This document shows, piece by piece, positions 1-64,000 of a DNA stretch of 64,000 bases. The DNA is from Octopus sinensis. Lineage: Eukaryota. The notes under the pieces were generated by a model that worked only from the letters and a program-made list of their open reading frames with translations, was not told the origin of the DNA and did no database searches. Location: assembly GCF_006345805.1 (NCBI RefSeq), contig NC_042998.1, positions 77,004,001 to 77,068,000 on the forward strand, written 5' to 3'. Positions within the stretch are counted from its first letter, which is position 1; every line of letters starts with the position of its first letter. The position numbers and the translations under genes were made by a program.

Positions 1-23
1 ATATATATATATATATACATATA

Positions 24-1212
24 CTAGCTGAAGGTGACCCGCTCTACGCGTGGGTAAGAGTGTGGTTGTTACTTTCTGTGGCTTCCTTTCAGCACGTAAA
101 AAGCACCATCCGAACGTGGCCGATTGCAGCGCCGCCTTGACTGGCTTCTGTGCCGGTGGCACGTAAAAAGCACCAACCGATCGTGGACGCTGCCAGCCCC
201 CCTGGTACCTGTGCCGGCGGCACGAAAAAAGTACCCACTACAGAGTGGTTGGCGTTAGGAAGGTCATCCACCTGTAGAAACATTGCCAGATCAGACTGGA
301 GCCTGGTGCAGCCTCCTGGCTTCCCAGACCCCGGTCAAACTGTCCAACCCGTGCTAGCACGGAAAAGGGACGTTAAACGATGATGATGATGATGATGATG
401 ATTCTCCCTCTTTGTTTCTCTCTCCTTTCTCTCTCACTTTCCCCACTCTCTTACTTTTCTTTTCTCTCGGACACTCCCTCGCTTTCTCTTACTCTCTATC
501 TTTATCTATCTCTCTCCCATTTATAAACAACAAAAGATCTTGAGTAAGTTGAGAAGTAAAATATTTAGAAAGATCAATCTAAATATCAGGCAGTGGCAAC
601 GGAAGGGTCTGCTTCAAGGCAGACAGCAAAACACTAACATTCAAAAGGGACAGACGAACTTGCGTGCTGAATAAAAATAATAAAATATTGGAAACCAAAG
701 TTTGAAGGGATAGAATCTGAGGATAGTAGAGTCATCATGGCTGTCATTTCTTAACGACGGACGGCAACGTATTGACAGTTTAACGGCTGGCGTAAAATTT
801 TGAGCTTGATGTAAAAGAAAATTCGTAAACACCAAGTTTTGAAGTGATTCTTTCTCACGACAGTAGACTCACCATGGCAAGCATTCAAAACTTCTTCATC
901 ATGGACGGCAACACATTGACGATTAAAAGGCTGGTGCAAATTTTTTAGCTTGATATAACAGAGAATTCCTAAACACTCGCTCATTTAAATTTTAATCCCT
1001 TTCCAGCCCCATTTAGACCCCTTTTCGCATTTTGGTTAATATAACCCGATTTCATTCGGGTCTACTGGGGCCACATTTTATAAGATGATGAATTTTGTCC
1101 TAGAGGTCACGCGCTTCATTTGAGGAAAAAATAGTTGTCATGCAAACTTGCCAGCACTTTTAACATAGGTCTGCATATTTTCAGCTGAACCGACCGACCA
1201 CATAATGCACAG

Positions 1213-1215
<3 letters not shown>
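24..1215 (+). mobile_element. Non-autonomous Helitron/Helentron-like (HINE/DINE-type) element, copy 1, with nested SINE-like insertion
   Basis: Starts (A)CTAGCTGAAGGTGACCCGCTCTACGCGTGGG, has a CT-rich internal tract and ends ...CACATAATGCACAGAT into (TA)n. A near-identical copy lies at 2059-3230. The class is inferred from end architecture only. Confidence 0.4.
91..402 (+). mobile_element. SINE-like interspersed repeat with (GAT)n tail
   Basis: Three internal ~60-nt units beginning GCACG(T)AAAAAG(C/T)ACC, then a 3' (GAT)n tail at ~379-402. Second copy at 2126-2432. Confidence 0.6.
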
Positions 1216-1251
<36 letters not shown>

Positions 1252-1324
1252 ATTTATATATGTGTATATATATATATGTGTGTGTGTGCACGCATTATAT
1301 ATACAAATGTATACAAATTATATA

Positions 1325-1363
<39 letters not shown>

Positions 1364-1689
1364 AAATTAAATTAGAGATAAAACCGCTAATAGGCAAATC
1401 AAACAGTGAAAAACAAAAACCAAAAACATAAAAATAAAAATATAATATAGAAAATATATAAAATATAAAATTGAAAAATTTAAAGTATTTAAATTTAAAA
1501 TAAAAATTATTAAAGTATATTTATAATTTGTTTAAAAATATATATAACTATGAAAAAGTATTAAAAAGTTTAATATACATAAATATAGATATATACACTT
1601 TGTATATATACATTATATATACATATTTATATATAGAACACACACACACACACACACGCACATATATAAATGAACGCAAGAAATATCTG

Positions 1690-1966
1690 ATTCATAATAT
1701 TTGTTCTCATGATTGTGTGTTGTTTGTGGCGATGATAATTCTCTCTTTGAACGCAGACAGCGCGATAAAGAACGCCGTTTGACGAACTTATAAAGGGAAA
1801 CTGAAGGGGAGTTAGAGGGGAATGGAGGAAATAGCGTGAGTGAGGAAGACAGATACGTAAAAGAATGGGAGTGGATTTGTCAAAGTGGGTTTTTGGCCCT
1901 AGCAACGACACCTTTTAAGATAGGGATTTCTAAGGTAGCCCACGGGCATCGTCACCTCATTTTACA
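1690..1966. repeat. Dispersed repeat, paired with 3610-3959
   Basis: Both copies share GGCCCTAGCAACGACACCTTTTAAGATAGGGATTTCTAAGGTAG(C/T)CCACGGGCATCGTCACCTCATTTTACA. Confidence 0.75.
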
Positions 1967-2058
1967 TGTCCCTGTAAATTTTGGAGTCAATCCGACGGGT
2001 TGTAGTGGCCTTGAAAGCGATCCAAGCGGTCCAAACGCATTTCAGTTTTATATATAGA

Positions 2059-3230
2059 CTATCTGAAGGTGACCCGCTCTACGCGCGGGTAAGAGTGTGG
2101 TTGTTACTTTCTGTTGCTTCCTTTCAGCACGTAAAAAGCGCTATCCGAACATGGCCGATTGCAGTGTCGCTTTGACTGGCTTCTGTGCCGGTGGCACGTA
2201 AAAAGCACCAACCGATCGTGGCCGCTGCCAGCGCCCCCTGGCACCTGTGCCGGTGGCACGAAAAAAGCACCCACTACGCTCTTGGAGTGGTTGGCGTTAG
2301 GAAGAGCATCCACCTGTAGAAACGCTGCCAGATCAGACTGGAGCCTGGTGCAGCCTCCTGGCTTCCCAGACCCCGGTCAAACTGTCCAACCCGTGCTAGC
2401 ACGCAAAACGGACGTTAAACGATGATGATGATTCTCCCTCTTTGTTTCTCTCTCCTTTCTCTCTCACTTTCCCCACTCTCTTACTCTTCCTTTATCTCGG
2501 ACTCTTCCTCGCTTTCTCTTACTCTCTATCTTTATCTCTCTCCCATTTATAAACAACAAAAGATCTTGAGTAAGTTGAGAAATAAAATATTTAGAAACAT
2601 CAATCAGGCAGTAACAACGGAAAGGTCTGCTTCGAGGCAGACAGCAAAACACTAACATTTAAAAGGGACAGACGAACTTGCGTGCTGAATAAAAATAATA
2701 AAATATTGGAAACCAAAGTTTGAAGGGGTAGAATCTGAGGATAGTAGAGTCACAATGGCTGGCATTTCTTAACGACGGACAGCAACGTATTGACAGTTTA
2801 ACGGCTGGCGTAAAATTTTGAACTTGATGTAAAAGAAAATTCGTAAACACCAAGTTTTGAAGTGATTCTTTCTCACGACAGTAGACTCACCATGGCAAGC
2901 ATTCAAAACTTCTTCATCATGGACGGCAACACATTGACGATTAAAAGGCTGGCGCAAATTTTTTAGCTTGATGTAACAGAGAATTCCTAAACACCCGCTC
3001 CTTTAAATTTTAATCCTCTTCCAGTCCCATTTAGACCCCTTTTCACATTTTGGTTAATATAACCCGATTTCATTCGGGTCTACTGGGGCCACATTTTATA
3101 AGATGAGGAATTTTGTCCTAGAGGTCACGCGCTTCATTTGAGGAAAAAAATAGTTGTCATGCAAACTTGCCAGCACTTTTAACATAGGTCTGCATATTTT
3201 CAGCTCAACCGACCACATAATGCATACATT
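2059..3230 (+). mobile_element. Non-autonomous Helitron/Helentron-like element, copy 2 (nested SINE-like repeat 2126-2432)
   Basis: Colinear and highly similar to 24-1215 at an offset of ~2035 bp, including the nested insertion at the same point. Confidence 0.4.
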
Positions 3231-3245
3231 ATATATACGTATATG

Positions 3246-3282
<37 letters not shown>

Positions 3283-3609
3283 TGGAGTGTCTCTCATACG
3301 TGAGCGTTGACGCTGAATTCGACTGGTAAGCATGTAACCTTGTCTTTGTTGAAATAGTTGTGTGCTGCTGGAGTTATTTCTCTGACGGGTAATAGGAATT
3401 TCCATATCCTCTGAGGAAACGAACTGTTGACCCAGACAATTAGAATTAATTTCAATAAAAGCATCAATTTAAGAAAAAATAATAAAGTAGTAAAAAATGA
3501 AAATTTAGCACGAAAAATTTGCAGGGTTCTAAATAAATGTTAAAATGTAATAGATACGAAAAACCTACATTATCGCCAGAACACGAACGCTCGTTGGTGT
3601 GTTCTGTTT

Positions 3610-3959
3610 GTATTTGCTCCATCGGCGCGTTGACAGGCAGACAATAGAATGCGATGGTGAGATTTATAATATTTGTTGTCATGATTGTGTGTTGGATGTG
3701 GCGATGGTAATTCTCCCTATGAATGCAGACAGATACATAAAAGAAGGCCGTTTGAGGAAGTGAAAGTGATGGGAATGTATGAAATAGAGTGAGTGAAAAA
3801 GTGCTGGGAAGAGAGGAAATAGCGAGAGTGAGTTGAGTAAGACAGATACATTGAAGAACGGGAGTGGACTTGTCAAAGTGTGTTTCTGGCCCTAGCAACG
3901 ACACCTTTTAAGATAGGGATTTCTAAGGTAGTCCACGGGCATCGTCACCTCATTTTACA
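3610..3959. repeat. Dispersed repeat, paired with 1690-1966
   Basis: Same terminal ~70 nt as 1690-1966; upstream part more diverged. Confidence 0.75.
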
Positions 3960-4474
3960 AGAAAGCCAAGACACTGCAATATTTGTCATGAGAATGAATG
4001 TCGTATAGATGCTTAGTGCTAAAAAGCAAAGATGTATCAGTAGTAGATGAAAATTGTCCAGTAACTGAGATATAAATGCCATTTCATGAGAATTCTGCGT
4101 ATTTGCTCTTCATTAGAAATATTTATCCACCATCGCGATATGTTTACACAAATTTCCGCTCAAATTATATGTAGAAAAACAGTGACTAACCAGTCATTAA
4201 TCTCGTAAACGCATAACATCGCTAACAACGAATTTTTACTCAGCCCGCCAGCTATTTGTCTATTACTGATACTTCGTTTTTTTTTTAGTTCTATATGTCA
4301 ACACGAGATGCATTTCTACTGGTGTGGCTCATGCAGAAAATGAACCAACAACTAAGAAAAAAGTACATGCAAGATCAGTAATATAAAATCACACCACACA
4401 CAAGAAATCAACCGCATAAGGCGGCTGTGAAAAGGGTAGTAAGTCACAGAAATGCACATACATACATACATACA

Positions 4475-4549
<75 letters not shown>

Positions 4550-6373
4550 ACATGGAACCAATGGTAGTCTAGCTGTTCCACGAATAAAGCCTATTTGTGT
4601 CTGAGTGTGTGTGTGTGTGTGTAGTACATATGTGTATGTGCGTCCATGTGTGTGCGCATGTGTGTCTAGTGAGAGAAGTAGACGGAGAAAGGGAAAAAGA
4701 TTGAAGGAAGGAAAGGGAAATACATAGTTATAGATAGACATTTATAAGGAATGTGCCTCCACTTCGTTTAAATGTATCGACATAAGTGCCATGACCCCTT
4801 GTATGAAACCTTTGTGGTATGTATATATAATGTTCGGTCTTCATCAACAATTTCTTGCCTGATATCAGCTCCAGTAGTCTTTAATCCGTATAGTATACGG
4901 TGAAATTAGTATCAGCACGATACTTTGGTATTTCTGACACAAAGTCTCCATAATTATTGATGAAATGATGTAGCTAGTTATTTGTAACCAAGCTACTGTT
5001 GTTATTCATTTATCTCACCATTTTCTGTATATGAAATAAGTTGGTTTCATTTCGATCGATCGTTCGGACATCAAATTATAAATAAATCAAACTTGTGAAT
5101 AGAAATTGTTATTCAAAATAATGAATGAATTTAAAATAGAAACGGTATGTAAATTTTAATTGGCAATTTATCAGATAACGATTATATATAATTCTAGTTC
5201 TTGTATAGAAGAAACGGAAGTCTGTATCAAAGAACACGTGGCAATGTTAGCAGCTTGCTGTTTTGAAATCTACATACAAGTTGGTATCATTGTCACATGT
5301 TAGTTACACGTTACACTGCAGACAGAATGATAATCAGAACTTATAAAACGCCATTTCAATCTACTTCTATTTCCTATACTCGTGTTTGCGTTCAACATTT
5401 CCAGCACAGACTCCTCTTTAAGTGATTGAAGCATGTGTCTATATCTTACGCCTTAGATGGCAAATAAATATGAATTCCTAGCTTAAATATATATGGCAAC
5501 TTCTTGTATTCGATCATTCTTAGGAAACAAGATAAAATATACCAAAAATATATTGAGGAAAGGTTATGAAATAACTTTTTCTTATACCATCAAAATCTTT
5601 CTCGTTTCTCCTTACTGCTCCACTTGTCACTGAACGTTTTGGTTCTCTTTTGAAGAGATTTAAAATTATTTGAATGAAAATCTCATGTGGGGAAACAAGG
5701 ATATGCAATAACCGCATTGCTTTCAAATTAATACTCTGAGAGTACACGTAAACTACTCACAGACAATATTACGCGTTAAGATCGAGGGATATACAGCATT
5801 TCAGTGATTACTCTGCCATTTTAACTTTAGGTATTGGTTTGTATATTTATCAGTTTCTTTAACTAAAACCCTTACCTCCACCATGTACTGAAATGTACAG
5901 GAGGGCGATAAACACAATGTTTCGGAGAATATCATATACTCGTAACATAATTTAAGTGTCTACCATAAATGATCTCATATTTTAGTCAAGTTGAATATCA
6001 GTTTCTCCTGATTGCAGATCTGCGATTTCTTAGGCAAATAAGTATTTACATTCTTTTTGCATAAAACAATGTTCCTTTTCCATAGTTCAAACAACGATTA
6101 ATAATGGTGAATTAAAAATGTGTTCGTGCTTTTCTAGAAAAGGTGACTTCTCATAGGCACGTGTCTCTAATTTGGATTGAATATCTCGCGCCTCTGTGCT
6201 GTAGATTTATAATTTTGCTAGACATGTACCCTGGTTTAATTGAACGCTTTTTCACTAGGCAAGATACGCAATGTTTGCTAGCTTCATTACCAAACGTCTT
6301 CCATTTTTGGGAAGAAAGGAACACTATAGACAGTTCGTCTCCAACTTCTCTCAGTGCAGCGTGCATGTTCAAT

Positions 6374-6374
<1 letters not shown>

Positions 6375-6432
<58 letters not shown>
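6375..6432. repeat. (AG)n microsatellite
   Basis: Perfect AG dinucleotide run. Confidence 0.95.
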
Positions 6433-6435
<3 letters not shown>

Positions 6436-6494
6436 AATACTTATAAGCATGTAAAGTAGTAACTACAGTTTTCTGAAGCTACTCAATTTATAAA

Positions 6495-6690
6495 CAGATT
6501 GGCAATTACTGTTTGGACGCCGGACAAAACGATTAGCGGCATTTTGTCTGTCTTCACGACCTGAGTTCAAGATCCTCCTAGGCCGACTTTGCAGGGTCGA
6601 TAAAATAAGTGCCAGTTTGACGACTGGAGTCAATGCAGTCGACTAGCTTTTCCTCTGAAATTACTGGCCTTGTGCCCAAATTCGATATCA
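6495..6690 (+). mobile_element. tRNA-derived SINE family B, diverged copy
   Basis: CTGAGTTCAA (B box-like) followed by CCGACTTTGC...GGGTCGATAAAATAAGTGCCAG, similar to the copies at 39038-39700. Confidence 0.55.
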
Positions 6691-7657
6691 TTATTTTACA
6701 GACACACAGACACACAGACACACACACACACACGCGCGGAAAAGTAAACAACCTGCATTTGACATCAAAAGATTGGGAAGCTACAACTCAGAAAGCAAAT
6801 AACCTGAACAATCACTCCAACTCTCTATCGACTCTGACAAATGATTGCCCTACCTTTTAAATAGGTTCTATATAGTTCTACTCTACCGGGCAGTAGCGCA
6901 TATCTCTACTAAAAACAAAATGATATCATTACTGGCTATATTTATAAATCGGATGACCTCGTTCTCCTTCACAAGATTTCTACTTATATTCCACAATTAT
7001 GTGCTGCGTCCCATCATTCGCCCTACAAACCTGCCTTCTGACGAACATGAATAATCGTGGGGATGAGGAGAAATATCCAGCACTTAATACATAAACACGT
7101 AGCAACCATTTCAAGTCAGAAACAGTGTACGTTCAGTGTTTTATTATTTGAACCAGAAATATATTTCAGATTTGAACACTTGCATGAGAGTTATCGCAAT
7201 GAAAATTGTTTGCCCTATATTTCCTCACATTATTATCGAATAATTTTATATTAGTGTTGTCTCCGTCCAGATTATGGTACGTTATCCAGAGACTATATGT
7301 CTATTTAATTAAGGAAATCAGATTTGATACTTAATGTAACGAATACAAAACAAGTTCACAAGAAATGATTTGATTTTAGTCATAATATATTGTTCAATAA
7401 TGGTACTTTGAGGGAAAAAAAAGCAATCTCTAAAATATTTCAGTTCCATTTAATAGAAGGATAAATGTAATGTCTCCTTTTTTTTGTTATCGTAATCTTA
7501 ATAGATTTCGCCGGAATTAAAACAAATGTACACAATATATTCTAGACTCACACGGACATAAAAGAGCATAAAATTGTTAATGTTTATGTCTGTATGAACG
7601 ATGAAGATATATATATGAATATTTGTAGATGTTTGTTGATAAGGTGTATGCATGTAA

Positions 7658-7720
<63 letters not shown>

Positions 7721-7854
7721 ATATATACACAGGTCAAGCATAAGAAATGTACTCAGTTATATATACACACATACATACCAAAATCTATAGATATATAGAT
7801 ATATAAATCTGTGTTTATATATTTGTGTCTATATATTCTTTTATTCTATATTTT

Positions 7855-8190
7855 AGTTGTTTCAGTCATTTGACTGCGGCCACGCTGGAGCACCGCCTTT
7901 AACCGAACAACTCGACTCTACGACTTATTCTTTGTAAGCCTACTACTTATTCAATCGGACACTTTTGCTGAACCGCTAAGTTACGTGGACGTAAGCACAA
8001 CTACATCGGTTGTCAAGTGATGGTGGGGGGGGGGAGAAATACAGACACACAAATACATACATATATATACGACTGGCTTCTTTCAGTTTCCGTTTACGAA
8101 ATCCACTTACAAGACTTTGGTCGCCCGAGGCTATAGTAGAGGACACTTGCCCAAGGTGCCACGCAGTGGTAGTCAACCCGGAACCATTGA
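7855..8190 (-). mobile_element. tRNA-derived CORE-like SINE family A, 5'-truncated (target region absent)
   Basis: The reverse strand reads ...CCACTGCGTGGCACCTTGGGCAAGTGTCCTCTACTATAGCCTCGGGCGACCAAAG... and ends GGCGGTGCTCCAGCGTGGCCGCAGTCAAATGACTGAAAC. Confidence 0.8.
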
Positions 8191-8803
8191 CGAGCAGGTT
8201 TCAATGTTTTATCCATGCAAGGGAATTTGAACCCGATATTCTCCAAGCTACTATCAAAAGATTTACGTACATCGAGTTCTGTGCGGAGGAACAATGCTTA
8301 TAAATATTTCAGGTATTGCTTTAGCATGGTGTGTAGCACGCCTGACATTTTTTACAGAAGATGTCTATTAGTGTAACACGGGCAACAGTCGCATTTATTT
8401 ATATCAACAGCGCGAAGCCGCTTCTACAGGCAAGTCAGTGTAGTTTCTATGAAGAGACAACTCTAGAGGAATAGAACACCGGGTGAGCTTAAGTATTCTA
8501 CTATGCTCTATATTTGCATTAATTCATCTCTGGATCATTAGCAAACCACTATAGATATGCTCTCATACACTCACACTATATATATATACATACATATATA
8601 TATAATCCGGATCTTGACTGACGATAGAAAACTTGTAATGACCCGTCCTTGTTTTCTTTGTATCGTCTATCTGGATGTTTTGTTGCCCCCTTTTGTATCA
8701 CCTAGTTGCCCGGATGTTTTGCGTTCTTGCCCCGTTTTGTATTTCATATATTTATATATACGTACACTTGCTCTCTCTCTCTCGGTTTCTCTCTCTCTCT
8801 CTA

Positions 8804-8864
<61 letters not shown>

Positions 8865-9176
8865 GTAGGGAATATAATTCCAAACTTACAGGAAAGATTC
8901 ACTTTAGCAATTCTAAATCAAATTTCACAAAATATAATATATGTATATATTTTAGAGATAAACCGCTGTTAAACAATTCAATAATGAAAGATGTTATTCA
9001 CACCATATAGAAAACATACACTATAAAAACATTATTCTAAAAATCCTTCAATAAGATAAGTTATGTTTTTATTTTAAGAAATATTGTTAAATGTTTTTCG
9101 ATTATTTTTAGTTAATACACGTATTTTTCTATATATATTTGATAATTAGTATAAGTTAAGATACGTACATTTATTC

Positions 9177-9260
<84 letters not shown>

Positions 9261-9685
9261 CATCATTATTTTAGACCTGATGAGTGACTATATTTTTAAA
9301 TAGAATTAATTTTAGATCGATTTAACGAATTGATTTTATTATACATATTCAATCTCATGTGGAATTCTCGTGTATAGTTCTGCAAATTATATTTGGCTAT
9401 GACGATCATACTGACGAGTTGCGGACATCTACAAACTAGTTTGTGATTAATCTGTATATTTTGTATTGTTTCATTTGGCTTGCTCGCTTACGTTTTGGCG
9501 TTTGCTAAATTTTCTTGAGAACATTCCTTTTTTAATGGTAAGTTCATAGGGGGTATTATTCTAGCATAAGAGATGTTCACTTAGTGGTCATCACTCTTAT
9601 ATGTACATAATATACATTTTCTATATCTTCAGATTTTTCTATATGCTAAACCACTAGTTTTAAATTGATATTCAATTTTCCCCCT

Positions 9686-9719
<34 letters not shown>

Positions 9720-9949
9720 TACGAAGATGTACTTGCATAGCAAGTGACCTGATCTGAGATCGTGTGCTGGAACGAAAACAATTGCAGCGTGGAAGGTGTT
9801 TATAAGCCATTTAAGAAACACACAAAAACCGTTAGATTCAATTCAACATTTAAATTTAATTTGTCAAAACATTTTCGTCGCTTTGAGACCGAGACCTGTT
9901 CACTGACAAAATTCCGTGCTGCATCATATATATATATATATATATACAC

Positions 9950-11010
9950 TGGATAAAGTAATGACTGGCGAATAGATCACAAGAAGTTGTGGTCGATGGA
10001 GTCCACTGAAGCCCAGGAAAAGTCACCAGTGGTGTCCCTCAGGGGACTGATTTGGGCCCGCTCCTCTGTATAATTTACATAATAACCTTTCCAGGGTCGT
10101 AAGTCACTGCAAAGTGAAAATATTTGCTTATGTCACGAAGCTCCAGCAAATCATCAATGAAGAAGCAGACCGAACTCAACTCTAGTATTAGCTATATGCT
10201 GTGAGTCAATGGGCAGAGAAAAACAAAATGCAACTGAACGAGGGAAAATTTGAGCTGATGCATTTTGGAAGAAAGTCTATGCTAAAACAGTCATACACTC
10301 TTCCTTCAGGGGAACCGCTCATTGTATCTAACAGTATCAGGGACCTGGGTATAATTGTAGCTAACAATCGCAGGGGAGTGCCCACATCAACAATATGGTC
10401 GATATAGCTCGTAGGATAAGCTCCTGAATCTTGAGAACTTTCCGGTCCAGAGAACAAGGTGTCGTCATTCCATTTTTCTCCTTTGTACGGCCACACCTCG
10501 AATACCTTGTGGTCTCCCCATACAAAACAAAACATCTCGAGGATTGAGTCACCCCAGAGGGCACTCACTAAATGAATTGAAGCCATGACTGATCTCAATT
10601 ACTGGGACCGCCTTAAAGCCTTGAAACCCTACTCTCTCCGGCGCCGCCGCGAGTGGTACATCATTTGTACGATGTGGAGAATATACCGACAACATTGCCA
10701 AACGACCTGAACATTAGTTTCAAGGTTCATCCAAGGCTGGGACCATGGTCCAGAGTCCCCTACCCAATTCAGGATCACAACATATAGATACACTCAACAC
10801 CAGCCCTGTTTAATATTGTCCCAAAACTGATCAAAGAGGAAAAGGATCCAATCACCTTTAAATGGAGTCTGGACAGATTTCTTCAAGGAATACCAGATAA
10901 GCCACCGATACCCGATACAACTCACTCAACAAGAACTCACTACTTCAAAGGACCATAAACAATACTTGATTTAAAAAGGATTTAGATAATCCTATCGGGT
11001 GGTGGTATTA
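9950..11010 (+). mobile_element. CR1-like LINE, 3' fragment of RT ORF (decayed)
   Basis: Translation ...QWAEKNKMQLNEGKFELMHFG... with frameshifts and stops. Highly similar to 12830-13440. Confidence 0.85.
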
Positions 11011-11152
11011 ATTTAGACATCACCAATATATATATATATATATTTGCTTATATATGGTGTCAGTGAGACCCAAAGGTATATCACAGAAACAGCTGTAAGA
11101 CCTATTTATATCTATTTTTATATATATATATTTATCTCTCTTTCTCTCTCTC

Positions 11153-11310
<158 letters not shown>

Positions 11311-11319
11311 TATTTATAT

Positions 11320-12090
11320 CTTTCAGGTTGCAGAGAGCAACTAATTCCTTCCGGTCTTTTCAGTCTCGTGTTTGGTCCCAACATGGCATCGCAAGGAGAA
11401 CAATAGTTGCTGTGTACCGTGCTTGTGTACTGACATCGCTTCTCTACTCATGTGAGACATGGACTCTGTACAAACGTCAGGTAAGGTCCCTGAACGTTTT
11501 CATCAGAGATGTCTCAGACACATTCTCAATATTGGCTGGACCTCAAAAATTCCAGACACACAGATCCTGAGGACAGCTGATATCTTGAGTATTGAGGCGA
11601 TGGTACACAATCACCGGTTGCGTTGAACTGGACACCTTATTAGAATGGAGGATAAAAGGATTCCTAAGCAGATGCTCTATGGAGAACTTGTGAATGGAAG
11701 GAGACTTCGGCAGGAACCAAGGCTGCGATTTAAGGACTGTGTCAAGTCCTCGTTAAAGGCCTTTGATATGCAGGACACTGACTGGGAGAACAATGTCTGT
11801 CATCGCCACAGATGGAGGAAGCAGTTTAAGGAGGGGATCGACACTTTTGAGAGAGCACCTATCCAGCATGAAGAACTTAAGCGAGATGCGCGAAAGCGCA
11901 CGGCTCATATAGTGAATGGGGAAAGCTTGGTCTGCAATGTTTGCGGTCGTGTATGCTTGTCAAGAGCAGGGCTCATTAGCCACCAACGGAGACGCAAATG
12001 CAAAATATAAGTTAGTCCTAGAGCGCACAATGTTTCTGAAGGTCGGCAATGGTCTTCCTCGGTCACGAGTGAACGACCATCATCATCATA
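11320..12090 (+). mobile_element. RTE-clade LINE 3' end (decayed)
   Basis: MEDKRIPKQMLYGEL...RLRFKDCVK and a C-terminal C2H2-like CNVCGRVCLSRAGLISH motif, typical of the RTE ORF C-terminus. Short (CAT)n tail at ~12077-12088. Confidence 0.8.
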
Positions 12091-12229
12091 TTTATATCTA
12101 TCTATGTATATATATTGGTAGGTATATATATATTTATCTATATATATATATACCTATATATATATAGATAGATATATCTATATATCTATCTATGTATATA
12201 TATTGGTAGGTATATATATATTTATCTAT

Positions 12230-12289
<60 letters not shown>

Positions 12290-12291
<2 letters not shown>

Positions 12292-13440
12292 GACATAACC
12301 TTCACTGCCACTGACATCATAGCAGCAATAAATGAGGTCAAATACTACTCTGCTGTAGGCACTGATAGATTCCCCGCTAGTCTCCTGAAGGAATGTGGAC
12401 ACCAACTTGCAGTCCCTCTGACCAACCTCTGGAGAAATTTGTTAGACGCAGGTTATATACCGAAACAGTTTCTTTCCCAGTCAGTCATCCCGGTTCTCAA
12501 ACAGGGAAACAGATCCCTCGCACTGAACTATCGCCCAATCTCACTCACCTCCCACATCATCAAAGTGTTTGAAAGAGTGTTAAGATCAAGGATAGCTGAC
12601 TTCCTGGAGACCCACAAACTCCTAAATGCAAATCAGCACGGCTTTCGCTGTGGCAGGGACTGTCTAACACAGCTCTTACACCAGATGTACTCAAAGCCTT
12701 GGGAACAGGTTCGAACTCTGATGTCATATATCTTGACTTCAGTATAGCGTTCGACAGGGTAGACCATAATATCCTACTCTCAAAATTGGCAAATGTTGGA
12801 ATCCGTGGAAAAGTTCTACACTGGATCAAGTATTTCCTGGCGAATAGAACACAACATGTTGTAGTTGATGGAGTCCACTGAAGCCCAGCAAAAGTCACCA
12901 GTGGTGTCCCCCAGGGGACTGACATAAACGACCTTTCCAGCGTCGTACTTTACTGCAAAGTGAAAATATTTGCTGATGACACTAAGCTCCAGCAAATGGT
13001 CAATGAAGAAGCAGACCGAACTCAACTCCAGTCTGATCTATATGCTATGAGTCAATGGGCAGACAGAAACAAAATGCAACTGAACGAGGGAAAATTTGAG
13101 ATGATGCATTTTGGAAGAAATTTCTCACTAAAACAGCCATACTCTCTTCCTTCAGGGGAACCACTCACAGCCTCTAACAATATCAGAGACCTGGGTATAA
13201 TTGTTGATGACGATCTCAGTTGGAGTGCACACATCAACAAGAAGGTCGATATAGCTCGTAGGATGAGTTCCTGGATCTTAAGAACTTTCCGGTCCAGAGA
13301 ACAAGGTGTCATCATACCACTTTTCTCCTCCTTTGTACGGCCACAACTCGAATACTGCTGCCCACTGTGGTCTTCCCATACAAGACAAAACATCTCGAGG
13401 ATTGAATCACCCCAGAGAGCACTCACTAAACAAATTGAGT
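12290..13440 (+). mobile_element. CR1-like LINE RT fragment (decayed)
   Basis: NYRPISLTSHIIKVFER, NQHGFR, DVIYLDFSIAFDRVDH, FADDTK and RPQLEYCCPLWS motifs across frameshifts. Confidence 0.9.
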
Positions 13441-13815
13441 GTACTCAGACTTTCCTCTACATGATGTGGCAGTCACTTTGCCTCTTACTCGGATTTTCAG
13501 AAATTTTGCATGTCTGTATCCGAAAATTTCTTCATACAACTTGATCAAATATCCAATATGAACTATATGTAGACATGCATAAATTCTATAGGTTTAAAAC
13601 CTTTCATCAGATCTCCATGAATCGAACTTTCTTCAATGCAGTTAATCCTACAACCTCTTTTATATCTACCCCTTTTGATGTTTGGGAATTCTCTGATATT
13701 TTTTCGGCTGACGAGTACGAGCCATCTGTATTCACTGCATTTTTTGTAGCTTATTAAAGATGTCCTCGTACGAAACGATCGTACCGAGATTTTAATCCAT
13801 TCTTGTTGCTTTTTT

Positions 13816-13859
<44 letters not shown>

Positions 13860-13964
13860 TATCTATGCATATATATATATATATACATATCTATATATAT
13901 ATATATATCATATATATATATATAGATATATATATATATATACATATCTATCTATCTATCTATA

Positions 13965-14034
<70 letters not shown>

Positions 14035-14275
14035 CCAGAAATGGAGGTTACGAGAGGTAATGGTGTCAGTGACACCCAAAGGTATATCATAGAAACAGCT
14101 GTAAGACCTTCTATTTATAAATGTTCTAGAACCTACACAGCCTTGGTTTTTTTATCTCATTACGAAAAAAAGTTTTATATCTATTTTTATATATATATAT
14201 TTATCTCTCTTTCTCTCTGTCACCCAATATATATATATATATATTTATATCTCTTTATCTATGTATATCCATCTA

Positions 14276-14328
<53 letters not shown>

Positions 14329-15504
14329 GTGTGTGTCTCTGTGTGTGTGTGTGTGTGTATGTACAGAAGCTAGGAATTCCCTTCCTGTAAGACATAAAGA
14401 GAAAAAGAATTGAAAATGAATGGAACAAATTGAAGGAGGTTCGTACCTGCTAAAGTGGAGAACACAATAAATCATCTCAACACGAGTAGTACAATAAGTG
14501 TGTCTACCAATAATTGTAGTTTTTCATTAACAATTTCCCCATTTAATGTTAATTGTCATTAGAAAATAGTGATTTATCGCATAACAGTGCTTGCAGACAC
14601 AACAATGTAATTAATAGTTAGACCAGATTCACTGACAACAAGTTCGAATATAATGTTTGCTATCCCATAGTATTCTTTAGTCAATCTCAGAATCAGTTTT
14701 CGATATGTTTGTTCTCGTTTGAATTCTGTTGGCTAGATTGTTGACAGCATACGATTGTGTTGCATTTAAAATTAAATGGTGTATTATACAACTTCGACTC
14801 TTAGCAGCATCATTATTCTAATTTATATCATGAATGAAATTCAGTGACGATTTCGCTTCATCAGTAAGGGTATGTGCGACCACAAACAACAATAACAAGA
14901 GCTTATTCGATAAAATGGATTAATTGGAAAAAATTTACTATATTTTTGTGGTGTACCTAAGTTGTTTTGTGAACATAATCTGAATTCTTAAACAAATTTG
15001 AAAGGCATTTTTACCGTACTGCTAAAAATGGGTCTCATTCCTTTCCCTTCCATGGTTACTTTTTGTTACATTTTCCGGTTGTCTCGTTCGATAAGAATAA
15101 AACATTTAGAAAATTGTAAATCTCATAAGTAAGCATGTGATTGTGATGACTTCTTTTGATAGTGGCGATATTTCTCCTAATAGGGCACACCTGCTTTCAT
15201 TTCTATAACTACTTAAGAATAATTCGGAAAATATGTAAAATAATTGAAAATAGCTACGACAAATAAGTGGTATACTGCAAATTGAAGATTATTTTAATAT
15301 TTTTTAGGCATTCATTTTCCCTCAAGGTTAGTGTTATGATTATATAGATTGTTATGAGATCTAACATTCTAGCGTTATCACATATCAGACGTTTGGAGAA
15401 GTCAGTTGAAATGCTACGCACAGTAATTTAGTCACTTATCCTTATAACTGCACAGATTCAATTGGCTTTCAATATAGTAAAAATAATATGTATATCTCCT
15501 ATCT

Positions 15505-15690
15505 TTTCCTTGTTTCAATCACTGGACTGCGGCCATACTGGAGCATCATCTTGAAAGTTATAGCGGAACAAATCGATCCTAGTGCTTATTTTCTTCTATC
15601 ATTTTTTTTCTCCAAAGATCTACGTTACCTTTACGTAAACAAATCAAGCGGTGTTGGGACACACACACACACACAAACATATATATTCGT
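15505..15690 (-). mobile_element. SINE family A 3' fragment
   Basis: GTTTCAATCACTGGACTGCGGCCATACTGGAGCATC matches the reverse of the family-A tail. Confidence 0.6.
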
Positions 15691-16042
15691 AACAGAATCA
15701 TATAGCAGTGATACAAACTTGTTACTATTTTAAATATGTGTAAGTCATATTCAAAACCGTAAGAAAGACATTCACTATTTTGTTACGGAGAAAATATTTT
15801 GCTGTACTTGTATAGGTGTAAACACACCAATTCAGCTCGAAGCACCCTCTTACCTACTTGTAGCGTTCCCTTTTCTCGTATATGATGCTGAATAAGAATT
15901 TCGCGAAATTTGAACACAGAAAACTTGTCGCAAAGCATTTTGTCTAATGCGTTAACATTTCTACCACCTGGTCGCCTTTATTTTGAAATAATGGTTTCAG
16001 ATTTTGGCACAGGGATAGCAGTTTTTGAAGAGTGTAATTTCT

Positions 16043-16890
16043 TTATTGCTCACATGAGGATAAAAATAGAGGGGGCAATACAAGACCAGACAAAAATATA
16101 AGTGGGGACAATGAAGGAAAAACGAATGGAAAATATGAATAATGAAATGGAATGAAGGCCACTCGACCCGACGTCCTAGCGACTTCATTTAAACCTTTTT
16201 AAGCAATGAATATATAGGTTACTAAAGTCCACGATTGGTGGTAACTTACTTGACTTAGTTTCCATTCTTAGGTCCAACATTTTTGCACCATACTCTTTAA
16301 TCAGACCGTTCTTATCCCCCTCACTCATCAGGCGCACCAGGAGTTCTAGGGTAAACCTTCATCTTCCGTCACGTCCATCGATACAGGTGAGTCTATTTTC
16401 TTTTATATTTCACTTCTCAGTTTTTTGTTCGCATTGTTACACATTATGGCGTAACACATTTTGGGGGGAGGGAGTTGGGGAATTTCGGGCATGTGATGTC
16501 TCTACAAGTTCTGTGTCAGGATGAGGGTTGATGACTACAGGCGGGGGATCACATTTTTCACTCAGTTCTTCTCTTTCCTCTTTTCTCTTTTTGGCTTGTG
16601 CACTCCATTCCTCTTGGTTTCCTTCTCCCTTCTCCAGCTCCACCTCACGCACACACAACGGCACAGGAGGTTGAGGTGCGGTTTCCACATTTGGTACCCT
16701 TGTGCTAGGTGGAGGGCAATCTGCCTTTATGTGGCCTTTTTCGCCGCATTTAAAGCATTGGGGCGTCCTGCCGCCCGCCATGAGACTCAGCTTTACATAT
16801 TCTCCGACTGAGATGGATTCCACCATCCTTTCCAAATCTCCTGGGACCGCCTGGAGTTTCTGAAGGGTGTAGGGAGTCGATGTTATCACT
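16043..16890 (-). mobile_element. Gag/ORF1-like zinc-knuckle element fragment (copy F, distinct family)
   Basis: ORF 16437-16889 carries CFKCGEKGHIKADC (CX2CX4HX4C). A T-rich 3' UTR ends in CAATAAA at ~16043. No RT follows. Confidence 0.65.
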
Positions 16891-17514
16891 CTAGTACTTG
16901 AATGGTTCTTATTTTATTGACTCCGAAAAAATGAACAGTAGATTCAACTTCAACGGAATTTGAACTCTATTTTAAAGTAATTCAAAACAATATATTGTGA
17001 GGGATTATTCCATTTGAATAATGCCGATAAATGTTTTCCTATGAAATTTAAAAAGATTACTATGCTTAGTAAGTTGTAAGCATAGAGTTCGATTAAAACG
17101 TTATTGGAAACGAAGTATAGGGAAAAAATCAAAGTGAAGCAATTGGTTTCGACAACGAAATCATTTTTAAAAAGTCAGAAAAATATATTAGATTGAACAA
17201 GAATTTATTTTTTTTAATATTTTAATATTTTATTGCTAATGGGTCGTGAAATTGAATTGGACTGTACAAAACGCAAAGGAAATTTTAATTAAAATCAATA
17301 TCACAAAGTTTCTCGAAATGTTTTATTGAGATTAGTCCTATTGGGGTTTACAAAACAAAACTTACAGTGTTGATACAGAAGATTAGAAATCAAAATATAC
17401 ACACGTATATAATCACGGACAAACACGTAACTGAATAAACTAACAATTCACACAGATATAGACCTATAAAAATAGAAGCATACAAACTCAAATCAGGCAA
17501 AAAATTGTTATCAA

Positions 17515-17550
17515 TAGCAGGAGTGGCTGTGTGGTAAGTAGCTCGCTTAC
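17515..17550 (+). mobile_element. SINE family A head (A box) ending in target copy AAGTAGCTCGCTTAC (17536-17550)
   Basis: GCAGGAGTGGCTGTGTGGTAAGTAGCTCGCTTAC matches the 5' end of the intact SINE at 47345-47775. The SINE continues at 20802. Confidence 0.85.
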
Positions 17551-19069
17551 TGCTACAAAGCTGTCGCGTTGTTTTTCGTCGCGGTGGAAGTCACGTCGTA
17601 CGTGAAAAACTGAACATTTGAAGCACAATCGCAGGTAAAGCATTTGTTTTTTGGGACCTTAGTGGGGTTTGCTGTTTGTATTTAAGAATTTTTTCGAACG
17701 GGGTTTCCACTGGGTTCCAGGCATTTGTTTGCCAGTGGTTGTGGAAGAAGACTCACTTCGAAGTGAAAATTGTGTTTATTTTGGGAGGCGTGTCCCTTCG
17801 AAAATGTTTTGGAATTTTCTATGTCTGAGTTTGTAGAAAAGTTGACCAAAGCCTGGGTGTGTGGGCTGCTACTCGGTATAGAGGCCGAGTGGATAGAAGA
17901 CACTATCCGTCAGGGCCTGGGTGGCGGCTGCCAGGCTCTTAAATGTAAAAATGTTGCCTGCGGTTGATTGGGTCGGGTCAAAAAATCAATTTTGACTCTA
18001 TGGACCCAATCAGCCGATGATCTGGTTTTACCAGATTTTTTTTAACAATGGCCGGTTCCAGTTACCCGGTGATGGTTGAGGGACGTCCCCCCAAGTGTCA
18101 CTTGTGCCTGGAATCGGGCCATATAAAGAAGAACTATTGCCGGGACCAGGCAAGGGTCCTGGAACAGTTCATTGAAACGGTGTCCCCTGCTCCCCCAGTG
18201 GAGGAAAAAGTCAAGGAAAGACGTAACCTGCTCGAAAACAAAAGGGAAGAAAAGAAAAAAGGTGGGCAAGAATGGTTGCCCACCGATGGATCCTGAAACG
18301 GCGAGGGGAGGGAGGATCTTCCAGAGATGTCGGAGGAACTCCACCCTCCCGTCGAAAAAGGAAAAAAGAAGAGAAAGAAGAAAAACGGGGCATTGCTGGC
18401 GACGGCATGTCCCGAAACTCCATCGGTGGGATATGTGCCACCGGAGGGGGAAGAAGATAACCTCGTCAGTGAGATGTGTGCCAATGAGAGAGGGAGTTGA
18501 GGCCCCTCCCAGTGAAAGTGATGAAGAATATATGTTCTTCTATTCAGGGGAGGAGTTATTGACAGTTTCGTTGAGAATAATATGGGTAGTCAGGTCCTGG
18601 GAAACCCGACTTGTATTGACAGCCCAGAGTGGCCTCCGCAGGTGGCTGCTCTGGTGCTGGAAAGAAAGTACTGTGATCTTATAATTGACACGTGTAAAAA
18701 CGAGAATTATAGAATTCTTTTGTGGAGCCCCGGATTGCGGTTGCATGAATGCCTGCAAGTTGCAAGAAAATTACTCGGAGAAGGATTGTAGAGGTTTATC
18801 GCCTTCATTTTGTATATAAATTGTGTTTTATAATTGTATAGACTTTTTAGTCCAAATATATTGTATTTGTAATTATAAGAGGGTTAATGCCTCTGTATAT
18901 GCGTTTTTAAAGAACAATATTTTAGAGAAGCAGAATGTCGGCGGGCGCTTTCTGTCTTCTCCCATCTTTATCATTTTTGTATCATACTCATTCGCCTCAT
19001 CACTGTTTGTGTCCAGCCTGCAAAATTACCTTATCTATATGCTGCCTACATGGCAAATTCAATGAATAA
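17551..19069 (+). mobile_element. SINE-targeted ORF1-only element, copy A (internal deletion of ORF N-terminus)
   Basis: Flanked by target copies at 17536-17550 and 19070-19084. The 5' UTR is homologous to copies B and E, and the element ends in ATGAATAAA. Confidence 0.8.
17835..18791 (+). pseudogene. Gag/ORF1-like protein remnant (copy A)
   Basis: KLTKAWVCGLLLGIEAEWIEDTIRQGLG, YPVMVEGRPPKCHLCLESGHIKKNYC, and C-terminal WPPQVAALVL...PGLRLHECLQ, broken by frameshifts. Confidence 0.75.
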
Positions 19070-19084
19070 AAGTAGCTTGCTTAC
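19070..19084 (+). other. Regenerated target site between tandem copies A and B
   Basis: AAGTAGCTTGCTTAC lies directly after A's AATAAA and directly before B's 5' end. Confidence 0.9.
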
Positions 19085-20786
19085 TTCAGTACAGAGAGGA
19101 CGCGTTTTTTTCGCGGTGGAAGTCACGTCGGTGAGTGTCAACGTCGAGAAATAGTGAAGCACAACTACTAGGTAAGATGTCTGATTTTCTGGGACCTAGT
19201 GGGGTTATGTTGCTGGTATTATTTATTCTTTGTCGAACAAGTGTTCTCCACTGGGTTCTATGCATTTGTCTGCCAGTGGTCGTGCTTAAAGTCTCACTTG
19301 GTTGTGAGAGGTTTGTTTTGAGAGGCGTGTCTCTCCGAAAATTGTGTTATTTCCAACTATTTCCGCCAGGAGGATTACCAATTGGCCTGAAGTACCGGGA
19401 TGGCCAGAAAAATCGCTGTGTTTTGTGTTTAAAGTCTCACTTAGCTGGGAGAAACCAAAATTGGAATATTTTTGTGCTGCGATGGCGAACCTACATTGTT
19501 TCAATTGAACTGTCTTCCTTCGTTCTTTGCTCTATCTTTCCGTTCTTTATTTTAGGGGGGGGGCTTATTGATTTTTCATTTCAAACTTTTTTGAACTTTT
19601 ATTTTGAGCATTTTTTATTTGCTCTGTTTTGTCATCATGACAACTAAAAACACTGTATTGGAGTGGCAAATTGTGGCTCCCAAGCAGTGGCTAAAAAAAT
19701 TTAATGCGAGAACGGTGGTATTGACGACGTATTCTACGTCCCTCGACACCATAGCTGTGTTCTCCCATTTTTAACAATGGCCTGTTCCAGGCACCTAGTG
19801 ATATTTGAGAGACGCCGCTCCCCTCAAGTGTTTCCTGTGCCTGGAATTGGTCCACATAAAGAAAAACTGTCTCCGGCACCAAGCAAAGGTCCTGGAAAAG
19901 TTAATAGAAGAGCCCCCTGCTCCCTCATTGGATGGGAAGGAGAGAGGGAGGAAATCGAGGAGGAGGCAACCCCATAAAAAAAGAAGGGGAGAAAAAGAAA
20001 GGTGGGCAACAATGGTTGCCCATCAATGGATCCTGAGGCAGCGGAAGGAATAGAAGAACTTCCAGACAAGACGGAGGAAGTCCACCCTCCCGTCGTAAAG
20101 GAAAAGCGGAAACGAAAAAAAAGGAGAAGAATGGAACATTGCCGGCGGTTGATGGTGAACTGCAGGCATGCCCGGAAATTTGTCGATGGGATGCCTGCCG
20201 CCGACAGAGGAAACAGCGGCCCCTCCTGGAAGGAGAAAAAAGGAGTTTGTCATCTTCTTGTAGAAGGGTGGGGCAGTACAGAGCTTCGTAGAGAAGCTGG
20301 ATGACCGGAGTGAGGAGCCCATGCCATGGACAGAGGACAAGGATTGGCATTCGCAGGTGACTATGAAGGTCATATCGGATGTCGGTATGTTCAGGGTGAT
20401 AGAAGCTTTCTCGAAGGACATGTTCAGATTTGCATTCTGGGGCCTCGACCTGGACTTGGAGCAGTGCCTATTGTAGCGTACAGCCTGGTCGGGGAGGAAG
20501 GAACTTAATTGCCTCAACTATGTGTTTTAAATTGTAGAAACTGTGGTAAGAGGTTTATTGCCCCAACTACGTGTTTTAAATCGTAAAAACTATTGTAAGC
20601 GGTTTAATGCATCATTTTGTATTTTTCTGAAGAACAATGTTTTAGAGAAGCAAAAGTCGGCGGGCGCTTTTTGTCTTCTCCCATCCTTATTATCTTCGTT
20701 TCATTATCATTTACTTCATTAATGTTCTTGTCTAGCCCGCAAAGCTACACTTTATGTACTGCCTTAATGGAAAATGCAATGAAATA
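19085..20786 (+). mobile_element. SINE-targeted ORF1-only element, copy B (internal deletion within RRM-like region)
   Basis: Starts TTCAGT (Inr-like) and ends ATGAAATA, followed by the target at 20787-20801 and the SINE body. Confidence 0.8.
19637..20476 (+). pseudogene. Gag/ORF1-like protein remnant (copy B)
   Basis: MTTKNTVLEWQIVAPKQW..., CFLCLELVHIKKNC, and C-terminal WHSQVTMKVI...FWGLDLDLEQCL. Confidence 0.75.
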
Positions 20787-21005
20787 AAGTAGCTTGCTTA
20801 CTAACCACATGGTTCCGGGTACAGTCCCACTGCGTGGCATCTTCGGCAAGTGTATTCTACTATAGCCTCGGGCCGACCAAAACCTTTGTGAGTGGATTTG
20901 TTAGACGTAAATATATATATGTATGTACAAAGAATAAGTCCTGGGTTTGATTTGCTCGACTAAAGGTGGCTCCAGCATGGCCGCAGTCAAATGACAAACA
21001 AGAAT
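20787..21005 (+). mobile_element. Target copy plus 3' body of the interrupted SINE family A
   Basis: AAGTAGCTTGCTTAC-TAACCACATGGTTCCGGGTACAGTCCCACTGCGTGGCATCTTCGGCAAGTG..., with tail CAGCATGGCCGCAGTCAAATGAC. Confidence 0.9.
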
Positions 21006-22290
21006 ATATATATATATATGTTCGTTAATGATATTTTATATGGGTGTTTTCCCATATATAAATATTTCAATGTCTCGATTAAAAAATACCGACGAACAAG
21101 TGCGCACACACGTATACATATATAAGAATATATAAATAAACATATGGATATTATTGCTGTATCTCGACCCTTTAATAACTTCTTTCTAATATTAGCACAA
21201 AATCAGCCATTTTGAGTGGAAAAGGTAAGTCGATTTCAACGACCTTAGTACTTGACTGCTACTCTCTAAATAAATACATATGCGTATGGACACATATATA
21301 AATACATAAACACACAAACACGCACACAAATATGTCTCACATTTTCAACGTGGAAGAGTCATTTTATTCATTTAAGAACTCCCAAATCTGTATTTCATTT
21401 TCACTTAGTTATTGGGGGAATCATCGATAGCTTTATAAAGTATTATTGACGCAACTTCCTGAGCCTTCACATCCGAGACTCATGACAAAAGAGATAAAAA
21501 AAATTACAATAACACGTGTGATTTTAGTAATGAAACGTGCAAATTTAGAAATGTAGTAAAATTGAACCTAAAAGTTAAGAACAGGAATCCATTTCAACAC
21601 GTCAGAAACTAAGTATATCACAACGTTATATATTTGAAAGCTAATAAAACGCACTAAAAATAAGATAGGTCTCAAAAATATCTGTGGTGTGCCCATTCGT
21701 GGGTAAATAATCACAATATATGCAAGGGAATTTTTTATGCTAGACCGGTGAAGTAGGGTTCATCTCATATGAAGAGGAAACGTTCTCTGTTGTTAAAGGC
21801 TTTGTATCGAGTGAAGATTATGCAGTAACTGGGATTGAATTGCGTGACAGAAAAGCACTTTCGAAGTTCGGACACTGATAGAATGTTTCATATAAAACAT
21901 ATTTCACTCGTACTGTTTTCGAGAAAGGTTTGTATTTTCAAAATTATTTCGTGTTAAAGTTGTCGTATTTCGGTAATTTCAACCAATCAATGACGTGTAT
22001 TCAGCTGAATAAAATTACTGCTGTTGTTTGTCAACAACAACTTCCGGCGGTGTATATTTCGTTTGTCACTGTTATTTATAACATATTTCATCTCAGTTAC
22101 GATTGTATGAATAAATGAGTGTATCTCAAGCATGTTTACTACATGGTGCCACCACAATCGTTCGTGCATTTCTACAAGTTTTGTTACCCGTAGAAATGTA
22201 TTAAAAATGAATAAAGCTGAATTGCTCAATATTATTGAATGACAAAAATCACTATTCCAGTTTAATGATGCGAACATACATGCACACAAA

Positions 22291-22292
<2 letters not shown>

Positions 22293-22382
<90 letters not shown>
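22293..22382. repeat. (TATC)n microsatellite
   Basis: Perfect tetranucleotide run; a similar run occurs at ~29016-29086. Confidence 0.95.
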
Positions 22383-22383
<1 letters not shown>

Positions 22384-24218
22384 ATTGTCTGTATGTATGC
22401 ATGTATGTGTATATATGTGTATAATATATGTTTAAATAAAATGCAGGGAAAAGCCTTGTAGAATGCTAGGCAAAGTTGGTCCACATTCATTGGTTATCTG
22501 ATGTCATCATGCAATAGAAATGCTCTTGGTACTGGATATACACATCGGGAAATCCATAATATCCCTACAGTTTATATAAATAGATAAATGATAACAAATG
22601 GAATGAACGACATTCTTTACTTTAAACCAGACCAATTGTTTTGATATTTTATTTATTTTATTTTATTTTATCTAGTTTCAGCTCACAAGCTGTGACCATG
22701 CTGAGGCACCGCCATTCGGTGTTGCTACATGATTTTACTTCACGAATGCTTTTTAGCAATTGACATTTGGTGCGTAGTGTATCGATGAATTGTGCATTCA
22801 TTAGCATGCAATCAAGGTGTAAAATGCACCTTATCAAGAGATTATTTCAATAAGTCCTTAGATCCTCTTGCCATTCTAGTCAGTGTAAAAATGCATACTT
22901 AATGTGATGTGGCAGTCAAGCGATCGTCGGACGGCAGTCCGAAGACTGCTTCTTTAGTTCTTTTTTAAGAATAATAAATTTGTACTCGCCAAAAGTACAG
23001 AATAACCCATCTTGTTAATGTAAAATTGTTTCTATTATAAATAAATATAAGGCGGCCAGCTGGTAGAATGTTTAATGGAATTTCGTCCGTCTTAACGTTC
23101 TGAGTTCAAATTCTGCCGAGGTTGAACTTTGCCTTTCGTCCTTTCCCCTAAATATGTCTGGTCTTCTGTCAAAATTCGAAACCATCATAAATAAACATAA
23201 AAAAAAACATGAGTGTGTGCGTACAGAGAGAGGTATGGAGAAGACGTGTAAATGAGAGGAAAATGAGACAATAAAACCTTGTATTCATAGAGACTCAGAA
23301 CAATTTGAGTTATATATATGGGAGAGTGTGAAATATTAAAAAAAAACAAAAAAACAATTGGAATGCTTATACAACTGTATGGATACTTGCACTTTTTAAC
23401 ATGAGCTATAAATATTAAGCATTATCATAATAACAATAGTCAAGTATGTATCAATTTTCATTTTTCATATATTCAACATTTCCTTTCACAGAAACACAAA
23501 ATTATTCGGTCACTGAATATATTGAATATAAGAAAATATAGTTTTAATAAAACTTTTAGTTTAAAATGGTTCAGTCACTTTAAGAATGACTGGCAGATAT
23601 CAAATAGAATTTCTAAGCAAATCTGTCGACGAATGCGTTTGCTGCATTGAGGTGGTTGTATTGTAATTATATTGTTTCCTATGGTTTTCTTAGGTGATAT
23701 TTTAGTTTCTGCTCCTGCGATTTTATACGTTGTAACAGATGAAAATATTATTCTCAACATTTAGGTCGTCGTCGTTGTGGTATTGAAGTTGGTGTGGCAG
23801 AAGCCATAAACTTTGTGAGAAAATAACCTGCAATGGTTTGGATAAAATGTATCTCTTCCGAGTTCAAATCTATTCAAAATCAACTTTTATTTTATTTATA
23901 TATCTGATATTGCATCAGAAAAGTACTTTTGTTGAATTAATGAAAGTATATCAAATTGTATGATTTTTACCAATATTTGATTTTTACCAATATTTGTTTC
24001 ATAAAATTTGAAATCAATATTTGAAATGTAGGTAGGATAGAGGTTTCAAAATAATCACAAACAAAGAACAAAAACATGCAGGGAAAAGGACAAACGGGGC
24101 TCAGAAAAAATATGCTTTTGAAGTTTCTACTCTACGATCTTCTACAGAGGGAAATGGGGAGAGGAAACAGATATAACGAGAAAAATATAGAGGAAACACC
24201 TGTCTAAATTAATGATGA

Positions 24219-25273
24219 CTAGCGGTATAACCCGGCCTTGCCCGGGATTAAGTTACGATTATTAAGCTAATCAAGTTCTTTATTTCAAAACAAACTAAGT
24301 AATATCGACGTCAAATTTGGGCGAAATCCGTTGAAATTGGTTATATTATATATATTATATATATATAATATCATATAATATAAATATATATGGGCAACAG
24401 ACACGAACACACATACACATACGTACGTACGTACACCTATTGCATGTTTTGTGCATGCACACATGTTCATAAACAGAAATGAATGGAAAAAATTTTGTTA
24501 AATTTGTAGATTAACACTTGCATGATTTTCATTAAGAAATAAAAATCGTTTTTTTTTTTGCGTGGAATCAACTACTCTGGCCTCCTAATATGCTAGAAAA
24601 CCCCTTTTTATGTCCGTGAAACTGAGTGGGGTGTAGTGGAAGCCTCGGGAATTGTACCCATTTATATTGTGTAATTCACTGACAAATTGTCACTTACTTC
24701 TTTGTTGTTAAATAAATGGATTCTCAAAAAAACGATTTTTATTACTCGGCGTAAAATAAAAAAAAACTCTTTCGCACCCAAAGTAATGTGTGTGTGAGAG
24801 AGAGGGGGAGAAAGATGAACAATTTAAAATAAATAAATGATTAAAAAAATATTGTAATTGTTGTGTGAGAAAGTATATATACTATGATTATAAAATATAG
24901 TGTCTTTCAAAAAAACCTGAATTTGAACATTATATCTCGTGTTTAAGAAAAACAAAACATTTTACATTTATTTTTTATGAACGTCGTCACTTACTCTCTC
25001 TCTCTCTCTCTCTCTCAGTTTGTCTTTCCCGTGAAACTCCCTGCCTCTCTTCCACTTTTCTTTATTTTGTTTTCTTTTTGTTAGACGCCGTCAAAAGGCT
25101 GAAAATAGATTTTTACCGCTAAAAGCTATGGCTGAAAATAGATTTTTACCACTATCCGCGGGTGCCTCGGGAAAAAAATAAGTTAACAAAACCCAGATAC
25201 GATGTTGACGAATGTCCTCCTAAAATTTGAGCGATATGCGTGCTAATTTGTGGATGTGCATAAACTACAATCA

Positions 25274-25312
<39 letters not shown>

Positions 25313-25335
25313 CTTGCCTTATATATATATATACG
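24219..25335 (+). mobile_element. Putative non-autonomous Helitron/Helentron-like (HINE) element
   Basis: Start ACTAGCGGTATAACCCGGCCTTGCCCGGG (short hairpin), with (CA)n near the 3' end followed by TTATATATAT. The class is inferred from end architecture. Confidence 0.4.
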
Positions 25336-25689
25336 GATAAAGGAGGACAGAAGGAGTAGTTTAAAGAGAAATCCTTTTCCTATTTTTACATGATGCTCTT
25401 CATTAAGAGTTCAAATCCCGAGGAAATTGACTTTTGTCCTTTTAGTTAGATACGTCTCTGCTAATTATTCTTGCCGTTTAAAACGAATACACAACTTCAA
25501 CATCCCGAAAGAATTGGGCTTTAATATAAATTACTACCAATTTTATTGTAATTTTCTGATTAAATATCCCTTAGACGTAGTCTATAAAATAATATACCTA
25601 TCTTGTCCTGGGGTCTATTTACACTCTCCACAACGTGTCTCTCTGTGCCACTAGTGGACATTAACATATATTTACTCTCTCTCTCTATT

Positions 25690-25897
25690 ACTTTCAGTCA
25701 TTTGACTGCGGACATACTGGAGAACGGTCTTTTATAGTCGAGCAAAACGGACCCAGAGCTTATTCTTTGTAAGCCTAGTACATATTCTATCAGTCTCTTT
25801 TGCCGAACCGCTAAGTTACGGGGACGTAAACACACCAGCATCGGGTGTCAAGCGATGCTGGGGGACATACAGAGACACAAACTTATACATACACATT

Positions 25898-25928
<31 letters not shown>

Positions 25929-26086
25929 TCATATATATATATATACGACGGGCTTCATCCAGTTTCCGTCTACCAAATCCACTTACAAGGCTTTGGTCAG
26001 CCTTAGGCTATAGTAGAAGACACTTGCCCAAGGTGCCACGCAGTAGGACTGAACCCGGAGCCACGTTGTTGGTAAGCAAGCTACTT
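25690..26086 (-). mobile_element. Target copy (26072-26086) plus 3' body of SINE family A, joined to element C
   Basis: The reverse strand reads ATGAAATA|AAGTAGCTTGCTTAC|CAACAACGTGGCTCCGGGTTCAGTCCTACTGCGTGGCACCTTGGGCAAGTG... Confidence 0.9.
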
Positions 26087-27338
26087 TATTTCATCAAATT
26101 TGCCCTGACGGCATTACAAAGAGTAGCTTGCGGGCTTGACAGAAACATTAATGAGATGAATAAGGAAAAAAAAAACAGTTGAAAAAAAAACAGGATATTG
26201 ATGGGAGAAGAGAAAAACGCCTGCCGAATTTTGCTTCTCTAATACATTGTTGTTTTTTAAAAAGCCAAAATGTTGCTCCCCTTGTTCCTTTTTCTCCCTT
26301 TTTTTACTGGGAGGTCACTCTCTTCCTCCATCTCTCCTCCGGAAGGAGGAGGGGTTCTTCCACAACTAACTGCTCCAGGACCCTGCTCTGGTCCTTGGGA
26401 CAGTTCTTCTGTCTAGGCACCAGGCACTGATGACACTTCGGGGAGGACGTCCCTCAAGGATCACTGGATACCTGTACCCGGCCATCCTCAAAAAGAAAAA
26501 AGAACACCAGATCATCGGCTCATTGGGTCTACAGGTTCAAAACTGCTTTTAACCCCACCCAATCACCCGCAGGCATCATTTTAACATTCAAGAGTTTGGC
26601 TCCGCTACCACCCAGACCTCAGCGGATAGTGTCCTCTATCCACTCGGGCTCTATTCCGGGTGGCAGCACACACCCCCAAATTCTTGTTAATTTCCTCCCA
26701 CGATATGGGGGCAGAAACAGAATTTTCTCCCCTTCCAGAGGCTGGCTCGCAAAAAACCTCTTACAAGATACTTTTTTTCATTTAATTTGCCACAAGGGCA
26801 GCACATAGATTTACAGCAATTCTCCTTGTCAGGTCCCCCAAGCAATGTGACTTGCCGCCTGCAGACAACTCTGCAACAACAAGTCGGGGCCTGCAAAGAG
26901 GAAAGCAAATTCTTTCTTGTCAAAGGTCGCTGTGACCTTTGACAAAATATTTCCGTTACTACCTCCGCATCCACCTGCGGAGGCTATATCAGACTACTTG
27001 GGCAGAGCCAGTACGCACGTTCTCGATCACCCAAGCCGTCCAAAAATTTTTTCGTCGTCCCTCCCTCTTGGTAAAGGAGGAGAAACACCTCCTCTTCACA
27101 GGAAGGGACCTCAAACTGCTCCGTCAGCGCCACACTTCCCACTGACGGAGCCCTATCCGCAGGTGGCACATATCCCACCTGCGGCTCCGTCGGCGGCCCA
27201 GGAACATCCGCTGACCGTCCTCTGCTCCTCTTTTTCCTCATTCTTTTTGAGGCTGCGGGAACAGGGGGCTGCGTCGACAGACGCGGGGAGTCGCTACCCT
27301 CCTCCGCCGTCTGGACATTCTTTGGTGAGCAACCATTG
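26087..27338 (-). mobile_element. SINE-targeted ORF1-only elements, chimeric locus C (C1 26790-27338 + C2 26087-26790)
   Basis: C1 is colinear with 51147-51730 (~90% identity by eye). C2 carries mid-ORF1 sequence (EWIEDTIR), YPVILEGRPPKCHQC and the family 3' UTR. Confidence 0.75.
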
Positions 27339-27344
27339 CAGTAT

Positions 27345-27950
27345 CAATGCCCCGATGCAGTACCATAAATGCCCTGATGCAGTACCAGGCAGTGGCTCTC
27401 ATGGCTTCTGATCTCAAATGATTGGAAGTGTTATCCATGTACTTTGTTTTGTCTTGGTCTAAAAGATGGGCTACAGCAAATATTCTGCTCAATACCACAG
27501 ATTTGCTTGTCAGTTGTTTGACCTTAACCAGTTGAGCATGTCCCTTAGTGGCTGACAAAATGCGCATCTGTGATCATGAGCAGAAGTACTGGGGAGCATC
27601 ATAGCCATGCGTTGAGAGGGATTCTTTCGGGTTTGAATAATTCACCTCTGGAAACATGGGTGTTTCGTTCAACATCCTTAAATAACCCTTATTCAGAGAC
27701 CTGTTGAGCGGGGTAGGTTAGTCGACCAGAAGAAAATTCTAACTGGGCCCCACCTGCAAGGTCATGTGCTGTTTATGTTGATATGAGATGACCATGTCGC
27801 GCGCATATGGTCGTGATGTATGTGCCTGGTGTACCCTTATCAGACGAGTAGTCATGATAGGGATGCTGGGCTTCGTATATTTTACCCCAGTGTCACTTTG
27901 ATGGCATTTACTGCTCTCTCATTCAATGATAATAATAATAATAATAATAA
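27345..27950 (+). mobile_element. Interspersed retroposon-like repeat with (AAT)n tail
   Basis: Ends CTGCTCTCTCATTCAATGATAATAATAATAA. A diverged inverted copy lies at ~32400-32560. Confidence 0.6.
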
Positions 27951-28442
27951 AATCATTGACATATACGTTATACGTTATATATATATATATATATATATAT
28001 AAACATGCACACGCAAACACTCAAATTCATGCATAGACACACATATATACTTGCAAATACATCTATGCATGAATACAAATACAGGAAAAGGGTGTCTTAA
28101 GTCTATGTAGGAACTCGAGATGCAGCGGTAAATCGAGTCCGGCGCTGTAGCTATTCTGCTTTTTCGAGATATTTGTGTCTAACCTGTTAATATCATAACC
28201 CCACCATTCATAATACTATTAAGAAAGGCATGGCTATCATACCATCACATTCTCCTTCTTACAATATACGTGAAGCCATTTATTAGGGCAAGGAACAAAT
28301 GATGAAATGCAGGATACTTCTCATTGATTAAGGAAGACACACAAATGAAACTACAGAAATCGGATCGTAAGTATAATCACCTTTACATTCATGTTTTCTT
28401 CTCATTCAGCTTAGTTGCATTCTCGAATATTATATGTATAGA

Positions 28443-28500
<58 letters not shown>

Positions 28501-29014
28501 CATATTTACATATATGTATATTTGAATGTATATATACGCACAGATATGTACATTTATATGCACACATAGATAACCCAAAATATATATATATTCATACTTA
28601 TACATATACATATCTATATATATATGAATATTCATATGTATATATATCTACATGAATATATATATATATATATACGTAACCATAATTACATATAACCATA
28701 ATGTATGTGTATATGCATACTAGTGAATATAATAAAGAAATAAATGATTTAGTTCTCTTCTCCATTTCATATTAATAGTAACAGAAAGGAAACGGAAGTA
28801 CGTATTGATAGAAATGAAGGCTGACCGCATATCGAGTGAATACGATACGGTTGCATGTCTCACTGTTGCAACAATTTAAGGAAACAGTTGCGTTGCGAAG
28901 TCTTAAGAGTTACGAAAAATTGTTCCAATCCCTATAACACTTGACAGGAAACGTGTCGACATTGTAGAGTAAAAGAAAGGAAATGGTGAGGTGATATTGA
29001 AAAGAAGGGAGTTG

Positions 29015-29089
<75 letters not shown>

Positions 29090-29310
29090 TCACACACTCA
29101 TAAACACAGGTAGAAACCTTATACAGACGTGTATGTATATGCACACATCTCTAAATATAAATATGCATACCTGCATCACATACTAACACACTATATATAT
29201 ATATATATATCATATATATGTATATATATGTATATATATGTATATATATGTTTATATATATATATATATATATATGCGTATGTATGTGTGTAGATGTACA
29301 TCAGTATATA

Positions 29311-29392
<82 letters not shown>

Positions 29393-30532
29393 CATACATA
29401 TATTGTAAACTACAAACACTGATGTATGTGTGTATCTGTGCGTGTTCGCGCGCATGTGTATGTGTATGATGCCATTTTCATATTTTAAAAACCATGAAAA
29501 TATATGATATCGAGTATTCGATACAATAGTTTGACATTGTCGTATGTCAGAAATTATTGGGAACGATACAATCGGCAACAATTTGGTAGATTCAATAGAG
29601 ATTCAGACAGTGTTATTCGGTCTACTTTTTAAAAATATTTGTTGCTTCTTCCTTTGCCTTCTAAGTTCAAATCTTTATGATTTCCACGTTCTTTTTCGTT
29701 CATTCGTGATCGGCAGAATAAAGCACTAGTTAAGTTTTGCGCTTGATTTTATCCAGTAAAACTCTCCCTCTCGTTTATTTGGACTACGTAAAGAAAAAAT
29801 CATTATTATTATTATCTAACGGTAGTAAGGTGGCAAGCCGATTGGTAGAACTGTGAAACAGTCGGAGCGAAGCACGACTGTGAGGTGGTAATGTATGACG
29901 AAGTCGATGTAAGCGCTCGCTCAGTTCAGCTCTTTCACTTTTGCGGATAAGGTTTCAACATGTGCTGAGTGGCGGACTGGGCATGCAGTGGCTGATTGGG
30001 CATGCAGTGGCAGACGGGCATTACAATGCACTGAAGGTGTGACATCGTTAGCGCTTCCTTGACGGCAACAATGTGTGGTTGACGTTAAACATCTCGCACA
30101 TCTGACATGTCTATAGTGTTGGCTTAAGCGTAGACCATGGCAGGTTGCTTGGTATCTAGGGTGTCATCACACCTCCCAGGCAGTCGAGTAACGCAATTGG
30201 TGGAAATTCTACTTTGGCGTTCTATGAATGGTAACTTGAGAGCAAGGACATTCTCAGGGTGACCCTTAGCGTCGGCGAGAATCAACAAGGTGGCCAGTTC
30301 CGGAGGGATTTCATGTCGGGTCCATGGATAAGGAAAATCTCTGACCTGGCTGTTTTACGTGGGTGGTGGGCATTGTCGATTCAAGATAACTGAGTTACAC
30401 CGAACACCTGCTATTGCATGTAGAATAGATCCTGCAATTCGCTCTACATTGTGAAGATAGTTCAGCCGGTTTTCTTTGACTGGGAAGAACAGCTGTTATC
30501 TAACAGGTTATCTTTCACTATCTGTTTAAAAA

Positions 30533-30757
30533 GGCGGCGAGCTGGCAGCATCGTTAGCACGTCGGGCGAAATGCGTAGCCGTATTTCGTCTGCCGTTACG
30601 TGTTCTGGGTTCAAATTCCGCCGAGGTCGACTTTGCCTTTCATCCTTTCGGGGTCGATAAAATAAGTACCAGTTACGTTCTGGGGTCGATGTAATCGACT
30701 TAATCCCTTTGTTTGTCCCCTCTATGTTTAGCCCCTTGTGGGTAGTAAAGAAATATA
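30533..30757 (+). mobile_element. tRNA-derived SINE family B (Nin-domain-like core)
   Basis: GGCGGCGAGCTGGCAG...GGGTTCAAATTCCGCCGAGGTCGACTTTGCCTTTCATCCTTTCGGGGTCGATAAAATAAGTACCAG. Further copies at ~23050-23190, 31113-31520 (+) and 33570-33995 (-). Confidence 0.8.
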
Positions 30758-33700
30758 TCTGTTAGCCGTAGAAAAACAGGTTGTGCCCTAAAGCAGATTC
30801 AAGAGCTAAAGACTGACTCCTTCTTCTTTGGTCAAGCCCTCATCGACTTTTTCAAGTTCCCTTTGAAATGGAAAGTGAGCTTGAAATGTGAAATGCTGTC
30901 TTTCAACAAATTTGTTGAAAAAGTGGATGAGAGTGGTAAAGATAGTTCGCGTAAACAGACCCGTTCCGAGCATGAACCAGTAGATTGGGGGAGGAGAATG
31001 GGAAAAGGGAACTTGCTGTAGTGGTCAGGATGAGCTTGGATTTGTGGAATTTCCATGGGCAGATTTTGTGCCTATTGTAGGTAAGATTATTATTAGTAAC
31101 ATTATTGAGGCAGTGAGCTGACGGAATCGTCAGCGCGTCACTCAAAATCCTTATTTGCAACCGCTCTTTAAGTCCAGAGTTCAAATCCCGCTGAAGTGAA
31201 CTTAGCTCTTCATTCTCCCGGAGTCAATAAAATGAAGCAGCTGTCGCGTACGGGGTCGATGTTGTCGACATGCGCATGCCCACACCAAAGTGTTAACCTC
31301 TGCCAAAATTTGAAACCATGGGAAGGTGGTGAGCTGAAAGAATCGTTAGCACGTCGAGCAAAATTTACGGTCTGAGTTCAAATTCCGCTGAACTGGACTT
31401 TGCTTTTCCTCCTCTCGGGATCGATAAAATAAGTTCTAGTCGAGTTCTGGTGGGAGTATCGATGTAATCGACTAATCTCCTCGTACTAAAATTACTGGAA
31501 TTGAGACAAAATTTGGAACTATTATTATTAAGATGGTGGCAGAATTGTTGTAGCATCATACATAGTACGTTGCAGTGTTAGTTACAGCTCATCACGTTCA
31601 CATTTAAAACTCCGCCTGTATCGATTGTTGGACTAATGTACCAGTCATAGGCAGCAAATGATCAAAGAAAAATGACATTTTATTACGTAATCCCGTTACA
31701 ATAGTGCATTACACAAGGTGCAAAAGATTTAACGAATTATTATTATTAGTCAATAGAAGGCCAACACCAAATATGCATAATGAATAGATGCAAGCTATCT
31801 GCAATATCAAGAATCACTTCAGTTGATAACACAACACAGCTATGTTACATTAATACAAAACTCCAATGTTGTTGAGATTGCCGGTGCAAAAGTAATGGTA
31901 ACAATACTGTGGGAAACATAAAAAGCTCAAAAATTAAAATTGCAATCCATATTTTAAACACCATCATACAAAATGCTTCACTATTGTAGCTCGTTTCTAA
32001 ACATTACTTCCTGGTTTGTACAATTGCCGAACCAGCATGGTACAAACTCTACAATTCTTCTCTGACTATCTAGTTTATCCGCATCACAAGTTGCACTTAC
32101 ATCGTTGAATATGAGAAAAAAAGAAATAAATATAAAACAACCCCAATGAAAACATTCCTATCAGGACACAGAATTAAGGAGCACTGTGATAGAAATAGTC
32201 AATAAACATATTCTAAAATGAATTAAAAAATAATGCAACTCCAATTACATAATTGTAATAACCGAAATAATAATACTGCGTAACATGCTTATTATCCTTG
32301 CGTAGCAACTATCATTTCCTCTTTGCTTACCCTAGAAAGTATGAAAAACGTCTAATATTTCCTACAAACTTTGCTTTTGATACAATTATTCAACTCCCCA
32401 AAAAGCCCTATCAACAAATGACTACGATATCCCACCCCCTACTCCTGCTCATGATCACAGGTGCATATGTTGTCAGTCACTAAGAAACATGCTTAAGTGG
32501 TTAATATCAAGTAACTGAGAAGCCAATCTGTTTTATTAAGCAGAATATTTGCTATAACGATATTTCTGCTTCAGCAACTCAACGTTGAATCTGTCTGGAA
32601 TATAATAGAAAATAGGTCAGTTTCAAAACATTGATGCCCACGTCAAAAAAGGAAAGTTTGAAGGGAATAGTAGCCATTTGTTTTGATTTCTAGACGGAAG
32701 GAAATAGGAAATAACACTTACTGACCAAAGGCAAGAATAAAAATGTTACACAGTGTAATGGGGAAGCAACCAATGAGAGTTCTTCTCCATTGTCGTCGCC
32801 ATCTTAGTAAAGAAGAGCACATGAGATAATGCAATCTTTGTTGCATCATACCTAGGTCAATGGGATCAATGATAGCAGGTCAATGGATCGGTGATATCAA
32901 CAGAGCCAAACACATCAGAAACTCAATAAAAAATATATTACACAATAGAAATAAAACTCTCCATTCAACCCCTAAACAAGGAATTAATATGACACCAGGA
33001 AGTAAAAGTAAAATGTTAGAAAGTTGTCCAGTCACTATATTCTATATGAACACCAAATTAGCAGCAATACACTATATAAAATGTATACTGCACTGTCAGT
33101 AACGGTCATGACAATTATCACATTACTCATTCTCGCTATTCGATTACATGACATATCTCTTCAAAATCAATCTCAAAATCAATCTCAAATCATACATAAT
33201 ACACGCTTGCGCGATCAAACACACAATAACAGAAACTCAATATTCCAGTTAGCCATTTTCCAACATGTTCTGATCTCTGTCTCTACCAAATAGTATTGAC
33301 TGAAAATCAAAGGATTACTCAAGGGCACCATGGCCTTATAATTCTTAGAGCTACTGCGAAAATGCTTCGGGATCTAAGCAATTATAACAAACCTGCAATA
33401 TTTTTACTTACTCATACTAACAAAAGAAGTAGCAAATCTCTAGGTACGGCTATGATCTTCAGTAAAGATAATGATGTAGTGGTCAAGGCTGAAATACTTT
33501 AGATTTGTTTAATCAGAGCTATTCTTGAGATGAACAAGAAAGATAAGTACGAAAATAACTACTCATATTGGTTTTAATTTTTTGCACAAAGCCTGCAGTT
33601 TCTGGGGAGGTGGTAAGTCGACACCTGTGCTGAATTAGTACTTCTTTTATCGACCCCTAAAGAATGAAGGGCAAAGTCAACCTCGGTGGGAATTAAACTT

Positions 33701-36120
33701 AGCAAGTTAAGCCGGGCGAAATACTGCTAAGCATTTTTCCTGGTATGCTAACGATTTTGCCAGCTCGCCGCCTTAACAACCGCTCTATGGCTAATAATAG
33801 AAGGGACAAACAAGAAAAATGGATTTAAGTCGATTACATCGACCCTAGTACGTAACTGGTACTATTTAATTGACCTCGAAAAGATGAAAGGTATAGTCGA
33901 CCTTGGAAGAATTTCAACTCAGAACGTAACGGCAGACCAAATATCTCTTGGTAGTTCGCCCGGCGTGCTAACGATTCTGCCAGCTTGCCGCTCTATAATT
34001 ACTCATATTAATATCACTAAATACAATGGATTGAAAACCGGGGCACATTATAACGATTCTAAAAATCTAACAAGACTCAACTGAAGCAGTGTCGCACATG
34101 CCCAACGTTTCATTATACGCTCAAAAAGCACAGAATTAATTTTTTCTGCAACTTCGTATATCAATTTGTCCTTTTTCCAACTCGTGACATTCATACTATG
34201 TATGTCACCTAGTGACCATGTCTACTATTTTAATAAATGCACTAAAATTAGAAAAAATATACAAAAACAAAAGAAAATATAGATAGAAATAAAACTTTTA
34301 AATCTACCATTGCCATTCTTCTGAGCAACATGAAATATGAAACTAGCTATGCACAACAATTAACAGCATCAAGTATACTACAGAGGCACAAAGTCATTAA
34401 GATTGAACTAATGAACTCCTTGTGAAAGAGAGTGGCATAATGATATGGGTCAAAGCGTCATTGGTTCAATTCCTGGCCCAAGCGGTGTGTTGTGTGCGTA
34501 AGCAAAGCATTTAACTTCTTGTCGATGCAGTTTACTGTGCTGTAATGAGTACCGGCCTTTGCTGGTTGAGCCCTCTCTAATTCCAGTTGTCACAACCCGA
34601 ATGTGACGACTGGGTGAAGGTTAAAGGGTACAGGACCGATTATTTAACTTCTGACGACTACATGGGCGCATTAATATAATTAGTGAATACATGGTACATG
34701 TTACTTGCTCATGAGACGCGTTTGACCGTACAACACAACCAGCTGTCACAGAGAGTTCACAAGACATAGAAGGCACGAAAAAAAAGTGAAAAGGGTTCAA
34801 TGTGTATGCTTATTATACTGGCAAGCCCTATGTTAGATTAATTTAAACAATATTAATGTAAAATATATAGATCTAAATGCCTTGATTCACTATGTATCAA
34901 AACATATCATATTAATCTACTAAGTTCTCTGAACTGGGCATCCCGCACTATTTTATCATTGAACTAAGGAGACTTAATTTAAATTTAGCCCAATGATAAC
35001 ATTGCAAATACGGCACCTACGACCAATGTCTGTACATCTTGAAATTTGAGTGAATAAAAACACTCTCAATTCATTGAAATAAATATTTTGTCCAATGAAT
35101 GCAATTTAAATGTAAGTATTCCAGGGTAGAGGAATTGTAATGATAGAAGTCACAGTGATTCTTTCAAATTTGTGAACTATTCAATCTACTTATATTTATT
35201 AATCTTTAAAAAAAACCTTCAGAGATATACATATTCTTTTCTTTCTATTTAGTTCGGGACCATATTTTTGGACGAGCAATTAAAATCGATAGAACCAATG
35301 ACAGAGTATCCTTTCTGTGATTTCGTTTGCAAAGATATATAAGCTTCCATGCCGCTAGGAAGACGTAAATCCTTTATTTTCCGAAAAACTATTCTATCCC
35401 AAACGGTAGAATTCACATTTCCCGGTGCCGTCCTAATATATTGATATGTGTAAATGTATTTCCTGACTTTTACCGACACAGACCACTACAAAGAATTTTC
35501 GTTTTAGCTAAGTTTAGAGTATTTTTATATTTACTTATTTTATTGACAACAAACAGATGAAAGACATTGTCGACTGAAGTAGTATTTGAGCTTGAGGAGA
35601 GAGAACATTTACACTAGTTCTTTAGCGTATTTTGCCACTCCAATGCCTTGAAGTGAAATGAAACTGTTCAAACAAATAAATATTAACATATCAAAAGCAA
35701 AATCTCTCAGAACATTCCATCATTTTTACTCAGAATGCTCTGATAAGTTATAATGTGATAAAAAAAATCTGATTATTTTCAAGAGAAAACCTAATGTATT
35801 TTTTATTCTCTAGTTAATGCATTCTGCCAGTGGAATCGTTCTAACTATTCCATATTTACTTGTTTAGAGACAATTTTAAGATTAAAAAAATGTTAAACAG
35901 AACGTAGTCAAAAAAACTCTGTCATCTCTAAATTTACACCAGGTTCTTCAGAGTTCTGTTAAGCTTGCTACATAATATGATGAGGAAGAATCTAGGCAGA
36001 CAAAAGCAAGTGATACCTTAAATTTTCATATTCTTCTTCACGCTATGAAATGTTCCCGTTATTGTATTGCAGGTTTTAATAAATATTCCCACTAACAATT
36101 ATTTGTCACTCAGTATTGTT

Positions 36121-36532
36121 GGATCTTTTCGGTTTGAACGGCAGTTTTTTCTAGCGGTGTCATATGAAATTGTCACCCATAATTATGACCCTAGTATCGA
36201 TCTATTGCATTTCAATCTGTTTTAGGGTTAGGGGTGGGGGGAAGGGTATCTTTTTTCTTCACAAATGTAAATAAACCCAATCTGTTTCGTAAATGAGGGA
36301 CATATTCATACGGCACAGAATGTTTTTTTACCTCAATAGACGTCAGTGATTGGTTGAAATTTCAGAAATTGAAGAAAAAAAACCAACAAATATCTTTAAA
36401 ACTATAGAATCTTCTCTATAAAGCCAAGAGAAAAAGATGTTTTATAAACACATTCTACCAGTATACGAAGTTTAAAATTTTTTAGTTACGTAGAAATTAT
36501 GTTAAAAACTGCCGTTCAAACCGAAAAGATCC
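36121..36532. mobile_element. MITE with 29-bp terminal inverted repeats and 8-bp TSD
   Basis: TIR GGATCTTTTCGGTTTGAACGGCAGTTTTT at both ends; GTATTGTT duplicated at 36113-36120 and 36533-36540. Confidence 0.9.
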
Positions 36533-39037
36533 GTATTGTTTTCTTACATAGGCATGACGCCAAAAAAATGTGGGAAGCGTCTGAATTCTAATTTATTTTA
36601 TCTAACTCGGATGGATAAATCTGTTGGGATGAGAAATCTTCAGGTAAAGAGCTCTAACGAAGTACCATAAAAATCTTTGTCCAATTCTGCTAAACCACGG
36701 TCATTGCCATACAACTTACATACAAATACATACTCATCTTCATAGTATATTCGTTCTTGTAAACTCCAGCTGTAGGCAATATCTTTCAAAATCAGGAGAA
36801 TTTAGCCGATAAAGATGTAAATTAGTGAAGTACAAGTTCAAATATAATTTCTGAAATAGGGAGGAGATAAAATTAGTGGGGAAAGTAAAAATTTGATTCA
36901 TTACGATAAGACTTCGACATTAAATGAATGCGAAGACGACGCTGGCAAAATTTGACGTTAAAATGAAGACGGTCAAAACAACTTAAATACATTGTATTTT
37001 ACAACCAGAATCTAATTTACACTCCCGTACACTCAATTTTTCTCGCTTTATTTCCACAATTATTTCAACTGTGCCAGAAATCATTACGCACATAATTATT
37101 AAATGTTTCAAATTTTATTTGCTTACTTTTTAATAATACAGACGATCATTCGTTTTCTCGGACTCTATGCTTACCTCTAGTACTGTAATATTTTAGATGA
37201 ACATTTCTCTGTTTCTATGACATTATACTTATTATAAGATCACTTAGAAAACGCAAAAAAAAAAAAAAAAAAAAGAAACCGTTAGCTGTAAAAGAATTTC
37301 GATAATAGCCTTTCGAAATGATTTTGCACTTTCAAAATTCTTAGAAACTGCCCCAAGTGTTTGTTGCTAAGAACGGAATCTAAAAGTTAGCAGCCAGAGC
37401 AAAAAGATAAGTTACCAGATATGATTGGAGAGAATTTGAACTAATGGATATTCAGAAAAAGGCGTCTGGTTCTTAATCTACGTTGTTGGTGTATTTAAGC
37501 CTGAAATCAATTAGGGGTAACAAAATCATCTCCGACTTCCCATAATTCAAATTCTGTTATTTAATTTAAAAGAAACCAATTTCCTCCATCTTATTAGAAG
37601 AGACTCGTATATCACGATTCGAATCTTACTAACGTACTTCTAGCGTCATTACTGAAATCAAAAACACTTTTTATATCTCAGTAGGGGTAGAAAAGTCGCA
37701 CTTCTGTACATATATTTTTTTCTTTTTATATATTAAGGGAGTCAGTGTTATATTTAAAATATTTTTCAGCCGTACTCGTGATATAACATTCGAATCTGTT
37801 AGTTCACTTATTTTCACACACATAGCTTATTATAATATACTTTGTGTCTACTCGATTTAGTTCTCGGTTAGAAAATACAATGGATTTGAAAACATGCACG
37901 AATACTCACGTAAGCAAAAAAAAAGGAATAATAATAAATAAAAAATCACGCATCTAGGTGCATACGCATGTACATGCACGCATCAACTTCAATCAAAATA
38001 TGATCCACGCAGCAGTCTCAATTAACAAAATACCCATTTTAAACGTATTTCACCGGTTGCAAACTTGATAGCCGAGCATAAAGTATATACAATATTCTAC
38101 TTAATATCGTATTAAGTTTTGTGAAACTTTGGAAGTTGACGTAATGCTATGACTAAACTTGTAGCTCTCATGCAGTAAAACCAGATTGGATTGTCACACA
38201 CACACACACAGTGAGTTTAGGAATTAATGCATGTGTGTTATGTGTATGCGTATGATTCTATACAGCAGCGTATATAATTCTATCCGGCAAGCTATCTTTC
38301 TGTCTGTCTGCACATTTGTCTAGCCCTCTAACCTAATTAACTTCCTCTCTTGAAGCGGATTAATTAACAATATCTTCATTACCTAATATGCTCATTATTA
38401 GGTAATGAGCATATTCGATGACTTATTAATTTATGTTTATTATGATTGTATTATTGCTTTTGGCTACATATTCCTAATTTGTTTGTAAACCATCAAATAA
38501 ATGATTTCTCTTACTGATTATGGTGAATGTAACAACTGCCTTGCGATATTGGAAAGCTATACTCAATGCGGAAATCCTTCTGCTAATTCACAGAAATCTA
38601 ATTATCTCGACGCATACTATAAAAATTCGAAAGCGTCTGTTCCATGTTTTTATTGATAGAAGTTGCGGACCGTGTTCAATAAGCACACAGCTTAAATTGA
38701 AACAGTAAATAAAATAATACAAAATATTAGAGACTAATGTAAGCCCAACATATTAGCAAGTTTAATGTAATAAAAGGTTCCACACGTAAATCGTATCTAA
38801 TGCACTCCATATTTCATAGGTACAAAGAGATAAAACAACATTCATAAATGACGAAAGATTAATAATCAGTTAATTTATTGCAAACGCCTTAATGACTGCT
38901 AACATCATCATGTCTAATATGTATATTGAAGAATAGTTATTCAAATATTATATAAATATAACTTGTTGCTAAGAATCAAATACAAGAACACACACAGGAA
39001 ACTAGATTTTACAGGTTTAGTTAATGATAGTATATTA

Positions 39038-39700
39038 AAGGGGCGAGCTGGCAGAAATGTTAGCACACCTGGCGAAATGTTTAGCGGTATTTCGCCTGCC
39101 GCTACGTTCTGAGTTCAAATTCCGCCGAGGTCGACTTTGTCTTTCATCCTTTCGGGGTCGATAAATTAAGCACCAGTTATGCACTTGAGTCGATGTAATC
39201 GACTTAATCCCTTTGTCTGTCCTTGTTTGTCCCCTCTGTGTGTAGTCCCTTGTGGGCAGTAAAGAAATAAGAAACGTTAGCACGCCGGGCGAAATACTTA
39301 GCAGTATTTTGTCTGTCTTTACGTTCTGAGTTCAAATTCCGCCGATGTCGACTTTGCCTTTCATCCATTCGGGGTCGATAAATTAAGCACCAGTTATGCA
39401 CTTGGGTCAATGTAATCGACTTAATCCCTGTGTCTGTCTTTATTTGTCTCCTCTGTGTGTAGCTCCTTGTGAGCAGTAAAGAAATAAGAAACGTTAGCAC
39501 GCCGGGCGAAATGCGTGGCCCAATTTCGTCTGCCGTTACGTTCTGAGTTCAAATTCCGCCGAGGTCGACTTTGCCTTTCATCCTTTCGGGATCGATAAAT
39601 TAAATACCAGTTGCGTACAGGGGTCGATCTAATCGACTGGTTCCCCCACCCTAAAAAAAAAAAATTCGGCCTTGTGCCTAGAGTAGAAAAGAATGATAGT
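39038..39700 (+). mobile_element. Head-to-tail trimer of SINE family B
   Basis: Three ~217-bp units; units 2 and 3 start at AAACGTTAGCACGCCGGGCG and lack the first ~15 nt of the head. Confidence 0.85.
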
Positions 39701-40007
39701 ATATTAAATGTAGTTAAAAAGTGTATAACGAAAGCAAGCATGATTGTATATCAAATTGTGAAATAGACTCTTTAATAATGAAACAAACATGATTTAACTA
39801 GTTGCATGGATTCCTGAATTAGCAGTAGCTAGTATATGAAATCTAGTTAAAGTGTTCATTCTGTGACCACCATTTTCGGGGACTGTCATACCACAACAAT
39901 GTGAGTAAGATTTGATATTATTACGGCTGTAAATCTTACAGGCCTAGTTGTGTCTCATAGCTCTTTCGAGAAATTTAAAGCGGAGAAAAAGTATTAATTT
40001 TTGTTAA

Positions 40008-40153
40008 TGTGGTAAGTAGCTTGCTTACCAACCATATGGTTTCCGGGTTCAGTTCCACTGCGTGGCACCTGGGGTAAAAGTCTTATACTATAGCCTCGGG
40101 CTGACCAAAGCTTTGTGAATGGATGTGGTAGACGGAAACTGAAAGAAACCTGC

Positions 40154-40224
<71 letters not shown>

Positions 40225-40455
40225 TGTGTGTGTGTGTGTGTGTGGTGTGTGTGTGTGTGTGTGTTTGTCTGCGTTTGTCCCTATCAACATCGCTTGACAA
40301 CCGATGTTGGTATGTTTACGTCCCCGTGATCTAGCGGTTCAGCAAAAGGATCGATAGGATAAGTACTAGACACACAAAGAATAAATCCTGGGGTCGATTT
40401 GTTCGACTAAAGGCGGGGCTCAAGTATGCTCGTAATCAAATGACTGAAAAATGTA
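40008..40455 (+). mobile_element. SINE family A with EMPTY target site (40014-40028)
   Basis: GTGGTAAGTAGCTTGCTTACCAACCATATGG... is continuous, with a single copy of the target. Confidence 0.85.
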
Positions 40456-40799
40456 AAAGAATGTGTATATATGTGTAGTAAACACGAATATATCCATTCT
40501 AGTACATAAATTGACTAATTTGACTTAAATTGGTTTTCCTAATTTTTAAAATTAGAACATGCAAACCTTGTGTGTATGTATGTTTGTATGTGTGTGCGTG
40601 CATGTTCATAAATACATATTTATGTATCAGGTAAAACAGAAAGCAAGGAGATATGTGGTGGCCTGCATCAGTAGGATTTCCATTATTGTATTCAATGGAG
40701 AGATTAACATAGATAATATAGTAATGTGGTATTTCCCGACTATGTTTTGCGTATTAAAATATATAAATCAACACACACATATACCTGCATATATATAAT

Positions 40800-41215
40800 A
40801 GAAATATGTTACAAAAAGAAAATAGAAACTACACGTGGAAATGTAAAGGGAAAGTAAGAAGAAAAATAAGCGAAAATGCACATCAAATGCAAATCAAAAA
40901 AAGTAAAGGTTTTTTATGAAACGTAACGATACATATATATACAATTAGATGAACTGGGGTAGGAATAAAAGTTATAAAAGTCATTATTGTGAGATTATTA
41001 AAGAGATTCAAAAGCAGAGTCTTCGTTCACAAGCATAGGTGTCCGAAACTATGGTACAGTTTGTTTTCGCTAGATTATAAGGTATATTAATTTTAATGTG
41101 CTTGGGGTGGCATGAATTCTAAACAATAGGTATTGTTTAGAATCTATGGGTTTATAGAAGATGTCTGTTTCGATCTGGTTATTGACTATTTTAATTAGGA
41201 TGTCAAGAAAAGGGA
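40800..41215 (-). mobile_element. Penelope-like element fragment
   Basis: LPFLDILIKIVNNQIETDIFYKPIDSKQYL resembles the PLE RT C-terminal motif. The adjacent sequence is similar to 53800-53990. Confidence 0.6.
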
Positions 41216-41941
41216 GTTGTTTACTGCTGGGGTTATCGTGTGTCTGTCTGTGCGCACGCAAACGCATGGGCCTGTATGTGTGTATGGGAAGGTATGTGTG
41301 TGTATGTGTGCAAGTAAATTAGTGCGTACGTTCTGTGGAGTGATGGGCGTGTATCTTGGTATATGTGTTTGTCTCCAACAATTGCTTAAAATCCGCTGTT
41401 GGCGTGTTTATGTCCACGTAACTTTGAGGCTCGGCAGAAGGAGACCTATAGAATAGGTAGCAGACTTATCATAAAATATTGAACTGGGATTTCAAACCGT
41501 AACAGGGGAGGCCATCAGAATTGCGAGAAAGTAAATAGAAAAATGATTAGAGCATGACTACAAACCCTGTTCCACAAAAACTACCATCTGCTACAGCACA
41601 CTAGACACCGTGAAATGTCTACCAGTGATGGAAAAGCTACGTACACTGCATGCTGCAGCAGAGCTGTACATCGCCGTTTATCATTTTCCCTAAAATTAAA
41701 AGGCGCTAACATTGAAAGGCATCCCACATGGAATGCAAAGATCTGCAATAGTATCACCTTTGCAAACTATTGTTGTAAAGAACAATGTCATAGGCCAAAT
41801 ACTTTCAATAATGCTTTACCTCTCGTGGTTGCGACATATACTCCGCCCTTCAGACAGAGGAGACAAGTGGCAAGAGAGCTACAGTGCTGCCTGCTTTCCA
41901 TTTCAAAGATGCCTTGAAGGGAGACATAAACTCTCTTTACA

Positions 41942-43233
41942 TACGGGGTGGTATCAAAACATTCCAAGACTAATTCTGTAGCGTATCAGCAGATGGCAGC
42001 ACACGGTTGCGTGAGCTGTGAGAGTTAGCAGTGACCTTCATGAGGTAGTGTGCCAAGTAACATCTCTGTGTTTACTTCGCAAGTTGTGAAATTTTTATTC
42101 TTATGATCACAGGTATGCTGTAGTCTGCGATTTTTGTCACCGACAGGAAGTTGGAACAAAGAGCCAACGTGAAATTTTGCGTTAAACTTGTGAGGTCTGC
42201 TACAGAGATATTGAGCATGATTGCACAAGCTTACATCGACAATGCAGTGGGTCGTACGCAATGCTTCGTGTGGCTAGAACACTTCAAAAGCGGAAGAACG
42301 TCCATAAGAACGTCCATAGAGCACTATGAGCGACCTGGAAGATCTGCCTCGAGTGTAACTCCTGGAAGATCTGGCACGAGTTTAACGACGAGTGTAATCT
42401 GGAGAAAATTCCCCAGCTTGTGCATGAGGATCGTCAGAGGACAATTAACGACATTGTTGAAGTTGCTGGTCTGTTTGTAGGTCCGTACAGACAATCCTAA
42501 TGTATGACTTGAACATGCGGCGTGTCTCTGACAAGTTTGTGCCTCGTCTGCTAACCAATGAGCAGAAAGAACATTGCGTGAAAGTTTATCAAGGTCTCCG
42601 TCAGCGTGCCGCTGATGACCCATACTTTATGTTGGGGATCATCACCGGTGACGATAGTATGGTGTAAGGGTACGACCATGAGACGAAGCAGCAGTTGTCA
42701 CAATAGAAGTGACCTTCATTTCTACGACCGAAGAAGGCATGACGGAGCCGCAACTCAATCAAGAGCACGCACATCGTTCTTTTCTTCCGACATCTGTGGT
42801 ATTGTTCTTCAAGAATTCGTTCTCCAGGGTCAGACCGTCAATCGAGAGTTCTACTGAAAAGTTTTGAAGCATTTAAGGGAGGTTTTTCGGGGAATGCACC
42901 TTGTCACTGAGCTCTCCTCACTCGTGAGTTTCTTGCCAAAAGCAACATTGTAGCACTTTCGCAACCGCGCCATTTGCTAGATTTAGGATCTCTTTTCCGA
43001 AATGAAAATGCAGCTCAAAAGTTGTCGTTTTAACACCGTTGTCGGTACTCAAGTCGATTTGCAGAATGTCTTCAATTTGCTACGTAAAATGTCTTCCAGG
43101 CAGGATTCCAAAAGTGACAGAAATGTAGGGACTGCGCAGGGTGACAATTTCGGAGATGATTTTAAAACTTAGGTGAATAAGCTATTTTTTGTGAAACATA
43201 AGTACTCCAGAAACTTCTAGACACCACCTCGTA
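41942..43233 (+). mobile_element. Mariner-family DNA transposon (decayed, ~1.29 kb)
   Basis: MEQRANVKFCVKL...W...FKSGR N-terminus and FVPRLLT motif. Imperfect TIRs TACGGGGTGGTATC / GACACCACCTCGTA with TA ends. Confidence 0.85.
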
Positions 43234-43474
43234 AATGTCGAAAGGTTGGAGAACATTACTGATAATGGCCCTCGGTAGGACCTGGGACAGGAGAAAGGTA
43301 TAAATTGTTGAGATTTTTAGGCTTGCTGAAGAAAAATATGCAATATCGATGGAAAAGCAGCTTTGGGAGAAAATTAGTGGACAACACCTCCAATTGCATT
43401 CAATGTAGCCAGTAGTGCCACTCACATGGGTTTCGCTCTCTCTTTCTGCCCCTTCCTCCCTCCCTCTCTCTCTC

Positions 43475-43515
<41 letters not shown>

Positions 43516-43519
43516 TATG

Positions 43520-44600
43520 TACAAGGTGTATTCCAGGAGATTTTTCCAACTTTTCAGGAGAGAGATTAATTAATTTCAAGAAAGTACGATGTCTATTCTC
43601 CTTTAAAATAGGTTCGTCTGACTTCAATGTTGTGGAGCTTCAACCAACTTGTGAATGTCACATGAATATCAGCCGAAGTGAACGTGTTCAAGACCCTTGT
43701 CACAAACTTCTACAGCTCAATATCTTCAAAACTAATCACCTGAAGGCTCTCTTTGTGCTTATGAAACCACCAAATCACAAGGAGCAAGATCTGGACCGTA
43801 TGGAGGCTGAGGAATAATTTTGATACCCATATCTGTCAAGCTGTTGGTTACCGGATGCAAATGTAGACTGGTACATTTTACTGGTGTAGGTGTCACCGAA
43901 TCGAGTGGAAGTGTTCTAGGTTTTTGCGACGCAATCCCTCAAGGCGTTTTCACTGACCGCCTGGCTTGAAGGAAACCAATGGATGTATAAAAAAAAAGTA
44001 TCTTCATAGACATCTCATACATTTGCTTTGACTGGACTTCTTTAGTTCGAATTTGCTCTGCTCGGTAGTCTGTCTGTTGGGATTTTGATCATAACAGTAA
44101 ATTCAGCTTTCGTCAGATGTCACCAGAGATTCTTGGATTGGAGGCTACGAGTTCAACAATCTCCCTGCTGTCATCAATGCGTCTTTCCTTTTGTTTGTCA
44201 CTGAGCATTCTGGGAACAAACTCTGCATATGTTTTGCATTTAGCTCTGTGTACAGTTGCTGCACCAATCCGAACTCTATCATTTCGTCTTTATAGATACA
44301 TGACGGTCTTAAGCAAGCAAATTATTTTGATCAACCATGGCTGATGTCCTTACGTGCACTACTAAGCTTTTCTCGTTTCGTCTCTAGCATTGTTGAACCT
44401 CTTGTGCCAGCGTAAAACAGATGCCCGGCTCATACAAAGTAATTCATAAGTAACCTGGAAATTTCATAAGTTTCTGTTGCATTTTTGCCCAGTTTAACAA
44501 AAAACTTTATGGCCTAGCGATTTTTCAAACGTCCCGATGACATTCTGCAAGCTAGTTAGTTGTGACAAGAAGTGTTGAGTACGGTGTGGGCAGAGTGATC
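43520..44600 (-). mobile_element. Second mariner-family relic
   Basis: The reverse strand gives KFFVKLGKNATETY, FVPRMLSDKQKERR and PPYGPDLAPCD (YSPDLAPxD-like). The right boundary is uncertain. Confidence 0.75.
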
Positions 44601-44840
44601 AAAACCGTCTCCTTCAATCTAAAATAAACAGTTGGCAGGTCACCTTATTAGATGTTTAGTAAGGATATACCAAAATTACAATAATTTACCCAAGTTATAA
44701 CAGCCCTGAACAAGTTATAACAACCCTAAACAGGAAGCTTATAACCTTCTGTAATGCGCCAGGGTCCTCACTGACGAACAGAAGGAGAGATGCACTGGTG
44801 ATAGCAAGGAGATTGTTGAACTCATTATCTCCAGTTCAAG

Positions 44841-45080
44841 AATTTAGACGCTTTTTATGGAACAATCATGTGTAAACAAACATGTGTCTTTTTCATTAGA
44901 AGCGTCGAAAATATGTATTCTACGATACAAATAAGATGATTTTTTTTTTAACACAGAAAAAACAAACGTCATCTCTTTTGTATCGTAGATTACACATTTC
45001 TGACGCTTCTAATAAAAGAACAAGTATTTTTTGTTTACATGGTTGTTCCATAAAATACTAAAGTATTTAGCGTCTAAATT
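44841..45080. repeat. ~240-bp imperfect fold-back palindrome (MITE-like)
   Basis: Arms 44841-44939 and 44969-45080 are reverse-complementary, e.g. TCTACGATACAAA / TTTGTATCGTAGA and TTTATGGAACAA / TTGTTCCATAAA. Confidence 0.8.
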
Positions 45081-46495
45081 TGTCGATAAATTTGTCAGTG
45101 TGCAGTTTAGCTTGATGGTAAAGCACTCAGCCGGAGTCTTTGAGTGGTATGGGTTCCAGTCCCATAGCTGGTTGTTGGTAATTTTTTCCGCCTTGTAAGG
45201 ATTATTTACCTCAGTATTTCTGCTGTTCTAACGGCAAGTCTGCGTTCGAAAAAATATCTTATTTGTATCGTTTATGCATATCTATATATCTTTTGTGGAT
45301 TCCTTAATTTCATGAATGACATCAGTTCTTTATGGAATACGATTTTCAAACTGAATTCATCTTAAACTAACAATACGGATTCTTTAATAATTCTATAAAT
45401 TTAGGTCTATGCTGGCGTTATTTATCCAGATAATTTGTGATTTACATTCATTTTTGCAAACGTTTTCTGAATTTTTCGAGAAATGTAGGCAGACGACGTT
45501 TCCAAAGATACTGCAGTCTTTAGAATTTATTATGGTATATTAAACGAGATGGGAGAAGAGTGAATAGGATAAGCAAAATACTCAGTTAGTGCACCAGGCT
45601 AACAATATTGCTTAGATCAGTAACGTGCTCCGCGTCGCGTATTCTTGTGGAAACCAGAAATGACTGATGAAAGCAGCATTAAATATTTAGGTCGTTCAAT
45701 TTTTACTCAACCGATCAATGCGCCAATTGAATAAACATATCAATAACAAACCTATAATGACTACTGGAAACAGCTGTAAGTCAAAATTAACGAAATAAAG
45801 AAAGAATATATAATAACCATTATTTATACTCTGTATTGCATATATATATATGTTCATCCTCCGCGAGTCATATTTTTTTAACCATGATCAATTCAAGCTC
45901 ATATCAAAATCACTGAAGACAGAAGTTTACGTCAGCTTAATGCATTAATATCATCACAGTAATAAACTAAATATGCATGGAAAAGATAAAAGTTAAAATA
46001 AGGAATTAGATGTTAATAAAATAGAATATAAATCAAACTCATAAGGTTATAGTAATTTAGATATTCTTTGTTTGTAGCAGCATCGACGATGAAACCTTGT
46101 TGAGAGCTGGTTAAATATTAGCGTTGAAGAATGCGAAATATGATCATTAAATTGGCTCCAGTAATTAATTTTGTAGTGACGTTTCGTTGTAGGGGTTCAC
46201 AATTATAAATCTGAATGTTACGAAAATCAACATGAAAGGAAATTATCTAATAAGATTTTACTTTGATGGTGTAATTATAGAAGCTAAACTATTGACGATG
46301 ATATCAAGAGAAAAAGACTGATATCTACTTTGCTGTAACTAGATCCCTGTTACGATTTGCTATGAATTCTCAATGCGTATTGTATTGTTGGGCAATAATA
46401 ATGAATAATGCAATATGCATCCCATAACAACTAGGCACAAACGCATATATATGTGTGTATGTATGTGTATGTATGTATGTATGTATGTATGTATG

Positions 46496-46528
<33 letters not shown>

Positions 46529-46562
46529 TATATATATACATGTATGTATGTATGTATGAATG

Positions 46563-46597
<35 letters not shown>

Positions 46598-47265
46598 ATA
46601 TCTATCTATCTATAACACAGGATGTGTGTTTGACTGTGTGTTTGTCATGTCGTAAAAATTCGAGATCCACCCAACCGATTTTAATGAAATTTTCCTCTTG
46701 CATTACATAGCATTCAAGAAGTGTCATGGGCCAAATCAAGTTTCAACTTCTTGCCTAATGCGGATCCAAGGGCAGATAAACTACATTTTAAAAGCATTTT
46801 TCAACGTTAAGGCCCATGACTTGAGTATCTAGTCGCTTTCCTCTAAATTTGCAACAAACCTTAATCAGTCTCCTCGAATTGCTGTTGACTAAAACAATTT
46901 TCGACGGCGACTATGATCCCACTCCCATGCAAATGCAGAATAATCAGATTTGAAAATACTGCACATGTTTTTATCTTTTTTAGGCCATTTTCCGATGATA
47001 AAATATTGACAGTACTTATGCGTTATAAGTAGCGTATACTATTTCATGAAAACTTTTCTATCCAATTTGTCAGAAGAAATGCGAAGAGCATTGAAATTTT
47101 TGTCGGTGCCCTGTTGATGCTTCATGTTACCACCCCGCGTACCACCGGGCCATGTATGTGTGTGTGTACGGCTGGGTAAAGGTACAACAAACCCATTCAT
47201 CCATTCTCCAATCCTCCGCAACGCAGCATGGTCCGGCAGCACGTCTGCTTTCTATGTCATGCATG

Positions 47266-47531
47266 TCTGGGCTGGACAAAATAATCGAAACACCTAGCAT
47301 CATAGCATCATCATTTTGAAATATCTATAAAACCGTCAAAAGGTTACTCTTTTTTTACTCTTTTACTTGTTTCAGTCATGTGACTGGGGCCATGCTGGAG
47401 CACCACCTTTTGTCGTGCCGAACCGCCAAGTTACGGGGGACGTAAACACAAGCATCGGTTGTCAAGCAATGTTGGGGGGACAAACACAGACACACAAACG
47501 CGCACACACACACACACACACACACACCACA

Positions 47532-47571
<40 letters not shown>

Positions 47572-48912
47572 CCCGACTCAACCCGGGACGTATATATATA
47601 TATATATATATATATACGACGGGCTTCTTTCAGTTTCCGTCTACCAAATCCACTCACAAGGCTTTGGTCGGCCCGAGGCTACAGTAGAAGACACTTACCC
47701 AAGGTGCTACGCTGTGGGACTGTACCCGGAACCATGTGGTTCGTAAGCAAGCTACTTACCACACAGCCACTCCGTTTATTTATTTTTTTTATTTATTATG
47801 TGTTGCTTAATATGTTTTGCTGAAAATGCAGTTTCTTTTCAGATATCATCAGAAAAAGGTAATTAAAATTCATTAAAATGACAGATCTGTCGGACTTTGA
47901 AAGCGGTCAGATTGTTGGTACTCGTATGGTAGGCGCTAGCGTAACGAAAACAGCCGAAATGTTGGGGTATCAAAAAATACTGTCTCGAAAGTATTGACAG
48001 CCTTTGAGAAAGAGGGAAAAAATCCTCCTCGTCGAAACAAAACTCCGGAAGAAAACCAGAACTTTCAGATGGAGACCGTCGGATTCTTACGCGAATTGTT
48101 AGAAAGAATCACAATGGTACAGCTCCAAAAATTACTGCAGATCTTAATGACTGCCTTGAAAACCCAGTTTCCTCAAAAACTGATTGCCGGGATCAGCACA
48201 AAGCCGTTGCAAAGCGTTTAGCGTGGAGTAAAAGCCTACAGAATTGGTCCCTAGAGCAGTGGAAGAATATTATTTTCTCGGATGAGTCATCTTTTACCTT
48301 ATTTCCGACCACCGGCCAAGTATACATGTGGAGAAAGCCAAAAGAAACATTTGACCCAGACTGCCTTCCAACTGTTAAACATGGATGAGGATCTGTGATG
48401 ATCTGGGTGGAGGATATATCTTGGAAGTCCGCCGGCCTAATGGTTTCCTTTCATGTTCATGGCAGAATTAAGCCAAGACTAAGCATTTCGTCTGATCAAA
48501 TTCATTCTGTAGTTGCGGAACTGTTTCCGGAAGGAAACGTATTAATTCAGGATGATAATGCACCAATTCACACAGCTAAAGTTGTTATTAAATGGCACGA
48601 GTAACATTCTAGTGAAGTTGAACATCTTATCTGGCCGCCACTGTCCCCAGATATCAGTATTAGTGAACATTTATGGTGCATTTTAGAAAAAGAAGTATGG
48701 AGTCGATATCCTCCACCATCATCACTACAAGAACTGGAGACTGTTTTAACTGAAGAATGGGCAAAAATTACTTTGGAATCAATTCAAGCATTGTATGAGT
48801 CATTGCCTCGTAGAATTCAAGCTGTAATTACTGCCAAAGGCGGTATCACCCCATATCAAAATATATTTGTTTAAAATTATAACGTGTTTCCATTATTTTG
48901 TCCAACCCCTGT
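47266..48912 (+). mobile_element. Tc1-family transposon (decayed), interrupted by SINE A
   Basis: TIRs (G)GGCTGGACAAAATAATCGAAACAC / GTGTTTCCATTATTTTGTCCAACCCCTGTA. Transposase motifs MTDLSDFESGQIVG, FSDESSF, QDDNAPIH and WPPLSPDISISEHLW. Confidence 0.85.
47345..47775 (-). mobile_element. Full-length SINE family A with EMPTY target site (47743-47757)
   Basis: The reverse strand reads GGAGTGGCTGTGTGGTAAGTAGCTTGCTTACGAACCACATGGTTCCGGGTACAGTCCC... uninterrupted. Confidence 0.9.
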
Positions 48913-49025
48913 ATATAATGCAAAATGTTCATACGAAAAAAAAACTGCTGTCGTGACTCACAGGACCACTTCGGTGCAATTAGTCCCCCACCTGTGTTCC
49001 CTCCCCGTTTAGTCAGACGAGTAAA

Positions 49026-49457
49026 TACAGGGTGTCCCAGAATTAATGATGGTTTGAGTAAAATCGGATGCTCTTGTTTTAAAAATCACTTTTATTTATG
49101 TTTATCATGTTGAATATGTTAAAAGTGTATACATTTTGAATTTTCTTTATAATTTTATTTTAAATCCTGTTGGACCCCTCTTATTTTCAATTTGGCAGAA
49201 ATAATTTTCTTAACCTCCATTCCCATGATGGATAATCGTTTAGCTGAGCTTCAAGAGCACATTCAGTTAGCAGTGTAGGAGCTGAAATGTTTTAAAATGT
49301 TTTTCGCAACGCTAAGGAGAAATATGAAGTATGCAGGGATACAGACACATTGAAAATTTTCAATTGTTTTGGTAATAAACATAAAATTTAGTGAGTTTCT
49401 TTTTTTAAATTTGCTTAATTTAATTCAAGCAGATAGTTAACTTTGGAACACCCTATA
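49026..49457. mobile_element. Tc1/mariner-type MITE
   Basis: Ends TACAGGGTGTCCCAG and TTGGAACACCCTATA are imperfect TIRs with TA flanks. Confidence 0.6.
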
Positions 49458-49754
49458 TGGCGCAGCGTTGTTAGTTGTTGCGTTGCTCGAGTAAATATTG
49501 AAATCAAAGGTCTTCTCGCCGTAAACATCGCATCTTTTTGTTAATCTTATTATATCAAGGAGTATATTATCCAAAATGTATCTCTCCTTTATAGGTGTAG
49601 CTGTGTGTTTCAGAAGATTGTTTTCCAATCATGTCGACTTAGGTTCAATCCCATTGTGCGGCACGTTGGGCAATTCCCTTTCATTACAATTCTGTGCCCA
49701 CCAAAGCCTTGTGTATTATATAATTGCTATTATTGTATTGATATATAAAATAAC

Positions 49755-49778
49755 AGCTGTGTGGTAAGTAGCTTGCTT
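49755..49778 (+). mobile_element. SINE family A head fragment ending in target copy
   Basis: GCTGTGTGGTAAGTAGCTTGCTT lies immediately before element D. Confidence 0.8.
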
Positions 49779-49779
49779 C

Positions 49780-51930
49780 CGCACATGCGCGTCAAGTCGA
49801 CTTCTTGCCAGTGAACATTGAGAACGTGAGCTTTGAGCTCCGTCCTAAAATTAAAAAAGAACAAAAACAGAGAAGGTTGTCGAGGTAGGTGATTTTGTTT
49901 GTTGTGAGCTGGCATAATTTATTGCGTGCGAATTATTTTTTCAGTAAATTGTGCCCAGCTCTGGGACAATTTTACCTGCTCTCGGCGGCTGCTGTTTTTG
50001 TATATTGTGAATTTATTGTGAATTTTTGGATTCATTTAAAAAAAATGTGATGGGGCGTATCCTCGCCCGAATAGAACCTGTTAGAGTTGCTGTTGCAGTT
50101 ACCGTTGGCTGTAGCCAGTATTGTGTTTGGATTTATTTTACCAATTACCGGAAAAAAACAGATTTATGCCAAGGACCCTATTCACATTAGGCCGGGAGTA
50201 CATGCTGGCCAGGAAATTGGATTTTTGCTGTGTGAATTGTTTTTCTACTTTTCGTCTATCTTTCCTGATTTTTTCTTTCTTTTTGAACTGTTAATTTATT
50301 TTTTGGACTTACTTATTTTTTTACTGTTTCTGTTAACTTTTTGTGTACCTTTTTTTACATCTTCTTTGACCTTTGAACTTTCTTTGAACTTTTAAGACTT
50401 TTTTTGCACATGGCGAAAACAAACGGTGCCGCTGTTTTGGAGTGGGAGGTGGTCCCACCTAAACAGTGGATTAAAGATCTTGAGAAGAGGATGGTAGTAC
50501 TACGGACCTATTCTAGGTCGTGTGGTGCCATTGCCTTCTTCGACAAGAGCGTGATAGAGAAAGAGTTGGCAGACTACCTGCCAACTATAAAATTTATTTC
50601 ACGGGGGACCAAATTTGCAACGGCCTGGTTGCTGTTTGTCACCCCTGAGGAAGCTGGCAGATTTGCTAGCGAGCCCCTTGAGGGAGAAGAGATTTTGTTC
50701 CTCCCCACTTATTGTGGGAGGAAGATAAGAAGAGCCTGGGTCTGCGGATTGCCCCCGGGCACGGAGGCGGGATGGATCGAAGATACCATCCGGCGAGGCC
50801 TGGGGGATAGCAGGTCAGACTATTGAGTTTGGATGTTGCTCCTGTGGTCGACTGGGAGGAGTCAAAGGCAACTTTGACCCTGTGGACCCCGGTGGCCGTG
50901 GGAGATATGACATTCCTAGACTTTCTAAAAATAGCCGGGTACAGGTACCCGGTGATACTTGAGGGACGCTTCCCCAAGTGTCACCTGTGCCTCGAGCCCG
51001 GCCATATAAGAGAAAACTGTACCAAGGGCCGTAGTAAGGCCCTGGTGCACGAGAAAGAGAAGGTGCCCGCCGACCCCTCATTGGAGGGGAGACGGTGGAA
51101 GTCGTGGAGGAATTTGCCTTCACGAAAAGAAAAAGAAAGGTGAGTTACAATGGTTGATCACCAAAGAATGTTCAGGCGGCGGAGGAGGGTAGCGACCCCG
51201 CGTCTGTCGACGTAGCCCCCTGCTCCTGCAGCCTCAAAACGAAAGAGGAAAAAGAGGAGCAGAGGACGGTCGGCGGATGCTCCTGAGCCGCCGACGGGGC
51301 CGCAGGTGGGATGTGTGCCATCTGCGGATAGGGCTCCGTCAGTGGGAAGTGTGCCACTGACGGAGCAGTGTGAGGTCCCTTCCTGTGAAGAGGAGGTGTT
51401 TCTCCTCCTTTACCACAAGGGAGGTACGGTGAGTAAATTTTTGGACGGCTTGGGTGACTGAGAACGTGTGTACTCGGTCTGCCCAAGTAGCCCGATATGG
51501 CCTCCGTAGGTGGCTGCGGAGGTAGTAACGGAAAACATTTTGTCAAAGGTCGAAGCGACCTTTGACAAGGAAGAATTTGCTTTCTTCTTTGCAGGCCCTG
51601 ACTTGTCGTTGCAGAGTTGTCTGCAGGCGGCAAGTCATATTGCTTGGGGGATCTGACAAGGAGAATTGTTGTAAATCTATGTGCTGCCCTTGTGGCAAAT
51701 TAAATGAAAAAAGTATCTTGTAAGAGGTTTTAGTGCCTCCTTGTAAGAGGTTTGAAACCTTATATTGATTTTTAAAAGAAGAAAATGTTTTCGAGAAAAA
51801 TCCAAACGGCAGGTGTTGGGTTTCGTCTCTCATTTATTCATTTTATTTAATTTTCATTCATTAATTTGTTTGTCCAGCCCGCAAAGCTACACAATCTTTG
51901 TACTGTCTATATGACAAATTTTATGAAATA
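49780..51930 (+). mobile_element. SINE-targeted ORF1-only element, copy D (most complete)
   Basis: Target on the left; ATGAAATA|AAGTAGCTTAC on the right (51931-51941, one GCTT unit missing). One frameshifted ORF and no RT. Confidence 0.8.
50410..51656 (+). pseudogene. Gag/ORF1-like protein (~415 codons when frameshifts are repaired): RRM-like region, CCHC knuckle, charged linker, unknown C-terminal domain
   Basis: MAKTNGAAVLEWEVVPPKQW...AWVCGLPPGTEAGWIEDTI / YPVILEGRFPKCHLCLEPGHIRENC / EEVFLLLYHKGG...FAGPDLSLQSCLQAA. Confidence 0.8.
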
Positions 51931-51941
51931 AAGTAGCTTAC

Positions 51942-53062
51942 ATTTTTCCCATGAGTCTCTGTTATCAGTGTGCGCATGTGTCATTGTATTGTGCAGTGAA
52001 GAAGATAGCCGGCAGTGTTTAGCCTGCCAAAAGAAGCTGCTGCAAGGTAAGACTTTATTCTCTTGGACCCAGTGAGGGTCGTTGTCTGTGTTTATATTTT
52101 TTTACAAACAAGGAATCCTCACTGGATTCAGGATGTTGGTCTACTTGCAGTTCAGCAATATGGTTCACATTAAATGAAAATTCTTTCTCCTTGTGAGAAG
52201 TATATTTATCCTTCAACCAAAAATTATCCTTCAACCAAAACTTTTTAACAGTGTATGTTTTTACTATTGGAAAGCTGAATTTCAACTGTTCGCATGAAAT
52301 GAAATTTTTTTCTCATTGTGTGAAATATACTTTGGTGACGTATCCTGCCACCAAAAGTCGTTCGCTGTTTGTAAATAGTGTGTATTTTACAACTACGTTG
52401 GAAAGCCGTATTTTAAGTGGAGCAGTCCAGGTTCTAGTTGAAGTACCATAGGGCTTGGAGTACCTGAATGCCCAGAAGATTTTTCGTTGTGTTTTTTTAG
52501 CTGTTTTCTTCTTCTATTGTGACTTTTTTAAATATTGAACTGTTTGCTTTTTTCTTCTTCCCTTTTGTTTCCTTTTGAATTTTCTCTTTCCTTTTTGTAA
52601 ACTATCGTTTTGGACTTTTTAATTTTTTACTTTATAACATGGCAAAAAAAATACGGATAATATTGTAGAGTGGAAGATTGTCCCACCTAAAGAATGGATC
52701 TGGCAGCAAGATGATAGGACGGTGGTGATTAGAACGTATTCAAAGGTTCTCGACACCATTACCATCTTCTCCAAGCAGATGATTGAGCAGGAGTTGGCGG
52801 AACATCTGCCAACCATTACGTATATCTCTAGGGGAGTCAAACATGCAACGGTTTGGTTGCTGTTTGATACCCCAGAGGAGGTTCGCAGTATTGCGAGCCA
52901 GCCCATTGAGGGTAAAGAAATTTTGTTTCTTCCCACTTATTGTGGGAAAAAATTGACGAGGGTTTGGGTCAGTGGTTTGCTACCGGGATTTGAACCCCAC
53001 TGGATAGAGAATACTATCCGTGAAGGTCTTGGTGGCAGCGGAGCCAGGCTCCTCTGTGTATG
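51942..53062 (+). mobile_element. SINE-targeted ORF1-only element, copy E (3'-truncated)
   Basis: Begins directly after the regenerated target. The 5' UTR aligns with A and B. ATG at 52639, then after a frameshift in an A8 run NTDNIVEWKIVPPKEW...HWIENTIREGLGG. Confidence 0.75.
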
Positions 53063-53194
53063 ATTATAGATTCCTTAATTCTTAAATTATCCAAATGTTT
53101 TTCATCGGACTCAGTTGTGACTGATATGCTATTGTCGGTGTTCCGGCATGTGTCTAGATGTTTTCTGAGGGATGAAGCTCTCGTGTTCAGATTT

Positions 53195-53645
53195 TATATA
53201 TATATGTTGTATATATGTATGTATATGTGTGTATATATATGTATGTATATGTATGTATATATATGTATGTATATGTGTGTATATATATGTATATGTGTAT
53301 ATATATATGTATGTATATATGTATATATATGTATGTATATATGTATATATATGTATGTATATATGTATATATATGTATGTATATATGTATATATATGTAT
53401 GTATATATGTATATATATGTATGTATATATGTGTATATATATGTATGTATATATGTGTATATATATGTATGTATATATGTGTATATATATGTATGTATAT
53501 ATGTGTATATATATGTATGTATATATGTGTATATATATGTATGTATATATGTGTATATATATGTATGCATATATGTGTATATATATGTATGCATATATGT
53601 ATATAAATATGTATGCATATATGTATATATATATATATGTATATC

Positions 53646-53694
<49 letters not shown>

Positions 53695-53785
53695 GTATGT
53701 ATATTTATACGTATATGAAAGAATGGAGTATATTTATACGTATATATGTATATATATATATTTGTGCGTGTGTGTGTGTGTGTAT
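53195..53785. repeat. Compound (TA)/(TATG) microsatellite
   Basis: ~600 bp of ATATGT/ATATAT units; the source of spurious YIYI ORFs. Confidence 0.95.
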
Positions 53786-54139
53786 AACAGCAATATGTTT
53801 CAAAAAGAAAATACAAACTACACGTGGAAAAGATATGGAGGAAGTAAGAAGTACATTGAATATCAAAACAATAATGGCTTTTCAATGAGAAGTAGCAATA
53901 AATATATACTAATAGATGAACTAAGGTAGAATTAAGAGGAATAAAAGTCATTATTTTGAATTGTTTAAGAGATTTAAGGTCATAACGGTATCTTCATTAC
54001 TGTTCCCTGGCTTTGAATGCGCCCCGACTACCAAACGGTGTTGGGATAATAAGTCCCCGAGTAAAAAGATAATTTGTAAGGGGCGTAAATAGTTCTGTAA
54101 GTGGTGCAATTAGAGTATATATATATGTATAAATATATA

Positions 54140-55800
54140 TATATACTTTGATACTTTGATAGGTTTCGGCCATTATTGGCCCAGGCCATGTCTAACTTAA
54201 TAGCACCACCTGGTGAAGTCTTTCAAGTCAGAATTTGGGCACTATGGCCCACTCAAGTAGAGAGTTATTGTTTACAGAGACATATCCGGGTGTAGGGGTT
54301 TTATCCGGGATTTCTTGAAGGAATCTGTCCAAGACTTCTTGAACCCTATAGGGTCAGTTTCTGTTTTAATGTGTTTTGTGTAATGTTAAAGAGAGCGGGG
54401 CCAATTGAGGTGAAATAATTGTGCCGTATTGTTGTTATGAGATGAGAGTGCGATTTTTGTTTTGGGCGGATGGCACGGGGCCCAAGCCTTGGATGTACCT
54501 TAAAGGTGATGCCAACATCATTTGGGCAATGCTGATGGAATATTTTCCACATCATGCAGATGATGTAGCACTCACGACGACGTTGGAGAGAATAAAGTTT
54601 TAGCTTTTCTAGTCGACCCCAATAGTCGAGGCCTGTCATGCCATCTATCTTTCTTGTGATTGCCCTTTGAGGTGCTTCAACTTTTATGATACTTTGTATT
54701 GTGTGGGGAGACCACAGTGGACAACAGTATTCAAGGTGGGGTCGGGCAAAAGTGAAGAAGAGAAGGATAATGGTGTGGATATCTCTCGACTGGAAACTTC
54801 TGAGAATCCAGGAACACATTCTGCGGGCCATGTTAACTTTGGTGTTTATATGAGTGGCCCAGCTTATGTTTTTGTCCACAATTACTCCCAAGTCTCTGAT
54901 GTTGTTGGACGCCGCGAGAGTTTCACCTGAAGGAAGGGAGTATGGGAGTTTCAGGGCATCCTCTTTTCCAAAGTGGATTAACTCAAATTTATCCTCGTTC
55001 AGCAGCATATTGTTTTTTTCTGCCCATTGGATAACAAGCCAGTAGATCTGACTGAAGGCATGTCCGGTCACTCGCCTCATTTATGACCTTCTGTAGCTTG
55101 GATCATCTGCAAAGATTTTATGTTGCTGTGCTTGATGATGTCATTGATGTCATTAATGTAGATGATGAAAAGAAGTGGCCCAGCACAGTGCCTTGCGGAA
55201 CGCCACTATGACTTTGGCTGGGCTTGATTTTACCCCTTCAACTACAACATGTTGAGATCTGTCTGTCAGGAAACACTTGATCCATTTCAGTAACTTTCCA
55301 GAGACACCAATGTTGGATAGTTTTTTCAATAGGATCTTGTGATCGACCCTGTCGAAGGCCTTACTGAAATCAAGGTAGATGACATCGGTGTTGGAGCCCT
55401 CTCCCAAAGCTCTCAAAATGTCATATAAGTGATGCAGGAGCTGCGTTAGGCGGTCCCTTCCATTACGGAACCCATGTTGGTTAGGATCAGCCGTCTGTTG
55501 CTTTCCAGAAATTGGGTATTCGAGATCTCACCACCCTCTCAAATACCTTGATGATATGAGAGGTGAGTGAGATCGGACGGTAGTTCACTGCAAGGGACTT
55601 GTTTCCCTTTTTGAAAACTGGGACAACAGACTGGGACAGAGGTTTTTTGGAATATAGCCAGAATCCAGTGAGTTTCTCCACAGATTAGCAAGGGGAGATG
55701 CAAGTTGGTGTCGACACACCTTCAGGACACAAGCAGGGAACCTATCGGGGCTACTACTGAATTGTGTTTTATTTCATTTATCGCCGCTAAGACATCAGGG
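54140..55800 (-). mobile_element. CR1-like LINE, 5'-truncated RT region with 3' tail
   Basis: VNYRPISLTSHIIKVFER, DVIYLDFSKAFDRVDH, RPHLEYCCPLWS and YSLQRRRE motifs; (TATCAAAG)n-like tail at ~54145-54165. Confidence 0.9.
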
Positions 55801-55865
55801 GCACTAAACGTTATGTCCAATATAGTGTGTTGGGGTTGACATCACTGATACAGCCCAGATCGGCC

Positions 55866-55936
<71 letters not shown>

Positions 55937-56116
55937 ATGTTATATAATATATATAAGTGTGATAAGTGTGGTGTGTGTATTGTGTGGTATAGATATGTAT
56001 AATATATAGGTACTTTATATGTATATATATATATATATACATAATACATATAGGTACTTATACATATGTATATATATATATATATATAATTACATATATA
56101 GGTACTTATACATATG

Positions 56117-56159
<43 letters not shown>

Positions 56160-56389
56160 TGTATATATATATATATATATGTACATATAGGTATATTTAC
56201 TTATTTAGATACATATGTATATATATAAATATATATATGTGTATTTATATATGTATATCTATCTATCTATAGATAGATATAGACATGTATAACGGGAAGC
56301 TTTATGAAAATGGACAAAAGACGAAGGCAGGTGGAAAACAAACAAACAATTGTATTAGTATGGCGCTCAGGAAATATAAATAAAACAAG

Positions 56390-56427
56390 TCTTTAACGTT
56401 TCGAGCCTACGCTCTTCAACAGAAAGA
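56390..56427 (-). ncRNA. Minimal type-I hammerhead ribozyme motif (variant core) in 3' terminal repeat
   Basis: The reverse strand reads TCTTT-CTGTTGA-A-GAG-CGTAGG-CTC-GAAA-CGTT-AAAGA: 5-bp stem I, 3-bp stem II and a palindromic ACGT stem III. Confidence 0.6.
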
Positions 56428-56591
56428 TACACAGAGAGAAAAAAAAACACAGAAAGAAGGAGAGAAAAAAAATGCGTGCAGTAACTAACGAATCAACATG
56501 GCGATCTGGTCAAAGATCAAACATGAGACGCGAGAGCGAAATAAGGGGAGATAATAGGGTGGATAATAGGGTTGAATGACCAGCTCCAACA

Positions 56592-56955
56592 TAAGGGTGT
56601 GTGTGTGTGTATGAGAGAGTATTAGTGCGTATGAGAGGTCTGGACGTGTGTATGTATAGGGTTGGTGTATGTATTAGTATGTATTAGTATGTATAGGGTG
56701 TGTGTGTGTGTGTGTGTATGAGAGAGTATTAGTGCGTATGAGAGGTCTGGACGTGTGTATGTATAGGGTTGGTGTATGTATTAGTATGTATTAGTATGTA
56801 TTAGTACGTATTAGTATGTATAAGGGTGTGTGTGTGTGGGTGTATGAGAGAGTATAAGTGCGTAGAGAGGAGAGGTCTGGACGTGTGTATGTATAGGGTT
56901 GGTGTATGTATAGTATGTATTAGTATGTATTAGTACGTATTAGTATGTATTAGTT
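56592..56955. repeat. Three ~100-130-bp tandem units in PLE 3' region
   Basis: Repeated AGGGTGTGTG...GAGAGGTCTGGACGTGTGTATGTATAGGGTTGGTGTATGTATTAG. Confidence 0.85.
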
Positions 56956-57369
56956 GGTGTATGTATTAGTATGGCACATCATATATGATGTGATGTGTAA
57001 AGTCGTGTGGTGTAGTGTGGAGAGAGGAGAGAGGGGGGGGGAGAGGGGGATAGAGAGGGGGGATAAGGAAGGGGAGGAGGAGGGAGGAGGAGGGGAGGGG
57101 GGGAGGAGGGAGGGGAGGAGGAGGGGAGGAGGAGGGGGAGGAGGGAGGGGAGGGGAGGAGGGAGGAGGAAGGAGGAAAGAGGGAGAGGGGGAAGAGAAGG
57201 GGAGTGAGGAGCAGAGGACGGGGAAGAGGAAAGAGGGAAGGAGGGAGGGAGAAAGAGGGAAGAAGGGAAGGGGAGTAGGGGTTGAAAGGATGAAGGACTG
57301 AAGAAGTAGGGGTCGGGGGGGAAAGGTAGGTGAGAGGAGGGGGAGAGGGGGTTAGATGAGGAGGGGAGA

Positions 57370-60262
57370 GTTGGACCAAATGGCGTATAAGAGCGAAGAG
57401 AGAAGATTAATTCCTGTTCACGGCGCAAACGGGAATCCGGATGGCCTCTGTGTAAGGACAAACCGAACACAGATAGGTGTTGCAAGGAGTGACCGGTGGA
57501 GCGGAAATGGCGTGAGACCGGTGTGTCGTCGCAAGGGGATGTCACGAAGGTGTTCCGCGAACCGGTCAGTCAAGCGGCGTCCCGTTTGTCCGATGTACAA
57601 GGAATGGCAGAGAGAGCAAGAGACGCAATAGATAATATTGCTGGAGGTGCAGGTGAAGGAGTGGATGATGGGATAGGGTCGATGATGGGTGCTAGTGAGG
57701 AGGGTGGTGTTGGAGAGGTAAGGGCAAGTGCGGCAACGTGGGCGGGAGCAGGGGAACGAGGCGGGTTGGGAGGTAGGGTCAGGGAAGGAGCTATGGACCA
57801 AAAGGTCTCGAAGGTTGTGGGCTCGTTTGAAAGAGGGGAGAGGTCGGTTAGGGAAGAGGTGTGAAGTGGACGGGTCGGATCGGAGATGACGGAAAGCTCG
57901 AAGAATGGTGCGTTGGAGAGGTAGGGTCGTGGGGTGGTAAGTGAGGGGGAAAGGGAGGCGGGAGACTAAAGGGTGGGTTCGGGGAGAGAGAGCAGATACA
58001 CGGTCCACGGACCGTGCTCTAGCAAGGGCGGTGTGGATAGTGGTGAGGGGGTATCCACGTAGGGTGAAGTGGTGAGCCATACGTTGAGACTGAGTCTCAA
58101 AGTCATGGTCGTCACTACAGAGCCTACGTAGACGGAGGAATTGGGAATAGGGGATGGAAAGCTTGGTGTGTTCTGGGTGGGAGGAAGAGAAGTTGAGGTA
58201 TGAGTGTGAGTCTGTGTGTTTGTAGTGAATGGAGGTAGTAAGAGTGGAGTGAAGAATGCTAACCGAAATGTCGAGGAAGGAGACAGAGGTGTTGGAGATA
58301 GTGGAAGTGAAGTGGAGGGCTGGATGGAAAGATTGGACGAAAGAGAGGAAGGAATCTAGATGTTCACGGGAGAGTGAGGTGGCACCGATAATGTCGTCAA
58401 TGTAACGACCATATAGTTCAGAAGTGGGACCAGTGAAATTAGAGAATATTTGGGCCTCAATATAGCCAACGAACAGGTTCGCATAGTTGGGGCCCATTCG
58501 CGTTCCCATGGCCACTCCCGAAATCTGATGGTAGAACTCGCCCGCGAACGAGAAGCAGTTCAGAGTAAGGACAAGTTCGGCCAGACGAATGAGTGTGGAG
58601 GTGTCAGGTACAGGGTTGAAGCGGAGGTCAAGAAAGTGTCGAAGGGCCTGCAGTCCTGTGGTGAGGGATAACAGTATAGAGGCTTTGGATGACCATAGTA
58701 AAAAGGATTTTGGAGGAGCCGGGAGGAAAGGAGAAAGAGTTGAAAAGCCGGAGAGCATGGTTGGTATCGTGGATGTGGGAGGGAAGAGATGCCACTAGGG
58801 GAACAAGGACACGGTCGAGGTATTTAGAGATGAGCTCCGTGGGGCAGTTACAGGCGGAGACAATGGGGCGGCCAGGGTTGTTGGGTTTGTGGATTTTGGG
58901 GAGGAAGTAAATGGTGGGGGTACGTGGGGTTCGCACAATTAGGTTGGATGCGGTGTGGGGGAGACGGGAGGACGAGATGAAGTCGCGGACAGTAGAGGAT
59001 ACCGTCTGTTGGTAGCTACGTGTGGGGTTAGAGGGCAGAGGGGAGTAGAAGGAGGTGTCATTGAGTTGGCGGAAAGCCTCGGCCCTATAGAGGTCCGCGC
59101 GCCACACCACTACAGCTCCACCCTTGTCAGCCGGTTTGATGATAATGTCAGCGCGCCGTTGGAGGGAACGAAGAGCCAAGAGCTCAGCCGGGGAGATGTT
59201 GAGGTGTCGTTGGCGCCTGGAGAAGTTGAACCGCTCCAATGCACGCTGACAAGCGCCCGCGAAAAGATCCACTGCTAGGAACTGGCCAGGGGCAGGCGTC
59301 CACGGGGATGGTCGGCGGCCCAGGCCAGTGAAGCAGTCCTCTTCGTTGGGTGTGGGTGGCGAGTCGTGGTAATGCGCACCCAACCGGACGCGGCGCACAA
59401 AGCTGTGGACATCAACTCGCGTCTGGAATTCCTTACAGGATGGAGTGAGGAGGATGAAACGCAGACCCCTACCAAGGACGGAGCGTTCAGCCGCAGAGAG
59501 GGGAAGATCGGGGGGAATGGTAACAACAGACGGAAGTAGAGAAGGGGTGGGTGGAATAGAAGTAGGAGGGGTGGTAGGTCTCGGGGAGGTCTGAGGGGGA
59601 GGTCGGAGGGGGAGGGATTGGGGAGGTGTATGGGGGTGGTTTGGGGGGGAAGTAGGGTTAGGTGTAGGTGGATGGAGCCTATCAGGAGGGGAGAAGGGGT
59701 TGTAGGGAGGGGCAGTGGGGTTAGGTATGGGTGGATGGAGCCTATCGGGAGAGGAGAAGGGTAGTGGAGGAGTTGGGGTAGTGGCGTCGGGTAGGGTGGA
59801 ATGGAAGAGTGATTGGAGTTTACGAAGTTTGGTATCAGAAAGAAATTGATGGAAGAGTTGATTCAAATGGATAATGAAGTGTAGCGTGTTTGGAGCATAG
59901 AGAGGCGGCAGAGAGGAGAAGAATGTGGAGAAAGCAGGAGGAAGAAGGCGGTTGATGGTATGTAGTTTAGAGAGATTGGAGCGAATGGTGGCCCGCATAA
60001 GGCGGTAAGATGTGGTGCGGAGTATGGGTAAGATGGAAGAATCCGAGTGGAGAGCAGGGTGGAAGTGGAGGCGGAAACCTTTAGGGATGAGTCGGTGATG
60101 TAGGCAGCGGCTTAGGAAATAGACATGGCTAGAGAAGCGGGTTGTTTTTAAAAGAAGTAGAGAGAGATTAACGGACGGCTGAAGGCAGTATACGGGAAGT
60201 TAACGGAGATGATCCTTCAAACGATGATGGAGGGTGAGGAGGTAGGACCTAGGATCCGGCAT
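57370..60262 (-). pseudogene. Penelope-like RT / GIY-YIG endonuclease polyprotein (frameshifted)
   Basis: N-terminal HVYFLSRCLHHRLIPKGF; RT motifs FLPKIHK, GRPIVS, GVAMGTRMGPNYA and YIDD; GIY-YIG motif IIYCVSCSLCHSLYIGQTGRRL...RFAEH. Frameshift near 58630-58760. Confidence 0.9.
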
Positions 60263-60997
60263 GATGGGATAGCGGAAAAAACAAACGTTCGAAAAAACAA
60301 AAAAAAAACAAAAAACAAAAAACAGAAAATTATCGTATGAAAAAAATAGATAAAAAAGGATAGCGAAAAAAAAGGGGAAAAAACAAACGTTAAAAAAAAA
60401 ACAAAAAATAATAATCGTATGAAAAAACTAGATAAGTAAGCGATAGGGGCAGAAAAGACGGGGCAAACGGAAAAGGGAAAGAAAGAAGGGAAGCAGAGAG
60501 AGGGGGAGGCAAAAAAAGGGGGGCAGGCAGAGGAAACAGAGTATGGACATCCAGAGAGGGAAGAAAGACGGAAAGGAGAACAAAAATGCAGGAAACTGTG
60601 GAAAGCATGAAATGAATGTAAAAAAGTGGTAATATATGAGAAAATAAAAATACAACAAACGGGACAGTTTATGCGAACAAGTTCAAGGTTGAAAGTTCAA
60701 GGTTAGAAATGTGTAGACGTCGTGGTATATTTTTTAAGGATTTCACATCAATAACAAAGTCACTTTGATCCGCGAAAGAGAGGTGCAGCCAATGGTAAGT
60801 ATCCAAGAGGTAAAGAAAATCCAAGGTAGAGGTAAGTGTTGATAGTGGTATTGGTAGAATATAGGATGAAAGTGAGACCACGTGAGCGCATAATATATAA
60901 CGGGAAGCTTTATGAAAATAGACAAAAGACGAAGGCAGGTGGAAAACAAACAAACAATTGTATTAGTATGGCGCTCAGGAAATATAAATAAAACAAG

Positions 60998-61035
60998 TCT
61001 TTAACGTTTCGAGCCTACACTCTTCAACAGAAAGA
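60998..61035 (-). ncRNA. Minimal type-I hammerhead ribozyme motif in 5' terminal repeat
   Basis: Same as 56390-56427 except for one change in loop II (TGTAGG). Confidence 0.6.
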
Positions 61036-61159
61036 TACACAGATATGGATATGTCTATATATATATTTAAATATATATATATATATATATGTCTATATAT
61101 ATATTTAAATATATATATATATGTATATATAGATATGTACATATACAAATTTATATCTA

Positions 61160-62100
61160 AATCCTTAAATCCTTAAATCCTTAAAAATACTTCAGCCCGA
61201 AGGCTGCGGCCATTCTGGGGCACCACCGTTGAATGAGCTACACTAGTATGTGAAATCATCTCTGATACGTGGCATTTGATCAACAAGGGAGATCGACGCC
61301 GCTGCCCGCATCTGTGTTTCCTGCCGAGAGGTAGGTTCATCTGGAACCCCTGACAAGAAGTAATCCAGTTTAGTTTTAAAGAAACCCGCATCCGCACCAT
61401 GCAGGTCTCTCAGGCATTTAGGAAGGATATAGAAGAGCTGTGGTCCCCTGAAATCCGAGCTGTTGCAGTATTTGGTCCTGTATTTTGATGGTAATGTTGG
61501 GATCTTTGGCACCATGCAGTGGTGCCCTGTTCTGCTGTTGGGGTATCTTTCAATACCAAAATTCGGGACAAGACCCTCCAGGATTTTCCAGATGTATATC
61601 ACTGCATATCTCTCCCGCCTTCGCTCCAGGGAGAAGAATTTTAATACTTTCAGTCTGTCCCAGTAGCTGATATGCTGCATTGAGACAATCTTCTTAGTGT
61701 AGCTTTGTTGGATTATTCGAGTTCTGCTGTTAACTTTATATTGTGTGGTGACCATAGTTGGGAGCAGTAGTCTAAGAGGCTGAGGACGAATGTCTTCCAA
61801 AGGACCATCAGTGTCTCCTTCTCTCTTGTTCTGAAAGTTTGGAGAATCCATCCAGCTAGCCGTCTGCATTTTATTACCAAATTTGTAATATGCACTTGGA
61901 AAGATGCATCATTGCTCATGTCAATGCCCAAGTCACGCACTGATTTTGACTCAGGAATTACAATTCTTCCCGGGCCAGTGTATCCAGTCTGCATGTCGTT
62001 TACCTTTGTGTGCCGGTAGCGCAGGGCTTGGAACTTCCTTGCATTAAACAGCTTCTCTATTGACATTTTAGCCTTTCCATGAGTAGGAGTACTTCGAAGT
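61160..62100 (-). mobile_element. CR1-like LINE 3' fragment (different subfamily)
   Basis: LDYCSQLWSP and FSLERRRERYAVIYIWKIL motifs; 3' stem-loop and (TTTAAGGA)n tail at ~61160-61185. Confidence 0.85.
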
Positions 62101-63124
62101 TTTTATGTGTTCTTGTCTTGCTAAATTACTGAGATCACGTGCGCACTAGTTTTGCCGAAGATTAGACATGTATCTGCAGGGTATGTGATAGGAATTTGTG
62201 ATTGCAAATTGTGAGAACATGAAATATAAGATGAACTTTGAAGGACATCCTGTGGGAATATTCAATGTGTGTATAACTGATGCTAATGTATGATAACAGA
62301 GTGTTGGAAGTCATAGAAGCAAATATTTTACTAGCGTTGATGATGATTGTCAGTCGAATATTGATATGTAGAAATGAAGGAATTTTACATCCCTTGGAAA
62401 TATGTTAGAGAATCAACCGAAGTGGGAAAGAACACATGACATAACTTGAATGTTTTTGTTCTATTAATGTGTATATTGAGATGCAGAGGAATAAAACCAA
62501 GTAGTAGTTTCCTAAAATGGAAACTACCAAAATTTAAATGTAAATAATGATATATTCGTCGTCGCTCAGTGACAATCTATATTTGTAGTTTTGGTCTCTC
62601 TGTTGAGTGTCTCCAGACCTAACCATACGACAACAATAGCAGTGGAATATGCTTATACCATTTATTACGTTATTAAAAAGGAAAGTGGGGATTATAGCCT
62701 AAATTGATACATATTACCTTCCTGTTAATATAAGAGATTTAGTCAAATGCTGACGGTAATTACGTGCTATTTACTGTAATTACCAAGCGTGAGTAACTTC
62801 AGGAAGTTGTCCTGCTACCGTGAGATCATATTGCGAGAAATTATTCGTACATCGTTAAGGTATAAGTCTTATTGTAATTTACTAAATTTGACAAATTCCG
62901 TGCGCGTAGGATATAAACCAATACAATTTTGCATATCTCGGCAGAATATAAAATATTCATAGGTTCTCCGAAATGGGTTTTAGTGTACATCCATATGTCT
63001 TCGTGTCGGTATAATTGGACAATGTGGTTCATGTGGAAAATGAATTTTCTTGGATTCAGTATGTTCTTAAATAACTGATGGTCATGGGGATATAATGCTT
63101 AGTGATATACGAAGCATTGAAAAT

Positions 63125-63250
63125 TAAATGTTCAGAAACAAGCGAATTATCTACGCATGTATGTATACATGCACGCATGTATGTATTTATGTATATATAT
63201 ATATATACATACATAGATGAATACATAATTCGCTTGTTTCTGAACGTTTA
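63125..63250. repeat. Short inverted repeat with perfect 21-bp arms
   Basis: GTTCAGAAACAAGCGAATTAT (63130-63150) and ATAATTCGCTTGTTTCTGAAC (63225-63245) enclose a 74-nt microsatellite-like spacer. Confidence 0.9.
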
Positions 63251-64000
63251 GTTCGGCAGGAATACTCAAAGACGAAGACTAAGTGCTATCACAGGGTCCA
63301 GAATCACGTGATATGAGTACGTCTACAACATATTTGCGATTTCTACTGGCTATTGTTAAGATGGCTTCTATATACTCGTTTCCACGAATTCAGACGTGTG
63401 TATATAAGTGGTTTACTGTGGTTTTTGAGCCATTTGATTCCTATTTCTAGCAATGCTGTGTACCATGCTTGTACCCGGATTATATATATATATATATATA
63501 AGTGAAATAAAACAATAATTATATTCTTTTGGCATCTTGATATAGATGATAATGATGATGGTGTGTTTAAAGTACACGCCACATAGAAAGCCTATATTTA
63601 CCAAAACACATGTCGGTGAGGGACGTATTATGCTAGAAACCTATTACAAAATATTCCCTGTAGGGATACTAAAACTAACGTGAAATAATTTCGGAAAATT
63701 AATATGAATAATCACGAAATGTTAGTATACAAAATAAAGGATTGCTACGTTTCAAGGATGTTTACAAATACAAAACAGAAGTTCCAATAACAGATAACTC
63801 GGGAGAAAACTAAGAAACAACAACAGGTATGGTGAAAAGGCTAAAAATCTAAAACTACAATTGTATGTATGTATATATGTGTGTGTGTGTGCGTGTGTGT
63901 GTGAGCGCATATATATGTGTGTATGTATATGTATATACATGTGTGTATGTATATGTATAAATGCATGTATATTTTCGTTTTATTTACTGATTGATCTTTT

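What the first reader, a model, noticed from the sequence alone, without database searches (positions are those of the whole stretch)
26076..26131. 3' UTR carries the reverse complement of the element's own target site
Seen in sequence: about 36-41 nt upstream of the 3' junction each copy has a conserved motif. In C it is GCAAGCTACT (minus strand; 26122-26131), a perfect 10-nt reverse complement of the target AGTAGCTTGC. B has GCAAAGCTAC (20739-20748) and D has GCAAAGCTAC (51881-51890), each complementary with a 1-nt bulge. A has a weakened GCAAAATTAC (19020-19029). Inference: either a read-through transcript folds this motif onto the downstream target copy, enclosing the small hairpin and AATAAA, or the RNA could base-pair with the displaced target strand and contribute RNA-encoded specificity. 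The second possibility would be a new targeting mode for an element that encodes no nuclease.
Basis: partly seen in the sequence, partly recalled or inferred. Interest (0 to 1): 0.8.

Follow-up and report, generated by a model that had tools for sequence, protein, structure and literature searches.

The report
Target-complementary motif in octopus retroelement tail
A gag-only, LINE-derived retroelement that inserts at one spot in an abundant octopus SINE has, near its 3' end, a short sequence complementary to that spot and to its own first bases; the sequence is real, but with only four copies its role in targeting is suggestive, not shown.

Summary
C has a perfect 10-nt complement (GCAAGCTACT). 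B and D have GCAAAGCTAC, which gives 9 bp with one bulge. A is degenerate. The motif ends 36-41 nt before the 3' junction.

Only C is clearly beyond chance (5/2000 shuffles; B 120, D 59; A not significant). The motif is the 3' half of a conserved 20-nt block. It ranks in the top ~10% of 10-nt windows in the last ~210 nt, but it is not uniquely conserved.

- The 'target' lies in a hairpin of a tRNA-like SINE.
- The same 12-14 nt also begin every element copy.
- The element encodes only a gag-like ORF. Its distant ORF1 relatives sit in full L1-like LINEs (APE+RT) that share the same 3' tail module, so nuclease and RT probably come in trans.

Best reading (about 0.4): read-through RNA carries the downstream target copy and pairs with the motif. 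This closes a terminal stem-loop around the RT-recognition hairpin and AAUAAA. During target-primed reverse transcription the nicked bottom strand, whose 3' end has the same sequence as the motif, takes the motif's place.

RNA-guided targeting is neither supported nor excluded. Four relatives with other flanks have no such motif. No covariation test was possible.

The parts
26122..26131 (-). Copy C motif GCAAGCTACT, a perfect 10-nt reverse complement of AGTAGCTTGC
   Evidence: duplex -16.5 kcal/mol, 5/2000 shuffles; pairing probability 0.97
26101..26113 (-). Copy C small hairpin TGCC-GTCAG-GGCA. It is homologous to the GCC-CTTGT-GGC hairpin of the octopod L1-like LINE and SINE2 tails.
26086..26100 (-). 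Copy C A-rich terminal 15 nt, AATTTGATGAAATAA. AATAAA is completed by the first base of the flank. No poly(A) tract.
26072..26085 (-). Downstream target copy AGTAGCTTGCTTAC. It continues into the rest of the SINE, to about 25931.
20739..20748 (+). Copy B motif GCAAAGCTAC (9 bp plus a 1-nt bulge with the flank at 20788-20797)
51881..51890 (+). Copy D motif GCAAAGCTAC. The flank at 51932-51941 is the mutated 5' end of copy E, AGTAGCTTAC.
19020..19029 (+). Copy A degenerate motif GCAAAATTAC
17537..19070 (+). Element copy A: 14-mer, 5' UTR with an intron-like GT..AG, decayed gag-like ORF, 3' UTR. It is preceded by the SINE head at 17513-17536.
19071..20787 (+). Element copy B, head-to-tail with A but only about 75% identical to it. 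It is followed by the rest of the same SINE from 20788.
49767..51931 (+). Element copy D, preceded by the SINE head fragment CAGCTGTGTGGTA. It starts AGTAGCTTGCTTCC.
51932..53060 (+). Element copy E (5' part only), head-to-tail with D and about 70% identical to it
26086..27338 (-). Copy C. It is composite: a D-like C-terminal ORF and UTR piece (27338-26753, 92% identical to D 51148-51731) joined to a 5'-truncated copy that runs to the 3' end.
20645..20680 (+). Conserved upstream 3' UTR stem-loop GAGAAGCAAAA...TTTTTGTCTTCTC (copy B coordinates; about 26239-26205 on the minus strand in C). Five of its pairs have compensatory changes.
51672..51722 (+). Fossil inside the D 3' UTR, also in C1 at about 26797-26747 on the minus strand: the last ~38 nt of an element tail plus AGTATCTTGTA, inserted at TTGTA|AGAGGTTT

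Best explanation
The motif is a cis-acting part of the 3' end of a non-autonomous, ORF1-only, LINE-derived retroelement. The element inserts, always in the same orientation, between GGTA and AGTAGC in a hairpin (TGGTAAGTA-GCT-TGCTTACCA) of a tRNA-like octopus SINE.

Shown:
- The insertion site, and the 12-14 nt of target sequence at both ends of every copy.
- Precise 3' junctions in 4 of 4 copies, with no poly(A).
- 5'-truncated copies.
- A 3' tail module (small hairpin plus an A-rich AATAAA stretch) shared with octopod L1-like LINEs.

Inferred:
1. Because AAUAAA sits at the very end of the element, transcripts run some 10-30 nt into the flank and so carry the downstream target copy.
2. This copy pairs with the motif. 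The pairing closes a 55-60-nt terminal stem-loop that presents the RT-binding hairpin and marks where cDNA synthesis should start.
3. An L1-like ORF2 protein supplied in trans nicks the bottom strand of a SINE copy. The 3' end of that strand reads ...GTAAGCAAGCTACT-3', the same sequence as the motif plus 4 more nt.
4. The bottom strand displaces the motif from the RNA's terminal target copy. The unpaired UUAC could serve as a toehold. The strand then primes cDNA synthesis exactly at AAUAA|AGUAGC.

The same pairing would let a finished cDNA end prime on a second RNA. That would account for head-to-tail arrays of unrelated copies.
For: - Site specificity: the SINE head lies upstream of A, D, L001:9476 and L002:15712, and the SINE remainder lies downstream of B and C. 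Ten empty SINE copies carry the intact site.
- Independent insertions: A/B are about 75% and D/E about 70% identical, while the SINE flank of B is 91% identical to another SINE copy.
- TPRT-type hallmarks: 5'-truncated pieces in C and the 49-nt fossil.
- Tail module shared with full LINEs carrying APE+RT+zf-RVT and with a second SINE. The L004 ORF2 aligns to human L1 ORF2p at E=2e-71.
- The stem is predicted in the MFE of all four read-through ends and has high pairing probability in C and B.
- The motif is conserved above the UTR average.
- Relatives have unrelated sequence (TTGT.TTGTCCCC) at the homologous position.
- The fossil tail plus AGTATCTTG suggests flank-containing RNA.
- Precedent: R1Bm needs downstream target sequence for accurate initiation, SART1 3' sequences may anneal to the bottom strand (PMC7265360, citing PMC1074724), and cotranscription with the target is said to strengthen specificity (PMC4494074).
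Against: - Only four 3' ends could be obtained and they are homologous, so they count as roughly one evolutionary observation.
- The ancestral 9-bp-plus-bulge pairing is only marginal against shuffles.
- Copy A has lost the pairing.
- The non-complementary half of the conserved block is as conserved as the motif, so the block may be kept for another reason.
- RNAalifold on the MAFFT alignment did not select this stem. C is misaligned there.
- An intramolecular stem would compete with primer annealing unless exchange is assisted.
- No transcript data, no partner LINE with the same target, and no covariation.
Confidence: 0.4

Rival explanations
1. Coincidence. The 20-nt block TGTC.AGCCCGCAAAGCTAC is conserved for some other reason, such as a protein-binding site or part of the RT-recognition region. 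Its 9-10-nt complementarity to the flank has no function.
For: - B and D reach only 120/2000 and 59/2000 in shuffles, and A is not significant.
- The flanking half of the block has no complementarity and is equally conserved.
- The target is itself a quasi-palindrome with a central AGCT, which makes partial self-complements easier to find.
- One of about 33 unrelated metagenome contexts of the junction 17-mer also had the 10-mer upstream.
Against: - The position (36-41 nt from the end) and the pairing are kept in three copies that are otherwise 70-78% identical.
- C is perfect at 5/2000.
- Relatives have other sequence at this position.
- Terminal complementarities in retroelements are often functional (established knowledge).
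Confidence: 0.3
2. The motif pairs with the element's own 5' terminus (AGUAGCUUGC...), not with the flank. This would be long-range RNA circularisation, or a strand-transfer or template-jump aid, loosely like retroviral R or the DIRS internal complementary region.
For: - Every copy starts with the same 12-14 nt.
- Three D-type copies at unrelated loci in two species share the variant ...GCTTCC, while 10 empty SINEs have TTAC or a close variant. This suggests the 5' copy travels with the element.
- Head-to-tail arrays occur with precise junctions.
Against: - The TTCC variant could instead mean a 12-nt duplication followed by an element that starts CC.
- The complementarity does not extend beyond 10 nt (read directly).
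- A's changes in its 5' end and in its motif are not compensatory.
- The partners are 1.5-2 kb apart.
Confidence: 0.15
3. RNA-guided targeting. The motif invades the SINE duplex and pairs with the top strand AGTAGCTTGC, while the RNA's read-through target copy pairs with the freed bottom strand. Two RNA:DNA helices would then specify the site, and a non-specific L1-like nuclease would nick it.
For: - The geometry allows it: the RNA stem has the same sequence as the DNA target duplex.
- The element encodes no nuclease.
- Relatives of the presumed machinery include dispersed, non-specific families such as SINE2 and L007 with an ordinary 15-nt TSD.
Against: - No direct evidence.
- Relatives in the same LINE group can be target-specific without such a motif: L003 is flanked by (ATT)n on both sides.
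- The fossil insertion sits at a site that resembles the target mostly on its upstream, non-motif side (TTGTTGTA|AG), which hints at protein recognition.
- Only one target is known, so there is no covariation.
Confidence: 0.1
4. The stem is part of an RNA-processing device that cuts co-transcripts or tandem transcripts at the junction: a self-cleaving ribozyme, or a mimic of an RNase P/Z substrate. This would be analogous to the R2 5' ribozyme, whose P1 stem uses 28S sequence.
For: - The stem brackets the exact junction.
- UGAUGAAA lies next to it in C.
- Tandem arrays would need unit-length processing.
Against: - Rfam finds nothing at gathering thresholds or at E<=10 in 25980-26300.
- The hammerhead core is absent: no G12, and CUGAUGA is not conserved among A-D (read).
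- ARAGORN finds no tRNA-like fold.
Confidence: 0.05

Closest known systems
Target-specific L1/Tx1-type LINEs that insert into other repeats (Tx1L into Tx1D, Tx1-Mar into Mariner-N4, Keno into U2 snRNA genes; PMC4494074)
   Same: - One fixed site inside another multicopy element, in one orientation.
- A short target duplication.
- Head-to-tail arrays and 5' truncation.
- ORF1 relatives belong to LINEs with APE+RT+zf-RVT that are close to L1 ORF2p.
   Different: - The copies here encode only the gag-like ORF, with no RT or nuclease.
- Clade membership cannot be tested without an RT.
- No subterminal target complement is described for those families, to my knowledge.
R1Bm, SART1 and TRAS: 3' read-through or target-like 3' sequence anneals to the nicked bottom strand (PMC7265360; Anzai 2005, PMC1074724)
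   Same: - Precise 3' junctions without copying a tail.
- A proposed need for downstream target sequence in the template RNA.
   Different: In those elements the relevant RNA sequence has the polarity of the top strand, so it pairs with the primer. The motif here has the polarity of the primer itself, so it can only act as an intramolecular partner or on the top strand.
ORF1-only non-autonomous LINE derivatives (mammalian HAL1; Drosophila HeT-A; from memory)
   Same: - A gag/ORF1-like protein only, with RT supplied in trans.
- HeT-A also forms head-to-tail arrays.
   Different: - The target is a SINE hairpin, not a chromosome end or dispersed sites.
- The ORF carries an extra C-terminal domain with no database match.
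R2 5' HDV-like ribozyme, whose P1 stem pairs element RNA with flanking 28S sequence (Eickbush lab; from memory)
   Same: Element RNA carries a complement of its own flanking target, to be used in a co-transcript.
   Different: - That device is at the 5' junction and is catalytic.
- Here the feature is at the 3' junction, and no ribozyme signature was found.
Group II intron EBS/IBS pairing (RNA-encoded DNA target recognition; established knowledge)
   Same: It is the model for the most novel reading: RNA bases read the DNA target.
   Different: - There is no intron ribozyme here and no covariation evidence.
- The machinery here is LINE-type TPRT.

Membership tests
Non-LTR (LINE-type) retroelement moved by target-primed reverse transcription | 5'-truncated copies with intact 3' ends | tested here: met
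   C contains a copy that starts in mid-ORF and runs to the canonical 3' end. A 49-nt tail fossil lies in the D/C1 UTR.
Non-LTR (LINE-type) retroelement moved by target-primed reverse transcription | Short target duplication flanking the insert | tested here: met
   The 12-14 nt AGTAGCTTGCTT(AC) lie at both ends, while the empty SINE has one copy. Whether the 5' copy is a duplication or travels with the element is unresolved.
Non-LTR (LINE-type) retroelement moved by target-primed reverse transcription | Encodes a reverse transcriptase and an endonuclease | tested here: not met
   Only a gag-like ORF is present (weak zf-CCHC hit). tblastn with an L1-like ORF2 finds no RT inside the copies. The element is therefore non-autonomous.
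Non-autonomous partner of an octopod L1-like LINE | 3' tail shared with an autonomous LINE | tested here: inconclusive
   The module (hairpin NGCC-N5-GGCN plus A-rich AATAAA) is shared with the LINEs in L003, L004 and L007 and with SINE2. No LINE with a closely matching tail or the same target was found.
Tx1 clade | RT phylogeny places the element in the clade | not testable with these tools
   The element has no RT. The ORF2 of its distant ORF1 relative is L1-like with zf-RVT, but no clade-level phylogeny was possible.
Self-cleaving ribozyme (hammerhead, HDV-like, others in Rfam) | Match to the family's covariance model or conserved catalytic core | tested here: not met
   No Rfam hit at gathering thresholds or at E<=10. 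The hammerhead core is absent in A-D.
RNA-guided target recognition (group II intron-like logic) | The guide sequence co-varies with the target across lineages | not testable with these tools
   Only one target and four 3' ends are available. Relatives with other flanks (L003, L004, L005, L007) have no equivalent motif.
DNA transposon or TIR element | Terminal inverted repeats that extend beyond the short match, and a transposase | tested here: not met
   The inverted match stops at 10 nt and lies 36-41 nt inside the 3' end. There is no transposase, and 5'-truncated copies exist.

The most novel reading that the evidence does not exclude
The element's RNA itself specifies the insertion site through a double lock. 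The subterminal motif pairs with the top strand of the SINE target, and the read-through terminal copy pairs with the bottom strand. The RNA stem is thereby exchanged for two RNA:DNA helices, and an otherwise unspecific L1-like ORF2 protein is recruited to nick and prime there. This would make it a programmable, RNA-guided LINE-type insertion system.
Probability: 0.1. Interest if true: 0.85.

Novelty: new variant of a known kind. Interest (0 to 1): 0.5.

Why it matters
If the stem is functional, it would show how a retroelement that lacks its own enzymes can still achieve single-site precision: it packages a copy of its target, plus a matching 'placeholder' for the DNA primer, in its 3' end. 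That would extend the R1/SART1 read-through-annealing idea.

In the less likely RNA-guided version, it would point to retargetable LINE-type insertion. That question is currently open and technologically relevant for R2 and L1 systems.

Even if the motif proves incidental, the family is an unusual case for transposon biology. It encodes only a gag-like protein, it is specific for a SINE hairpin, and it builds arrays of divergent copies.

Tried and rejected
1. Known ribozyme or tRNA-like processing signal. Rfam (gathering thresholds and E<=10) and ARAGORN found nothing, and the hammerhead core is not conserved.
2. Motif as a captured inverted SINE fragment. There is no similarity beyond the 10 nt.
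3. Terminal inverted repeat of a DNA transposon. The match does not extend, and 5'-truncated copies exist.
4. 'SINE head + element + SINE tail' moving as one composite unit. Tandem junctions lack the head, neighbours are only 70-75% identical while the SINE flank is 91% identical to another SINE copy, and the upstream flanks differ.
5. Pairing of GCCCGC in the conserved block with the GCGGGC loop of the upstream stem-loop. The changes in A, C and D are not compensatory.
6. Obtaining more 3' ends. Three protein searches found only P0001 or nothing. The HMMER library search gave only distant cephalopod relatives. The family copies in L001 and L002 lack 3' ends. Pattern scans of all loci found no further ends. 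The metagenome scan gave only chance matches.
7. Covarying motif in relatives. L003 ((ATT)n flanks), L004 (tandem LINE array), L005 (ORF1-only) and L007 (15-nt TSD) show no subterminal complement of their flank.

Full report
**Observation**

The window is octopod DNA. The only close protein match of the element's ORF is Octopus sinensis LOC115225585 (P0001, 63% identity).

| Copy | Motif | Coordinates | Spacer to last element base |
|---|---|---|---|
| C | GCAAGCTACT | 26131->26122, minus strand | 36 nt |
| B | GCAAAGCTAC | 20739-20748 | 39 nt |
| D | GCAAAGCTAC | 51881-51890 | 41 nt |
| A | GCAAAATTAC | 19020-19029 | 41 nt |

Each 3' end reads ...ATGAAATAA|AGTAGCTTGC, with no poly(A).

**What the 'target' is**

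AGTAGCTTGCTTAC is part of an abundant repeat of about 175 nt with A-box-like and B-box-like motifs and a (TA)n/(GT)n tail, so it is a tRNA-like SINE. Intact copies lie at 40010(+) and 47770(-) and in every other octopus locus fetched. In the SINE the site sits in a 9-bp hairpin, TGGTAAGTA-GCT-TGCTTACCA. The element is inserted between GGTA and AGTAGC, always in the SINE's orientation.
- The SINE head precedes A (17513-17536), D (49755-49766), L001:9476 and L002:15712.
- The SINE remainder follows B (from 20788) and C (from 26085 downward).

Every copy also begins with the same 12-14 nt. The motif is therefore the reverse complement of the element's own 5' terminus as much as of the downstream target. 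Three D-type copies at unrelated loci in two species share the variant ...GCTTCC, whereas ten empty SINEs do not. This suggests, but does not prove, that the 5' copy travels with the element.

**What the element is**

- A (17537-19070) and B (19071-20787) lie head to tail inside one SINE but are only about 75% identical. D (49767-51931) and E (from 51932) are about 70% identical. B's SINE flank is 91% identical to another SINE copy. These are independent insertions into the same site, not local duplications.
- C is composite and contains a 5'-truncated copy.
- Each copy has a 5' UTR with a conserved GT...AG intron-like segment.
- Each copy has one decayed ORF with an RRM-like region, a CCHC knuckle (weak Pfam hit) and a C-terminal domain with no database match.
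- The 3' UTR is 270-400 nt long.
- No RT or nuclease lies inside the copies.

An exhaustive HMMER search found only cephalopod relatives at 22-36% identity. Several of these are ORF1 of full LINEs:
- L004 (O. vulgaris) is a tandem array of 5.3-kb units with ORF1 plus an APE/RT/zf-RVT ORF2. The ORF2 aligns to human L1 ORF2p at E=2e-71.
- L003 (O. sinensis) is flanked by (ATT)n on both sides.
- L007 (Argonauta) is flanked by an ordinary 15-nt duplication.
- L005 and L006 are further ORF1-only elements.

All of these, and a second SINE family in the window (30715, 39229), end in the same module: a small hairpin (GCC-CTTGT-GGC type) followed by an A-rich stretch containing AATAAA. The family is therefore best seen as an ORF1-only derivative mobilised in trans by an L1-like LINE.

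**Is the complementarity more than chance?**

Against 2000 dinucleotide shuffles of the last 150 nt, the motif:flank duplex is exceptional only in C (5/2000). It is marginal in B (120/2000) and D (59/2000) and absent in A. The ancestral state was probably GCAAAGCTAC, which gives 9 bp and a bulge.

The motif window is well conserved: 0.85 mean pairwise identity against 0.59 for the last ~210 nt, which puts it in the top ~10%. However, it is the 3' half of a 20-nt block whose other half is equally conserved and is not complementary to the target.

At the homologous position the relatives carry unrelated sequence (TTGT.TTGTCCCC), and none shows a complement of its own flank. Only four 3' ends could be obtained despite all available routes. 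A proper conservation or covariation test was therefore not possible.

**Structure**

With 14-20 nt of flank included, the motif:flank stem is part of the minimum-free-energy fold in all four copies. Its ensemble probability is 0.97 (C), about 0.8 (B), 0.3-0.6 (D, whose flank is mutated) and 0.05 (A).

RNAalifold on the MAFFT alignment, where C's motif is misaligned, instead picks three other features:
- an upstream stem-loop (GAGAAGCAAAA/TTTTTGTCTTCTC) with five compensatory pairs;
- the small hairpin, with one compensatory pair in D;
- the target's own hairpin.

No Rfam family matches and ARAGORN finds nothing.

**Mechanistic reasoning**

In target-primed reverse transcription, with the element sense strand on top, the priming bottom strand ends ...GTAAGCAAGCTACT-3'. 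This is the same sequence as the motif. The motif therefore cannot pair with the primer. It can pair with three things: the RNA's own read-through copy of the target, the RNA's 5' end, or the top DNA strand.

Because AAUAAA lies at the very end of the element, cleavage and polyadenylation would be expected 10-30 nt into the flank. The RNA would then carry the target copy. A fossil in the D/C1 3' UTR (the last ~38 nt of a tail followed by AGTATCTTG, inserted at TTGTA|AGAGGTTT) fits such RNAs.

The model I consider most likely (about 0.4) is this:
1. The motif holds the terminal target copy in a stem that frames the RT-binding hairpin.
2. The nicked bottom strand replaces the motif by strand exchange.
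3. cDNA synthesis starts exactly at the junction.

This extends what is reported for R1Bm and SART1 (PMC7265360; PMC1074724) and for co-transcription with the target (PMC4494074). It also predicts head-to-tail arrays of unrelated copies, because every full-length cDNA would end in the primer sequence if the 5' copy is transcribed.

**Rivals**

- Coincidence inside a block conserved for another reason: 0.3.
- Pairing with the element's own 5' end: 0.15.
- RNA-guided invasion of the target: 0.1.
- A processing device: 0.05.

**Verdict**

The second is unsupported but not excluded. The element family (gag-only, specific for a SINE hairpin, array-forming) is a new variant of known target-specific LINE biology. 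The role of the motif needs a genome-wide census, transcript-end mapping and a mutational assay.

Noticed in passing
window 17537-20787 and 49767-53060: Head-to-tail pairs of element copies (A-B, D-E) have precise junctions, yet the partners are only 70-75% identical. This points to repeated independent insertion into the same SINE site, or template jumping between different RNAs.
   Followed up: partly
window 51672-51722 (D) and about 26797-26747 minus strand (C1): The 3' UTR of the D-type subfamily contains a fossil: the last ~38 nt of an element tail plus AGTATCTTGTA, inserted at TTGTA|AGAGGTTT. That site resembles the SINE target mainly on its upstream side.
   Followed up: partly
window 17633-17733, 19172-19277, 49885-49945, 52047-52149; L001 about 9600-9720: A GT...AG intron-like segment with a polypyrimidine tract is conserved in the 5' UTR of all copies. 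If it is a real intron, the transposition intermediate is unspliced RNA.
   Followed up: no
window 20645-20680 (B), 26239-26205 minus strand (C), and the equivalent positions in A and D: A conserved 3' UTR stem-loop (GAGAAGCAAAA...TTTTTGTCTTCTC) has five compensatory base-pair changes. Its structural support is stronger than that of the reported motif.
   Followed up: partly
window 30560-30760 and 39053-39703: A second SINE family (three 217-nt tandem units at 39053-39703) has a 3' tail, GTCCCCTCT..GCCCCTTGTGGGTAGTAAAGAAATA, that matches the tail of the L1-like LINE in L004. This is probably a LINE-SINE partner pair.
   Followed up: partly
L004 4440-19200 (O. vulgaris OX597840.1): Tandem array of at least three near-identical full-length L1-like LINEs (ORF1 plus APE/RT/zf-RVT ORF2), joined tail to head and ending in an assembly gap.
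   Followed up: partly
L003 9720-15370 (O. sinensis CM016872.1): An L1-like LINE flanked by (ATT)n on both sides, so it may be a microsatellite-specific family. The annotated 623-aa 'gene' there is its ORF1 fused to other exons.
   Followed up: no
L005 9900-11665 and L006 9300-11770 (O. vulgaris): Two further ORF1-only relatives. L005 is followed by a sequence homologous to its own 5' end (TGCTGGGTTCG...). L006 lies between ~100-nt direct repeats next to a long foldback.
   Followed up: partly
window 56000-60000: A strongly G/T-skewed region (GC skew up to 0.63) contains 446-aa and 456-aa ORFs on the minus strand with no Pfam match. They are probably repeat artefacts.
   Followed up: partly
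window 45103-45170: Rfam reports a tRNA match (33.5 bits against a gathering score of 29), but ARAGORN finds no tRNA in the window. It is possibly a SINE head or a tRNA pseudogene.
   Followed up: no
L022 and L027 (metagenome contigs): A chance occurrence of the junction 17-mer in unrelated DNA also has GCAAGCTACT about 48 nt upstream. This is a reminder that such complementarity can arise by accident.
   Followed up: yes
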